Source: an uncultured Spirochaetota bacterium (GTDB taxonomy: Bacteria > Spirochaetota > Spirochaetia > SZUA-6 > Fen-1364). Taken from it: a DNA stretch of 64,000 nt. The stretch's first letter is position 1, and each line of letters opens with the position of its first letter. This document shows, piece after piece, positions 1 through 64,000 of this stretch. The notes under the pieces are model-generated. The model saw only the letters and a list, made by a program, of their open reading frames with translations. It was not told where the DNA came from and ran no database searches. The DNA lies in NCBI GenBank assembly GCA_963745235.1, contig CAVUXE010000015.1, positions 32,001-96,000 of the forward strand. Reading direction: 5' to 3'. The translations under genes were made by a program, and so were the position numbers.

Positions 1-1247
1 CTGATTGACTTGTTGGCGGCGATTCCGGTGAGGACGGACCATGCGCCGTCCACGTGCGAGGCGGCACGGTTCAACGGGTCCGGCCTCGCTGTCCCGAAAA
101 TGTCCTCCAGGAGCATCACGTCTCGACCTCCGTGCCCGCCCTGCCCAGCGGCGGCCTCAACCTCGTACGGCGGAGCGAAGTGTGGACGCACAAGGATCCG
201 CGCCGTCATGGAAGGCGCGGCAATTTCTCTTTCACCGGCGGCGTCGACGTACTTCCTTTCAACGACCTCCGCTTCGAGCCTGCCCCTGGTGCCGGTGAAG
301 CTCACCCGGTATCCCTCCCACGAGGAGTATGCCACCAGCGAATAGCTCATCATGACCCCGCTCGCATACCGCACGAGCACCGCCATGGTGTCCTCGATGC
401 TGATCCCGTCCGCAAAGACGCTCTGGTCACGGAGGTACCCGTCATCCTTTTCCGCCTCGAGGTACATTGCCTTTCTCTCGGCGTCCGCGCTCAGATCGAG
501 CGCGAAAGGGTCCCCCGCGGCGTTCGCAGAACCGTAGGCACGAGAGTAGAACCTCGTGACGCCGCGCTTCTCGGCGTTCTCCCTTCCGTAAAACATCAGG
601 TCCCCGAATGCATGGACCGTTTTCGGCCGTGATGCGATCCAGAAGTTCACGAGGTCGAAGTGATGGGTCGCCTTGTGGACCAGGAGGCCGCCGCTGTTAC
701 GCCTGTCCCGGTGCCAGCGCCGGAAATAGTCGGCCCCATGAAGGGTGTCCAGGTTCCACTCGAAGTGGAGGGCGGTTACCTCGCCAATTGCGCCGTCGCG
801 GATGAGCTCGCGAAGCTTCGCGTTGTGGGGGGCATAGCGATAGTTGAGCGTTACGCGAAGGGTCCGTCCCGTCCGCGCAACCGCGTCCAGGATGGCCTGG
901 CATCTCGTTTCATCCACCGTCATGGGTTTCTCGCAGATCACGTCGCATCCCAGCTCCATGGCGCGGAGGATATAGCGGTCATGAGTCCGGTCGATCGACG
1001 TGACAATCACCACCTCGGGTTTCTCCCGTGCCACCATTTCGTCGAACTGGCCGACCCCGTAGACGGGCACCGGGTCGAGGCTGAACTTTTCCCGCAGCCT
1101 TCGATTGGCGTATTCCATGCGCGTGCGGTTCACGTCGCAGAATGCAACGAGCCGGTTCGCGGCTCTGTAGTCCCCCGCAATCGCCTCGTAGAAGAAAGGC
1201 GCCCTGCCGCCGGTCCCCACCTGCGCGAAGCGTTTTCTTTCCCCCAT
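1..1247 (-). CDS. Gfo/Idh/MocA family oxidoreductase (3' end runs off the window)
   Basis: Not in the ORF track. Manual translation from ATG at 1247 (SD AAGGAGG) gives MGERKRFAQVGTGGRA...ICEKPM...HGADYFRRWH...GGLLVHKATHHFDLVNFW: Rossmann GxGxR and EKP motifs of this family. Confidence 0.9.
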   Translation of the reverse strand, partial: MGERKRFAQVGTGGRAPFFYEAIAGDYRAANRLVAFCDVNRTRMEYANRRLREKFSLDPVPVYGVGQFDEMVAREKPEVVIVTSIDRTHDRYILRAMELGCDVICEKPMTVDETRCQAILDAVARTGRTLRVTLNYRYAPHNAKLRELIRDGAIGEVTALHFEWNLDTLHGADYFRRWHRDRRNSGGLLVHKATHHFDLVNFWIASRPKTVHAFGDLMFYGRENAEKRGVTRFYSRAYGSANAAGDPFALDLSADAERKAMYLEAEKDDGYLRDQSVFADGISIEDTMAVLVRYASGVMMSYSLVAYSSWEGYRVSFTGTRGRLEAEVVERKYVDAAGEREIAAPSMTARILVRPHFAPPYEVEAAAGQGGHGGRDVMLLEDIFGTARPDPLNRAASHVDGAWSVLTGIAANKSI

Positions 1248-1346
1248 GTGTATCCTCCTTCGACAAGCTTCCCTTTTCTTTCCTTGACACCAAATCAGGG
1301 AAGGCCATATCCTATGAGTGTGACGGTGCGCTCGCAGGTCCTGCAA

Positions 1347-1360
1347 GGTAAGCGCTTACC
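1347..1360. promoter_or_regulatory. LacI-family operator, copy 1 (GGTAAGCGCTTACC)
   Basis: Perfect 14-bp palindrome with central CG, downstream of TTGACA-18-TATCCT (1284-1313); identical copies at 4630 and 5755; LacI gene in the cluster. Confidence 0.85.
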
Positions 1361-1367
1361 ACGTGAC

Positions 1368-2258
1368 GTGCCAGTGAGAAAGGTCCACAGACGCAGCGCG
1401 GATGCTGCCGCCGGCTGGCTCTTCATTCTGGCAAGCCTTGTCGGTTTTCTCGGGTTCTACGCCCTCCCGCTCGTCAGGAACCTGGCCATCAGCTTCACCC
1501 GGTGGAACATGCTCTCCCCGGCGCATCCCGTAGGACTGGGCAACTACGCGCGTGTCCTCCATGACCCGCTTTTCTGGAACTCCTTGAAAGTAACGGTGGA
1601 GTACGTGCTTTTCAACATCCCCCTCCAGACCGTCTTCGCGCTGTTTCTCGCCGTCGTTATGGCTCGCATGACCCGCTCCATCGTCGTGCGCGGGATCCTC
1701 ATTCTCCCCTATCTCATCCCCCCCGTCGTCGTGGGGCTCGTGTGGCTGCTCATGCTGAACCCGACCCTGGGGATCATCGACATCCTCCTGCGCCTGCTCG
1801 GGCTGCCCCGGCAGCCGTTCCTCGGCTCCGCCATCCAGGCCATGCCGTCGATTGCGGGCATCAACAACTGGGAGTACACGGGGTTCAACGCCATCCTCTT
1901 CTATGCCGGCCTGCAGACGGTGCCGGAAAGCCTCTACGAGGCCGCCTCCCTGGACGGCGCCAGCGAATGGAGGATGTTCTGGACCATCAGCCTGCCGCTT
2001 CTGCGCCCGGTGACGGCGTTCGTCGTCATCACATCGATCATCGGCTCTTTCCAGGTGTTCGACACTATCGCGGTAACGACGATGGGTGGCCCGATCAACG
2101 CAACGCGGGTGGTGGTATGGTACATCTACGAGCAGGCCTTCCGGCAGTTCAGCATGGGGTATGGGGCTGCAATCGCCACCGTCCTCTTCATCGTGCTCGC
2201 GGCCATCTCGCTGGTTCAGTTCAGGTTGTTTCGGGCGGGAAGCTCGGAGCTGCAGTAG
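1368..2258 (+). CDS. Carbohydrate ABC transporter permease (MalF/UgpA-like)
   Basis: C-terminal part of ORF 660..2258; six TM segments and EAA motif (LYEAASLDGAS). Start set at GTG 1368 because ATG 1314 directly abuts the -10 box. Confidence 0.9.
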   Translation: MPVRKVHRRSADAAAGWLFILASLVGFLGFYALPLVRNLAISFTRWNMLSPAHPVGLGNYARVLHDPLFWNSLKVTVEYVLFNIPLQTVFALFLAVVMARMTRSIVVRGILILPYLIPPVVVGLVWLLMLNPTLGIIDILLRLLGLPRQPFLGSAIQAMPSIAGINNWEYTGFNAILFYAGLQTVPESLYEAASLDGASEWRMFWTISLPLLRPVTAFVVITSIIGSFQVFDTIAVTTMGGPINATRVVVWYIYEQAFRQFSMGYGAAIATVLFIVLAAISLVQFRLFRAGSSELQ

Positions 2259-2286
2259 CAGGATGAGCTCATGAGAGGAAGGCCGC

Positions 2287-3201
2287 GTGAATGAGACGAG
2301 GCTCGCAGGGTTGAAGGGCCGAACCGCAGGAACCGGCGCCCTGCGGCTGGCCGCGTGGATAGCGCTGATCCTGATCCTGGCCGTGACGCTCCTTCCTATC
2401 TGGTGGGTGCTGCGGGTCGCCCTGACCACCTCCTCGCTCCTGTTTTCCGACTGGAGCCGCTTCCTCCCCGCGGGACCCACCCTGGCCAATTTCGGCCGCG
2501 TTCTCGGGCTGATGGGAGAGACCGCGGCCATTGCCGCCGGCGGCTCGGGGCAGACCTTCCATTTCCTGCTCGCCATGCGCAACTCAATCCTGTTTACCGG
2601 GATGATCCTCTGCGGACAGCTCGCTTTCGGAGCGCTGGCGGCCTACGCCTTTGCGCGCCTGCGGTTTGCCGGGAGAGACGCCGTGTTCTTCCTCTTCGTG
2701 ACCGGCCTCATGGTCCCCGGCGTGGTGACGCTGATCCCGAACTTCGTCCTGATCCATTCGCTGGGGTGGCTCAATTCGTTTCAGGGGATGGCGGCTCCGT
2801 ATTTTCTGATGGCCCCGTTCTCCGTCTTTTTCCTTCGACAGTTCATGATCACGATCCCGCGAGAGCTGGAAGAAGCGGCAATCCTCGACGGCTCCGGGAG
2901 GCTGCGCATCCTTGCCCGGATCATCCTCCCCGTGAGCCAGCCCGCCGTCATCACCCTTGCAATCGTTGTCTTCTTTTCCACGTGGAACACGTTTCTCTGG
3001 CCATACCTTGTCGGCACCACGGAGAACGTGCGCGTGCTCACCGCGGCCCTGGTCACCTTCCAGGCCCAGACTCCGCAGGGTTCTCCGGACTGGACGGGCC
3101 TGATGGCAGGAACTGCCCTCGGAATGATCCCGCCGATAATCATTCTGCTTCTCGCGGGGCGAAGAGTGGTCGAGTCCCTTCAGTTCAGCGGCTTGAGATA
3201 G
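2287..3201 (+). CDS. Carbohydrate ABC transporter permease (MalG/UgpE-like)
   Basis: TM helices, AAYAFARLRF and ELEEAAILDGS EAA motif. Confidence 0.92.
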   Translation: MNETRLAGLKGRTAGTGALRLAAWIALILILAVTLLPIWWVLRVALTTSSLLFSDWSRFLPAGPTLANFGRVLGLMGETAAIAAGGSGQTFHFLLAMRNSILFTGMILCGQLAFGALAAYAFARLRFAGRDAVFFLFVTGLMVPGVVTLIPNFVLIHSLGWLNSFQGMAAPYFLMAPFSVFFLRQFMITIPRELEEAAILDGSGRLRILARIILPVSQPAVITLAIVVFFSTWNTFLWPYLVGTTENVRVLTAALVTFQAQTPQGSPDWTGLMAGTALGMIPPIIILLLAGRRVVESLQFSGLR

Positions 3202-3205
3202 AGGC

Positions 3206-3230
3206 GGGCCCGCGCGCGTCGCGCGGGCCC
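3206..3230. terminator. GC-rich hairpin between convergent genes (likely terminator)
   Basis: GGGCCCGCGCG-CGT-CGCGCGGGCCC, perfect 11-bp stem. Confidence 0.65.
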
Positions 3231-3240
3231 CCGACTGTCT

Positions 3241-4569
3241 TTATTGGGCGAACAGGGCATTCACCTGGTCATTGGCGGGCACAAGCGCGTCCTGCGCGGT
3301 CTGCTGCCCCGTGAAAACGGCCTGGAGAGCCGGCCTCATGATGCTGTCTACCTGCGGGCCATGTTCCGTGATCAGGAAGGGATAGGTGACCCCCGGCGTC
3401 TTTGCCTCATTCAGGAAGGGCTGAGGATTGACTCCCAACTGCTCCCGCTGCGTGTCGACTGACCTCTGCGCTCCCGCCGGTACAGCCGGGTAGATGACGC
3501 CGTATTTGCCGACTGTCTCCTGCGCTGCCGGAGTCGCCATGAACTTCATCCACTGCCAGGCCGCCTCCTGGTTCTTGGAGCCGACCCAGATGGAGTCCGC
3601 AAGGCCGTCGATCATGCTCTTTCTCCCCGCCGGACCCACCGGCAGGGGCGCAATTCCCACCTTGAACTTCGCATTCTGGACGTCCCACTTGATCATCCAG
3701 TCACCGTCCACCATGCAGGCAACCTTGCCGGAGACCAGGAGGCTCTGCGGCCCTGTCTGCGGGATGTCCGCAAATGCCGGTGAGAAGCCGTTCTTCAGGC
3801 TGAGGTCCGCGTATCACTGGATGGTCTTGATGAGCCGCTGGTCATCATAGTTGTAGTGGGTCCCCCAGACGGGGGCATTCGTGTACCACCACCCCGTGGA
3901 CACCGCGAAGCTGGTCCACTGGGGGTGGCCCGCCGCGCTCGCCCCTTCCACGTAGGAAGCCAGGAACCCGTACTGGGAGACAGAGCTCTTGTCGAAGCTC
4001 GGGCTCAGCCCGTTGTTCCCGCTGCCGTCCAGCGTGAGCCGGGCAATCACCTTCTGGAACGTTCCCCCGTCCTCAGGGTTCCAGGTGAGGTTGTTCATCT
4101 CCCGAGCCGAGATCCCCGCTTTTTTCAGCATTTCCGTGTTGTACATGAGGGCTTCGGTGTCCCAGTCCTTCGGAAGCCCGTACCTCTTCCCGTTGTGGGT
4201 CCAGAGGTCGGCGAGCGTCGGGAAGTAGATCCCTGTGGGCACGTGATCCCTTTGCACCAGCGGCTCGATGTCGACGATCTGGTTGTTCGCCGAGAAAACC
4301 GGATAGTAGAAAAGGTGGTCGGTGAACACGTCAGGGGCCGTTCCCGCCACGAGCTCGGTCTGCAGCTTCGGCCAGTAGTTCGGCCAGCCGTCCTGCTCGA
4401 ACTTGATGACGATGTCCGGATGGGCCCTGTGGAATGCGTCCGCTACCGCCTGATACTGGGGAATCTGGCTGGCGTCCCAGAGCGCGTAGCGCAGCACCGT
4501 GGGATCCGCGCCGAACGCTCCAGCCGAAGCGGCAAGGGACAGGAAAAGGACAAAGCACGTCGATTTCAT
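3241..4569 (-). CDS. Sugar ABC substrate-binding protein interrupted by one in-frame TGA (3814-3816)
   Basis: Signal peptide MKSTCFVLFLSLAASAGAFG with SD; PDVF and YGLP..D...LMYN motifs. ORFs 3814..4629 and 3241..3714 share one frame: KTIQ*YADLSLKNG. Confidence 0.85.
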
Positions 4570-4628
4570 ACTTATCCTCCTCTGTCGTGAGAATCTCTTG
4601 TCTTCTCTAGAGAGAGTCTCTTTTTCCA

Positions 4629-4644
4629 TGGTAAGCGCTTACCA
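4629..4644. promoter_or_regulatory. LacI operator, copy 2, overlapping the sigma70 promoter of the binding-protein gene
   Basis: TGGTAAGCGCTTACCA palindrome inside minus-strand TTGACT-17-TACCAT. Confidence 0.85.
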
Positions 4645-4666
4645 CAAAATAGTCAAGTTCTTTCCT

Positions 4667-5695
4667 TCAGCTCGTTTCCCTCATGACAAGCCGGGCGTCG
4701 ATGGAGCGCCGAATGGGCTCGGATGACCGAAAGCCGTCCCGGCGAAGATCCAGGAAGGCCTTTGCGGCCAGGTGGCCGACGGTCTTCATGCGCAGGTCCA
4801 CGGCCGTGAGACGAGGCCGGGAGAGCTCCGACACGAACGTGTTGTCGACGCTGATGACGGCGATGTCCTCGGGCACTCTCGCTCCGAAGGCCAGCGCTCC
4901 CTGGACCACTCCCAGGGCAATCAGGTCGTTGCCCGCCAGCACGGCCTGGGGAGCCTTCCTGCCCCTGAGCAGATCGGTAATAAGGGCCGCTGAATCATGG
5001 ACCGCCCCCGGACTGTTGGGCCGCTTTACGCGCGCCACCATCTGGTCCGAGTCCGCGAGACCGTGGGTGCGCGCAAACTGCCGGAAGAGCCGCTCCTTGA
5101 GCTCGAAGGAGTAGTTCGCGCCGCCCCGAAAGAGCGCGATCCGCCGCTTGTCCGTTTCCACGAAGCGCTCGAGGGCCTCCCGGAGTCCCGGCTCCTGGGC
5201 GCATCGCACGACATGGTATGGCGAGTCCTGCGCTAGGTGCTCGTTGACGAGGATGATGGGCACGTGAAGGCTCAGCTGCTCGTCGAGATAGTGGTTGCGC
5301 CGCGTATTCACCGAGGGTCCCTCGACCACGATGATGGCGTCCACCCTCCACTGGATGAGCCCCCGGACGGCTTCGCGTTCCAGCTCGGGCGTGTCGTAGC
5401 TGCAGCTCAGATGGACGAACACCCCGTGACGCGCAAGGGCACCGATGATGGCGTCCACCACTTCCGTATGGTAGGGATTGGAGAGGAAAGGGACAATGAT
5501 GCCCACCGAGTCGGTGGTGGCCTTCATCAAGCCGCGGGCAAAGACGTTCGGCTTGTAGCCCAGCTTCTTGATTGCCTGTTCCACCTTGCGCCTGGTGCCG
5601 GCGCTGACGGGATGGCCGTCATTGTTGATGACACGGGAGACCGTGGCCGTGGAGACGCCGGCCGCCCTGGCCACATCATCTATTCTTTTGCCCAT
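4667..5695 (-). CDS. LacI family transcriptional regulator
   Basis: MGKRIDDVARAAGVSTATVSRVIN HTH, LGYKPNVFARGL hinge, periplasmic-binding-protein-like C-domain (NDLIALG, VPEDIAVISVD). Confidence 0.95.
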   Translation of the reverse strand: MGKRIDDVARAAGVSTATVSRVINNDGHPVSAGTRRKVEQAIKKLGYKPNVFARGLMKATTDSVGIIVPFLSNPYHTEVVDAIIGALARHGVFVHLSCSYDTPELEREAVRGLIQWRVDAIIVVEGPSVNTRRNHYLDEQLSLHVPIILVNEHLAQDSPYHVVRCAQEPGLREALERFVETDKRRIALFRGGANYSFELKERLFRQFARTHGLADSDQMVARVKRPNSPGAVHDSAALITDLLRGRKAPQAVLAGNDLIALGVVQGALAFGARVPEDIAVISVDNTFVSELSRPRLTAVDLRMKTVGHLAAKAFLDLRRDGFRSSEPIRRSIDARLVMRETS

Positions 5696-5754
5696 CGCTC
5701 TCCCCGGGGAGGCTACGCCAATCCCGGTGGAATGGCAAGGGGCTTGACACCGAA

Positions 5755-5768
5755 GGTAAGCGCTTACC
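5755..5768. promoter_or_regulatory. LacI operator, copy 3
   Basis: GGTAAGCGCTTACC between the divergent lacI-like and AKR genes, just after TTGACA (5744-5749). Confidence 0.85.
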
Positions 5769-5812
5769 ACATTGAAAAAGGCCGCGCTTGACGGCGGCCG
5801 GGAGGTGAGCCA

Positions 5813-6829
5813 ATGGAATACCGCAACCTCGGGAAAACCGGTCTCCGCGTGAGCGAGCTGTGCCTGGGGGCCATGACCCTGGGACGGGAAGCCTCGGAAA
5901 GCGAAAGCTTCGAGATCCTGGATGGCTTCGCCGAGGCCGGCGGCAACTTCATCGACACGGCGAACGTGTACGCGGGAGGCGCCTCCGAAGAGGTGGTCGG
6001 AAAATGGCTCTCGCGGCGCCGCCGGGAGGATTTCGTGATCGCAACAAAAGTCTGCTTTTCGATGGGCTCCGGTCCCAACGACGTGGGCCTGAGCAGGAAG
6101 CATATCATGAGCGCGGTCCGCGAAAGTCTGCGCCGCATCGGGACCGACTACATCGACCTCTACCAGGTCCATGCGTGGGATCCAGCCACCCCGCTCGAGG
6201 AGACGCTGGGCGCGCTGAATGACCTGGTCCGCAGCGGCCTGGTTCGCTACATCGGGGCGAGTAATTTCCGGGGCTGGCAGCTGCAGAAGGCGCTCGACGT
6301 GTCGCGCCAGAGCGGATGGAACCTCTTCTGCAGCCTTCAGCCCCAGTACAACCTCATGTGCCGCGCCACGGAATACGAGCTGATCCCCCTCTGCCGCGCC
6401 GAAGGTCTCGGGGTGATGCCGTGGAGCCCGTTGCGCGGAGGTTGGCTCTCCGGTCGATACCGCCGCGGGATGGACAAGCCGCCGGAGGGGTCGCGGGTCG
6501 CCATGGCGGAGAAGATGGGCTGGAGTGAGAACTGGAGCCGCTACAACAACGAGCATACCTGGAAGCTGATCGACGAGCTCGTCTCCGTTGCAAGGGCCGT
6601 GGGAAAAACGCCCGGGCAGACGGCGCTCCGTTGGGTGATGCAAAGGCCCGGCGTGACCGCTCCCATCATCGGCGCCCGTTCCCCTGCCCAGCTGGCGGAG
6701 AATCTGGGAACAACCGGCTGGGCGTTGAACGCCGAGCATGTCGGGTGCCTGGACGCCGCAAGCGCAACCGTGGTTTCCTATCCGTACGATGATGCGGCAG
6801 AGAAGCAGCAGCGGGCGGGCCGGGCATAG
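5813..6829 (+). CDS. Aldo/keto reductase
   Basis: [46 protein letters not shown] motifs. Confidence 0.95.
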
Positions 6830-6834
6830 CCGTC

Positions 6835-8134
6835 ATGGATAAGATAACCTTCCTCGGGGCAGGCAGCACCATTTTCGCACGGAACGTCCTGGGGGACTGC
6901 ATGCTCACCCCTTCCCTTCAGAGATTCGAGTATGCGCTTTTCGATATTGACCAGGTCCGCCTGGCCGACTCCACGGCAATGCTGGAAGCGATCAACCGCA
7001 ACGTCAACGATTGCCGCGCCAGGATAGTCCCCTACTCCGACAGGCGCGCTGCCCTGGCCGGCGCGAAGTTCGTCGTGAACGCAGTGCAGGTGGGGGGATA
7101 TGAGCCGTCCACCGTCATCGATTTCGAGATCCCGAGGAAGTACGGGCTGCGCCAGACCATCGGGGACACGCTTGGAATCGGAGGGATTTTTCGCGCCCTG
7201 CGCACCATTCCTGTTGTTCTGGACTTTGCGCGCGATATGAGGGATGTGTGTCCGGACGCGCTTTTCCTGAACTACTCCAACCCCATGGCCATGCTCACCG
7301 GAGCCCTCCTCCTGCACGGCGGAGTTCGCGCGGTGGGGTTGTGCCACAGCGTCCAGGTGTGCGTCCCGCACCTTTTCCGGGACCTTGGCATGGACCCCTC
7401 CGGCGTCGAGTCACAGATCGCCGGGATCAACCATATGGCGTGGCTTCTGAAGGTGGAGAAAGACGGTGTTGACCTCTACCCCGAGGTGAAGAGGCGGGCG
7501 GGCAGCGCGGCCCACTCCCCATGCGGACATGGTGCGATACGAGATCATGCGGAGGTTCGGCTTCTACGTCACGGAGTCAAGCGAGCACAACGCGGAATAC
7601 AACCCGTGGTTCATCAAGAGGCGCTACCCCGAGTTGATCGAGCGCTACGCGATCCCCCTGGACGAGTACCCCCGGCGGTGCATCAGGCAGATCGAGGACT
7701 GGAAGATGATGCGGGAGAAGCTGACGCGGGACCCCGAGCTGCGGCACACGCGAACGCATGAGTACGCCTCCTACATCATGAACGCGGTGCAGACCGACGT
7801 GCCGTTCCGCATCGCCGGGAACGTGCTGAACGAAGGTCTCATCCCGAACCTGCCGCGCGAGGCGTGCGTGGAGGTGCCCTGCATGGTGGACAGAACGGGG
7901 ATCAGCCCGTGCCGGGTCGGGGCGCTGCCGGTGCAGCTTGCGGCGCTGAACATGACGAACATCAACGTGCAGCTGGTCACCGTCGAAGCGACCATCAAGG
8001 GGCGCAGGGACATGGTCTACCAGGCGGCGCTCCTGGATCCGCACACCGCCGCGGAGCTTTCCCTGGACGACGTGGTAAAGCTCTGCGACGACCTGATTCA
8101 CGCGCACGGCAGCTGGATCCCGCCGCTCGCGTAA
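6835..8134 (+). CDS. melA: Alpha-galactosidase, glycoside hydrolase family 4 (frameshift near 7500-7520)
   Basis: KITFLGAGS, QTIGDTLGIGGIFRALRT, NYSNPM, GLCHSVQ, AGINHMAW in ORF 6835..7761; continues in ORF 7529..8134 (TESSEHNAEY, CVEVPC, LDPHTAAEL). Confidence 0.9.
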
Positions 8135-8179
8135 GGGGCAGCACGGGGCTCCAGAAGCGAAATGCCGCATGTCGCCTTT

Positions 8180-9029
8180 CTATGTCATGAGTTTTTTGAG
8201 AAACGCCAGGCCGTCCTTTGCAAGCGCTTCGGGGCTGGCCGCCAGCGGCCGCCACACTGCCGCGGCTCGCGCAATTTCCTTCACCTCCGTGGAGAAGGAC
8301 TCGATCACCATTGAGCCGTCGAACCTGATCTTTTTCAGGGCAGCGGCGATCTCCGCCCAGGAGACGTGCCCGCTGCCCGGGAGTCCCGCGGTCATTTTCG
8401 TTCGCGTGAACGTGGACCATGAGCGGCCCCGCCAGCTCGATGGCCTTCCCGAGGCTCTTCTCCTCGATGTTCGCGTGAAACGTGTCAATCATGATCTTGA
8501 CGCGCGGGCTGTCGATCATGCGGTGAAGCTCGATTGCCTGCTCGGTGAGATTGATGAAGCTCGTCTCGAACCTGTTCAGCGGCTCAAGGGCAAGCGTGAT
8601 CCCCTTTTCCTCGGCGTAGCGCGCCACCTGCTTCAGGTTCTTCGCGCAGCGCTCCAGCTCACGCGTGTGCTGCTCCGGGGAGGCCTGCCACGTCCGTCCC
8701 ACGGCAGCGTACAGCGGGCCAACCACGATGGGTGACCCCATGGCTGCCGCGGCGTCGATGAGGTGCTTCATGTAGGACACGGCGCCTTTCTGGATGGCCT
8801 CATCATCATGGGAAGGGTCGCGTCCTGCCCCCATGACGGCGCAGATCGATGCCTTCAGGCCGGTCCGCTTGTATGCTTCCGCCGCCTTGCCGTAGTCGAT
8901 ATCCTGCTCTCCCTCGATCGGAATCTCCAGGAGGTCGAAGCCAAGGGATCTCGCCTTATCCAGCAGGGGGAGGTCCTTCGTCCTGAAGGGCGATGCCCAC
9001 ATGAATGTATTGACTCCGAATGTGATCAT
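8180..9029 (-). CDS. Sugar phosphate isomerase/epimerase, D-psicose/D-tagatose 3-epimerase-like (frameshift near 8385)
   Basis: LEPLNRFET, DTFHANIEE, HVHANENDRGTPG, then SGHVSW...VIESF...AAVWRPL in ORF 8180..8488. Confidence 0.85.
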
Positions 9030-9045
9030 GGCGTGACCTGCGCTT

Positions 9046-11166
9046 TCACCGTGCCCCCGCCTTCGAGTCGAGGCTCGCGGCCTCCGTTTGCGCCGGTACT
9101 GACACGGACGGCCCGGTCACGCCCTCCCCGTCCGTCTTGATCCTGAACTGCCCGACCAGGCTCTGCAGGTCCTGGGCCCACCGGGACTGCTCTCCCGTGG
9201 CGCTTGACATCTCCTGGGCAGAGGAGGCAGCCGCCTGGGTCAGCTCGTTCACGTGCTCGACCGCCCGCGAAACCTGTCTCGCGTTGGCCGTCTGTTCCTC
9301 CGCGGCGGTCGAGATACTCTGACTCATCTCACTGACCTCCCGCAGCGCTCCTGCCAGCTCGCGAATCGCGACGATCTGCCTCGACATCGAGCCCGACAGC
9401 TCCCCGATCATCTGTTGCACCTTCTGCGACCCCGCTTTGATCTGCTCCATGGCGCCCTGCGAGCCGTGGGCCACCTGTACTCCCTGGGTGACGTTCTTCA
9501 CGCTTTCCCTTATCAGCCCTTCGATCTCTTTCGTGGAAGCGGCGGATCGGTCGGCAAGCTTGCTCACCTCCTGGGCCACCACGGCGAACCCCCGCCCGTG
9601 CTCCCCGGCTCGGGCCGCCTCAATGGAGGCGTTGAGAGCCAGCAGGTTCGTCTGGTCCGCGATATCGGAGATCACGTTCACTATCCCCCCGATCTTCTCC
9701 GAGCTATCGGCGATCCGCGTAATGCCCGCGGCCACCTCGCTGACCGCGGCCGCGCCTTCCTGTGACTTCTCCACGGACTGGTTGGCGAGGGTCGAGATCT
9801 CTCCCAGGCTGCGCGAAACCTCCTCGATTGCTCTCTGCACCTGCTCCATGGAAGCCCCGCCCTTGTTGACCGAAGTCACCTGCTTCTGCACGTGCTCTCT
9901 GACCTGGTCGACGCTGGCGGCGAGCTCCTCCACGGACGCCGAGGTCTGCTCCAGGGTGGAGGCCTCGCTCTGCGCCCCTTCCGCCAGGGACTGCGCGTTT
10001 GCGGAAATCTGCTCACTCGAAGCCGCCACCCGGTGAGCACTCTCCTGCACGGTGGCTACCATGGAGGAGAGGCGTGAGGACATGGCGTTCAGCGCTTCGC
10101 CCAGTCTCCCCACCTCATCGCGCCTGCTGATCGCCAGCCTCTGGGTAAAGTCCCCTGAGGCGATGGCCTGGGCGAATGCGACGCTCCGGGCCAGGGAGAC
10201 GGTGATGGAGCGGGAGAACAGAAGGTAGATGAAGAAAGCGACGATCACCGCCGCCACGCTGATCACGAGGAAAAGGTCGCGCAGGCTCGTGGCGGTGAGG
10301 GTATAGGTATCGTCGGCTGCCTCCATGGACAGTGCGACGCTCCAGCCGACGCTCGTCGCCGGCGCAAAACCGGCTTTCATCGGGATCCCCTCGAAGACAT
10401 AAGAGGCAACTCCGCTCTCGCCGGCAATCATCTCCTTGGCGAGCTCCCTGGTTCCGCTGGTCTGAAGGAGGTTCAGCTTGAGGATGTACTGCGGCTTCGG
10501 GTGCGCGATGACTGTGCCCGTGGTATCGACCACGTACGCGTAGCCCGTGGTTCCGATCTTTTCGTTCTTGATGACGTCCGTGAGGAAGCTGATGTTGATG
10601 AGTGTCGCATAGACCCCCACAACGGTGTCGGTGTCGGGATCGCGGATGGGAGAAGCAATGGGGACAACGGGCAGGTTGGTGATCTTGCTGAAGAAAACCT
10701 GCCCGATGTACGGCGCCCCGCTCATCGCTTTTGAGAAATACTCCGTGTCCGCAATCGACACGCCTACCCATCTGGCCATGGAGGAGGCGAAAACGTTGCC
10801 GTCCCTGCCCGCGACGATTGCGGCCTCGTACGTCCAGTGTATCTGAGTGTTCTTGTCGAAGGGGGAGAGCTTCTTCCCGACTGCCCCGACGATGTCGCCT
10901 GACTTCGTCACTCCCTTGGTGTCCACGCTCCTGGCCGCCTCGATGATGTCGAAATCGTTGGCCATGCTCAGCGAGAACCTTCTCTCTTCCACAAATACGT
11001 TGTCGATGATCCGGGCGATCTCCCCGGACCTGGCGATCATCTGATCGCCGCCCAGCCGTGAAAGAGCTGCACTGGACCGGGTGATTGCCAGGAAGGCAAG
11101 AAGCGCGAGGGGAACGACCATGAGGACCGTGCCCACTGCCACGAGCTTGAAGCCGATGCGTTTCAT
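9046..11166 (-). CDS. Methyl-accepting chemotaxis protein (TM-dCache-TM-HAMP-signalling)
   Basis: Two TM segments, GYAYVVD..G..IAHP Cache motif, [30 protein letters not shown] hairpin tip. Confidence 0.95.
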
Positions 11167-11313
11167 TCAGCCGCCTCCATTCCCCCTGAGGCAGGGCGCC
11201 GCTCCGTCAAGAGGAATTGCGCTGCGGCGGGGCGGTTCCCGCCCATTTCTCATTGTGCTGATTTCTCCCGATCCCCGCAAGTCCTGCTCGTCCATTCGTG
11301 GTCCGACACGATG

Positions 11314-13455
11314 TCAATCGAGGAGGTCCGGCGCCTCCAGCGCTCCGCCCTTTTGGTTCCCATTGCTCCCGATCTTGAACTGTGCAGTCAGATCCCTCAG
11401 GCCTTGCGCCATGGTAGTCAACTGCTCCGTTGCCGACGACATCTCCTCAGCCGCGGACGCCGAGCCTTGCGTTATTTCGTTCACTGCCTCGATGGCCTGC
11501 GACACCTGCTTGGCATTTGTCGTCTGTTCTTCCGTCGAAGCGGAAATGCTCTGGCTCATCTCGCTGACGTTCTCCAGCGCCTTGGCCAGCTCCTTGATGG
11601 CCGCCACCTGCGCCGCCATGGACTCCGAAACCTTGGCGATCATCTCATTCACCTGCTGGGAAGCCCCGCGGATCTCTTCCATGGCCTCTTCTGAGCTGCG
11701 GGAGGTCTGGACGCCCGCGGTGACGTTCTTGATGCTCTCCTTGATCAAAGATTCGATTTCCTTTGTCGACGAGGAGCTTCGATCCGCAAGCTTGCTCACT
11801 TCGTCAGCGACCACGGCGAACCCTCTCCCGTGCTCGCCGGCCCGGGCAGCCTCGATGGAGGCGTTCAGCGCCAGGAGGTTGGTCTGGTCGGCAATGTCGG
11901 AGATCACGTTCACGATCCCGCCGATCTTTTCCGAGCTTGCGGCAATGGTGTTGATGCCGGCAACTACGGACTGAACAGCCCGGGCTCCCGCCACGGCGCT
12001 GTCAACCGATTTGCGGGCAAGGGCGGAAATGTCCTCCAGGCTCCTCGAGACTACCTCGATCGTGTCGAGGGCCTGGGTCATGGAGCTCGTTCCCTGCTCC
12101 GCGGCCGCGGCCTGGGATTGAGCGTGCTCCGCAACGAGGTCCACCGACGCCGTCAGCTCCTCAACAGATGCGCTGGTCTCCTCGAGGCTGGAGGCCTGGC
12201 TCTGCGCGCCTTCGGAAAGCTTCTGCGCGCTGCCCGAGATCTGCTCGCTGGATGCGGCCAGCTGCTCCGCGTTTTCCTGGATGGTCCCGACCATTTCCGA
12301 AAGCTTCTTTGACATGCTGTTGAGGGCCTTGGCAAGCGCTCCGACCTCATCTCGCTGGCTCACGTCAAGCTGATGGGTGAAATCTCCCGCCGCCACTGTT
12401 TGCGCGAAAGCAACCCCCTTGGCAAGCGGAACGGTGATGGACCGGGCAAACAACAGGTACAGGACAAAGGCGACCAGGAGCGCAATCACGACGATCACGA
12501 ATATGAGGTTCCTGACGTCGTTTGCCGCCGCGAGGTACTCGCTTTCGGGTACGATAAGGGTCACGCTCCAACCGGTGCTTTTCACCGGCGCAAACCCCGC
12601 CGTCTTTGCGACGCCCTTGAAGACGAAGGATGCGACGCCTGTTTTGCCGCTCACCATCTCCTTCCCGTAGTCCTTCATTCCTTCGGTTTCAAGGACGTTC
12701 ATCTTCATGATGAGGTCGGCGTTCTGATGAGCGATGGTCATGCCTTTTCCATCCACAACCGCCGCATAGCCGGTTCTGCCGACCTTCTCTCCGGCGACGA
12801 TGCCACCGAGGAAGTCGATTCGAAGCATCATGGTGAAAACACCCACGACTCTTCCGTCAGACGTGATCGGCACCGCGACAGGCGTGATTGGCTGGCCGGT
12901 GACCTTGCTGATGACCACGGACCCGATGTTGGCCTCTCCCGTCATCGCTTTCTTGAAATACTCCCTCTCGTGGGCATCCACTCCCATGGACGCCGGAGTA
13001 GCGGCGACAAACACAACACCGTTGGCATCCATTATGTTGACAGCTTCGTACGAGCCGCCAAGCTGCTGGATATCCCTGAATGGGGCCAGATGATCAAATG
13101 CCACCGCAATCGCGTCCGGTACCGGGCTCACCGTCTTTGCTTTGGCGGCAGAAGGGCTGCTCTTCACCGCCTCCGCTCCCGCCCCGTTGGCCGAGCGGTT
13201 GCGCTGCACTGCCGCCGCCACGATGGCCGGGTTGTGCGCAAGACTGACGCCAAGCTTCAACTCTTCCGTGTAGATGCCATCGATAATCCCGGCGATTTCC
13301 TGGGACCGGCTGACAAGCTGCTGATCGCTCAGCTCCTTGAGCCCGGCGCCCGCCCGCTGTACAGCGAGTATCCCGACTGCAATCAACGGGACCGCTATGA
13401 TAATCGTCCCTACAAGGATCAGCTTTGGTCCAATTCTCAAGTTCTTCAGCATCAT
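11314..13455 (-). CDS. Methyl-accepting chemotaxis protein (dCache), tandem paralogue
   Basis: Same architecture and tip motif; start at [11 protein letters not shown]. Confidence 0.95.
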
Positions 13456-13487
13456 CGTGCCCCTTCGCAGAATAGATGGTTGTCTGT

Positions 13488-13503
13488 AGCAAGAAGCGTG
13501 CCG
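13488..13503 (-). promoter_or_regulatory. Sigma54 (-24/-12) promoter of the MCP operon
   Basis: Minus strand CGGCACGCTTCTTGCT = GG-N10-GC, close to TGGCACG-N4-TTGC, about 33 bp upstream of the MCP start. Confidence 0.7.
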
Positions 13504-13901
13504 GCGACAGAAACCGCGACAGGTTGAGCAGAGATTCGGCCGCAAATGCTTTGATTGAATAGAATTAACTTCACGAAAAGTCAATCGACTATAATGAATG
13601 GTCTACTTACACGCCCACATGCTGGCGGAGAGGGTGTTCCAGTGTTCCACCTGTCCATGGAGCTTGGAACAGGCGAACCCTCCGATCATCAGGCCGCAGC
13701 GAAAACGAGGATTGTCGAAAGGCACGTATCGTGATATAAGTCTCTCCAGTCGGTTTCGCAGGAAATTCCTTTTATTCCTGGCGCCTCATTCCAATCAGCA
13801 ATCGAAGTCGGCAGAATCACAAGAAGAGCAAGGTTGGTCTTACCGTATCCGGTCGGCACGACGCCCTGAATCTGCAATATGTGGCAAGCGAGGTGGGTTC
13901 C

Positions 13902-15863
13902 ATGCGCACGCATTCTCTCCCCCCGGTAATCACAGTCAGCGAAGAAAAGTGCGTGAACTGTCACGCCTGCATAGCCGTGTGCCCGGTGAAATACTGCAAC
14001 GACGGAAGCGGCAGCACGATCCGGCTGAATCATGACCTCTGCATAGGCTGCGGACGTTGCCTAACGGCGTGTACCCATGAAGCGCGCCAGTACGTGGACG
14101 ACTTCGAGGCATTCATGAACGCGGTAAGGAAAAAACAACATGTTATCGCCGTGGTAGCTCCGGCGGTGGCGGCAAACTTTCCCGGGCGCTTCCACAACTT
14201 GATTGGTTGGCTCAAAAGCATCGGAGTCGAGGCTGCATTCGACGTCAGCTTTGGAGCGGAGTTGACGGTCCAGTCCTACTTGGAGCATATCAAGAAAAAC
14301 AAACCGCGAACCGTCGTCGCACAGCCTTGCCCCGCCATTGTCACGTACATCCAGGTCCATCGCCCGGAGCTCCTTCCCTACCTGGCGCCGGCCCACAGTC
14401 CCATGGCGCACACCATACAAATGGTCAAGACCCACTATCCGCAGTTCCGAGATCACAAGGTGGCGGTCATCTCTCCCTGCATAGCCAAGAGACGCGAGTT
14501 CGTCGAGACCGGGCTCGGTGACTATAACGTCACCTTTCTTTCCCTGGCGCGGTACTTGAAAGATCAGCGCATCGACCTGGACAGGATCCAGGAGTCCGAT
14601 TTCGATTCGCCGCTCGCCGAGCGTGCCGTTCTTTTCTCAACTCCGGGAGGTCTGATGCGCACAGCCGAGCGCTGGAATCCTGGGCTGAGGGCACAAACCA
14701 GGAAAATCGAGGGTCCTGAACAGATCTACAGCTACCTGGACATCCTCCCGCGCATGATTAAGGAGGGGATCGCGCCCCTTCTCGTGGATTGTCTCAGCTG
14801 CACGCACGGGTGCAATGGCGGCACTGGTGCTCCCGCCAAAGGCGCCGGTCCGGACGAGATTGAGCGCTGGGTGGAAGCGCGCAGCGGAGAAGCGCGAAAG
14901 CGAACCAGCAAGCGTCGGATTGAGAAGGCCATAGCGCGCCACTGGCGCGCTGGGTTGTACGACAGGTCCTACGAGGACTTGCGTGCGCTCAACACCATCC
15001 GGCAGCCCAACGAATTGGAGCTGCAGAGGGTTTACGAATCCATGCACAAGCGGTCTCAGCAGGACTTCTATGATTGCAACTCGTGCGGATACAAGAGCTG
15101 CAAGGCAATGGCCGTCGCTGTGTTCAACAAGGCAAACAAGCCTGAGAACTGCCACCACTACTACAACGGCACCCTCCTGGCCACCGAAGTGCAGCGCACC
15201 ACGGAGGAAGCCGAGCGGGCCAGGGAAGCCTTCGAAGAGGCAGAACGCATGCGACGGCACATCGAGGAGAGTTATGAAAAAAGCCTCGCCCAGGCTCAGA
15301 CGATCAATCACTCCATGGAGCAAATAGGCCGGAATAACGAGGAGGTCACCGGTGTAGCGACCGAGTTGGCCGGCTTCTTTCAGTCGCTCAGCGAGAGCCT
15401 GTCCAACGTTGCTGCGAGGATTGGCGAATCCGCGATCTTGACTGAAAAGTTCGAGCCGATAGTGGAGTCGATCACCGACATCTCGGACCGGACCAACCTC
15501 CTGGCGTTGAATGCCGCAATCGAAGCGGCGCGCGCCGGGGAGCACGGGAGAGGGTTCGCGGTGGTCGCCGCGGAAGTAAATAAGCTGGCGGAGAACTCAA
15601 AATCTGAAATTGGCAAGGTGCTGCCCTATTCTCAGGAGCTGAAGCGCGCCTTTGTCGAAATCAGCCGTGCGATGGGTGACCTGAGCAGACGGTTCGGTCA
15701 AACAAATGAGGCAGTCCACAAGATGACCCGTTCGGCCATGGAAATTGTGTCCGCGACGTCCAAAGTGGGCGAAGAAGTTTCTCTCCTCATTTCCCACGAT
15801 GAATCTGTCCCAGCGGGGTGCAAAGAAACTGGGCCCAAAAGCACGGGGCCCAAAGAAAATTGA
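13902..15863 (+). CDS. Sensory [FeFe]-hydrogenase-like protein fused to a cytoplasmic MCP signalling domain (group C2-like)
   Basis: Two 4Fe-4S motifs ([23 protein letters not shown]); H-cluster motifs [27 protein letters not shown]; [10 protein letters not shown] FeS site; C-terminal [23 protein letters not shown]; no TM segment. Confidence 0.85.
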
Positions 15864-16012
15864 CAAATTGCCCGAACTATGTCATTCTGGGGTTCCTCAA
15901 TACTTCTCGTGATTGGAAATGTAACTCTCTTGTGGCAGACTTTGCTCGCTCATAGTCCAGCAGTGTGATTCATGCCTGTGCGGTTCGAGAACTGTTTCAA
16001 CAAGGAGGCACC

Positions 16013-17466
16013 ATGAAACCTTTGGAGCTTTCCTCGCGCGCTGGCCGCCCCGCCCCTCACAAACTGAGACGATTCGCAAGATCCAAGGGGCTCGTCATCG
16101 CGGTTGCCGTGGTGAGCGTGACGTGGTGGCTTTCGCCTGCCAGCGTGAACGCCCTTTCCAGCTTCGCGCGGCAGACGGGCCTGTCCTGCGACACCTGTCA
16201 TTGGTCTTTTCCAGAGCTGAAGCCGACCGGACGCGAGTTCAAGCTGAATGGCTACACCCTCACCGCAGAGAAGAACCTGACAGCCACGGGCACCGCCAAG
16301 ACTGCGGAGCTTTCGCTCCCGCAGTTTGTCCCTCTGTCCGCCAGTCTCTTGACGTCGTTGACCTATACGCGGCTGAGCAAGCCCGGCGCAGCAGGATCCA
16401 AGCGTTGAGGTTCCGCAGGGGCTGAACATCTGGTTGGCTGGACAAATCCTCCCCAACTTCGGAGAAGCTGTCCAGATTACCTACACTGCCGCCGACGACC
16501 ACTTCAGCTTCGACAGCAGTGACGTTCGCTACGTATTCCAGACAACTCTCTTTGGCGAAGACCTGGTTCTTGGGATTGATTCCAACAACAATCCGACCTT
16601 TGAGGACGTGTGGAACAGCGTCCCTGCCTGGGGTTTCCCGTTCGCCTCGGCCGACTCGGCTGGTTTTGCGCCGGCGGTCACAACGCTCATTGATGGGCCC
16701 CTGGCCATCCAGGTGGTTGGCGGCGGTCTCTATGCCCTGTTTGCCGATCATCTGTATGTCCTGGCGGAGGTTTATCGTTCACAGCACCTGGGTCAGGCGC
16801 AGCCCGGAAACGGGTGTTCCTTCGCCGCCGGCCTACCAGCCAATCAACATCCAGTACGTTGCGCCGTACTGGCGTGTGGCCTGGCAGCAGGAAGTGGGAA
16901 AGAACAACTATTTCGAGATCGGTACCTACGGAATCTACGTCAGCTCCACTCCCAACTCGACCGGCGGGGCCACGGACAGCTATCTGGATCTGGCCGCGGA
17001 CCTAACCTATGAGCTGACGCTGGGCAACGGTGACGTGATCAGCGTGCACAGCACATTCATCTATGAGACGAGTGATCTCGACGCAAGCTCGGCGTTGGCA
17101 CCGGCGCAGTCAAACCCGGGCATTCATACGCTGGAGACTTGGAGGCTCGACGCCAACTATCATTTCGGCAACAAGTTCACTTTCACCGCCGGACCGTTCA
17201 TGACGTGGGGTACAAGCGATTCGCATCCTTTACCCTGCGTGACTCCAGGCAACTGGAGACACCACCGCCAGCTTTGCCGATGGCAGCCCCGAACTAATCT
17301 GGGCTACATCGCGCAGGCCGCCTTCTGGCCGGGGCAGAACTTCCAGATCGCCCTGCAGTACAGAGGGTTCATCACCTACAATGGCGCGAGCTCGAACTAC
17401 GACGGGAACGGAAGGAACGCATCCGACAACAACACCATTTACGCTTTCATCTGGATCAACTACTGA
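16013..17466 (+). CDS. cyc2: Cyc2-like monoheme cytochrome c-porin fusion (frameshifts near 16382, 16806 and about 17222-17292)
   Basis: SD AAGGAGG, signal peptide ending VNA, then SSFARQTGLSCDTCHWSFPELKPTGREFKLNGY (Cyc2 signature; CxxCH at 16187-16201). Barrel region has NNNPTFEDVWNSVPAWGFP and APYWRVAWQ, ending GRNASDNNTIYAFIWINY. Joined from ORFs 15965..16408, 16434..17012 and 16519..17466. Confidence 0.8.
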
Positions 17467-17507
17467 GCCCGATGAGCCACGGCACGGGAGAGGGCGGCCA
17501 TGCCCTC

Positions 17508-18302
17508 TCACCCGTAGCTGTGGAGACCTGAAAGCAGGAAGTTCACGCCGAAAAACGTGAACAGGGTGAAAGCGAAGCCGACAATGGCCAGCACGGCGGA
17601 GATCTTCCCCCGCAACCGTCTGACCAGTCGAGTGTGGAGATAGGCTGTGTAGACCAGCCAGGTAATGAGGGCCCAGGTCTCTTTCGGATCCCAGCTCCAC
17701 CACTGCCCCCACGCCACTTCCGCCCAGATGGCGCCGAAAACGAGAGCGCCGGCGGTGAATATCGGGTACCCTATCGCGATTGACGTGTAGGTGATCCTGT
17801 CTGCCTCTCCCTTCCTTTCCTCATCCCGCGCTGCCAGGGAGACGATTGCTGCAACAAGGCTCACGACGAAGAACGCCTCTCCGATGAAAGCAAGGGTCAC
17901 GTGGAGGACGAGCCAGAGCGACTGGAGCGCCGGAATGGGAGGCTGGATACCGCGGGGAGCGAGCGGCGAAGAGGAGATCAGGAGCAGCGCAAGAGCGAAA
18001 ACAGTTGCGCCCGGCAGGATGAAACGCATCACATCTGACTTCACAACGCTGTGCAGGACGAATATCACGGCGCAGACCACCGCGGAGAAGAACACGAGCG
18101 ACTCGTAGGTGTTGGTGACAGCGGGGAAGCTGATCCTGAGGCTGCGGTCAACTGTGACGGCGAACAGAAGGAGGGAGGCAGCGAGAAGCATCCAGCGGGA
18201 CAGCGGGTCCGGAGTCCCACCCCTGCGAATGAGAAAGATGATCTGCAGGACCGCGGCTGCGGCAATGAGGACGAGGGCTGCCGTTGCGAAAGCTTGCGCC
18301 AT
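17508..18302 (-). CDS. ccsA: Cytochrome c biogenesis protein CcsA/ResC (System II)
   Basis: WWD domain GAIWAEVAWGQWWSWDPKETWALITW, conserved His residues, C-terminal GVNFLLSGLHSY. Confidence 0.95.
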   Translation of the reverse strand: MAQAFATAALVLIAAAAVLQIIFLIRRGGTPDPLSRWMLLAASLLLFAVTVDRSLRISFPAVTNTYESLVFFSAVVCAVIFVLHSVVKSDVMRFILPGATVFALALLLISSSPLAPRGIQPPIPALQSLWLVLHVTLAFIGEAFFVVSLVAAIVSLAARDEERKGEADRITYTSIAIGYPIFTAGALVFGAIWAEVAWGQWWSWDPKETWALITWLVYTAYLHTRLVRRLRGKISAVLAIVGFAFTLFTFFGVNFLLSGLHSYG

Positions 18303-18331
18303 AGAGTGGACTCCTTCCTGGGCACCTGCGG

Positions 18332-19285
18332 TCAGGTCTTTTCCCCGCTCCCCTTCTGGACAAAAGTCAGCGTGAGGCCCAGCGCCAGGAAGGCGACTCC
18401 GACGATGACTGTGGTGAAACCGGGGTCGCTCACCGCCCGCAGCCCTGTGGCCAGCTGTTGCGTAATGCGCACCAGCGTGTACTGCCCGAGTGACTCGGTG
18501 ACAGCGAGCTTTCGCGTCGAGACAAGGAGATTGCCCCGATACTGCATCAGCAGCGCCTCCGTGTCGCCCCCTTCGTCCACCACGTCAGCCAGGTACCAGA
18601 CGGAATCGGCGTCCCGGAAGCCCTCCCCGATCCGGGCTGTCGTCTCGGCTCCGGCCGTATCGCGAAAGAGGAATGTCGACTGGTCTTCCCACGTTGCCTG
18701 GTAGACCGAGACGCCTTTCAGTCTCAGGGGATGGTTCACCCTTATGGGAAATGCCGTACTCTCCAGGATTCCGTCCCGCAGCACGTCGACGGTTGAAATC
18801 CAGGCCCGGGGAGACCCGTTCTGGTACTTGAGGTATTCAAAAGAGACGAGCCTGATCGAGTAGTGAGGGGCCACGTCGACTTCCTGGCCCTGGGCCATCA
18901 GGAAGTCTTTCTCACGACGTCCGAGTGCCGTGAGAAGCCCTCCGGCGATGAGCACCAGGAGCGCGATATGAACGATATCCGGCCCAAACCTTCTCTGAGC
19001 CTTCATTCGCCTGCGACGCACGACGCGGTCCACGGCGCAGACCCCGAGGTTCAACGCGAATACGGCTACGGGAACGAGAAAGAGCGCTGAGGAAAAGTAC
19101 CGGTTGAAACCGAGAGCCGTGATCAAGGCGTGGAGAGCGGGCGAATACCTGGCGTGGTAGAATGCCGTCTCTCTGCCCTGCGGCACGAGGGTGGAAAGCA
19201 CCGACAGCGCCGTGATCAGGAGAATCAGCACGATGGCCAGCCGCACGGACTTCAAGAATCGATACAATGCCTGCACTCGACCCAT
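18332..19285 (-). CDS. resB: Cytochrome c biogenesis protein ResB/Ccs1
   Basis: SVRLAIVL...STLVPQ, His in TM3 (DIVHIALL), IRVNHPL and DPG motifs; directly upstream of ccsA. Confidence 0.85.
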   Translation of the reverse strand: MGRVQALYRFLKSVRLAIVLILLITALSVLSTLVPQGRETAFYHARYSPALHALITALGFNRYFSSALFLVPVAVFALNLGVCAVDRVVRRRRMKAQRRFGPDIVHIALLVLIAGGLLTALGRREKDFLMAQGQEVDVAPHYSIRLVSFEYLKYQNGSPRAWISTVDVLRDGILESTAFPIRVNHPLRLKGVSVYQATWEDQSTFLFRDTAGAETTARIGEGFRDADSVWYLADVVDEGGDTEALLMQYRGNLLVSTRKLAVTESLGQYTLVRITQQLATGLRAVSDPGFTTVIVGVAFLALGLTLTFVQKGSGEKT

Positions 19286-19621
19286 TCCTCCGGTGCCACA
19301 GGACTATAGCCCGAATCACCCTCCCTGTCACACCGGTTGGCAGGCACAGGTAAGGAGAGCGTATGCGCAGACATATCTTGACGATATGCCTTTGGTACCA
19401 CTCTCCTAACCTTGTCCTTGATTGTACTTCCGCGCGGTTCGCCAATCCATAAATGCGGGTTAAAAGATGGATAACACTTTGTTATGCGGGGACTCCTCCT
19501 CCGGTCTCCGCCTGAAGTCCTATATCCAACTCCGCCCAAAGCATGAGTTGAAACTGCACTTTCAGGTGATGCGCTCAGGGCCCTCGGCGGGTTTGGATAT
19601 TGCATGGCACAGGAGGGAGAG

Positions 19622-19780
19622 ATGAAAACAAAAAATTTCCAGAAGCGTCGCAAGACGCTCACAATCGCGCGGCGCTTGCCTGACAAGGCTCCGGCTGAAA
19701 ACGGGAAAGCGCGGCAAATCGCCGCCGATCAACAGGTCGATGAGGTTGAGCGGACTTTTTCGGTCCGCTGGGAATGGTAG
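19622..19780 (+). CDS. Unannotated small protein, 52 aa
   Basis: SD AGGAGG then MKTKNFQKRRKTLTIARRLPDKAPAENGKARQIAADQQVDEVERTFSVRWEW; its stop overlaps the SD of the next gene. Below the ORF track cut-off. Confidence 0.45.
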   Translation: MKTKNFQKRRKTLTIARRLPDKAPAENGKARQIAADQQVDEVERTFSVRWEW

Positions 19781-19791
19781 GAGAACCGAAA

Positions 19792-20904
19792 ATGCAAACC
19801 TTGAGCATGCCGTCAACGGCGGCGTCACGCCGCCTCTCCTACCTCGACAACCTGCGGATTGTCCTGACCATCCTGGTGATTGCGCACCACGTCGGGCAGG
19901 CATACGGGCCGACCGGGGGGTACTGGCCGGTGCAGGAGGCGGCTCGGGCTGCGATCCTGGGTCCGTTCTTCACGGTGAACCGCTCCTTTTTCATGAGTCT
20001 TTTCTTCATGATCTCGGGCTATTTCATGGTCAGCTCATATGACCGTCACGGTTTTGACGCATTCATCCGAAGTCGACTCATCAGGTTCGGAATACCGGTC
20101 CTCGTATTCGCCGGTTTGATGCTCCTGCCACGGGTGCTGTCCGGTCATCGTCCCCCTCGGTGGGACCAGTGGTTTGATGCGGGGCATCTCTGGTTCCTGG
20201 AGCATGTGCTGATCTTCAGCGTTGTCTATGCGCTGTGGCGCAGGCTCTCCAAGGGAAAGGGCGAGGGTCGCCGCCTCCCTGTGACTCCCTTGAAGCTACC
20301 GATCATGACAACGATTGTTCCGTTCATGGTGCTCGTCGCCGCCGCGTCGTGGGCAATACGGATCTGGTCCCCGATCGACCGCTGGATGAACCTGCTGGGC
20401 TTCATCCGCGTCGCCTTTGCCGATGTACCGCGGGACCTCAGCTTCTTCATCTTCGGTGCTCTCGCCTTCCGCCGCGGCTGGTTCGAGAGCTACCCGACCC
20501 GCAAGGGCATGGCCTGGCTCGCTGTTGGCGTGACTGCGGCTGTTGCATGGTCCGCCTGGGCTCTGTTTGGCCGAGCAGCGCTCCCCTTGAGCGCCCTTGG
20601 CATCTTCGACATCGTCTACCCGGCATGGGAGAGCGTCCTTTGCTTCGGAATGTGCATTGGCCTCCTGGTGCTGTTCCGCGAGGCAATCAACATCCAGGGC
20701 CCGCTTGGAAAGCTTCTGTCTGCGAACCAGTACTCCGCGTATTTCTGGCATCCCCTGTTGATAGTCCCGCTGCAGTTTGCGATTCATGGACTTTCCCTGA
20801 ATCCCCTCGTCAAGTTCGCCCTGGTCGCGGCCGTTGGAGTGCCTCTTGTTTTTCTCTGGAGCTGGGCTTTCCGGAATCTGAAACCGGTGAGAGCCGTCTT
20901 ATAG
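19792..20904 (+). CDS. Acyltransferase family 3 (OpgC/MdoC-like membrane O-acyltransferase)
   Basis: RLSYLDNLR..L..LVIAHH, FFMSLFFMISGY, GHLWFL motifs; about 10 TM segments. Confidence 0.9.
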   Translation: MQTLSMPSTAASRRLSYLDNLRIVLTILVIAHHVGQAYGPTGGYWPVQEAARAAILGPFFTVNRSFFMSLFFMISGYFMVSSYDRHGFDAFIRSRLIRFGIPVLVFAGLMLLPRVLSGHRPPRWDQWFDAGHLWFLEHVLIFSVVYALWRRLSKGKGEGRRLPVTPLKLPIMTTIVPFMVLVAAASWAIRIWSPIDRWMNLLGFIRVAFADVPRDLSFFIFGALAFRRGWFESYPTRKGMAWLAVGVTAAVAWSAWALFGRAALPLSALGIFDIVYPAWESVLCFGMCIGLLVLFREAINIQGPLGKLLSANQYSAYFWHPLLIVPLQFAIHGLSLNPLVKFALVAAVGVPLVFLWSWAFRNLKPVRAVL

Positions 20905-20909
20905 GAGGA

Positions 20910-20945
20910 GCTGCGGCGCCGGGCGCCGCAGCGTTCCCTTTCTTC
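20910..20945 (+). terminator. Rho-independent terminator
   Basis: GCTGCGGCGC-CGG-GCGCCGCAGC stem followed by a pyrimidine-rich tail. Confidence 0.7.
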
Positions 20946-21016
20946 CAAAAAACTCTATTTACTGTTATTTCTAAAATTACTGTGTTATTCTTGGACCAAC
21001 CATGCCGAAAAAATAA

Positions 21017-22857
21017 CCGTCACACCACCGTGCGTACGGGTCCGTACACGGCGGTTCGGCAAGATTGAACGTTCACGTAGCAAGCGACGGGAGTCCGAGG
21101 GAGTCGAAGAAAGCATTCGGCAGCGCGATGGCCAGGGCTTTGCTATTGCTCAGTCGCCATGGGCCGTGCGCACTCCCCGCCGTCTTCGCGGCGAGGTCTT
21201 TGCCGATTCCCCGTTCCTCAGTTCTTTGAAACGTACCCTTCCGCGTTTCCACTGCTTCCACAGGAAGCAGCGCAGACGTCTTCGGGTCCAACCTGTCCAA
21301 GTCCCTGAGTATGCTGGGGGTCTCGCAGAATCCGAAGTAACCCCGCCACCCTATCATATAGCGGCGAAGCTCTCCGATCATCTGCTCGATACTGATCCCG
21401 CGTGTGCGCCATGTCAGTTCCCGAATCCGCTCCTTGAATCGTTCGATGGCCTTAGGCGCGATGCGCCTCCTCACCGTCTTCTCCGCTCGTGAAGCTGAAT
21501 CCAAGGAACTTCCGATCCTTTGGCCGTGCCACTGCGCTCTTCGATTTGTTTACCTTAAGCTTGAGTTTTCTTGTGAGGAAGTCCTTTCACGCCTTCCATC
21601 ACCCGCTGACCCGCACGCTCGCTTTTCACGTAGATATTGCAATCATCTGCGTAGCGAACGAAGCGGTGCCCGCGTCGCTCCAGCTCTCGGTCCAACTCGT
21701 CAAGCAGCAGATTGGAAAGAAGCGGCGAAAGAGGTCCACCTTGCGGCGTTCCTTCATCCGTCGGTCCCACAAGTCCGTTTTCCATCACTCCCGAGTTCAG
21801 GAACGATCGAATCAGCTTTAGCATCCGCTTGTCGCTAATCCTTCGGGCTACGCGGCTCATCAGCACGTCATGGTTCACGCGGTCAAAGAACTTCTCCAGG
21901 TCAAGGTCCACGACCCAGTCGTAACCTTGCTGGATATATTCCTGCGCCTTCTCCACCGCCTGATGTGCCGATCGCCCTGGCCTGAACCCGTAGCTGTACT
22001 CACTGAATGTGGGGTCCCACCGCTCTTGCAGTACCTGCAGCACCGCCTGCTGGACGAATCGATCCACCACCGTCGGAATGCCGAGCTTTCTCGTGCCTCC
22101 TCCCGATTTCGGTATCTCCACCCGTCTCACAGGCTGCGGCCGATAGGTGCCTGACAAAAGCTGCTCCTTTCAATCGCGGCCAATTCTCCCGCAGGTACTC
22201 CGGCAATTCCTTGACGGTCATCCCGTCGATGCCTGCCGCTCCCGCGTTGGCTTTCACGCGTCTCAGCGCTTCCTTCAAGTTCTCCTTCTCGCATGCCTCC
22301 TCGATCAGCTTGTCCGTGTTCGCCTGGCTTTCCGTGCTGAGTTTCACCGCTGTGGATTCGATCCCTTCCTCGGGTGCCCTGAGGGCTTCACCCCTTCCCT
22401 CACCCGCGAAGGCCAGCTCATGCTGGATTTTCTGTCGCCTGTCCACTTCGAGTCGCTCCCTGTACTCGCCTCTCCTGCCGTTCGGGCCTTCGGGTCACCG
22501 ACCCTACTATGCCCTCTGCTGACTTCTGGCAGCCGATCAGAGATTCTCACGAATCCCTCAGTCCCTACTCGGGGACACCTGCCAGACCTCCTGGGGTAAG
22601 CTCACCCGCTTTCAGCGCACAACCGCTGGATTTACAACCCGAGCCCTTGATGGATATGGGCTTGTCGGTCATATGCCCGCTCGCCCGACTCGGTATGCCT
22701 CGTATCCAGTTTCTGTTCGTCGGCTCGCGCCTTTGCTCCACGCTTCTTTCGGACACGCTCTCGCGAGATAAGTGCCCTTGCGTTTCGCTACGCCTTCACC
22801 TCCATCAGGTTGGCGAGGGGACTTTCACCCCAAAGCTGGTGAACATGCCCAGCACAC
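21017..22857 (-). mobile_element. Group II intron, bacterial class C (IIC); domain VI missing
   Basis: 5' end GTGTGCTGGGCATG at 22857; short domain V ACCGCCGTGTACGGACCCGTACGCACGGTGGT (21024-21055) with CGC triad; RT ORF inside; hairpin plus T-run just upstream of the 5' end. Confidence 0.9.
21073..22446 (-). CDS. ltrA: Group II intron reverse transcriptase/maturase, no endonuclease domain (several frameshifts)
   Basis: GAAGIDGM, RKLGIPTVVDR, YGFRPGRSAHQA, DLEKFFD, GTPQGGPLSPLLSN, RYADD, GWRGYF across ORFs 22000..22446, 21555..22157 and 21073..21504. Confidence 0.9.
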
Positions 22858-22896
22858 ATAAAACGGGCGCCTCGGGCGGCTCCTGGGAACACCAGT

Positions 22897-23490
22897 GTGC
22901 CCCGAGGCCACGGGTCGTCACGTCAAAGAATCATTCAGGCAGCGAGTGACTTGTTCGAGAACAACGGCTACCACGGGACCGGCTTGAATGAGATCGTTCT
23001 TCGGGGGAAGGCTCCGAAAGGCTCCATCTACTACCATTTCCCCGGAGGCAAAGAGCAGATTGCGACTGAGGCAATACTCCTCGCCGGACAGGCTCTTGCC
23101 GAGAGGATTCGAACCAACCTGGTGAAAAAGAGAAATGCCGCCGAGGCTGTTCGGATATTTGTCGACAGGATGTCATTTTTCGTCATGGCGTCGGGGTTCA
23201 GGTCCGGAGGGCCTTTGACGATTATTGCCTCGGAGACCGCGACCACAAACGATGGCTTGAACCGGGCGTGTCGGGAAGCCTATGACCTCATTCGGGAAGC
23301 CTTCAGGATGAAGCTGGAGGACTACGGCTTTGCAGAGCCTGAAGCAGCGGCTCTCTCCTTCGGCATCACTGCCGCCGTGGAAGGAGGCATCATACTGAGC
23401 CGTACCTACCATTCTCGCAAGCCCCTGCGCACCGTTGCAAGACTCCTCGGGGAGATGGTGATGGCAGTCGGTTCCGTTGCCAAAGCCTGA
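22897..23490 (+). CDS. TetR/AcrR family regulator (LmrA/YxaF-like)
   Basis: LFENNGYHGTGLNEI...APKGSIYYHFPGGKEQIA HTH. Confidence 0.9.
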   Translation: MPRGHGSSRQRIIQAASDLFENNGYHGTGLNEIVLRGKAPKGSIYYHFPGGKEQIATEAILLAGQALAERIRTNLVKKRNAAEAVRIFVDRMSFFVMASGFRSGGPLTIIASETATTNDGLNRACREAYDLIREAFRMKLEDYGFAEPEAAALSFGITAAVEGGIILSRTYHSRKPLRTVARLLGEMVMAVGSVAKA

Positions 23491-23514
23491 AGATTGATTG
23501 TACTGTTCGGTGTC

Positions 23515-24222
23515 GTGTCACGCACCGAGCGACTCTTCGACCTCATCCAACTCCTGAGGACATACCACTTTCCGGTGACGGCGGCCCGGCTGGCGGGTCA
23601 GCTCGACGTCACCGTCCGCACAATCTACCGGGATATCGCCACACTTCAGGCTCTGGGGGCGCCGGTGGATGGTGAGGCCGGCATGGGCTACCTGCTGCGC
23701 CCCGGTTTCCTTTTGCCGCCTCTCATGTTCAAAGAAGAAGAAATGGAGGCCCTGGTCCTCGGCGCGCGCTGGGTCGTGAATCGCGCCGACCGCCTCCTCG
23801 GTCAGGCGGCCCGAAACGCGCTGGCCCGAATCGAGGCAGTGCTGCCCGCGCGGCTGCGCCAGGATATGGAGGATGCGCCGCTCATCGTCGGCCCCGGCCC
23901 CGCGGTCCGAGGTCAGGACGATCGGCTTGTCAGGCTTCGGCGGGCAATTCGCCAGCAGCACAAAGTGCTTCTGCGCTACAGAAGCCTTGCGGGGGAAAGC
24001 ACCGAGAGGGTGGTCTGGCCTTTTGCCCTGTCATTCTTCAATACGGCACGCATCGTTGTTGCCTGGTGCGAGCTTCGCCAGGACTACAGGTCCTTCCGCA
24101 CCGACTTGATCGATGAGGCCAAAGTTCTCTCCGCGACCTATCCCCGTCACCGTTCGACGCTCCTGCATGAGTGGCGGGCCCGGGAGGGCATTCCCCGCCA
24201 GGACGCCGGCGGTGACCCCTGA
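23515..24222 (+). CDS. HTH-WYL transcriptional regulator (YafY-like)
   Basis: VTVRTIYRDIATL HTH, LPPLMF, AWCELRQDYRSFRTDLI WYL domain. Confidence 0.92.
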   Translation: MSRTERLFDLIQLLRTYHFPVTAARLAGQLDVTVRTIYRDIATLQALGAPVDGEAGMGYLLRPGFLLPPLMFKEEEMEALVLGARWVVNRADRLLGQAARNALARIEAVLPARLRQDMEDAPLIVGPGPAVRGQDDRLVRLRRAIRQQHKVLLRYRSLAGESTERVVWPFALSFFNTARIVVAWCELRQDYRSFRTDLIDEAKVLSATYPRHRSTLLHEWRAREGIPRQDAGGDP

Positions 24223-24232
24223 GGAACCCTGC

Positions 24233-24247
24233 TGACAGAAACTGTCA
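24233..24247. promoter_or_regulatory. Inverted repeat, likely WYL regulator binding site
   Basis: TGACAG-AAA-CTGTCA between the WYL gene and the VOC gene. Confidence 0.65.
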
Positions 24248-24284
24248 CTGACCTCCTGTACCTTGAGATGCAGAGGAGGAACCC

Positions 24285-24665
24285 ATGACACATCCGAACT
24301 TCGTGATTCTTTACGTCAAGGATCCCCGCGAAAGCGCGGCGTTTTATTCCCGCCTTCTGGGAAGCAACCCGGTGGAAGCATCCCCGACCTTCGTGATGTT
24401 CGCCCTGGAGTCAGGGATGATGTTCGGGCTCTGGATACGGGATGAGGTGGTGCCCGCCGTCGCGTCCCGACCTGGGGCGGCGGAGCTCGCCATTGCCGTG
24501 GACAGCCGCGAAGAAGTTGAATCCGCCCTGGCTGACTGGAGGGCGGCCGGCGCCGCTGTCGTCCTGGAGCCGACTGAGCTTGATTTCGGCTATGGGTTTG
24601 CCGTACGGGACCCTGACGGACACCTGGTTCGCGTGTTCAACCCAAGCTCACCACCGGCGGCATGA
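24285..24665 (+). CDS. VOC/glyoxalase family protein (EhpR-like)
   Basis: ILYVKD...SAAFY..LLG and FG..F..RDPDGH motifs; SD GAGGAG. Confidence 0.9.
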   Translation: MTHPNFVILYVKDPRESAAFYSRLLGSNPVEASPTFVMFALESGMMFGLWIRDEVVPAVASRPGAAELAIAVDSREEVESALADWRAAGAAVVLEPTELDFGYGFAVRDPDGHLVRVFNPSSPPAA

Positions 24666-24681
24666 AACGGGAAGAGCGATC

Positions 24682-25122
24682 ATGGAGAAGAACCACTGGA
24701 TCGTCGTTGCATCTCGGGATCATGCCGCCATCGGCGTGAAGGCCTCGATCATTCAGGCAAATCATGGCAAGAGGGCTGCACTTGACCGGATGCGGCCGGG
24801 GGACAGGATTGCCATCTACTCGCCTCGGGAAACCTTTGCAAAAACGGGCCGTCTGCAGGCTTTCACCGCGCTGGGGACCGTGGCGGATGACCGGGTCTGG
24901 CAGCTCGAGGTGGGACCGGGCTTCAAGCCTTTTCGGCGCCGGGTGGAATATGAGCCCGTCGAGGATGCACCGTTGCTGCCGCTCCTGGAGCGGTTGACTT
25001 TCATCCGGAACAAGAGCGCTTACGGCGCAGTCTTCAGGTTCGGCATCGTCAAGGTCCCGGAGTCAGATTTCCGAGTGATCGAGGATGCTCTCCGAGGCCC
25101 CGAGGGTTTGTCAGCTACATGA
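24682..25122 (+). CDS. EVE domain protein (PUA-like)
   Basis: WIVVASRDH...QANHGKRAALDRMRPGDRIAIYSP...AFTALG...FRFG...DF..I pattern. Confidence 0.85.
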   Translation: MEKNHWIVVASRDHAAIGVKASIIQANHGKRAALDRMRPGDRIAIYSPRETFAKTGRLQAFTALGTVADDRVWQLEVGPGFKPFRRRVEYEPVEDAPLLPLLERLTFIRNKSAYGAVFRFGIVKVPESDFRVIEDALRGPEGLSAT

Positions 25123-25375
25123 ACTCTTTGAGGGTGAAGCGGATGTCGGGAAACTTCATCCGCAGCCATTGCACTTCTTCTTCAAGCGAGCTCTCGCAAT
25201 CAAAGATGTTCACAAAGTGGCGGTGAATGCGCGTCGGGGAGGTCCTGGCGGACCCGACCACCATCCCGCCGTGCACGGTGGCAATTGCGTCAAGCGCGGA
25301 TTCGAGCTCCTCCTCGGCATCATCCGGGATCTCCGGAGAGACCGGCTGAACCACTTCGAGGGTGTACCTGCTCAT
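25115..25375 (-). CDS. Hypothetical protein, 86 aa
   Basis: MSRYTLEVVQ...; 4-bp overlap with the DUF302 stop codon suggests translational coupling. Confidence 0.55.
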   Translation of the reverse strand: MSRYTLEVVQPVSPEIPDDAEEELESALDAIATVHGGMVVGSARTSPTRIHRHFVNIFDCESSLEEEVQWLRMKFPDIRFTLKEFM

Positions 25376-25767
25376 GCCGCCCCGTCCCCTTTCTGCGTCG
25401 CCGCCGCGAATACTGCCTCGAGGGCGCGGAAGGGGGGCGAATCCAGGTGGTGGCGCTCCCTGAGGTATTCCGGGCTGTTGTAGCTCAGCCACACCGTGCC
25501 CTCCGTAGACTCCCAGACGAGGGCCTTCAGCGGAAGGTCCAGCGCAATCGAAGGAAATTTCACCATGAGCGGCGTGCCAACGGCCGGATCACCGAAGACG
25601 AGCAGCTGCGTCTCTGGCATGGCAAGTCCCACAGACTGTGCCTCCGCAGTCTGATCGATCCGCGCGAAGATCCTGATTCCCCGCGCCTTCAACAACGATG
25701 CGAGGCGGTCCATCGTCTCGGGAACAGAGAACGCGCTTGCAATATCAACAACGCCTTTGCCACCCAT
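25372..25767 (-). CDS. DUF302 domain protein
   Basis: IFARIDQ...QLLVFGDP..GTPLM...LDLPLKALVWE...WLSYNSP. Confidence 0.85.
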   Translation of the reverse strand: MGGKGVVDIASAFSVPETMDRLASLLKARGIRIFARIDQTAEAQSVGLAMPETQLLVFGDPAVGTPLMVKFPSIALDLPLKALVWESTEGTVWLSYNSPEYLRERHHLDSPPFRALEAVFAAATQKGDGAA

Positions 25768-25971
25768 TGATCCCGCCCCCACAAATATAGTGCAAAGACA
25801 TGCCGGCGGGCTGCCCCTGAGATGCTTCCCGTCACATTCCCGTCACGATGACCTTGACGGGAAGCCGGAGGCAGTCGGCACGCTCATCATCGTGTCCCTG
25901 GCAGTGAGCGCTTTCAGCGAGCGCGGGATGCGGGCGTAGATTCCGGCCCACAGCGGGCTTCCGGCTGTCGT

Positions 25972-26700
25972 TCAGTTGCTCTGGCGGAAAGACAGCGAGA
26001 AATCGAGCGCCGTGTCGAGCAGAAGGACACGCAGCAGGGGGATCCTGTAGGTCACCAACCCGTCGCTCACCGTTCCGCCTGCCTGCGAGACAATTTCCCC
26101 TTCCGGCCGGATGGCGATGCTGATCCATGACTTCCTCACCAGGGCGGGTCCGTCGTCCCCGAGAGAAAATCGAATCATTTCCAGGTAGTCGTCCTGCGTG
26201 ACCTTCTGGTCCACCTGCGGGCCAAGGCTCTGGAGAACGGGGCTTTCGAGCATGGGGAAGAGAGCGGCAACCTGGCGATAGTTCTCCCGGTTCAGGTGGA
26301 TCTTCAACGTTTCGATGCCGCCCGCCTGCGTGAGGGAAATGACGTCTGCGCTCGGGAGGCCTTCTTTCCGTGCGAACAGGTCCGATAGGGACGCGAAGCT
26401 CGCCTCGATGTCCAGCGAGCGCGGGTCCGGGGACGACACCTTCTGCACGGTCATACCGGGCTGGGCCTCAAAGCCCGCGCGGATTGCCGCCAGGTCGAAT
26501 ATCGCATCTCCCCGCGCTTTCGAGCTCCCCGACACTTCAGCGAGCCCTGCGATGTAGTCGTGCAGGAGCTTCGAGACCTCGAGATGAAGCGCCACCGTGC
26601 CGGAGCCGTCCCCCTTGAGGGTGACGACGTGCGCGGCGCTGCAGCCCCCTAGGAGAGCTGCTGCGAGGATCAGCGCAGGAACGCGAGGCAGGCGCGGCAT
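25972..26700 (-). CDS. Hypothetical lipoprotein
   Basis: MPRLPRVPALILAAALLGGC lipobox; promoter TTGACC-17-TAGCGT 7 nt upstream. Confidence 0.75.
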   Translation of the reverse strand: MPRLPRVPALILAAALLGGCSAAHVVTLKGDGSGTVALHLEVSKLLHDYIAGLAEVSGSSKARGDAIFDLAAIRAGFEAQPGMTVQKVSSPDPRSLDIEASFASLSDLFARKEGLPSADVISLTQAGGIETLKIHLNRENYRQVAALFPMLESPVLQSLGPQVDQKVTQDDYLEMIRFSLGDDGPALVRKSWISIAIRPEGEIVSQAGGTVSDGLVTYRIPLLRVLLLDTALDFSLSFRQSN

Positions 26701-26772
26701 GGATGCAACGCTACCGAATCCCGCGCGCGAGGTCAATTGCGCAGGCCGCGGAAAACCCCTACTATGCCTGCA

Positions 26773-28522
26773 ATGCCCGCCATACGAATCGAGCCTCTGG
26801 GCCTCACAATCGAAGCAGAAAAAGGCGTCGTTCTGCGCGACGCTCTTCACGCCGCCGGGATCCTCCTTGACTACCCGTGCGGGGGCAAGGGACGCTGCCG
26901 CCAGTGCCGCGTGAACGTTGCCGGGGACACTCGCCTGGCGTGCCAGCTGGTCATCCAGGAGGACTGCACTGTGCGCATCGGGGAGGAGATGGTGGCCGCC
27001 CAGGTCTGGACAACCCCGGGAGAAGGCTTGCGGAACGATGACATCCGAGCCGCGGCAGATTCTTCTGTCAGGCGCGTCCGACTGCATTTGCAGGAACCGA
27101 GCCTGGAGGATCAGAGATCTGACTGGGACAGGCTTGCCCAGGCCCTCGCCGAACAGGGGGCCGGCGTCGGGGAGCCTGACCCGGCACTTCTGGAAAGCGT
27201 CTCAACGGCCCTGCGCGCGCACGGATGGACCGCGGATGCCGTTTGCCAGGAGAATGAGCTGCTGGGGATAGGTCCGGCCGGCTTCCGCGCAATCGGCTTT
27301 GCCGTGGACCTTGGCACCACGACGGTGGACATCGCGCTCCTGGACCTGGAAACGGGTGAGCTTCTTGGCCGCAAGGCGTTTCTGAACAGGCAGGTCGCCT
27401 TCGGCGCGGATGTCATCTCGCGCGCGCAAAGCTTTCACGAGAACAGGGAGCCGGTTCGAGAGGCCGGCCTTGCCACCGTTGAGGAAGGAGCTCGCCAGGT
27501 TCTTGCCGAAGCGGGAGAAGACCCGCTCCGGGTGCTCAAAACGGTGGTGGTGGGCAACCCCATCATGGTGCACATCCTGCAGGGGATCGATCCATGGCAG
27601 CTCACGCGTCTGCCGTACGTTGCGGTCACCGCCCGCCGGATCCGTCGTCATCCGCGGGATCTCGGCTGGACATTCCAGGGCAACGGCTACGTGGAAACCC
27701 TTCCGCTCGTCTCCGGCTACGTGGGCGCGGACACCGTGGGAATGATGGTGGCCCTTGACCTGGACAGGGAAAAAGCCACCACCCTGTCGATCGACATCGG
27801 CACGAACGGGGAGATGGTCCTGGCGCGCGGAGGGAGCCTGCTGGCCACCTCCACGGCTGCCGGTCCGGCCTTTGAAGGCGCCCAGATATCCTGCGGCATG
27901 CGGGCGCTTCCCGGCGCAATTGTCGCCGTGTCCATAGGCCTTGATGGGTCCGTGAGGCACAAAACAGTGGCGGACGCCGCGCCGCAGGGGATCTGCGGAA
28001 CCGGCCTGGTCTCCGCGGTGGCGCAGCTCCTGGAGCGCGAGGTCATAGACGCCACCGGCAGGCTCCTTGACAGCGCGGAGATCACCCTCCCCGCGCTTCG
28101 AGCGCGCGTGTTCTCCCTCGGGGGAGAGCCGGCTTTCGCGTTGTCCGAGGACCGACGCGTGTACATCTCCCAGAAGGATATCCGCACGCTCCAGCTGGCA
28201 AAGGGAGCGGTGCGCACGGGCGTCGACACGCTGCTGTCCCTCACGGGAATCGAGGCTGACGGGCTCGATGCTCTTCGGCTTGCCGGGCAACTTCGGCGCG
28301 GGGCTGGATGCGCGCGCGGCAATGCGCATCGGGATCATCCCTCCCATGGATCTTGCAAAGGTGGAGGTGGTGGGCAACGCCGCGCTTCGAGGCGCGGTCA
28401 TGGTGCTTCTTTCCCGGGAGTGCGTGGATCGGGCGGAGAGGGCGGCTCGGGGCGCCCGCTTCGTAGAGCTGGGCGGGAAGCCGGAGTTCCAGGCCCGTTT
28501 CATGGAGGCTATGCTCTTTTAG
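26773..28522 (+). CDS. RACo-like reductive activator of corrinoid proteins (2Fe-2S + ASKHA/DUF4445); frameshift near 28287
   Basis: CGGKGRCRQC...RLACQ; DLGTTT, DIGTNGE, AAGPAFEG, QKDIRTLQLAKGA; C-terminal GNFG...GNAAL in ORF 28067..28522. Confidence 0.88.
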
Positions 28523-29183
28523 CCGGGGTGGAAAAGACTCCGAGGAAGCCGCCGCGCGGCTGGCAGACGAACCAGTGGCCCGAGATCTTCCGCGCCTTCT
28601 CCTCCAGAATCTGGTCGATGTAACCCGCAAACTCCTCCACGCCGGCCCCCAGGGATTGAAAACCGTTGACGGAGACCTCCCGGCCCGCGCCGTAGCTCGC
28701 CATCAGGGACGAGGCGAAACCGCGAAACCCTTCGCGCATGGCCGCCTGCACCGCCGTGTCAGATCCAGCGGACGGAAAGCTCACCAGGCCGAGCAGACCG
28801 CGTCTTCGCTGCGGGAAATACGAGAGGACCTCCCGGGCAAGGAACAGGGGCCCCTTCGCCTCATCGAAGGACCGTTCTATCTCCGCGCTGGCGGCTTCGT
28901 GGAGAGCATTCGCGGACGGGCATGGCGCCTCCAGGATGAAGACCTCGTCCAGCGCATCGAATGCATTCAGGGAAGAGAGGAGGACGTTCCGCGCGGACAG
29001 CGGGGACCGGCGATTCCATGCAACCACTCGGACCCCGTCGCTTTCGCGGCTGACGCGCTGCTCAGCGCCCTCAGAGCCGGCGGGCGTCGTGGTGACAACA
29101 GAGATGCCTTTCGCGCAGAACAGGCGCACGAGCGCCGCGCCGAGCGGAGTATCTCCCTCTGTCACCAGGACCGCCTTCCCCAT
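28509..29183 (-). CDS. Degenerate short-chain dehydrogenase-like protein
   Basis: VLVTEGDTPLGAALVRLF Rossmann-like start; no clear YxxxK motif. Confidence 0.6.
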   Translation of the reverse strand: MGKAVLVTEGDTPLGAALVRLFCAKGISVVTTTPAGSEGAEQRVSRESDGVRVVAWNRRSPLSARNVLLSSLNAFDALDEVFILEAPCPSANALHEAASAEIERSFDEAKGPLFLAREVLSYFPQRRRGLLGLVSFPSAGSDTAVQAAMREGFRGFASSLMASYGAGREVSVNGFQSLGAGVEEFAGYIDQILEEKARKISGHWFVCQPRGGFLGVFSTPAKRA

Positions 29184-29307
29184 CCGCGCGGATGATACCC
29201 CGCGCAGACGTGCAGGGTCAACGGAAGGCGGATGTGGCGGAAGGTGGATGGGGTGCCTCACGGCCCCTCTCATTGCCCCGCCCCCCCTTCCCTGATAGAT
29301 TCTTGCT

Positions 29308-30939
29308 ATGAAGATCGCGTGCGGGCAGATCAACCCCACGATCGGCGATTTCCCGGGCAACCTGGACAAGGTCCTCGTGTATTCGCGCCGCGCGCAAGAG
29401 GCCGGGTGCGCGCTTGCCGTGTTCCCCGAGCTGTGCCTCTGCGGATACCCGCCCATGGACCTCCTGGAGTACGACAGCTTCATAGAGGAAAACCTGAAAA
29501 CCCTCCGCACGCTCCAGAGCGACGCTCCCCCCGGGATCGGGATCGTCGTGGGATACGTGGACAGGAACCGGGGCCGTCCCGGCAAGGGTCTTCTCAACGT
29601 CGCCTCACTGATCTCCGACGGCAAGGTCCTTCACACGCAGGCAAAGACGCTCCTCCCCACCTACGACGTGTTCGACGAGGCGCGCTGGTTCGAGCCTGCG
29701 GACAGGAGGACGGTCTTCAACTTCGCGGGGGAACGGATCGGGATCGCCATCTGCGAGGACCTCTGGTGGGATGGAGAAACGGCGCCCGGCCTGCGCTACC
29801 CGGTGGACCCGATCGCGGAGCTTCTGGATGCCGGGGCGACCCTCATTGTGGCCCCCACCGCCTCCCCGTTTCATGCGGGGAAGCCGCGCACGCGCCGGGA
29901 GCTCTTCTCACGGGTCGGGAAGGCCTCCGGCGTGCCGGTCGTGTACGTGAACATCGTCGGGGGGAACGACAACCTCATCTTCGACGGCCAGTCCATGGTC
30001 ACCTCCCGTGAGGGAAAGCTGGTGTACATGGGCGCGCCGTTCGAAGAGGAGCTTGCCTTCGTGGATACGGCCGCCACGTGCCCCGAAGTCCCCCTGCCCG
30101 ACGACACGTGGGCCCAGATCGAAGGCGCCCTGGTCCTTGGCATCAGGGACTACGTGCGCAAGTGCGGGTTCACGCGCGTGCACCTCGGGCTCTCCGGCGG
30201 AATCGACTCCGCTCTGGTGGCGGTGCTTGCCGTGGAGGCCCTCGGGCCGGACAAGGTGGACGTTTTCGGCCTCCCTTCCCGTTATTCCTCTGATGGCAGC
30301 GTGGCGGACGCCCGTGGGCTTGCTGGGAACCTCGGTCTCACCCTGAAGCTGCTTTCCATCGAAGACATATTCGCCTCGTACCTCCACACCCTGGGCCCGG
30401 TATTCGAAGGCCGGGCGCCGGACATCACGGAGGAAAACATCCAGGCGCGCATTCGCGGCACGCTCCTGATGGCTTACTCGAACAAGTTCAACTCCCTGCT
30501 TCTCACCACGGGCAACAAGTCGGAGCTTGCCGTGGGATACTGCACGCTGTACGGCGACATGAGCGGAGGGCTGGCCGTGATCGGAGACCTGCTGAAGGGC
30601 CAGGTGTACCGGCTGGCTCGATCGATCAACTCGCGAAAACCTCTCATCCCGGAATCGATCTTCACGAAGCCCCCCTCGGCAGAGCTGCGGCCCGACCAGA
30701 CGGACCAGGACAGTCTGCCCCCCTACGATACCCTGGACGCCATCCTCCAGGAGTACCTCGTGGAGAACAAATCCGTGGAGGCAATCGCCGGCAACGGGTT
30801 CGACCCCGCGCTGGTGCGCTCGGTGGTCCGCATGGTGGACAAGGCGGAGTACAAGCGCCGGCAGGCGCCGCCGGTCCTCAAGGTTTCCCCGAAGGCTTTC
30901 GGGACCGGGCGCCGCGTCCCGATCGCGCGGAAGGTTTAG
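29308..30939 (+). CDS. nadE: Glutamine-dependent NAD+ synthetase
   Basis: Nitrilase domain (FPEL, ICEDLW) plus GLSGGIDSA, ENIQARIRG, TGNKSE and PSAELRPDQ. Confidence 0.97.
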   Translation: MKIACGQINPTIGDFPGNLDKVLVYSRRAQEAGCALAVFPELCLCGYPPMDLLEYDSFIEENLKTLRTLQSDAPPGIGIVVGYVDRNRGRPGKGLLNVASLISDGKVLHTQAKTLLPTYDVFDEARWFEPADRRTVFNFAGERIGIAICEDLWWDGETAPGLRYPVDPIAELLDAGATLIVAPTASPFHAGKPRTRRELFSRVGKASGVPVVYVNIVGGNDNLIFDGQSMVTSREGKLVYMGAPFEEELAFVDTAATCPEVPLPDDTWAQIEGALVLGIRDYVRKCGFTRVHLGLSGGIDSALVAVLAVEALGPDKVDVFGLPSRYSSDGSVADARGLAGNLGLTLKLLSIEDIFASYLHTLGPVFEGRAPDITEENIQARIRGTLLMAYSNKFNSLLLTTGNKSELAVGYCTLYGDMSGGLAVIGDLLKGQVYRLARSINSRKPLIPESIFTKPPSAELRPDQTDQDSLPPYDTLDAILQEYLVENKSVEAIAGNGFDPALVRSVVRMVDKAEYKRRQAPPVLKVSPKAFGTGRRVPIARKV

Positions 30940-32977
30940 CAGCGGAGGGCGGCGTGGTGACCGGTGGCCTGGTCACCGTTCGGCTGGTGACCCGTCGCCC
31001 GGTGGACGGTCCGCCGGCCGCTGGTCGATCTGGTCGGTTCGCCGCCAGAAGGCCGTAGAGCAGCTCGCTCGCCAGCCGACGCGAATCCACGGGTCCCGCC
31101 GCATGAATCCCCGTCTGCACCTTACCCTCCGGGTCCCAAGACGTGTGTCGAAAGAAAGCGGTGCCGGGAGGAAGGTCCCGACCGCCTGCCAGGCAGATGC
31201 GGGAAAGCTCCTCCAGGAGAGACTTCAGGTCGCGGCGGCCCGCAAGCTCCGCAAGCCTCTTCAGGAGATACGCGGTCTCGTTGCCGGCAAAAAGCAGCCG
31301 TTGTCGCGCGAAGGAATCCACGACGGTCCCGTCCAGGGGCGGCTCCCCGGGTGCTCGCTCGGCATCCCGGTGAACCCGTATCCAGGGAAGAATGAGTGAG
31401 GCAAACAGCCGGGCGCTTTCCGCTGACCTGGCGGTGGCAGAGGCGCCGCCCGCTTTCGGCTCCGCGGGTCTGTACCCGCGCCGGCGCAGCTCGACGAACA
31501 ACCTCACGACGAGCCGGGAGGCTTCGGAATCCGCGTCGCGCCCGGGTCGTGAGGTCGGCGGATGGAATGCGTCCCAGGGAACCCCGGCGAAACGCTCTGC
31601 AATGACACCCTGCGCCTTCTTGTAGCGGTCCTTCCCGAGCCGATCCAGGACGCGGCAAAGGGGGAAGAAGATCTCCCATCCGCGGATGTCCCCCGCTTCC
31701 TGCGCGCCGCGGCGCAGCCGCGCGTCCCAATTGCCGAACGTTGGCGCCTCTGCCGGCGAGCACAGGCTTGCAGGCACGGCGCAGCGACCCCTGTCGTCCA
31801 CGAATAGGTCAACGAACCGTTGCCCGGCGAGGAAATACTTCTCGAAGGGAAGCCCCTCTCCCTCGAGGTCTTCCGCGAGCATGAGAAGGAGATCGGCTAT
31901 CCGCGCCGAATGAGGGACGGAGAGCACGGGGCGGGACTGCTGGCCCCTGACGCCGTGCCATTTCCCATCGCCCCGGTGGAAGCTCTCGTAGAACAGGCCG
32001 GACGGGAGCTGGCCCTTCAGAGAGAAATCCGCGAGCCGCAGCGCCGTTTCTCCCATGCGCTCTTCCCGGGGAAAAAGCCTCCGCAGGGCCACTGCCAGCC
32101 CAACGCCAGCCGTGGAGGAAAGCCATGGGCTTCCCGGCACCTCCCGCAGCCCGGCTACCCCCCCCTCCTCCACCAGGTGGGAGGAAAGGACGCCCTCCGC
32201 TGCCCGCCGGAACGCGGCGAGCGCGGGAGAGGACTTCGACGCGCGCTTGGGGACGGGTCCCGCCGGAAGTCGCTTGAGAACCGCGGCGGGCGCAGTCAGA
32301 AGGATTTCGCGCCGAGGTGAGAAGGCAAGAAACAGCTCGTGGGTCCTTTCGAGGCTTCCCGAGCATTCGATCACGGGATCCTCGGGCTGCGCGCGATGCT
32401 CAGGCCGGGGCCCTGTTCTGGAGACCGGTTGTTCGACCCCGGGGAACCTCACCTCCACGTGCAGCCGCACAGGCTCATCGTCCCTCTCTGTCCTGCTGAC
32501 ACCAATGCTCGCTGCGTCCTGGCCGCTTCGGGCGGACCGGGAGAAAATGGCGGCAGCGCTGTCTCCCAGGGTGACAATGAGGGCCGCGGGGTAGCTCGTC
32601 CTCTCCCCAAGAAAGGAAACCGGGGAGGCGGGAAGACCGCGCTCGACGTGGACGCCGGGAAAAAAACACACGGGGTCATTCTGCGCATCGAACTCGAGAT
32701 CCAGGAGGACCTTGACCGGGCCGGGAGTCATGACGTTCCAGCTCCGGCTGATGACTACTCCGCCCGCGTCCGCGGTGATCCTGTCTTTCACCAGTCCGAA
32801 GAGGAAAAACGCCTTCACGTCCGCAGACGTCCTCGACCCCGAGCCTGTTGTCTCCAGGACAACGCTGGCAGGCTCACGGTCATGGCCATTCCAGGAAAAC
32901 CGGTAGGGAAGGAAAAAGCTCACGCCGCTGTCCGTTACAACTCTGATGGTGCGCGAATCCAGCTGGGTGACGTTCAT
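30878..32977 (-). CDS. Hypothetical protein, 699 aa
   Basis: Long ORF with globular composition filling the nadE-radA gap; SD-like sequence upstream; no motif recognised. Confidence 0.75.
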   Translation of the reverse strand: MNVTQLDSRTIRVVTDSGVSFFLPYRFSWNGHDREPASVVLETTGSGSRTSADVKAFFLFGLVKDRITADAGGVVISRSWNVMTPGPVKVLLDLEFDAQNDPVCFFPGVHVERGLPASPVSFLGERTSYPAALIVTLGDSAAAIFSRSARSGQDAASIGVSRTERDDEPVRLHVEVRFPGVEQPVSRTGPRPEHRAQPEDPVIECSGSLERTHELFLAFSPRREILLTAPAAVLKRLPAGPVPKRASKSSPALAAFRRAAEGVLSSHLVEEGGVAGLREVPGSPWLSSTAGVGLAVALRRLFPREERMGETALRLADFSLKGQLPSGLFYESFHRGDGKWHGVRGQQSRPVLSVPHSARIADLLLMLAEDLEGEGLPFEKYFLAGQRFVDLFVDDRGRCAVPASLCSPAEAPTFGNWDARLRRGAQEAGDIRGWEIFFPLCRVLDRLGKDRYKKAQGVIAERFAGVPWDAFHPPTSRPGRDADSEASRLVVRLFVELRRRGYRPAEPKAGGASATARSAESARLFASLILPWIRVHRDAERAPGEPPLDGTVVDSFARQRLLFAGNETAYLLKRLAELAGRRDLKSLLEELSRICLAGGRDLPPGTAFFRHTSWDPEGKVQTGIHAAGPVDSRRLASELLYGLLAANRPDRPAAGGPSTGRRVTSRTVTRPPVTTPPSAAKPSARSGRGARSRKPSGKP

Positions 32978-33056
32978 GTCCGGGAGTTCCTGTCCCCTAT
33001 CATAGCCGGGCGGACTTCACGTTGACAACCCGGGAGCGGCCCCCTATCCTCCCGAA

Positions 33057-34421
33057 ATGCGACCAAAGACGCTCTTCGAATGCACCCGCTGCGGCCACCA
33101 GGAGCCCAGGTGGCTCGGACGGTGCCCGTCCTGCGGCACGTGGAACAGCTTCTCCGAGGTCGCTCCTGCCGCCGCTCCCGCCCGACGGGGTCTCTCTGAT
33201 GGGAAGGGGCTCGCCATCCCCCTCTCCTCCATAGAGACGCGGGAGGGAATGCGGCTGGACACGGGAATCAAGGAGATGAACAGGGTCCTGGGCGGCGGGT
33301 TGATGCGCGGGTCCTCCGTCCTCATGGGTGGGGAGCCGGGGATCGGCAAATCCACCCTCATGCTCCAGCTCGCCGCGCGACTCGAGGTCCGCGGCCGGAG
33401 CCTTTACGTATCCGGGGAGGAGTCCCCGGGGCAGCTGCGCATGCGCGCGGACAGGATCCGCATCTCCTCGGAGCGCATCGAGGTGGTCTCGGAAACCGAG
33501 CTGACATCGATCATGCAGGTGCTGGAACAGGTCAAGCCGGTCCTCATCATCGTGGATTCCATCCAGACCCTCTACACGCGGGAGGTCAATGCTCTGCCGG
33601 GCACGGTCAACCAGATCAAGGTGTGCACGCAGGAGCTTGTGGACTGGGCGCGCTCCCGAGGGGCGGCCGTCTTCCTGGTTGCGCACGTGACGAAGGAAGG
33701 AGCGATTGCCGGACCGAAGCTGATCGAGCACCTCGTGGATACCGTCGTGTCGTTCGAGCAGGCAAGCGCTGAAATCAGGACGCTGCAGGCGGTCAAAAAC
33801 AGGTTCGGGTCCGTGGACGAGATCGGCTTCTTTCGCATGACGGAGAATGGCCTGGAGGAGGTGGATGACGCGACCAGCCTTTTCCTCACCCGGCGGGAGG
33901 GAGGTAATCCGCCCGGCGTGGCCGTGGCTCCCGTCTTCGAGGGCTCTCGCGTGCTCCTGGTGGAGATCCAGAGCCTGACCGTTCCCGCGAAAAGCGGGAT
34001 CAGCAGGATCTACTCCGACAGGATTGACGCCGGGCGGGTGGCGCGCATGGCTGCTGTCCTTGAAAAGCACCTGGGTCTCCACCTCGCGGAGCACGACATC
34101 TACGTCAACGTTGCCGGCGGCATCCGTATTGCGGAGGTGGGCGTCGAGCTTCCCCTTGCCCTTGCCCTGTATTCCGCTCGAACCGGGTCTGCCCTCCCGG
34201 CCGCCACCGCCGTCACGGGAGAGGTGAGCCTCACCGGAGAGGTCCGCCCGGTGCCCGGCATCGAAAAACGCGCCCGCGCGTGCCGCGACATGGGGTTCCA
34301 TACCCTCATCGGCCCCGGAGGAACCGGCGCGGACAGGCCAGAGACGGGTGCTTTCAGCCCGGTGGAAATGGCGCGCGATGCGGTTCGAATCGCCTTCGCT
34401 CCCCAGGCGACCAGTGCCTGA
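33057..34421 (+). CDS. radA: DNA repair protein RadA/Sms
   Basis: C4 zinc finger, GEPGIGKSTL Walker A, KNRFG motif, Lon-like C-terminus. Confidence 0.97.
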   Translation: MRPKTLFECTRCGHQEPRWLGRCPSCGTWNSFSEVAPAAAPARRGLSDGKGLAIPLSSIETREGMRLDTGIKEMNRVLGGGLMRGSSVLMGGEPGIGKSTLMLQLAARLEVRGRSLYVSGEESPGQLRMRADRIRISSERIEVVSETELTSIMQVLEQVKPVLIIVDSIQTLYTREVNALPGTVNQIKVCTQELVDWARSRGAAVFLVAHVTKEGAIAGPKLIEHLVDTVVSFEQASAEIRTLQAVKNRFGSVDEIGFFRMTENGLEEVDDATSLFLTRREGGNPPGVAVAPVFEGSRVLLVEIQSLTVPAKSGISRIYSDRIDAGRVARMAAVLEKHLGLHLAEHDIYVNVAGGIRIAEVGVELPLALALYSARTGSALPAATAVTGEVSLTGEVRPVPGIEKRARACRDMGFHTLIGPGGTGADRPETGAFSPVEMARDAVRIAFAPQATSA

Positions 34422-34442
34422 GCGAAGGTTTCGGGGCCCGCC

Positions 34443-36128
34443 CTACAAAACCTGCATCCGGATGGCGTCGCCATCCTGCGCAAGCAGCTTCTCGAACTCG
34501 GGAGCGGGAACCGGCGGGCTGAAGAGGTAGCCCTGCATCATGTCACAGGGCAGGCTTCGCGTCAGGCCGGCCTGGGCCGGAGAGGAAACCCCTTCCACGA
34601 TCACCATTTTCCTTCGAACCTTGATGATTTCAACGAGGGAGCGAATGAACTGCCGCTCCTCTTCCTGGTTGTCCACGTGCTGGATGAAGGACTTGTCGAT
34701 CTTCAGGGTGGTGGCGGGCAGCTCCTTCAGGTAGCTCAGGGACGAATGACCCGTGCCGAAATCATCGATGAACACCTCCAGGCCGATCTTCCGAAGGTCC
34801 TCCATGCGGTTGATGGTGGCCTCGGGATCCACCATGCTCTCTGTCTCTGTTATCTCGAGCCTGATCCGGTCAGAGGGCAGATCTCCGGCACGCTTCATTG
34901 CCGTGGCAAGGTTGTCCACCAGGTGCGGGCCGCGGAACTCGCTGGCTGACAGGTTGACCGACACGAACATGTCGCGCACGTCCATCCAGCGCTTCGCCTG
35001 CTCGCACGCGTTGAAGACCACCCATCGTCCGATCTTGTCGATCTGGCCGGAGCGCGTGGCGAGAGGGATGAACTCCATGGGCATCAGGACACCGAGTGTC
35101 GGGTGGCGCCAGCGGACCAGCGCTTCCGCCCCGACAATGCGCCCGACCCGGGTGACCATGGGCTGGTACTCCAGGAAAAGCTCGCTGCCGCGGAACGCGT
35201 TCAAGAGCTCCCCCTGGAGCCGCAGCTGCTTGTTGGCGGCTTCATGGAGCTTCGTGTCGAAGATCATGAACGGCTCACTGCGTTTGCGGGCCTCCGTCAT
35301 GGCCGTGAAGGCGTTGCGCGTCACAGCCCCCGCGTCGTCACCATCGTCGGGGTACAAAGAGATCCCCATGGTGCAGGTCAGAGTGATGTCCATCCCGTGG
35401 AAGCGATACGGAGTGGTCACCTCGGTGTGAATGGCATTCGCCAGGGAGGCAAGGGCCGTCCTGTCGGGGATGTCAGTCAGGACCGCGGCAAGCTCGTTGC
35501 CGTCGAACCGAAAGGCGTAATCACTCGGCCGGAGGGCCTTTCGGAATCTGAGCCCCGTGTTCTCCAGGAGAAGGTCCGATATCTCGTAGCCGTGGAGCTG
35601 GGTCACCGCGTCCATGTCGTGCAGGCCCATGATCAGCACCGCCCGGGGCTGCGCGCGCTCGGACAGCTTTGCCTTTTCGATCTCTTTTTCCAGGATCACG
35701 CCGAGTGAGCGCCGGTTGAACAGACCCGTCACAGGGTCACGGTATTCGTAGTTCGTCAGCTTGGATTCGATCTCCCCGATATGGGTGATGTCATGGGAGA
35801 AAACCAGGGCATGCGACACGCCGCCGTCCTCCCTGTAGGGGAAATAGGTCACGTGCATGTACTTCATGAACGGGCCGAACTTGAACTTGTCGATGTTGTT
35901 GACTTCCTCACCGGCGAAGCAGCGGTCCAGGAAGCCCTTGATGGGGGCTCTGAACTTCTCTTGCCCCCACACCTGCGAAACCGTCCGCCCGATGATTTCG
36001 GCGCGTGGCTTCTGCACCTCCCGGCAGTACGAGTCGTTCGCAAGGACATAGCGGTAGCCCCGGTCAATGAGAGTAATGGAGTCGTTGGACAGATTTACAA
36101 TGTTTTCGTAGACGCTCGCCTTTTCCAT
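34443..36128 (-). CDS. PAS-GGDEF(degenerate)-EAL c-di-GMP phosphodiesterase
   Basis: PAS N-terminus; DPVTGLFNRR with DGNEL in place of GGDEF; EALVRW, DDFGTGHSSL, KIDKSF and QGY motifs. Confidence 0.92.
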   Translation of the reverse strand: MEKASVYENIVNLSNDSITLIDRGYRYVLANDSYCREVQKPRAEIIGRTVSQVWGQEKFRAPIKGFLDRCFAGEEVNNIDKFKFGPFMKYMHVTYFPYREDGGVSHALVFSHDITHIGEIESKLTNYEYRDPVTGLFNRRSLGVILEKEIEKAKLSERAQPRAVLIMGLHDMDAVTQLHGYEISDLLLENTGLRFRKALRPSDYAFRFDGNELAAVLTDIPDRTALASLANAIHTEVTTPYRFHGMDITLTCTMGISLYPDDGDDAGAVTRNAFTAMTEARKRSEPFMIFDTKLHEAANKQLRLQGELLNAFRGSELFLEYQPMVTRVGRIVGAEALVRWRHPTLGVLMPMEFIPLATRSGQIDKIGRWVVFNACEQAKRWMDVRDMFVSVNLSASEFRGPHLVDNLATAMKRAGDLPSDRIRLEITETESMVDPEATINRMEDLRKIGLEVFIDDFGTGHSSLSYLKELPATTLKIDKSFIQHVDNQEEERQFIRSLVEIIKVRRKMVIVEGVSSPAQAGLTRSLPCDMMQGYLFSPPVPAPEFEKLLAQDGDAIRMQVL

Positions 36129-36255
36129 CCCGACATACCCCTAAGTCACCTTCCCTAATATAACCGGCAGGGAAGCCAGTTTTCAACAAAAACGCCATAC
36201 TGGAGATATTTGCGTCCCCGGCGAAACGTCCCGGATTTTTGTGTATGTTAGGGGC

Positions 36256-37167
36256 ATGATCTACAGAGCTCTCGGTTCGACCGGACTCAAGGTGTCGGTG
36301 GTGGGGATTGGGACATGGCAGCTCGGCGGCGAATGGGGAAAGGCTTTCACGGAGACAGAAGTCGGCGCACTATTCGAGGCTGCGCGGCAGAACGGGATCA
36401 CCCTGATCGACACCGCCGAGTGTTACGGGGACCATCTCTCTGAGAAGCTCGTGGGCCTGGCCATCAAGGCAGACCGTTCGCGCTGGGTCCTTGCCACAAA
36501 GTTCGGCCATCGCTACACGACGCCTTTCGAGCGTGAACAGCTCTGGAGCGCCGCGGATGTGCAAAAGCAGCTCGAGGGGTCCCTGTCGGCGCTTGGAACG
36601 GACGCGATAGACCTCTATCAGTTCCACTCAGGGACCAGACAGGCGTTCGACAATGACGAGCTGTGGACCATGCTGGGCAGGCAGAAAGACGCCGGGAAAG
36701 TCCGCCACCTGGGCATTTCGATATCGAGCTCGATGGGGCATGAGGACCAGGCCTACCAGGCGAGACGCGCGCGGGAGGTGGGGGCGGAAAGTCTCCAGGT
36801 GGTGTACAACCGGCTCGAGCGATGGCCGGAAGAGGCCATCTTTCCAATCTGCGGGGACGGCAACCTCGGCGTCCTGGCCCGCGTGCCTCTTGCAAGCGGG
36901 TTTCTCAGCGGCAAGTACAGGAAGGGCATTACGTTCGGCCCGGATGACTTCCGGTCCCGCAAGACCCCTCAGGAGCTGGACGCCATGGCCGCTGATGCAA
37001 TGAAAGTCAGGGCGGAAGAAGTGCCGGCGGGAGTGCCCATGGCGGCTTGGGCCTTGTCATGGTGTCTGAGGAATCCGATGGTCACCGCGGTCATTCCCGG
37101 CTGCAAGAACGCCGAGCAGGTCTCAGAGAACGCGAAGGCGGTGGAGCTGCTGAAGGTGCAGGCGTGA
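36256..37167 (+). CDS. Aldo/keto reductase
   Basis: LGSTGLKVS..G.GTW, IDTAECYG, LATKFG, IDLYQFH, PLASGFLSG motifs. Confidence 0.93.
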   Translation: MIYRALGSTGLKVSVVGIGTWQLGGEWGKAFTETEVGALFEAARQNGITLIDTAECYGDHLSEKLVGLAIKADRSRWVLATKFGHRYTTPFEREQLWSAADVQKQLEGSLSALGTDAIDLYQFHSGTRQAFDNDELWTMLGRQKDAGKVRHLGISISSSMGHEDQAYQARRAREVGAESLQVVYNRLERWPEEAIFPICGDGNLGVLARVPLASGFLSGKYRKGITFGPDDFRSRKTPQELDAMAADAMKVRAEEVPAGVPMAAWALSWCLRNPMVTAVIPGCKNAEQVSENAKAVELLKVQA

Positions 37168-37170
37168 GAA

Positions 37171-37200
37171 GAGAGCCCGCTGGGGTCAGCGGGCGCTCTC
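37171..37200. terminator. Hairpin between convergent genes
   Basis: GAGAGCCCGCTG-GGGT-CAGCGGGCGCTCTC stem-loop. Confidence 0.6.
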
Positions 37201-37206
37201 GAAGCT

Positions 37207-37920
37207 CTAGAAGACGTTGTACTTGATGCCGATCGTTGCCGTGACGGACCAGAACGTGTCCGAGTAAGGGTAGGCGCCAGGAGCGCCGGTCGGATCGGTA
37301 GCCTGTATATTCGTCAATCCCATGTCGAACTGGACCGCCGGGGAAAGCGAGAAATTGCCGCCCAACGCGATATCCACGCCGCCGGTGAAGTGAAGGCCGT
37401 ACTCCCCGACGATAGTATTGCTTGAATCCAGCGTTATGGAAGTTGGGAATCCGTAGGGGTTCGAATTGTAGCTGGCAGACGATGAGCCGCCCACGAAATG
37501 CCCGATGAAAGCTCCCGCGCGCAAGGTCAGGGCAAGGGACTGCGCGAGAGGGATTCTGCCCACGACGGAGATCGGAAATTGCAGATAGTTGTAGGTGTTG
37601 TCAGTCGTCTGGGTGATCCCAGGGCCAACCATGGCGCTTTCGAAATTGTTCAGCACCCCATGGTTGTTGAGCGAGTCATATTCAGCGCCCACTGAGACTC
37701 CAAGATCCACTGGCCCGACGGTCACGAGAAAAACGTCGACGCCAATGCCGCCGGCAAATGCCGCTCGCGGACTGCCTGTTTCGTTCGGGTTGGAAGTCGA
37801 TCCGAGAGCCAGCCCTCCTGCGCCTTTCGCCTCGATATCCAGGCTGACGGCACCCGCAACGAAAGGCATGGCAAGTGCAAGACAAGCTGCCAGAACAAGA
37901 GCGAGCCAGAAACTTCGCAT
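37207..37920 (-). CDS. Outer-membrane beta-barrel protein (small, PorT-like)
   Basis: Signal peptide, alternating amphipathic strands, YLQFPI, C-terminal aromatic signature IKYNVF. Confidence 0.75.
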   Translation of the reverse strand: MRSFWLALVLAACLALAMPFVAGAVSLDIEAKGAGGLALGSTSNPNETGSPRAAFAGGIGVDVFLVTVGPVDLGVSVGAEYDSLNNHGVLNNFESAMVGPGITQTTDNTYNYLQFPISVVGRIPLAQSLALTLRAGAFIGHFVGGSSSASYNSNPYGFPTSITLDSSNTIVGEYGLHFTGGVDIALGGNFSLSPAVQFDMGLTNIQATDPTGAPGAYPYSDTFWSVTATIGIKYNVF

Positions 37921-37984
37921 TTTCCACCTCCACGTTGAAGTACATAGACGCCCAATGCATAGGTTCGCTATGCAAAGACAGCCT

Positions 37985-38013
37985 ATACTAAGGGGAGGCG
38001 GTCAACTTGTCAA
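37985..38013 (-). promoter_or_regulatory. Sigma70 promoter of the beta-barrel gene
   Basis: TTGACA-17-TAGTAT on the minus strand. Confidence 0.65.
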
Positions 38014-38029
38014 TTCAAACCTTTTGCGA

Positions 38030-39535
38030 TCAGACTCCGCGCGCCAGGTGGTAGTAGGCGGAGCTCCACCTCAACTCTTTCTTGAAGTCCGGTATTGTCG
38101 TTTCCTTCCCGATCAGGAGGAACTCCATCCCCGCCATCTCCGCGAAATCTTCCAGGTGCTCAGCGGTCACCGAGTGGCTGAACCCGGTGTGATGCGCGCC
38201 GCCCGCCAGGATCCAGGCTGCGGCCGCCACTTTCAGGTTCGGCCGCGGCACCCACAGCGCCCTGGCCACGGGGAGCTTGGGCAGGGGCTCGAGGGGTGCA
38301 ACCACGTCCACCTCGTTCACGATCATGCGGAACCTGTCCCCCATGTCGATGATGGTGGCGTTGACTGCGGGGCCCGTCTTCGCTGTGAACACGAGTCGGG
38401 CGGGATCTTCCTTGCCGCCGATGGATAACTGGTGCATCTCCAGGGACGGCTTGCCGTCGGAGATGGATTCGCACACCTCCAGCATGTGCGCTCCCAGGAC
38501 CTTCATGCCGCTGGGGTCGAAGTGGTAGGTATAGTCCTCCATGAACGAAGTGCCCCCCGGCAGGCCGCAAGCCATCACCTTCATGGATCGGACCAGGGCC
38601 GCTGTCTTCCAGTCTCCCTCTCCGCCGAATCCATAGCCGTCCGCCATCAGCCTCTGCACCGCGATGCCGGGCAGCTGCGGGAGGCCGTGGAGGTCCTGGA
38701 AGTTCGTCGTGAAAGCGTTGAAGCCCCCATCCTCGAGGAACCCGCGCATGCCCAGCTCAATCCGCGCCGATTCCCGAAGAGCCTGCCGCCTTGCCCCGCC
38801 CTGCTTGAGGTCCTTGGAGACCGTGTAGCGCTGTTCGTACTCGGAGAGGAGCCTGTCCGTCTGTGTATCCGTGACGGCCTTCACCCGCTCAACGAGGTCC
38901 CCGACGCCGAAGCCGTTCACCGAGTACCCCAGGCGCATCTGCGCCTCCACCTTGTCTCCCTCCGTCACGGCCACCTCGCGCATGTTGTCCCCGAAGCGCG
39001 CCACCTTGAGGCCCTGTGCATCATGCCAGGCGGCAGCGGCCCTCATCCAGACTGCCAGCTCCGACTGGACCTGCTCGTCACGCCAGTGTCCCACAACCAC
39101 CTTGCGCGCAATCCGCATCCTGCTGCCGATGAACCCGAACTCCCGGTCCCCGTGGGCGGACTGGTTGGTGTTCATGAAGTTCATGTCGATTGTCGACCAG
39201 GGGATGTCCCTGTTGAACTGCGTGTGGAGGTGAACGAACGGCTTCTGCAGGGCCGCCAGCCCGGCAATCCACATCTTGGCGGGAGAGAAGGTATGCATCC
39301 AGGTGATGACGCCGACGCAGGCGGGGGAAGAGCTCGCTTCCCGGCACAGGCGAAGGATAGCATCAGAGTCGGTGGAGACCGGCTTGAAAACGACGGTCAG
39401 CGGGATGGACGGTGAGCCGGACAAGGACCGCGCAATCTCCTGCGAATGCTGCGCCACGGTGTCCAGCACTTCCTTGCCATACAGGACCTGGCTTCCCGTG
39501 ACAAACCATGCTTCGAGCTTCTTCAGATCGATCAT
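38030..39535 (-). CDS. araA: L-arabinose isomerase
   Basis: [61 protein letters not shown]; 501 aa. Confidence 0.97.
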
Positions 39536-39602
39536 CCCATGCCTCCCACAAAGCAATGTGCGTCGAGTATAGCGGCGGCAGGCCCGCGGCGCAATCATGA
39601 GG

Positions 39603-40517
39603 CTAGTCCGGGAACTCCTCTCGCAGGGCGGCAAGGGATTCCTCGAGCTGGCCGCGCAACAGCCCGTCTGTGTACTCACGGCCGAGCTTGGGGCCCGGAA
39701 GCTCCAGGTACCCGGTGATGTCGTCCGTGGGAAACCGCTTCGCGTTCTTTTCCAGAAGCATCCTGAGCTTCCTGATATCCACGATGCCCCGGGCCCGTTC
39801 CTCGGCCCCGAAGCCGAAGGTGGAGTTGAATATTGCATCGGTGTTCTTGAAATGGAACTCCCACATCCAGGGGATCTCCCGCTCGAACATCTCCCAGTTG
39901 TCGTGAAGCACTCTCTTCCTCTCGTCGGCAACGCCGTGGGAGATGTCAGCGCAGAGGTACAGCGGGACTGTCCCACCCGGCTCCGCAGCATGCGCCGAGT
40001 CGAAGACCGATGTCATTTCCTGGAGCTGCTCCGGCGTCGAGGGGTACTCCCACGTCGAAGACATCGGCTCCACGGTGATGGTGCGAAGCCCCTCGCGCCG
40101 CGCAAATCGCATGAGGTCTTTCATGTGGCTGAAGAAGCACCGCAGGCCCTCATCCCGGAGCGCCGGCTGATCACGCATGACGATGCCCGCGCTGGAGCCG
40201 GCGCTGTCTGCGCCCAGGAGCGACGCCACGTGAATGAGCCGCTCCCACCCCCAGCGCGCGGTGGCCTCCAGGGCGGGGTCCCCGCTGGCCCAGCTTCCCA
40301 TCTCCCGGTGGGAGGTGAAGACGCTGGCAATCCCTATCCCCCGTTTCTCCGCCGCGGCGCGAAGCCGCTTGAAGTAGCCCTCCTCCGCCGTGAAGGTCGG
40401 GAAGGAGCTTCCCATCTGGAGCCGGCTCACGTGGAAATCCGCCATGATTCCAAACAGCCAGTCGAAGGTATAGCGGTTCTCGATGGGGTCGCTTTTCACG
40501 CCGAGGTGGACTGTCAT
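39603..40517 (-). CDS. Sugar phosphate isomerase/epimerase (xylose-isomerase-like TIM barrel)
   Basis: Metal-ligand pattern VEPMS, DISHG, HFKNTD, YLE; 4-bp overlap with the upstream dehydrogenase. Confidence 0.75.
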
Positions 40518-41548
40518 GGCGCGAACACCACCTTGTTGAAGGATTCGGTCCGTCCCACGACCCGGCGGAAAACATCCGCTCCGTCCGCGAGCCTCGGAGT
40601 GTGACTGATGAGTCGCGCAACCTCCATGGTGCGCCCCAGGGCGGAGAGGACGGTGGTCCACTCGTTCCTGCCTTCGGGAACCACGCGGGAGTTCCACGTG
40701 CCCCTGATGACAAGCTCGCGCCGCAGGATCGAGGAGAAGTCCTTCTCCCCTATCTGGAAGCTCCCCCGAATGTTTCCCAGAAAGACCACCTCGCCGAACC
40801 TGGCCGCGGCCATGACCGCCTGGAGGAAGGTCTGGGGCAATCCAATCGCTTCGACAATCCTGTCCGCGCCGTACCCGTCGGTCATCGAAAGTATCTGGGC
40901 AACCGGGTCGCCCTTTCTCGAGTCTACCGGTGTGAAGCCCATCGCGGAAGCGAGGGACAACTTCTGTTCGTCGATGTCGACGAGGAACACACGGGAGCAG
41001 CCCCGCATGCGCATCCACTGGGCAGCCATGTTCCCGATCGGGCCGGCGCCGAACACTGCCCCCGTGTCCCCCGCGCGAATGGAGAGCTTGCCAACACCGT
41101 GCAGCGCAACCGCGCAGGGCTCCGTCATGGCGGCGTCCCGCATCTCCACCCCTTCGGGGACCGGCAGAAGGTTGGCGTCCGGCGCCCACACCTTCTCTGC
41201 GAACGCCCCGTCCCTGCGGGAGCCCAGGTAGTCGTAGTCCATGCACTGCGCGTAGTCGCCTGTCTGGCAGGGAACGCACCGGCGGCATGGGATGAGGGGG
41301 AAAACGATCACTTGCGCGTCGCGGGGGAACTTCCCGCCTTCCGCGGGCTCTTCGACAACTCCCGAGAACTCGTGCCCCATGATCAGCGGGTAATGGTAGG
41401 AAGCGCCTTCAAAGCCGCGGTGGATGTCGGAGTTGCAGATGCCGGAGAATGAGACGCGTATCAAGGCCCATCCGGGGCCAGGCCGGGCCGGGTCCGCCAC
41501 CTCTCTGTACTCAAGTGTCTTGTCTCGCACCAGGACCAGCGCTTTCAT
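40514..41548 (-). CDS. Zn-dependent dehydrogenase, galactitol-1-phosphate 5-dehydrogenase-like
   Basis: GICNSD, GHEFSG, C..C..C...C, LGSRRDGAFAE, GAGPIG. Confidence 0.88.
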   Translation of the reverse strand: MKALVLVRDKTLEYREVADPARPGPGWALIRVSFSGICNSDIHRGFEGASYHYPLIMGHEFSGVVEEPAEGGKFPRDAQVIVFPLIPCRRCVPCQTGDYAQCMDYDYLGSRRDGAFAEKVWAPDANLLPVPEGVEMRDAAMTEPCAVALHGVGKLSIRAGDTGAVFGAGPIGNMAAQWMRMRGCSRVFLVDIDEQKLSLASAMGFTPVDSRKGDPVAQILSMTDGYGADRIVEAIGLPQTFLQAVMAAARFGEVVFLGNIRGSFQIGEKDFSSILRRELVIRGTWNSRVVPEGRNEWTTVLSALGRTMEVARLISHTPRLADGADVFRRVVGRTESFNKVVFAP

Positions 41549-41675
41549 GGACGCCACCGTATACGACATGTTTGCATCGTTCAAGTGGTCCATGATCGAA
41601 TTTGTCCAATGATGATTGAAGTTGCTTGTAAAATGCTTCTCAATGAGTATAATCGCGCGTTCAGGGGGTCCCCAT

Positions 41676-42737
41676 ATGAAAGCTGCCGTTCTGGAAGCCT
41701 TGGAAAAGGTTGTAGTCAAGGATGTCCGCGAACATGAGTGCGGGGAGAATGAGGCGGTGCTCAAAGTCAATGCCTGCGCGGTGTGCGGGTCAGACATCCG
41801 CATCTTCCACTACGGCAATGAAAGGGTGAAGCCGCCCACGGTCATCGGCCACGAGATAGCAGGAGTCGTCGTCCGTGTGGGCAGGCAGGTCACGAATCTC
41901 AAAGAAGGAGACCGCATTGCACTTGGCGCTGATGTCCCCTGCGGGACCTGCTACTGGTGCACGAACGGGATGGGGACCAACTGCCGAATCAACTATGCCA
42001 TCGGCTACCAGTTTCCCGGCGGTTTCCAGGAACAGATGGTGCTCAATGAGACCACGCTCAAGTTCGGCCCGGTCACGCCTGTCCCCGCGGGCGTGAGCTT
42101 CGCGGAAGCCGCCATTGCGGAGCCCCTGGCGTGCGCCGTGAACGGGCTGGAGCTGGCCCAGTTCGGGTTGGGAAAGAGCATCTGCATCATCGGGTTGGGT
42201 CCTATCGGGTGCATGATGCTCGAGCTGTCGAAGGTGTTCGGAGCTTCCCGCGTATTTGCGGCGCAACGCTCGCGGGCGAGGATGGAAATGGCGCGCCAGT
42301 TTCTCCCTGCAGCCCGGTTCATCGCCACCGAGGAAGAAGACCTCGTGGAGGTCGTCATGCGGGAAACCGACGGCGAGGGAGTGGACCTTGCCATCACGAC
42401 AGCCGGGACCGTCCAGGCGCATGCGGATGCAATCCGCATGGTGCGGCATCGGGGCTTCGTGAATCTCTTCGGGGGATTGAAAAACCAGCCGCAGCTCGCC
42501 CTTGACTCCAACCTCATCCACTACAAGGAATGCTTCGTGATGGGAAGCCACGGCTCGCTGCCGCGGCACCATCGTACCGCCGTGCAGCTGATCTCCGCCG
42601 GCACCGTCCAGGCGAAGAAGTACATCTCCCGCGTTTTCCCGCTGGCCGAGACGCGGGAGGCATTCGCGTACCACGAATCGCGCGCCGGATTGAAGGTGGT
42701 GGTTGCGCCCGGCGGTGAAAAGGCGGCGTGGTCATGA
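41676..42737 (+). CDS. Zn-dependent (polyol) dehydrogenase
   Basis: VCGSD, GHEIAG, CGTCYWC..C, EPLAC, GLGPIG; promoter TTGTAA-16-TATAAT at 41626-41653. Confidence 0.9.
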   Translation: MKAAVLEALEKVVVKDVREHECGENEAVLKVNACAVCGSDIRIFHYGNERVKPPTVIGHEIAGVVVRVGRQVTNLKEGDRIALGADVPCGTCYWCTNGMGTNCRINYAIGYQFPGGFQEQMVLNETTLKFGPVTPVPAGVSFAEAAIAEPLACAVNGLELAQFGLGKSICIIGLGPIGCMMLELSKVFGASRVFAAQRSRARMEMARQFLPAARFIATEEEDLVEVVMRETDGEGVDLAITTAGTVQAHADAIRMVRHRGFVNLFGGLKNQPQLALDSNLIHYKECFVMGSHGSLPRHHRTAVQLISAGTVQAKKYISRVFPLAETREAFAYHESRAGLKVVVAPGGEKAAWS

Positions 42738-43396
42738 AGAGGGTGAAGATTTCTCCGTCCCTGATGTGCGCGGATTTCATCTCCCTCGGGGCGGAGCTCG
42801 ACATCATGAGGGCGGGAGGGATCGACTACCTCCACATCGACATCATGGACGGCCGCTACGTGCCGAACTTCACGCTGGGCCCGGACTTCTGCAGGCGGCT
42901 TGCCGCCTACTCCCCCATTCCCCTGGACATCCACCTCATGATCGAGAACCCCGATGCCCACGTTCAGAAGTTCGCGCAGTTCCCCGGCGTCATCGTGTCC
43001 TTTCACCCGGAGACCTCACGCCACCCGCTGCGCACCATCGACCTCATCAGGAGCTTCGGAGCGCGGGCGGGGATAGCGGTGGACCCATCCATGCCGGCCT
43101 CCGCGGTGGCGGAGATGCTGCCGCACGTGAGCCTGGTGTGCGTCATGACAGTCAACCCGGGGTATGCCGGCCAGAAGCTCATACCGGAGACCCTCGGCAA
43201 GATCCGCCAGATTGCCGACATGGCGGCAGCCTTCGACCATCACATCGAAGTCGAGGTGGACGGAAACGTGAGCTGGGAGAACATCCCGCGCATGATCCAG
43301 GCAGGAGGAGAGGTCCTGGTGGCGGGGACCTCCTCGCTGTACGACGGAAAGGCCGGCCTGGCGCAGAACCTCGAGCGCATGCGCTCGCTGGGGTGA
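42734..43396 (+). CDS. Ribulose-phosphate 3-epimerase family (AlsE-like)
   Basis: SPSLMCAD, HIDIMDG.YVPN, DIHLM, MTVNPGYAGQ, EVDG. Confidence 0.9.
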   Translation: MKRVKISPSLMCADFISLGAELDIMRAGGIDYLHIDIMDGRYVPNFTLGPDFCRRLAAYSPIPLDIHLMIENPDAHVQKFAQFPGVIVSFHPETSRHPLRTIDLIRSFGARAGIAVDPSMPASAVAEMLPHVSLVCVMTVNPGYAGQKLIPETLGKIRQIADMAAAFDHHIEVEVDGNVSWENIPRMIQAGGEVLVAGTSSLYDGKAGLAQNLERMRSLG

Positions 43397-43843
43397 GTGA
43401 TGCTCTCCGCGGAGCGCCACGAGCCGATCCTGCGCCTCCTGCGCCGCGGCCGGTTCGCCACGGTAGCTGACATCTCCCAGGCCGCGAGATCTTTGGCCGC
43501 GACCATTCGACGGGACCTTGCGCGGCTGGAGCAGGCAGGGCTCATTCAACGGATCAGGGGAGGCGCGGAGATCGTCGTCGAGCCGGGCGAAGGCGGACCG
43601 GGGAAAGACGAGCTCCCGGGGGCGACCGACAATGACGCGCTCCTGATCAGGACCGAACGGGCAATGATCGACCGGGCGCGGGATCTCGTCGTCCTGGCGG
43701 ACTCCACCAAGTTCGACAGGCGCGGGAGCCTTTTCCTCTGCGGGTTTGACAGGATCCACTCCATCATCACGGATGACGGGATCAGCGAAGGCCACAAGGA
43801 GATGGTAGCATCGCGCGCAATACGCCTGCGTATCGCGAGCTAG
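43397..43843 (+). pseudogene. DeoR/GlpR regulator with internal deletion
   Basis: HTH (TIRRDL...RGGA) joined almost directly to the C-terminal LADSTKF...IITD; 148 aa versus about 250 typical. Confidence 0.7.
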
Positions 43844-44268
43844 AGCCTTTCCACGATGACGGATTGCGCGGCGCCGTGCGTGCCCCGTTTGCCCCTGGTG
43901 ACTGCCGACAGCACGCCGAAAGAGCCGAGGAAAAAGACCACAGCCGCGCCGGCGCCGAGGGGCTGGGTGGCGCCCGGGATGCGCAGCAAGGCGGCAATCA
44001 AGGCCCCGGCTCCGTAGCCGCCAAAGAGAAAGGAGAGGGGCACAAGAAAGAGCAGGAGCGCCGCCGCAAGCGGAGTAGTCGCGCCCGAAGTTTCGATGCG
44101 AACCCTGTCTCCCGGGGAGACTCCCAGGTGATCCATGGCGCGGGCCACCATGTGCTCCCCGTCCTCCGAGAGAGTGCACAGCGTGCAGCCCTGGCATGCT
44201 TCGGACCGGTCAATCCGCACGCGCGCCATGCCTCCGGCGCAGTCCAGGACAGTCCCTCTTTCTTCCAT
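43840..44268 (-). CDS. RseC/MucC family protein
   Basis: E.G.V, AC..C..C, GDRV.I, then two TM helices. Confidence 0.85.
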   Translation of the reverse strand: MEERGTVLDCAGGMARVRIDRSEACQGCTLCTLSEDGEHMVARAMDHLGVSPGDRVRIETSGATTPLAAALLLFLVPLSFLFGGYGAGALIAALLRIPGATQPLGAGAAVVFFLGSFGVLSAVTRGKRGTHGAAQSVIVERL

Positions 44269-44790
44269 TCAGATCCTGGTCTCGTTCACCTTCGAATCCA
44301 GCATGGTGTCTCCGTCGAACACGAAAAAGCCGCAAAAGCCCTTCCCCTGGAGAAGCAGCGGCAGCCACAACGAGTCGTCGGCCCACATGCGGTCGTAGGG
44401 GATCCGGTCAAGCGGCGTCCAGATGGGCGCGGCTTCACGGGTCTCGCAGAGCTGCCCTTCGAAGCCGGACGCGGTGAATACGCTCCCGTGGAGGGAGTAG
44501 CCGTCGATGAACTGGAAGTACAACTCGCCCGCCGGGCGAACTCCGGTGGGCGTCACGCACAGCTCTTCCTGCACCTCGCGAACGGCCCCTTCGGCGGCGG
44601 TCTCACCAGACTCGATCCGGCCGCCCGGCCCGTTGATCTTCCCCGCGCCGAGCCCCGTCTTCTTGTTGATCAGGAGGATGTGTTTGTTCTGCAGGACAAA
44701 CAGCAACGTGGCCCGTTCCGTCGGGTTCCACTGTTGCCAATCGATCTCGCTCACCAGCCGCGGGACGCGACTTTCGGATTCCAGGCTCAT
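44269..44790 (-). CDS. NUDIX hydrolase (8-oxo-dGTPase/MTH1-like)
   Basis: GGRIESGETAAEGAVREVQEE Nudix box; G.GK.NG and IPYDRMWADD motifs. Confidence 0.92.
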   Translation of the reverse strand: MSLESESRVPRLVSEIDWQQWNPTERATLLFVLQNKHILLINKKTGLGAGKINGPGGRIESGETAAEGAVREVQEELCVTPTGVRPAGELYFQFIDGYSLHGSVFTASGFEGQLCETREAAPIWTPLDRIPYDRMWADDSLWLPLLLQGKGFCGFFVFDGDTMLDSKVNETRI

Positions 44791-44854
44791 CGCGCAAAGG
44801 TACAACGCACGGGAAGCATGAGCAATACGGCGATTTTTTGCCGAGCATTTTTTC

Positions 44855-44883
44855 TTGCATTCCCGAAACGACGGAAGTATAAT
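44855..44883 (+). promoter_or_regulatory. Sigma70 promoter
   Basis: TTGCAT-17-TATAAT. Confidence 0.7.
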
Positions 44884-44889
44884 GCCCTC

Positions 44890-45000
44890 GATGAATCCCA
44901 TTCATCACTGAAGGGGATTGTGAGAAGCAGGGACCTCCCGACGGAGGATGATGGGCTCTCAAAGAGAGTCAGCCTGACAAGAGCCTCTCACATCCCCTTC
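44890..45000 (+). ncRNA. Candidate structured leader RNA, family unknown
   Basis: 5' hairpin GATGAAT-CCC-ATTCATC at the predicted TSS; 15-bp stem 44910-44925/44986-45000 enclosing further hairpins. Confidence 0.35.
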
Positions 45001-45047
45001 CACTTCTGCGGAATCGTGACTGTCGCAAACCGAAGCATGACAACTCC

Positions 45048-45372
45048 ATGACCGTGAAGGAGATCCAGACCAGGTCCATTCTTCGCCGGTTTCGAAGGAT
45101 AGACTCGTGGTTAATTGCGAAGGCCGGCATGACCCTCTATCGAGGGCGTTGCGCATATTGTGACGGCCGCGCGGAAAAGCGATGAAAACCAACGCCGTTG
45201 ACGTCCTGCGCCGCGAGCTGCGCCCCTACGCCCGGCACGCACCCCGAGTGTTTCGTCCCCCCTGGACCCGGACCTCGTGGCCGGGCCGGCCGCCGCGCAC
45301 GTGAGGGAGATACTCAGCACGGGGACCTGCGGCCGTTACGAGAGCCTCATGCTGTCCCCTGCGGCTACTTGA
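45048..45372 (+). pseudogene. Remnant of an SPL/Rv2578c-family radical SAM gene
   Basis: Manual translation: MTVKEIQTRSILRRFRRIDSWLIAKAGMTLYRG-RCAYCDGRAEK (first Cys of CxxxCxxC lost), then KTNAVDVLRREL and REILSTGTCGRYESL in shifted frames. Confidence 0.6.
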
Positions 45373-45850
45373 AACCTGCTCCAATGGCCCTGAGGATCCC
45401 CGGTACGCTGCTGGGCGCGAAAATGCGCAGGCCAAGAAGGGCCTGGATAACCGCGCAGCTCGCCGCCGCCAGGAGGAACAGGCTTCGAAGCAGGGTATCT
45501 CTGAAGCCGCGATAGACGAGCTTCGAAAGAAAGAAAGACGCGGCGCCCGCTGCGCACGCGGCAGCACCCAGCGCCAGAAGCCGCCATGCCGAGGGCGCTC
45601 CCCACCGGTGGTACGCCTGCCAGCCCGTGACCAGCGCCACCAGAGCGGAGACGCCGACAGCAAATCCGGTCCTGACACCCTGGGCTCCGCGTGCCGCGCT
45701 CATGAGAATTGCCAGCACAACCAGGAGGTCGACGGACGGAGCCAGGAGCGATGCAAGGGGAGAAATTGCGGACAGGCCCGGGAGGTTGATGAGGATATCG
45801 AAAAGAACCATGCCGCCCAGGAGGGCGGGCACAAGGCGCGCTCCGTCCAC
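45365..45850 (-). CDS. Hypothetical membrane protein
   Basis: About five hydrophobic segments; 7 bp downstream of the GNAT gene on the same strand. Confidence 0.7.
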   Translation of the reverse strand: MDGARLVPALLGGMVLFDILINLPGLSAISPLASLLAPSVDLLVVLAILMSAARGAQGVRTGFAVGVSALVALVTGWQAYHRWGAPSAWRLLALGAAACAAGAASFFLSKLVYRGFRDTLLRSLFLLAAASCAVIQALLGLRIFAPSSVPGILRAIGAGFK

Positions 45851-45857
45851 GCGCTCC

Positions 45858-46346
45858 TCAGATCACCTTGAGATAGATGACCTTGGCGTCCCCGGGCGCG
45901 TAGAAGTCTTCCAGCACGGCAACGGAGGTGTAGCCGCGCGCCAGGTAGAAGCCGCGGGTGGGCTCGTAGAGAGGCCGCATGGAGGTCTCGATGTAGACGC
46001 GATTCCCGCCCAGCGCTGTGATGGCCCGCTCGCTCGCCTCCAGGAGCCGGGTGCCCATGCCCTTCCCGCGATAGTCTCCCGCGACCACGATCCAGTACAG
46101 GTCATAGCTCGTGCGGGTGCAGGCGATGGGACCGTAGCTCGTGTACCCGACAGTCCGTCCCTCCTCTTCGGCGAACAGGAAGTGGTAGCCGCAGCGCGGC
46201 CCTTTGATCAGCCTGTCCTCGATGAGCTCGACTGCGGTTTCGACCTCTTCCGGATAGAAAAAACCCGTAGACTCCGTGATTGAGCGGATCCTTTCCACGT
46301 CTGCTTTTTCCACGGTGCTGCGGATGGTGATCACCTGGGTGCCCAT
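45858..46346 (-). CDS. GNAT family N-acetyltransferase
   Basis: LYWIVV..DYRGKGMG acetyl-CoA motif; FY..RGY. Confidence 0.92.
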   Translation of the reverse strand: MGTQVITIRSTVEKADVERIRSITESTGFFYPEEVETAVELIEDRLIKGPRCGYHFLFAEEEGRTVGYTSYGPIACTRTSYDLYWIVVAGDYRGKGMGTRLLEASERAITALGGNRVYIETSMRPLYEPTRGFYLARGYTSVAVLEDFYAPGDAKVIYLKVI

Positions 46347-47359
46347 GTCTCTGGCTCCTTCTGCATTGCAGTATCAGCTATGATTCGTCGAACAACGTCG
46401 TTCCGTGACAGCCCCGCGCGACCGGCCGCGGCCATGAAACCGGCATCCGGTGAGAGGCAGGGGTTGGTGTTGATTTCAAGTACCCATGGCTTGCCCTCCG
46501 CGTCGACGCGGAAATCCACCCGGGCGTACCCGCGCAGGCCGAAGATCTCCCAGCACGCGAGGCTCAGGCGCTTCAGCGTGGCCAGGAGGGCAGCGTCATC
46601 CGGGGGGAAATCAAAAGAGCGCGGCGTGCTTCCGTATTCGAAAGAGCCCTCGTCCCACTTCGCGCGATAACCGACGAACATCGGCTTGCCCCGCGGGTAG
46701 CCGACGAACCGGATCTCGGCCGGGGGAAGGCCTTGGGGAAGGTCGCTGTCCTCCTGCCCGCCCAGCAGCGCGAGGTTGAACTCCCTGCCCTCCACGTAGC
46801 GCTCGACGAAGAGATGACCCTGGCGCTCCCGGGCTGACCGGCGTCGTATCTCCGCTTCCAGCTCCGCCCGGGAGAAGGCCACCGCGCTGTCCTCCATGCC
46901 GATGGACGCGTGCTCCCAGACTGACTTCACGATGAAAGGCGGCGCAAAGGACGGCCCCGCTCGCAGCGCCGCGCTGGCGGATATCCACGGCGGCGTGTCG
47001 ATGTCACCCGCAGCCAGCATCCTCTTGGCAAGAAGCTTGTGGGAAGTGAGGAGGATAGCCTCCGTGGGAGCGCCGGTATACGGGATCCCCAGGCTGTCGA
47101 GCAGGCTGGGAGCCAGGTGGATCAGGCTGCCCTTCCCGTCGATGGTCTCAGCAAGGTTGAAAACGAGCGACGGCTGCAGGGAGCGCAGCCTTTCAGACGC
47201 CGTGTCGAGGTCCAGCGTCAGCTGCACGTCTTCCGTCGCGTAGCCCAGCGTGTGGAGGGCGCTGCGGACCGTCTCCACCTGGACAAGGATATCTTTCTCG
47301 TCTTCCGGTGCGTCCGCCTCGACCTGCCCATACAGGAGAGCTATGGTTCGTTGGCCCAT
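46331..47359 (-). CDS. D-Ala-D-Ala-ligase-like ATP-grasp enzyme
   Basis: VFNLAE, GIPYTG, VERYVEGREF, GYARVDFR, LEINTNP; lacks the canonical Ddl GG.S.EH N-terminus. Confidence 0.88.
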   Translation of the reverse strand: MGQRTIALLYGQVEADAPEDEKDILVQVETVRSALHTLGYATEDVQLTLDLDTASERLRSLQPSLVFNLAETIDGKGSLIHLAPSLLDSLGIPYTGAPTEAILLTSHKLLAKRMLAAGDIDTPPWISASAALRAGPSFAPPFIVKSVWEHASIGMEDSAVAFSRAELEAEIRRRSARERQGHLFVERYVEGREFNLALLGGQEDSDLPQGLPPAEIRFVGYPRGKPMFVGYRAKWDEGSFEYGSTPRSFDFPPDDAALLATLKRLSLACWEIFGLRGYARVDFRVDAEGKPWVLEINTNPCLSPDAGFMAAAGRAGLSRNDVVRRIIADTAMQKEPETWAPR

Positions 47360-47410
47360 GAAAAGCTCTGCGTGCGCCGCGCCGTCGAGACGGCGCGGCG
47401 CGTTGTCTCC

Positions 47411-48718
47411 TTATCCACGAGACCCTTGCGGATCAGGATAGCGGAAATAGAGGTCCTGGTAGTTCTTCAGGACGAGGTCGTCACCGTCCCAGCCCACCGT
47501 GTAGTCCGGGAAGGAGAGGTATCTTCCCTCCCCCTGGGGAGCGTCGATCACGTAGGTCGGCACGGCGTAGCCCGAGGTGTGGCCTCGCAGGCCCTGGATG
47601 ATCTCCAGGCCCTTGCGAACCGGCGTCCGGAAGTGGGCCGACCCGACGATGGGGTCGCACTGGTAGAGGTAGTACGGCTTCACGCGCGCCTTCAGCAGGC
47701 CGTGCATCAGCCGCTTCATCGTCTCCACGGTATCGTTGATGCCCGAAAGCAGCACGGTCTGGCTCCCCAGGGGGATGCCGGCATCCGCAAGGCGCGCGCA
47801 CGCTTCTCGCGTTTCCTCGGTCAGCTCGTCCGGATGCGTGAAATGGATGCTCATCCAGAGCGGGTGGTAGCGCTTCAGCATCCGGGTGAGTGCAGAGCTG
47901 ATCCGCTGGGGCATCACGACGGGCGCCTTGGTGCCGATGCGCAGGAACTCCACGTGGGGGATTCGGCGCAGCCGGCGACAGGAGCCAGTCCAGCTTCTCA
48001 TCCGAGAGGGTCAGGGGGTCTCCGCCGGAGAGCAGGACGTCCCGCACCTCACGCATGCGCCTCGATGTAGGCGATGGCCTGCTCCCACTGGGCCTGGAAG
48101 AAGATGCTGTTGGTGTCCGGGTTCTCCACCATGCGCGAGCGCGTGCAGTAGCGGCAGTTGGACGCGCAGGAGTTGGCCACCAGGAACAGCACCCTGTCGG
48201 GGTAGCGGTGCACGATGCAGGGCACGGGGCTGTCCTTGTCCTCCCCCAGCGGGTCCTCCGCCTCTCCCGGGCGTGCGCAGGTATTCGTCCGTGACCGGGA
48301 ATCATGGTGCGCCGCAAGGGCTGGTTCGGGGTCATCCGGGTCCATCAGGCTGAGGTAGTACGGCGTGATGGCGAAGGGGAGAGACCCGTGTGCCGGCGCG
48401 ATTGCCGTCCGCTCGTCCTCCGTGAGCCGGACGATCTTCTCCAGCTCCTCGAGCGAGCGCACGCGGTTTCGCAGCTGCCAGCGCCAGTCGCACCATTCCG
48501 CGGCGGTGGCAAAGCGGGAAGAGCCGCGCGCGGAACTCCTCTGAGCGGCGGGAAACGGGAAACTTCGGCGATGGGTGAGGCGATTTCTTGATGGAGCGGG
48601 AATAGGACGTGAACGGCGGGATCGTAGTCCGGATGCCGGCAAGCTCGGCAAGCTCCTGGACTACGGGCATGGTACCTGGAGGTTCTGCCTCCTCAGTGCT
48701 GAGCACTTTGGTTTCCAT
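47411..48718 (-). CDS. KamA-family radical SAM aminomutase (multiple frameshifts)
   Basis: DWRWQLRN, ITPYY, DPLGE..SPVP..VHRYPDRVL, CASNCRYCTR, LLSGGDPL, HFTHP.E, PYYLYQCD and PGGGKIP PLP lysine, spread over frames. Confidence 0.88.
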
Positions 48719-48860
48719 TTCTGTCAGAACTCCTTCATCATGTCATGCTGGAAAGGGTCTGCAGTCCCCCCTCCCCACAGTGTCGTTAGGCCAATGCATA
48801 CTACATCAAAAAAAGAATGCAAGAGTTCATAAACTTTTTTCCTTCTGATACACTGCCCGG

Positions 48861-50246
48861 GTGCCAGAGGACAAGGCCATACTCGTCGGAGTCGAGCTGA
48901 AGGGACGCAAAGGGGCGTGGACCATCCAGGATTCCCTGGACGAGCTCTCTCAGCTTGCGCGGACCGCCGGCCTGGCCGTGGTCGGGCGGACCTGGCAGAA
49001 GCTTGCCAGGCGTGATCCCTCGACATGGATCGGATCCGGCAAAGTGGAAGAGGTCGCGGCTCTCATGGCCGCGGAGGACGCCCGGTACGTCCTCTTCGAT
49101 GACGAGCTCTCCCCCGGGCAGCAGAGAAACCTGGAGGAGGCGCTGGGAGAGAACGCGCAGGTCATCGACCGCACGCGGCTCATCCTGGACATTTTCAGCC
49201 TCAACGCCCGCTCCCGGGAGGGGAAGATCCAGGTGGAGCTTGCCCAGTATCAGTACCTGCTGCCCCGGCTGGCCGGCATGCGCGGCGCCCTGGCACAGCA
49301 GGTCGGCGGCTCGGGGGCGGGCCCCGTGGGCTTGCGCGGTCCCGGCGAGACTCAGCTGGAGATGGACAGGCGGCAGGCCCGGCGGCGGATCACGGCGCTC
49401 CGTCGAGCGCTGGAGGAGGTCCGGACCCAGAGGCATCAGCACCGCAGGCAGCGGCTGCGAGCCGGCCTTCCTGTCATCGCCCTCGTGGGGTACACGAACG
49501 CGGGGAAAAGCTCGCTCCTGAACGCGCTGACCGGGGCCGGGGTCCTGGTCCAGGACAGGCTTTTCGCCACGCTGGACCCGACCACCCGCCGCCTGATGCT
49601 TCCGGAGGGCCGGGAGGCTCTCCTCACCGACACGGTCGGATTCATCCGCAAGCTTCCCCACGAGCTGGTTGCCGCTTTCCGCGCGACCCTGGAGGGCATC
49701 GAGGAGGCGTCCCTGATCCTGCATGTCGTGGACGGCTCTCATCCCCATGCCTCCGAGCAGGTCTCCGCGGTGCAGGCCGTGCTCGCCTCCCTGCACGTCG
49801 CCCACACGCCGCTTCTCATGATCTGGAACAAGATGGACCTGCTGCCGGACAGGAGCCTGCCCCAGCCTCACGGGACGGCCCACCAGGGCTCCCTGGCCAT
49901 AAGCGCAAAAACGGGTGAGAACATCCCGTCCCTTCTCCGGGAGGTAGAGCGCGTCCTGGCAGAAGGGCTGTCCGAGGTGCGCCTCCTCATCCCGTATGAC
50001 CGCTACGACCTCGTCACCCTTGTCTACGAGCAGGGAACGGTGAAGAAGAAGGAAGATGCGGCAGGAGGAGTGCGCCTCAGCGCCGCCGTGCCGCGGGAGC
50101 TCGGGGAAAAGCTCGCCCCCTTCTCAGAAAAAAAGCATCACGGAAGAGCCAAGAGTCAGGACCTGCATCGCGATGCTGAAGGCCTTCTGGGGCAGTCTTC
50201 GGGCGGCGATGATCCCGACGACGGTTCCGGCAAGGACGGCACCTGA
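48861..50246 (+). CDS. hflX: Ribosome-splitting GTPase HflX
   Basis: IGSGK, RGPGETQLE.DRR, GYTNAGKS, LFATLDPT, DTVGFI, NKMD. Confidence 0.96.
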   Translation: MPEDKAILVGVELKGRKGAWTIQDSLDELSQLARTAGLAVVGRTWQKLARRDPSTWIGSGKVEEVAALMAAEDARYVLFDDELSPGQQRNLEEALGENAQVIDRTRLILDIFSLNARSREGKIQVELAQYQYLLPRLAGMRGALAQQVGGSGAGPVGLRGPGETQLEMDRRQARRRITALRRALEEVRTQRHQHRRQRLRAGLPVIALVGYTNAGKSSLLNALTGAGVLVQDRLFATLDPTTRRLMLPEGREALLTDTVGFIRKLPHELVAAFRATLEGIEEASLILHVVDGSHPHASEQVSAVQAVLASLHVAHTPLLMIWNKMDLLPDRSLPQPHGTAHQGSLAISAKTGENIPSLLREVERVLAEGLSEVRLLIPYDRYDLVTLVYEQGTVKKKEDAAGGVRLSAAVPRELGEKLAPFSEKKHHGRAKSQDLHRDAEGLLGQSSGGDDPDDGSGKDGT

Positions 50247-50873
50247 GAGAACGGCGTCGAACACGAGGGTCTGGGCGGTGATCAGCCCGAGGCTGACGCT
50301 GAAGGGCACCTTCACCAGGTTGACGGCGGCAAAGAACCAGGCTCCGGTCCCCAGGAACTCATCCTTGGGGAGGCGCATGGCCAGCAGGTACAGCATCATG
50401 ACCGGTCCGGCCGCATTCGCCAGCATGGTCGTGGCGCCGGCGAGCATCCCCATCAGCGCGGCAAACCACCAGGCGTTCGGAACTTCCGCGCGCCCGCGTG
50501 TTGCCAGGTCGCGCCACGCGCCGATGCCGAGCATGACGATGACCACCGCCCCGATCACGGGCCGCAATTGCCGGTCCTGGATCTTGCCCAGGGCGAAGAA
50601 GCCCACGACGATGCCGGCCACGGCCCAGGGAAAGAGCCGCAGGAGATGGCGCCAGACAGCGTGCCGGCGATACCAGGTGACCGCCACAACGTCCCCGACA
50701 ATCAGGAGGGGCAGGATCGCGCCGGTGGAGAGGCGCGCGGGCAGCACGAGGGCGAAGAGCGGCACAAAGATCGTGCTGAGGCCCGGTATTCCCGTCTTGC
50801 TGAGCCCGGCCGTGAAGGCGCTGATGGACGCAAGCGTCCACGCGCCGGGCGCGAGGGCATAGACGCCCGTCAC
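50124..50873 (-). CDS. Sulfite exporter TauE/SafE family protein
   Basis: GLSKTGIPG, PLLIVGD and ANAAGP motifs; about 8 TM segments. Confidence 0.85.
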   Translation of the reverse strand: MTGVYALAPGAWTLASISAFTAGLSKTGIPGLSTIFVPLFALVLPARLSTGAILPLLIVGDVVAVTWYRRHAVWRHLLRLFPWAVAGIVVGFFALGKIQDRQLRPVIGAVVIVMLGIGAWRDLATRGRAEVPNAWWFAALMGMLAGATTMLANAAGPVMMLYLLAMRLPKDEFLGTGAWFFAAVNLVKVPFSVSLGLITAQTLVFDAVLSGAVLAGTVVGIIAARRLPQKAFSIAMQVLTLGSSVMLFF

Positions 50874-53619
50874 CAGGCCGCTCTCCCTGCCCGCTCCCGG
50901 TATTCAGAATAGGTGGTGAACGGCTCCTCCAGGGCTTCGTCCCTGGTTGGGTCCAGGAACGCGACAGTATTCCTGGATCTCTTGGCGAAGTACATCGCCT
51001 TGTCGCTTTTCTCCACCGCCCGCGCCAGGTCCGAGCTGTCTGTCACGTCCGCGACGCCGACGGAGAGCGTCCCGCAGGGGTCTCCGCTTGCCCCGGCAAG
51101 CTCCTGCACGTCCCTCATCGACTCACGGCCTCGGACGCCCTGCTCCTGGGCGTAGCGGAGCCTCTCAGCGAGGATGATTCCCGTATGCAGGTCCGAAGGA
51201 ACGAGCACGAGCAGCTCCTCCCCGCCGTAGCGCACGGCAAGGTCGCCCTCCCTGATGTTGTCCAGGATGAGCCTGGCCCGTGGACTTCAGCACTTCGTCT
51301 CCCCGCGTGTGTCCCAGCTCATCGTTCACCCACTTGAAGTGGTCGATGTCGATCATCAGCAGCGTCAGCGGCTTGCCCTGCGCCTTGATCTTCGCGAGCT
51401 TTCTTCGGCAGCTCGTTCAGGAAGTAGTCCTTGTTCTGCAGGCCGGTGAGCGAATCCAGGTAGCGCCCGGGGAACTCTTCCTTGAGCGTGGCCTGCAGTG
51501 TCTCCAGGGAGCCCCTGCCGCGGGCGCCCCGCTCCCGCGCCCATCTCTCCGCCTCCGCGGTAGATGCCAGGACCACTCCGTGCCCTGAGGCGGCCGCAAA
51601 GCTCTTGGGATCGTTCAGGAGATAGTTGTACATCTCCGCGATCCCTCGAAAGACGTCGATGAACCCGATCTGCGCCTTCTGGGGGATGTCCACGACTGAC
51701 TCGTGGAACCGTGCCTCGATCCACCGGCGGATCTGCCGGGTGACGGGGCGGTAGTCCGGTGATGATGTCTGTGATCGCCCGATGTAGTCAACCAACCGGT
51801 GTGTCCCCAGCTCCGCGGCCACCTTGCGGCGCACGGGGTCCTCCGCCGCCAGCAGGTCCTGGTTGATGAACTGCCCGACGTCCGCCAGCATCTCCACCAG
51901 CCGGGCTGCCAGCTCGTGGAGCCGCGGCCCCTCGTAGTGATCAGCTTCACCGATCACGTGACCGAAGTTCCTGATCACCCTGTTGCGCAGGCGGTTGATC
52001 CTCTCCTCGATCCCGCGCGCCCGCTGGCTGTCGCGGAAGATCTTCACGAAGCGCGCATCCCCCTCCATCTCGCGGGCTGAACTCGCGGACCTCATCGAGG
52101 TAGGGATCGAACAGGCGTTCGTACACTTCCGACCAGAGCCCGCGAAGCGTGATCAGCTCGCCCGCAAGGGTCTCCCGCCCCAGCGCCTTCTCCAGGGCGT
52201 ACGGCTCCACCGAGGAGAGAAGGTCGTCCAGGATGGAATGGAATACCATGATCTGCCCGAAAACGTCGGACGCCGACAGGTGCTCCAGGTCAGCGAGCCG
52301 TGACTGGAAAAGCGCCGTGCGCGTGAAGACCCTGTTCACGAAGTAGGGCAGCATGTACTCACCCTGCTCCACGCGCTCCATCCCCGAATCCGGAAAGAGA
52401 GCCGCCAGGATGGCAAGGGTCCCCTCGAACTGGGTGGAGAACTTCTCCGCTTTCTCCCGCTCCAGCCGCTCCAGCTCTCTTGCCTTTTCCTCCGCCAGGG
52501 CGTGCTCCCGCTCTTCACGCGCCTTGCGCTGCCATCCCTCCCATGTCAGAACCTGCTCTTCCCGAACGCCCAGGAACGCAAGGATCCGCTGTCGCTTCTC
52601 GGGGTCCGCGTCGTTCTCCTCGTAGAAGGAGGCGATCATCTTGAGCAGGGCCGGGATACAGCTCATGATTGAACCTGCGAAGGTTCTGGTAGGCCGCGCG
52701 GAACAATCCCTCCGCTTCCGCCAGCGCGGCGGCTTCCTCGGCCCCGGGGTGGAGAAAGAGGTTGGTCTCGCGCACGCTGTCGAACAGCGTCTCCAGCTTG
52801 TCCTTCTCAATCGCCTCCGTCACGAGAATGAGGCGGCAGCCGTCCTTCACCACGCGCGCAGTCTCGGAAATGCGCGCCCGGGCTCCCTCGGCCAGCTTCG
52901 CCTCGATGAAGGCAAGGCTCTTTCTGAGCATCTCCCAGGGTCGGGCGAACTCTCCGAAGAACTCCAGCGCGAAGGGCTCCCGAGAGCGCAGCAGCCTGAC
53001 AACGTCTTCCCCCTGGGCCGCCCCCTCTGTCTCTTCGGGCGGCTCGGGCCCCAGGGGACCTTTTCCCACGAACGTTCGCGCACTGACGCGCAGGGCGTCC
53101 AGGGTGTCGATGAAGGACAACGCGAACGGGTTGCCATCCCTCCCCTCTTTGCGCTCCGCAAGCAGCCGCATGAAGGCGAAGCTGACGAAGTCTTCGCGCG
53201 CGGGATCGAAGAGGCTGAGGAGGTCCTCCACGCGCTCCAGCAGGCGGGTGATGAGGAACCCGTTGCGATAGGCGTAGCGGTTGATTCGCCGGCGAAGCCA
53301 GGGCGGCACCTCGGGCAGCCAGTCGAATGGCGCGCTTGCCAGTCTCCTCGGCCGGTTTCTGCGCCGACGGCAACGGACCGGCTTCCCGGGCGGAGGAGGC
53401 CTTTCGGGGTGTGACCGGTGGAGCCGCCGGTGCGCGTCGTTCCTTGATCGCCTGGGACTTCAGGCGTTCGAGGGCCGCAACTGACCTCCTGCGGGTTTCT
53501 TCCTCTCCGTAGCCTTTCTCACGCAAGTCGCGGTAGACTTTTTCGATCTGTCCTTTCGATACTCCTTGCCGCAGCAGGCTCTCATACAGCGTATTTTTGT
53601 CTTTGTCGTCGGAGGGCAT
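50870..53619 (-). CDS. Large diguanylate cyclase: unknown helical N-terminus plus C-terminal GGDEF domain (about 5 frameshifts)
   Basis: Consecutive overlapping fragments 52807..53619, 52515..53309, 51947..52810, 51319..52095, 51165..51356, 50870..51235; DSLTGL, DIDHFKWVNDELGH..GD, REGDLAVRYGGEEL. Confidence 0.75.
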
Positions 53620-53675
53620 ACTCTCTCTTTATCGAGTATAGCCACCTGCGCGGGAGAAGTCGACGGAAGCCGACA

Positions 53676-54545
53676 TCAGGATGCAATCACGGCCGCGGCG
53701 GCCCGAATTTCAGTGATCCTGCCGGAAAAGGCGCAGAGGGTCGTCCGAAAAAGGACGCGCCTGTGGTCTCGGGGGTCTGCCGGCGCGGAAACGCAGGAAA
53801 TCACGCCGGCCCCGGAAGGTGTCGAACCGGGGCGCTCGTCAGGAGGGCGCGGCTGGGGCTCTGTCGCCTGCGCTTCAAACGATTTGACAAGGAGTTGCCC
53901 GCGGCCGTCATCCCGTTCCTCCACGCAGAGGATTCGGTCAGGCACCACGGGGACGCCGGGCTCCGCGCAGGGGCCTTTGCCCGCAATGACTTCCGCGCCT
54001 CTCGGGACCGATGTCAGGTTCCACAGCCACACGCTGGGCGGCACCTGGCGGGAGACCTCCAGCGTCGTTTCCTCGCTGTAACCGGCCTGGCGCAGCCATT
54101 TCGTCCCCCACATGTCGGACATCTCCTGCTCTTCGAGGGACCTGATTTTGCGCTGGATGCGGAACCCCAGCAGCATTCCTGACTTCCACGCGTGGACTTC
54201 GCCCTTGTTCTCCATGGTGAACCCGCTCTTGTCGGGAATCCCCGCATACTTGCCGGGGTCCAGGGCCGGGGGCACCGTCTCGGGGGGAAAGAACTCTTCC
54301 CGGGGCCCCAGCCACATGCGGTCTCCACCCGGGTTGAGCCACCCGTCCTCCTTGGAGCCGATCTCGAGAAGGCGCAGGAAGTCGGGGTTCACCCACAGCG
54401 CGTTTTCTCCCCGCCAATGCGGCCACACGCCCAGGATCCGCCCGTACTCGGGCAGGATCAGGATTGCCCCATCCGCGCCGGACTCGAGCACGGTGTAGTG
54501 GATCCCGAGCCGATTCATGCTGACCACCAGCTCTTCAAGCCCCAT
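53676..54545 (-). CDS. Hypothetical protein (DUF6786-like)
   Basis: P.YGRILG, LWVNP and W.NPGGDRMWLGP pattern; family call tentative. Confidence 0.6.
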   Translation of the reverse strand: MGLEELVVSMNRLGIHYTVLESGADGAILILPEYGRILGVWPHWRGENALWVNPDFLRLLEIGSKEDGWLNPGGDRMWLGPREEFFPPETVPPALDPGKYAGIPDKSGFTMENKGEVHAWKSGMLLGFRIQRKIRSLEEQEMSDMWGTKWLRQAGYSEETTLEVSRQVPPSVWLWNLTSVPRGAEVIAGKGPCAEPGVPVVPDRILCVEERDDGRGQLLVKSFEAQATEPQPRPPDERPGSTPSGAGVISCVSAPADPRDHRRVLFRTTLCAFSGRITEIRAAAAVIAS

Positions 54546-55005
54546 GCCGCCCCTTCCCGCTCCCCGCGGCGAAGGTCGCCACATCATGGGACATCACCAG
54601 GATTGTGGTGCGTTCTTCCCAGCCGATGCGCTGCCAGAACCGCTTGCCCTCGGCGTTGTCTGCGGCAACGAAGATGTGGCACTTCCTCATGCCGCGGGCG
54701 GCCAGCGCCGCGAGGGACCGTTCAACAAGGGCTTTTCCGATTCCCCGCCGCCTGTGGCTTTTCGCGACTGCGCAGTGGTAGAGGAACCCCCTGCGGCCGT
54801 CGCAGCTTGCAAGCAGCGCGCCCGCCAGGGTGCCATCGTCGGAACGGGCAACGAAGCTGAGCCCCGGATTCTGCGAAAGGAACGACTCGATGTTTTCCCT
54901 CGCATCCGCCGCGCTGAGCCCGATTCCTTCGCTGGCCTCCCACAGCGCATAGGCGGCGTCATAGTCCTCCATCCGGAACTCCCCGAGGCGGAAAGCAGCG
55001 TCCAT
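54535..55005 (-). CDS. GNAT family N-acetyltransferase
   Basis: DGRRGFLYH.AV..SHRRRGIG; N..G..FW..IGW. Confidence 0.9.
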   Translation of the reverse strand: MDAAFRLGEFRMEDYDAAYALWEASEGIGLSAADARENIESFLSQNPGLSFVARSDDGTLAGALLASCDGRRGFLYHCAVAKSHRRRGIGKALVERSLAALAARGMRKCHIFVAADNAEGKRFWQRIGWEERTTILVMSHDVATFAAGSGKGRHGA

Positions 55006-55053
55006 CGGAGAAAGCTATCATGTTTGGTGGATTTTGGGGTATACCATCCAGTC

Positions 55054-56596
55054 ATGGAAACGATCCTGCGCATCGTGAAAGAATCCGGAATCATCGACGC
55101 TGACCAGGCCGGGCTGGAAGGTTTCAAGGCCCGGGGCGCCCAGAGGATCTCGAGGGACAAAGCGTGGATCTATCGCCACTCCATCCAGGCGAGAGGAGGA
55201 GTCCTTCACTTCATCGGTGCGACGGGAGAGGAAAAGAGCCTCTACCTCGTAGGGGAAAAGGCCGTCCCCTCCGGCTTTGAAGGGGTGAGCGCGCGAATAG
55301 CCGGCTTTTCCGTCCTGAAGGCCGCCCTGTCCCCGCGGAACGCGAAGTGTCTCCACGAGGTCTTCCCCTTCACCGCGCCCGTTTCCCTGCGCGAGAGAAA
55401 GACGACCATCGGATGCGGAGACCGCCTGGGGCTGGCAACCGCTGGTCACCTCCGCGCGGCAGCCAGGTATGACATAGCTCCCGTGCTTGCCCAGCAGTCC
55501 ATCAGGGAGCTCACGCTCACCGGGCGGGATTTCCCGGGCGTCGTCGCCGACGCGACGTTCCTCGTCTTCCAGGAGGGCTACGATCGCGGGTACGGGGCGG
55601 ACGGGGACCACCTCAAGACAATCCAGGACATAGATGCTGCCCTGGCGGCAGGGATGCCCATGATCACCCTCGATCTGAGCGATGTCATGTCCGCGGCGCC
55701 CGCTTCCTGGAGCCCGGGAAAAGTGGACGAAGAGTTTGAAAAGCTGGGCGAGGGAGCGCGATCCCACGTGCTGCGGGAGTACGCGGACAAGACCTTCCGT
55801 CCGGGCGGGACGGAAATCCGTTTCAGCGCCATCGAGGCGAAGCGATGCGCCCTCATGTACCTCCGCGCGCTCGATTTTTCGAAGGACGTGGACAGCCACA
55901 TCCGGGCCAGGCGGGGGGACCTGTATGACCTGGAGATCAGCATAGATGAGACAACCGCTCCGACCCTGCCGGAGCATCACCTGTTCATCGCAGAGGAGCT
56001 TGCTCTTCGCCGGGTCATGGTCAGCTCCCTGGCCCCGCGCTTCATCGGCGAGTTCCAGAAGGGGATCGACTACATCGGAAACGTGGACGATTTCGAGAGG
56101 CAGTTCGCGGTCCACTGCGAGATCGCGAAGGCTGCAGGGGGATACAAGATCTCCATCCACTCCGGAAGCGACAAGTTCTCGGTCTATCCCGCAATCGGCA
56201 GGCACACGGGAATGCGCCTGCACCTGAAAACAGCGGGGACGAGCTGGCTCCAGGCCGTGCTCGTCATTGCCAGGGTCAATCCCAGCCTCTTCCGACGCAT
56301 GCTCGCCGCGGCGGTTGCGTCATTTGCTGAGGCGGCGAAGCTCTACCAGGTCAGCACGGATCTGTCGGCAGTCCCGAACGCCCGGGACCTTTCTGATGCC
56401 GAGCTTCCCGGATTGCTCGACGCCAGGGACCCCCGCCAACTCCTGCACATCACCTACGGGGGACTCCTGAATGACCCGGGGATCCGCGCCGGGATATTCC
56501 AGACCCTGTCGGCAAAACGAGGACCTGCACTACTCCGCCGTGGAGCAGCACATGGAGAAGCACATACGGCTCCTGGGAGCACGCCCTCTCATCTGA
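55054..56596 (+). CDS. uxaE: Tagaturonate/fructuronate epimerase (frameshift near 56515)
   Basis: GCGDRLGLA, AQQSIREL, GADGDHLK, EISIDE, KISIHSGSDKF, HLKTAGTSWL, RQLLHITYG; true end NEDLHYSAVEQHMEKHIRLLG lies in a shifted frame. Confidence 0.9.
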
Positions 56597-56620
56597 GTGT
56601 CCGCCCCCGCCCCGCAACGC

Positions 56621-57730
56621 TCAGTGGATTGCGCCGCAGCGATCCTTCAGGAACCCACCTGAGCGGTGCTCCAGGACCGCCTTGATCTCAGCGACGATCG
56701 ATACCGCAATCTCCTCCGGCGTCTCAGCGCCTATGTCGAGCCCGATGGGAGCATGGAGCTTGCGGAGGTGATCCGGACCGGGCTTGAATCCCTGTTTTTC
56801 CAGCGCCTGGAGAATTGTCTGGAGCTTGCTGCGGGGACCAAGGAGACCGACATACCTGGCCGGGGAGACAAGGAGGGCGCGCAGGAGGTTCCTGTCCCTC
56901 TCGAAGTTGTGTGTCATGATAACCGCGGCATGTCCGTCGCCCAAGACGAGGTCTGTCGGGAGGTCCTCAGCCACCAGCAGCGAGTCCGCGTCCGGGAAAT
57001 TGGACCGGGATGCGGACGCGGGACGATGATCGACAACCGTCACATGCCAGCCCAGGCTCTTCGCTGCCTCCACGAGGGGAATGGCGTCCGCCCCGGCGCC
57101 GAAGATGACAAGGGGCAGGGGTGGGGAAATCAGCTCGAAGAAGACTTCAACCTCTCCCGCTGAAGAGGCGAAGGTTTTCGGGGTCGATGAAGGACCCGGT
57201 GTCCCTTTCGCGTCCGCATCGATTTCCGAAAGCAGATGAGCATCCCCGATGGTTGCGTCCACCCTCTGTCCGCCGCGCACGGCCAGGAAATCCCCCAGAC
57301 GCGCGCGGTCGGGGCTGCCGCTGCCCACAACCGTGGCCAAAGTCAGGGGGTATCGATTTTCGATGCACGCGCGCAGGAGCTCGAGCTTTTTTCCCGTTGA
57401 TTGAGCGTCGCCCGGTTCCAGGAGGACTTCGACGATCCCATTGCAGCCGAGGCCCAGCCCGAAAACGATGTCGGCTGAAGACGTGGTGTCGTACCTGACC
57501 AGCCTCGGCTTTCCGGAGGAAATAACCTCCTTCGCCCGCTCGGCAAGGTCTGCTTCGAAACACGAGGCATTGATCAAGCCGGCGATGCGGCCATTCTCGG
57601 AGAAAAGCATCCGGGCCCCTGGTCTTCGGTAGGTCGAACCATGTGCTCGCACCACTGTCGCCAGGGCGTAGTGCGTCCCATCCTGCTTCATGCGGCCGAA
57701 AGCCCTGACGATGTCCTGGGTTTCTTTCAT
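56621..57730 (-). CDS. xdhC: XdhC/CoxI molybdoenzyme maturation factor
   Basis: GSTYRRPGARM, GLGCNG, IFGAG, YVGLLG, PIGLDIGAETPEEIAVSI. Confidence 0.92.
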   Translation of the reverse strand: MKETQDIVRAFGRMKQDGTHYALATVVRAHGSTYRRPGARMLFSENGRIAGLINASCFEADLAERAKEVISSGKPRLVRYDTTSSADIVFGLGLGCNGIVEVLLEPGDAQSTGKKLELLRACIENRYPLTLATVVGSGSPDRARLGDFLAVRGGQRVDATIGDAHLLSEIDADAKGTPGPSSTPKTFASSAGEVEVFFELISPPLPLVIFGAGADAIPLVEAAKSLGWHVTVVDHRPASASRSNFPDADSLLVAEDLPTDLVLGDGHAAVIMTHNFERDRNLLRALLVSPARYVGLLGPRSKLQTILQALEKQGFKPGPDHLRKLHAPIGLDIGAETPEEIAVSIVAEIKAVLEHRSGGFLKDRCGAIH

Positions 57731-57781
57731 TTCCAGAAACAAACATCGCCGCAATTCGATTCGCGGTCAATGACATAAAGA

Positions 57782-57810
57782 TTGACTTCTACATCAGATG
57801 ATCATATAAT
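57782..57810 (+). promoter_or_regulatory. Sigma70 promoter of the ABC operon, with a palindromic operator candidate in the spacer
   Basis: TTGACT-17-TATAAT; CATC-A-GATG at 57792-57800. Confidence 0.7.
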
Positions 57811-57967
57811 GCGCTGCTACTGCGGCTGAAATCATCACAATACAAAAAAAGGAGGACCGAATGAGCTAGGGGACAGTCATCGGCGCATTCTTGCAAGGAG
57901 TCTTCCGATAGTTGGATCAGCATCACGGCTGAGGGGAGTCATGCAGTCTTCAAGAGGAGGATGGGAG

Positions 57968-59053
57968 ATGAAAAGCAGGCTTTCAGTAGTAATCTGCGTA
58001 GCTCTGATCTTTGGACTTGCATTCACGTTTTCAGCGAGCGCGGGCGGTCAGAAAGAGGGAGGCGGACAGTCGACCATGATGGCGGCAAAGCCGCTGCCGG
58101 TTGTCGGCATTTCCACGGGTTCGTCGGGCACCCAGTGGCGCGACGAAATGATCGATTCCTTGAAGCAGATCGGGGATGAATACAAGGCCGCCGGAAAGAT
58201 CAAGGATTACAAGATCGTCAACAACGTCACCAACGGCGACGCAACCGAGCAGGCGAACATCATCAGGAACTTCATTTCGCAGGGTGTCAACATCATCATG
58301 CTGAACCCCAATTCGCCTGATGCGCTCAACGGCGTGATCAAGGAAGCCCAGGCCGCCGGGATCATGGTCATTTCTTTCGACGCCACGGTCACGGCGCCCA
58401 ACATGCTCAAGGTCACCCTGGACCACTATGCATGGGCATACAAGTGGGCTGACTGGATATGCAAGAGCATGCAGAGCGGCAATGTCGTCGACATCTACGG
58501 ACTTCCGGGGCACCCCGCCAACAACGACCGCCTGAAGGCAGAAGCGGACGTCGTGAAGAAGTATCCGAACATTCACGAGATCGCCTCCGCCAGCGGCTAC
58601 TGGGATGAAACCAAGGCAAAGGAGGCCGCGGCGCAGATCATTGCCTCCGGTCAGCAGATCGACGGCGTGTTCACGCAGGACGGCATGGCGTACGGCGTGC
58701 TGCAGGCGTTCCTGGATGCCGGAAAGCTGCCGAAGTACATGTATGCGGATCCGAGCACTGTATCCTTCAAGGAGTGGAAGAGCCTCCTGGATCAGGGCAA
58801 GGATATCAACTGGATCACCGAGAACAACCCCCCCGGCATTGGCGGCACCGCTTTCCGGATGGCTATCAGCCTCTATAACGGAAAGAAGTTCAAGGACAAC
58901 GTCCTGAAGGACGGCGTCTACTACTACTCCAACACGGTCGTGATCACCAAGGACAATTTCGACCAGGGCTGGGCGCTGTTGAAGGACAAGCCGGATACCT
59001 ATCTCTTGAACAACGTCATGAGCCAGGCGGACGTGGATGCTCTCTATCAGTAG
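57968..59053 (+). CDS. ABC substrate-binding protein (RbsB-like, type I fold)
   Basis: Signal peptide ...SASAGGQKE; EQANIIRNFISQGV..I..NP.S; SD GAGGAGG. Confidence 0.9.
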   Translation: MKSRLSVVICVALIFGLAFTFSASAGGQKEGGGQSTMMAAKPLPVVGISTGSSGTQWRDEMIDSLKQIGDEYKAAGKIKDYKIVNNVTNGDATEQANIIRNFISQGVNIIMLNPNSPDALNGVIKEAQAAGIMVISFDATVTAPNMLKVTLDHYAWAYKWADWICKSMQSGNVVDIYGLPGHPANNDRLKAEADVVKKYPNIHEIASASGYWDETKAKEAAAQIIASGQQIDGVFTQDGMAYGVLQAFLDAGKLPKYMYADPSTVSFKEWKSLLDQGKDINWITENNPPGIGGTAFRMAISLYNGKKFKDNVLKDGVYYYSNTVVITKDNFDQGWALLKDKPDTYLLNNVMSQADVDALYQ

Positions 59054-59090
59054 AGCCTGACCCGGTTCACAAGAACATCGACCTGGATTG

Positions 59091-59116
59091 CGGGAGACGG
59101 GCCTTCCCGTCTCCCG
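59091..59116 (+). terminator. Intra-operon hairpin after the binding-protein gene (mRNA stabiliser or partial terminator)
   Basis: CGGGAGACGGG-CCTT-CCCGTCTCCCG perfect stem. Confidence 0.6.
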
Positions 59117-59136
59117 TTCCTTATGATAGGACGGTC

Positions 59137-60654
59137 ATGGTGAAAATCCTCGAGGCAAAAGGAATCAAGAAGAGATTCGGAGGCGTTGTCGCGCTTTCCA
59201 ACGGGAATCTGTCCGCCCAGACAGGGCAGATCACCGGTCTCCTGGGCGCCAACGGTTCGGGGAAAAGCACCATGTCGAAAATAATCGCCGGCGTCTACAG
59301 CGCGGACGCGGGTGAGGTGATCTACGACAGGAAGGTGGTCCACTACGCGAACCCGCACGAGGCCCGCAGCAACGGCATTGCGATGGTCTACCAGAACCTG
59401 AGCCTGGTTGCGAACCTGACCGTGTGGCAGAATATCGTCCTGGGCGCGGAGGAAAAGCGGGGGCTTCTCCTGGACGACAGGCAGTCCCGGGAGCTTTCCC
59501 GGGAAATCGTGGAGCAGCTTCTCCCCGGACTGGACATCCGACGCACCATTGACAGCCTCAGCCCGGGGGAAATGCAGATCGTGGAGATTGCGAAGGCAAT
59601 CTCGAAGCGGCCCCGGCTGCTGATCCTGGACGAGCCGACCGCCGCGCTGGAGCTTGCGCAGGTGAAGAGCCTGTTCTCACACATGCGGAATCTCGCGGCG
59701 CAGGGGATCGCAATTGTCTTCACGTCCCACCGGCTGTGGGAAGTCATGGAGATCTGCGACGACACGGTCGTTTTCAGAAACGGAGAGAACGTCGCGCAGG
59801 TGGACCTGAACCGGGACGGACGGGACCCGGAGAAGATCATCAGTCACATCACCGGTGAAACCGCCAGGACGCGCCAGAAGACAACCCTGCGCGCGGCAAA
59901 CACCGGCGCAAGCGTTCTGAAAGTCAGCAACCTGGGCTACGGCACGGTCCTGCGAAACGTCTCGTTTGACCTCAAGAAGGGTGAAATCCTGGGAATCGGG
60001 GGACTGGCCGAGCAGGGGCAGAGGGAGCTCATGCTGGCGCTCGCCGGCTACTACCCTGAAACGAGCGGCGAGGTTGAGCTGGAAGGGCGAAGGATCAGGC
60101 TGTCGCATCCGGCTGCCGCGGTCCGAAACCGAATCCTGCTTGTCCCCGGAGACAGGGAGTCCGAGGGCCTGTTCCTGCGGCACTCGATCTTTTCCAACAT
60201 CGTGTTCCCCCGACTCGGCGCGCGTGGGCACCCTCTCTTCACCCCTTTCTCGAAATACAAGGAAGAGTGCAGGAAGACAATCGACACACTCACCATCCGC
60301 ACAGCCGGGCTGGACATGCCCGTGCGCACGCTGTCGGGGGGAAACCAGCAGAAGGTGGTGGTCGGCAAATGGCTGTCCTTCGACACGAAGGTGCTCCTGC
60401 TCTCGGACCCGGCCAAGGGGGTCGACGTGGGCGCGAAGCGGGACCTCTATGACTACATCACCCGGCGGGTGCGGGAAGACGCCATGAGCGTGATCCTCTA
60501 CGCCAGCGACAACGAGGAGCTGGTCGACTTCTGTGACCGCGTGATGATCATGTACGAGGGGCAGATTGTCGCGACACTCGAAGGAGAGGCAATCAACGCT
60601 GACAGGATAATCGAGAGCTCGATGCATGTCGGGAACCGGCAGGAGGACAGGTGA
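59137..60654 (+). CDS. Sugar ABC ATP-binding protein (RbsA-like, two NBDs)
   Basis: GANGSGKST, LDEPT, LSGGNQQKV. Confidence 0.95.
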   Translation: MVKILEAKGIKKRFGGVVALSNGNLSAQTGQITGLLGANGSGKSTMSKIIAGVYSADAGEVIYDRKVVHYANPHEARSNGIAMVYQNLSLVANLTVWQNIVLGAEEKRGLLLDDRQSRELSREIVEQLLPGLDIRRTIDSLSPGEMQIVEIAKAISKRPRLLILDEPTAALELAQVKSLFSHMRNLAAQGIAIVFTSHRLWEVMEICDDTVVFRNGENVAQVDLNRDGRDPEKIISHITGETARTRQKTTLRAANTGASVLKVSNLGYGTVLRNVSFDLKKGEILGIGGLAEQGQRELMLALAGYYPETSGEVELEGRRIRLSHPAAAVRNRILLVPGDRESEGLFLRHSIFSNIVFPRLGARGHPLFTPFSKYKEECRKTIDTLTIRTAGLDMPVRTLSGGNQQKVVVGKWLSFDTKVLLLSDPAKGVDVGAKRDLYDYITRRVREDAMSVILYASDNEELVDFCDRVMIMYEGQIVATLEGEAINADRIIESSMHVGNRQEDR

Positions 60655-61685
60655 AACCAACGAACACCCGCAGGCTTGCCTCTCTGGTTTCCATGGTCGT
60701 CAGGCCGGAGTACTCCAGCCTGCTGATCCTGGTGGTGATGGTTGCCATTGCGGCCGCGCTCCAGAGGAACTTCTTTCAAGGCCCCTCCCTGCTCCTGACA
60801 ATCGACGCCTTCGGCCCGCTCATCCTGCTGACCATGGGCCAGGCCGTCGTGATGGTTACCGGGCTCTTCGACCTTTCCTCCGGCGCCGCCCTCTCCCTCT
60901 ACACATGCATCCTCACGTACGTGATGAGGACTGATCAGCCGGCAACCGGCATTGCAGCCATCCTCATAACGTTTGTCGCCGCGGTTGCCGTGGGAATCAT
61001 CAACGGTTTCGGCGCCGGCTACCTGCGCGTCTCCCCGGTCGTCGTGACGTTTGCGACATCTTTCCTCTGGCTGGGCATCGGCCTGTTTCTCCGACCCACG
61101 CCGGGCGGACAGAGTGTCAACTGGTTCAACGCCTTCTACGACCTGCGCAATGTGGACGGCATGCCGTCGTTCCTGAAGTCCGTGAGCTCCGTGGTGCCGC
61201 CGGTGCTCATCCTGATACTCCTGGGCTGCCTGTTCTGGTACTTCCTCAGCAAGGCCCGCACGGGCCGGTATCTCTACGCGGTGGGCGGGAACGAGGAGAG
61301 CGCGTATCGAAGCGGGATAAACACGGCCCGCGTCCAGATCATCGCCTACGTCATCAACTCGGTCTTCATCTTCCTGGCCGCCCTCTTCTTCGTCGGTCAG
61401 AATCAATCAGGGGACGCGCGCTTCGGGGACCCGTTCACGCTGCGAACCATAGCCTCTGCCGTTGTCGGCGGGATAGCCCTGACGGGCGGCCGGGGCAGCA
61501 TTTTCTTCGCGATCGTCGGTGCCCTCATCATCAATCTCGTCAACAAGATCATCTTCTTCGCCAACATCCCCTACGCCTACGGGACCCTGGTGGCCGGGGT
61601 CATCGTCATCGTCGCCATCGGCGGCGCGCAGCTGTACTCCGCCTATGGGAAGCGGGCTGCCTCGAAGGGACGGGTACAACGGTGA
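60651..61685 (+). CDS. ABC permease (RbsC-like)
   Basis: FDLS.G, GRYLYAVGGNEESA, IASAVVGG..LTGGRG. Confidence 0.92.
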   Translation: MKPTNTRRLASLVSMVVRPEYSSLLILVVMVAIAAALQRNFFQGPSLLLTIDAFGPLILLTMGQAVVMVTGLFDLSSGAALSLYTCILTYVMRTDQPATGIAAILITFVAAVAVGIINGFGAGYLRVSPVVVTFATSFLWLGIGLFLRPTPGGQSVNWFNAFYDLRNVDGMPSFLKSVSSVVPPVLILILLGCLFWYFLSKARTGRYLYAVGGNEESAYRSGINTARVQIIAYVINSVFIFLAALFFVGQNQSGDARFGDPFTLRTIASAVVGGIALTGGRGSIFFAIVGALIINLVNKIIFFANIPYAYGTLVAGVIVIVAIGGAQLYSAYGKRAASKGRVQR

Positions 61686-62665
61686 GCCTCGCGATGGTGC
61701 GCCGCGGAGGGCCGCTCTCCAAGTCCTATGATCGGAACAAGAAGCTCATCGCCGCGTTTCTGGCCATTGTCTTTCTCTTCGTGGTTGGCCATTTCATCGT
61801 GCCCAACTTCCTGAGCCTCAATCAGATCCTGATCACCGTGAAGCTCGCTTCCTTCATCGCCCTGTTCAGCCTCTGCCAGATGATCGTCATGGCGGCGGGG
61901 GGAGCAGGCCTGGACCTCTCTGTCGGCTACACGGCAACCATAACCGCCATCTTCACCGCGAGCATCATGAACGGGCGCAACGAGAACCTCTGGCTCGCCA
62001 TCCTCGTCGCGCTGGGCTTCGGGCTCGCGGTCGGTTTTTCCAACGGTTTCCTTTCCGCCTATCTCAAGCTCCCCTCCCTCGTCGTGACGCTGGCCATGTC
62101 CCAGATCCTCCAGGGCATCATCAACGTCTATACGGCCGGGGCGCTCATCACGGGAAAGCCGTCCCCCGTGCTGCAGATCGTGGCGGCCAAGTCCACCGGC
62201 ACGTTTCCGAACATCATCTTCCTGCTCATCCTCGTGACCGCGGTCGTCATGGTCCTGCTCTACCGCACGAAGTGGGGCGCCACCCTGTTCGGCGTCGGGG
62301 AAAACGAGACCGCGGCATACTTGAGCGGCGTCAATACCCGGCGCGTGCGCACGATCGCATTCATCATGAGCGGCACCCTCGCGAGCCTGATCGGGCTGCT
62401 GCTCCTGGGCAACATGGGGGTGGCCTTCAAGGACATGGGGTCTGACTACGTGCTGCCGAGCATCGCCGCCGCGGTTGTGGGCGGCGTGTCGCTTTCCGGC
62501 GGGGATGGGAACTACATCGGGGTGATTCTCGGGGCCATCCTTCTCCAGGCGCTTCTCAACCTTCTGGTTGCCCTCGGGTGGGGCGATGCCGGGAAATGGG
62601 TGGGTTTCGGGATCGTCCTGTATGCGCTTCTCGCCGCATACGTCAGCAACCGGCGCGGGAGATAG
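61682..62665 (+). CDS. ABC permease (RbsC-like)
   Basis: GLDLSVG, GENETAAYLSG, IAAAVVGGVSLSGG. Confidence 0.92.
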   Translation: MSLAMVRRGGPLSKSYDRNKKLIAAFLAIVFLFVVGHFIVPNFLSLNQILITVKLASFIALFSLCQMIVMAAGGAGLDLSVGYTATITAIFTASIMNGRNENLWLAILVALGFGLAVGFSNGFLSAYLKLPSLVVTLAMSQILQGIINVYTAGALITGKPSPVLQIVAAKSTGTFPNIIFLLILVTAVVMVLLYRTKWGATLFGVGENETAAYLSGVNTRRVRTIAFIMSGTLASLIGLLLLGNMGVAFKDMGSDYVLPSIAAAVVGGVSLSGGDGNYIGVILGAILLQALLNLLVALGWGDAGKWVGFGIVLYALLAAYVSNRRGR

Positions 62666-62669
62666 AGGG

Positions 62670-64000
62670 CTACTCTGACCGGTCCCTTTCCTGGATTGCC
62701 CGCCAGACCCTCTCCGGTGTCAACGGCAGGTCTCGAATGGGAGCTCCAATTGCCTCTCGAACCGCGGACCCTACCGCGGCTGCCGTTGCAAGCAGCCCGC
62801 CCTCCCCTGTCCCCTTGGCCCCGTAGGGCCCCGGCCCGTCCTCGTTCTCCACGGTCAGGGATACCTGCGAAGCGGGAATGTCCTTGATGGTGGGGATACG
62901 GTAGTCGAGGGCGCCCAGGTTCACGATGCGGCCGGCGCCGTCAAGGATGATGTGCTCCATCAGCGTGTGTCCCAATCCCATGATGGCCGCCCCGCTGTCC
63001 TGCATCTCCACGTGCTGGGGATTGAGCGCCTTTCCGACGTCCCCAACGGTCACGTAGCTGGGGATCCAGATCATCCCTGTTTCCTCGTCCACCGAGACTT
63101 CAGCCGCGCTGCACGACAGCTCGTAAAAGACGGTCTTGCCGGCAAGGGGATGACCGGCAGTCTTTCGCTTCACAAAGGAACCCACGCCGATGATCTCTCC
63201 GCGGGTGGTGCCGTAATAGTCACGAAGGAGCTCGGCAAAGCCCGCCTCTCCCCGTGGCCAGCGCGCTCTCCCGCCGGCGACATTGATTTCACTCTCCGGC
63301 GCCCCGGAGAGCTCCGCCGCCAGGGATCGCATCTGGTCCTTCACCTCCTGGCAGGCCTTCAGCACCGCCGACCCCATGATCACCGTGGAGCGGCTGGCGG
63401 AGGTGGAGGTGTCATAGGGGACGACCGCCGTGTCTCCCATCACCACCGCCACCTGCTCGATGGAGAGCCCCATCTCCTGGGCGACAATCTGCGCGAAGAC
63501 CGTCCGCGCCCCCTGCCCCATGTCGGAGGTGCCCGTCAGGAGAGAGGCGCTTCCGTCGTAGTGGAGGCGGAGGATGCAATAGGAGGCCGCGTAGGTTGCG
63601 GAGATTTTCAGGCCCAGCGCGATACCCCGGCCGTGCCCCTTCGCGAGCGGCGTGCCCCAACCGATGGCGGATGCCGCTTTCTCCAGCGCTTCGCGCCAGT
63701 TGCCGTCGCACGGGATGTCTCCCCGGATGAACTCCTCCCCCTTTTCGGGGAGATTGCGCAGGCGAATGGCAACCCGGTCCACGCCGAGCTTCCACGCCGC
63801 CTCATCAATCTGCGATTCTATGGCCCACGACATCTGGGGAACGCCGAAGCCGCGGAAGGCCGTTGTCGGGGTGGTATGAGACAAGAGGGCGCGCGAGTGG
63901 ATCCGCACGTTCGGCACGCGATACGGACCGCATGCGGTATAGCTTGCTTTTTCGACGACGCGAAGGCCGATGTCCGCGTAGGCCCCGATGAGGCAGTCCG
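62670..64000 (-). CDS. Xanthine dehydrogenase family molybdopterin-binding subunit (5' part outside the window)
   Basis: AFRGFGVPQ, DMGQG, DVGKALNP, GPYGAKGTGE. Confidence 0.92.
   Translation of the reverse strand, partial: DCLIGAYADIGLRVVEKASYTACGPYRVPNVRIHSRALLSHTTPTTAFRGFGVPQMSWAIESQIDEAAWKLGVDRVAIRLRNLPEKGEEFIRGDIPCDGNWREALEKAASAIGWGTPLAKGHGRGIALGLKISATYAASYCILRLHYDGSASLLTGTSDMGQGARTVFAQIVAQEMGLSIEQVAVVMGDTAVVPYDTSTSASRSTVIMGSAVLKACQEVKDQMRSLAAELSGAPESEINVAGGRARWPRGEAGFAELLRDYYGTTRGEIIGVGSFVKRKTAGHPLAGKTVFYELSCSAAEVSVDEETGMIWIPSYVTVGDVGKALNPQHVEMQDSGAAIMGLGHTLMEHIILDGAGRIVNLGALDYRIPTIKDIPASQVSLTVENEDGPGPYGAKGTGEGGLLATAAAVGSAVREAIGAPIRDLPLTPERVWRAIQERDRSE

Follow-up and report, generated by a model that had tools for sequence, protein, structure and literature searches.

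A gene that is split over three open reading frames (ORFs) in the assembly of an uncultured spirochaete encodes what is, judged by its sequence motifs and modeled fold, a Cyc2-like fused cytochrome-porin, with all of the features listed for Cyc2 by Keffer et al. (2021) except a single proline. In the available text of that paper (PMC8406198) these features are a signal peptide, one CXXCH, an AXPXFAR[Q/K][T/Y] motif, a PXL motif, a length of at least 365 aa and an OprO/P-like 16-strand barrel. The product is very probably an outer-membrane monoheme redox protein. The role that we favor, with a probability of roughly 0.4, is the inward uptake of electrons from extracellular Fe(II), the protein acting as an accessory conduit to an oxidase and providing supplementary energy to a heterotroph.

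The Split Gene and Its Surroundings

The window, which is the whole 64,000-nucleotide stretch of DNA analyzed, belongs to contig C15 of the source genome (G000, 86% complete). The gene occupies positions 16013-17466 on the plus strand as ORFs of 131 aa (from an ATG at 16013), 192 aa and 315 aa, which together encode a signal-peptide-like stretch, an SSFARQT motif, a single CXXCH, PEL, a GREFKLNGY stretch and then beta-rich sequence ending in ...WINY at 17466. Upon re-reading of the window, the motif, the coordinates and the division into three ORFs proved to be as given in a preliminary description of this DNA. The features are listed below, where P0156 is an intact public protein of the same species, G006 is another genome of the genus, and X1, X4, and X14 are metagenomic runs with near-identical contigs.

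15864..16012, plus strand: upstream leader (TTGACA at 15860; RNA-library contig start at 15906)
16013..16390, plus strand: piece 1 of the Cyc2-like gene, aa 1-126, with signal peptide, SSFARQT, CXXCH (codons 16187-16201), PEL motif and first barrel strand; identical to P0156 aa 1-126 (alignment; model)
16390..16391, plus strand: frameshift 1, one extra base, most likely an assembly error; base missing in X1, X4, and X14 contigs, gap against G006
16392..16805, plus strand: piece 2, aa 127-264, barrel strands and conserved NNNPT..D.W loop; identical to P0156 aa 127-264
16803..16806, plus strand: frameshift 2, one extra base, most likely an assembly error; base missing in X1 and X4 contigs, gap against G006
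16804..17223, plus strand: piece 3, aa 264-403, barrel strands, invariant Tyr/Arg and Asp; identical to P0156 aa 264-395 and 397-403
17222..17293, plus strand: variable, probably extracellular loop carrying about five single-base indels that sum to +3; its allele differs from that of P0156 (DNA alignment to G006; frame map)
17302..17466, plus strand: C-terminal strands, last residue Tyr (outer-membrane beta-signal type), stop at 17466 (translation; model)
17508..18302, minus strand: ccsA (System II cytochrome c synthase), convergent with the cyc2-like gene (PF01578, E 4e-44)
18332..19285, minus strand: resB/ccsB, partner of CcsA (PF05140, E 8e-36)

Motifs and Predicted Fold

Pfam returned no family for any of the three pieces, NCBIfam returned none for the pieces or for P0156 (the G006 protein gave a sub-threshold PorV match only), and a PDB sequence search gave no real match; in the ESM Atlas only unnamed "cytochrome c" clusters were found, with Porin_O_P on 20% of one neighbor cluster. 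The protein similarity is not due to chance, since 5363 of 8000 scored candidates match the full-length ortholog at E<=0.001, and 640 cluster representatives match the 3' piece by itself. The signal peptide noted earlier is borne out by inspection, with a basic n-region, a hydrophobic helix and VNA before the conserved mature start; cleavage is predicted, by eye and from the model, after ...VNA at aa 47, with a low-confidence helix at residues 24-39. Across 131 sequences reaching down to 31% identity, C12, C15, and H16 of the CXXCH are invariant, and the motifs around the heme site and several Asp/Tyr residues of the barrel vary little or not at all. The PXL motif is present four residues after the CXXCH (CXXCH-WSF-PEL).

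The AXPXFAR[Q/K][T/Y] consensus is matched at 6 of its 7 fixed positions, with Ser in place of Pro. This replacement had already been remarked upon in the preliminary description and is clade-wide: Ser, Ala or Thr stands at the Pro position in 15 of the 89 loci parsed and in 93 of 181 proteins (the latter biased to close kin), and the Pro-less motif is common to the whole spirochaete clade and to some Terriglobia, which argues that the change is not decay. Furthermore, the protein is 44-50% identical, over its full length, to proteins with the exact motif. Because of the Ser we file it as Cyc2-like rather than as a strict-motif member, and the failure of the strict motif at Pro counts against Fe(II) uptake. 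The database filter of Keffer et al., whose reference tree holds 1,593 sequences, required PXFAR according to the available text (PMC8406198), so that the Pro-less clade may be under-represented in that tree. As to length, intact P0156 (481 aa) and the orthologs (465-484 aa) exceed the 365-aa minimum, which none of the three ORFs of this assembly reaches.

AlphaFold2 modeled the mature G006 ortholog (mean pLDDT 94.3) as a small helical heme module with 16 long strands, and P0156 with the same architecture (mean pLDDT 89.1). The preliminary description had spoken of barrel-like sequence with an aromatic end and had proposed a structure prediction that should yield a barrel with a heme plug; both models agree with this, the last residue being Tyr. 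Among the Foldseek matches listed, OprO and OprP had the best query TM-scores (0.51-0.52), and in VIA 16-strand porins came out on top (Z 17.5-21.5; OprP Z 20.6, rmsd 3.9, 324 aligned); OprO and OprP are the structural templates given for Cyc2 in the available text of PMC8406198. That the protein is chiefly a porin for anions or solutes, with a plug gated by the heme and no net electron transfer, is quite improbable, for although its fold resembles general and phosphate porins and the family is widespread in heterotrophs, the conservation of the CXXCH, the heme-flanking motifs and the barrel Asp/Tyr residues speaks against this, as do the characterized members, all of which are redox proteins in the portions available of PMC8406198 and PMC13741234. 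Two invariant residues, Tyr238 and Asp282, and the conserved Asp120/Asp123 (mature numbering) are placed along the chain much as Y262/D308 and D137/D138 are in Acidithiobacillus ferrooxidans Cyc2; judged by these offsets they may correspond to the metal sites of that protein, in line with Fe(II) uptake.

Origin of the Frameshifts

Both ORF breaks are most likely assembly errors in a gene that would be intact in the living organism, because an intact same-species protein exists, near-identical contigs lack the extra bases and the assembly is prone to indels. Alignment with the G006 ortholog (83% DNA identity) shows one surplus base in the window near 16391 and another near 16804, and ORF 3 conceals the indel cluster at 17222-17293, whose compensated indels put about 25 residues of the 315-aa ORF off-frame. 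P0156 is identical to the window translation over residues 1-395, across both ORF breaks; its cluster comprises 6 proteins, three of them full length (P0156, P0270, and P0271, each intact at 481 aa). Four runs were compared (X1, X3, X4, and X14), with X1, X3, and X4 among the four best-matching runs, which are soil and peat metagenomes; runs X15-X20, with small shares, were left out. The extra base at ~16390 was missing from near-identical contigs in 3 of the 4 runs (X1, X4, X14) and that at ~16803 in 2 of the 4 (X1, X4), while X3 had no row at either site. Contigs of X1 skip 17219-17302, so the reads are silent either way on the indel cluster.

As a control for assembly quality, 246 ORFs were sampled, corresponding to ~0.42 of the 4.5 Mb of G006; 36 of 145 well-aligned ORFs had a frame-breaking gap relative to G006, some of which may be G006's own, and a looser count gave 49 of 146 genes frameshifted. 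The assembly mean was 0.31 frame-breaking events per kb, 38 of 52 events were net +1, and other genes of contig C15 carry 3 and 6 such events. That the gene is a genuine pseudogene in the source strain, a concern raised in the preliminary description, is very improbable: the ~7 indels in 1,454 bp lie above the assembly mean, the flanking 4 kb has no indel relative to the contigs compared and reads neither confirm nor contradict the five indels at 17222-17293, but there is not one amino-acid change over 395 codons relative to P0156, near-identical contigs lack the first extra base in three studies and the second in two, and the insertion bias and event counts are those of the assembly and of its other C15 genes. 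The gene is hidden by frameshifts, as had been claimed, in this assembly, but intact copies are public (P0156, G001, G006, G008, and G018). The family is undercounted by indel-rich assemblies and by strict PXFAR filters.

The loop at 17222-17293 lies between the last barrel strands, and here same-species alleles differ (P0156 type versus G006/P0154 type), which suggests recombination or diversifying selection on a surface loop. The indel cluster may plausibly reflect a consensus over two loop alleles.

Host, Distribution and Relatives

The preliminary description had proposed a probable spirochaete host and had called for a check of contig taxonomy, and this assignment stands. The contig is a genuine spirochaete contig because the closest loci are Spirochaetia or Spirochaetota records and 23 genes of C15 match G006 at 76-86% DNA identity; contamination or mis-binning was considered and ruled out by these 23 genes together with synteny with ccsA/resB in G006. 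A 131-sequence profile detected a cyc2-like gene in 5 of 21 genomes of the genus (the source, G001, G006, G008, and G018); in the 92 genomes of the order it detected no further barrel-type copy. With the 3' piece as query, 4 of the 20 other genus genomes yielded an intact orthologous frame of 475-508 codons, and 20 genomes of more distant relatives yielded none.

Four extra matches in the order and one in G383 were dropped from these counts as non-barrel multiheme proteins, as was a match in G170 that has no CXXCH. The multiheme proteins (L159-L162, L127), present in G383 and in 4 of the 10 genomes of genus g175, have no barrel; their Cyc2-like N-terminal monoheme module is joined instead to a membrane domain, a domain resembling cytochrome b5 and a multiheme domain (HAO-like by eye). 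The earlier claim that the N-terminal motif defines Cyc2 therefore did not hold, a similar module being fused to non-barrel multiheme proteins in another genus of the order.

The other 77 kept loci (from 517 confirmed) comprise one alphaproteobacterial MAG at 55% identity, 73 Acidobacteriota at 44-50%, two Verrucomicrobiota and one Saccharimonadales; the Terriglobia/Acidobacteriota homologues, annotated "cytochrome C", keep this 44-50% identity over the whole mature protein. Homologues at 27-36% were found on 15 plasmid records, including those of Ralstonia, Caballeronia, Paraburkholderia, Acidiphilium, and Methylocystis. In a FastTree phylogeny of 114 rows (L129, L145, and L147 were missed by the motif parser and left out), the five spirochaete-genus rows and 16 unnamed metagenome proteins form one clade (SH 97), which sits among Acidobacteriota clades yet separate from them and is distinct from the plasmid homologues; this tree points to no nameable donor.

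Cyc2-type outer-membrane cytochromes now extend to Spirochaetota. A distant homologue with a PXFAR[K/R]Y motif, which we take to be the cluster 3 type, was found in 8 of 400 other Spirochaetota genomes, none of the eight belonging to the class of the source genome; five of the eight homologues are full length and three are cut by contig ends. Because these homologues have only weak N-terminal similarity to the cyc2-like gene (E 1e-12 to 1e-16, profile A1) and are set apart by a long branch, they probably represent a separate acquisition, and given their occurrence in other classes the phylum seems to have gained Cyc2-type genes at least twice. In family f30 (6 of 11 genomes; L120-L126) the PXFAR[K/R]Y-type genes lie directly 3' of a pentaheme c554-like cytochrome gene.

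For the spirochaete protein itself the preliminary description had expected cluster 3, but cluster 2 appears about twice as likely, on account of its FARQT-type motif and its Burkholderiales/Acidiphilium relatives. The parts available of the literature place A. ferrooxidans Cyc2 in cluster 2 (PMC7029218) and link it to homologues in Burkholderiales, Hyphomicrobiales, and Acidiphilium (Li et al., PMC10654088), and the passage available of Garber et al. (PMC8446621) is ambiguous on cluster assignment. Compared by description, A. ferrooxidans Cyc2 (UniProt B7JAQ7, rus operon) shares with the spirochaete protein the signal peptide, the single CXXCH with His16 in mature numbering and the 16-strand OprO/OprP-like barrel, at 485 aa versus 481 aa, whereas the spirochaete has no cyc1-cup-cox-rus operon, a heterotrophic host and a replaced motif Pro. 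Cyc2PV-1 of Mariprofundus ferrooxydans and the Gallionellaceae Cyc2 proteins (cluster 1) share the fused architecture and the PXL motif (PMC8406198, available text); cluster 1 consists mostly of known autotrophic neutrophilic iron oxidizers, none of which is among the named relatives of the spirochaete protein. Cyt572 of Leptospirillum and cluster 3 Cyc2 likewise have the same architecture, but the cluster 3 type differs by the weak N-terminal similarity and long branch described above.

A literature search found no paper linking cyc2 to a spirochaete, although the labeled tree of Keffer et al. and supplements of MAG surveys could already list some. The portions available of PMC12687941, PMC8921683, PMC10494364, and PMC13647500 contain no such link, and that of PMC8357290 lists two Spirochaetota MAGs as lacking Fe(II) oxidation. 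The suggestion that this lineage was not known for the trait is thus upheld in that no report of a spirochaete Cyc2 was found, but loses weight in that homologues are common in heterotrophs not known as iron oxidizers, for which reason a new host lineage was to be expected. The gene is a further member of a known, widely transferred family in a new host, by itself a modest result, and P0156 and the G006 ortholog offer intact, testable representatives of a large Acidobacteriota-associated Cyc2 group.

Genomic Neighborhood and Expression

In the source genome the gene is flanked by chemoreceptors and by ccsA/resB, this ccsA being the only copy found there (1 match). G006 has the same convergent ccsA/resB arrangement and G001 a similar cytochrome-maturation cluster, while G008 and G018 have unrelated gene contexts. 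The adjoining heme maturation genes in three carriers favor Fe(II) uptake; the patchy occurrence of the gene within the genus (5 of 21) and its variable contexts weigh against it, as does the absence of partner genes. In G000, G006, G008, and G018 the genes next to it include no c-type cytochrome, cupredoxin or oxidase, unlike the plasmid homologues, where a c-type cytochrome is annotated next door in 5 of the 7 loci examined (the other 2 having no annotation). Nor is the rus-type co-location of cyc1, cupredoxin and cox found, cox being on contig C84 and the cupredoxin ~112 kb away.

A promoter scan upstream of the gene gave no site over threshold and nothing above chance, and the upstream regions show loose conservation only. 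The matching runs come from wetland, peat and soil, and one peat RNA library contains four near-identical pieces over 15906-16961, spanning the leader and the 5' two thirds of the gene, as well as one piece on the ccsA 3' end. These pieces are a weak hint of transcription of the cyc2-like gene in peat and, with the soil and peat origin of the best-matching runs, fit Fe(II) uptake. No RNA cover was seen over the upstream chemoreceptor or resB in one contig-only run, a result that carries no weight.

The chemoreceptor gene (window 13881-15863, plus strand) ends 149 bp upstream on the same strand, and its sensor is an Fe-only-hydrogenase-like Fe-S domain, which might serve H2 or redox taxis; a further two MCP genes, in divergent orientation, occupy 9046-13584. 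This neighbor bears on a protective or signaling role, in which the protein would oxidize Fe(II) at the surface against Fenton chemistry, or would sense redox state and report to chemotaxis. We consider such a role unlikely. It would suit a stand-alone gene with no electron-transfer operon next to an Fe-S sensor chemoreceptor, and the available text of Garber et al. (PMC8446621) describes the function of cyc2 in Acidobacteria and Ralstonia as unclear, with detoxification as an alternative for non-oxidizers. However, only 3 of the 21 genus genomes have the Fe-S sensor domain at E<=1e-40, the 4 other cyc2 carriers not being among them, the RNA pieces begin within the intergenic leader, and detoxification would need the same electron sink as Fe(II) uptake. 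A chemoreceptor-cyc2 unit was considered and rejected, the pairing not being conserved.

Additional elements were observed at these loci. A group II intron reverse transcriptase/maturase extends over several ORFs in the window (21073-22446, minus strand). In G006 (L008:4184-6472) the cyc2-like gene is closely preceded by an integrase and phage-like genes, and a tRNA-like stretch lies beyond resB, hinting at mobile-element traffic at this site. In G001 (L010:1-4120) the gene is accompanied by a triheme c7-like cytochrome, a membrane monoheme cytochrome, ccsA/resB and a radical SAM protein, and in G008 (L011:2744-8032) it comes after a cluster for a Hox-type NAD-reducing hydrogenase and a divergent gene for a secreted DOMON-domain protein.

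Respiratory Chain and Direction of Electron Flow

The genus is oxygen-respiring, with a COX1-family match in 20 of 21 genomes, bd oxidase in 21 of 21 and CcsA in 18 of 21. The cox operon of the source genome (G000:C84:50412-54443, L143) encodes CuA ligands in CoxB (subunit II) and a YSHP motif in subunit I, which presumably marks an A2-type oxidase. At its head is a gene in which DUF2231, a four-helix membrane domain, is fused to a monoheme cytochrome c; this gene is strongly matched in 20 of the 21 genus genomes, with a weak match in G018, and may be an undescribed quinol-to-oxidase link. The genome also encodes complex I, an NO reductase-like COX1 homologue and one plastocyanin-like lipoprotein. 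A short path from Cyc2 via cytochrome c and the oxidase to O2 is available, without genetic linkage, and this downstream sink, together with the lipoprotein, is in keeping with Fe(II) uptake. In the parts available of PMC8406198, PMC7029218, and PMC13741234, functionally characterized Cyc2 proteins of every cluster oxidize Fe(II), which further favors this role.

Several features of the host count against Fe(II) uptake. Neither an NrfD/ACIII match nor a canonical bc1 was seen in the 86% complete source genome, and of the carbon-fixation markers looked for, acetyl-CoA synthase was not found and the sole RuBisCO match is a 298-aa RuBisCO-like ORF in a sugar cluster. A split cytochrome b (L141:1348-2974, G000:C83) consists of a 219-aa N-terminal half, matched in 15 of 21 genus genomes, and a 320-aa partner with no Pfam match, and has no adjacent Rieske gene. 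The cupredoxin does not track the cyc2-like gene (3 of 5 carriers, 7 of 16 non-carriers), leaving it unsupported as a dedicated partner. In addition, the close homologues are mostly those of Acidobacteriota and the distant ones those of Ralstonia, Caballeronia, Paraburkholderia, Methylocystis, and Acidiphilium, the last four of which are not, to our knowledge, Fe(II) oxidizers.

Acidiphilium is an Fe(III) reducer, and its homologues are among the points in favor of outward flow under anoxia, whereby electrons from fermentation or respiration would leave the quinone pool through the DUF2231-cytochrome c or the split cytochrome b and the heme-porin to dissolved Fe(III) or humic quinones, possibly in a bidirectional system. 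The Hox-type hydrogenase cluster beside the G008 copy and the wetland, peat and soil origin of the matching runs would agree with this, as would the A. ferrooxidans chain, described as reversible and including Cyc2 in the available text of Jiang et al. (bioRxiv 10.1101/2021.03.22.436458). Outward flow is nonetheless doubtful, since no multiheme cytochrome was found in the source genome, each of the 65 CXXCH-bearing ORFs listed under a codon-bias filter having a single motif, and the high potentials measured for Cyc2 (208 mV and 560 mV; available parts of PMC8406198 and PMC13741234) favor uptake.

Under Fe(II) uptake, the Cyc2-type protein would be exported by Sec, receive heme c at its CXXCH from the adjacent CcsA/ResB, and form a 16-strand barrel in the outer membrane with the heme module facing the periplasm, an architecture drawn from the model and homology and a presumed localization. 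Outside the cell, in wetland water that is acidic and rich in organic matter, a dissolved reductant, most plausibly Fe(II), would donate electrons to it one at a time, both donor and direction being our supposition, and the electrons would pass to the CuA cytochrome c oxidase and O2, probably with the membrane-anchored DUF2231-cytochrome c or the blue-copper lipoprotein as carrier. For a sugar-using, non-autotrophic, O2-respiring spirochaete this would mean extra energy at oxic-anoxic boundaries and not lithoautotrophy, and it points to wetland spirochaetes that possess a complete aerobic chain as participants in peat iron cycling that may have been overlooked. We regard as rather doubtful the broader proposition that about a quarter of the species of this soil and peat Spirochaetia genus gain energy from extracellular Fe(II) through a Pro-less Cyc2, the DUF2231-cytochrome c and the A2-type oxidase, with no ACIII or canonical bc1. 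If true, it would provide the first iron-oxidizing or reversibly electro-active spirochaete, active in peat, and a Pro-less Cyc2 clade that would escape strict motif filters.

Among the other CXXCH-bearing proteins of the source genome is an adenylate cyclase with a CXXCH-bearing periplasmic sensor (G000:C8:15318-17353), located beside a small monoheme lipoprotein that is P460-like by eye.
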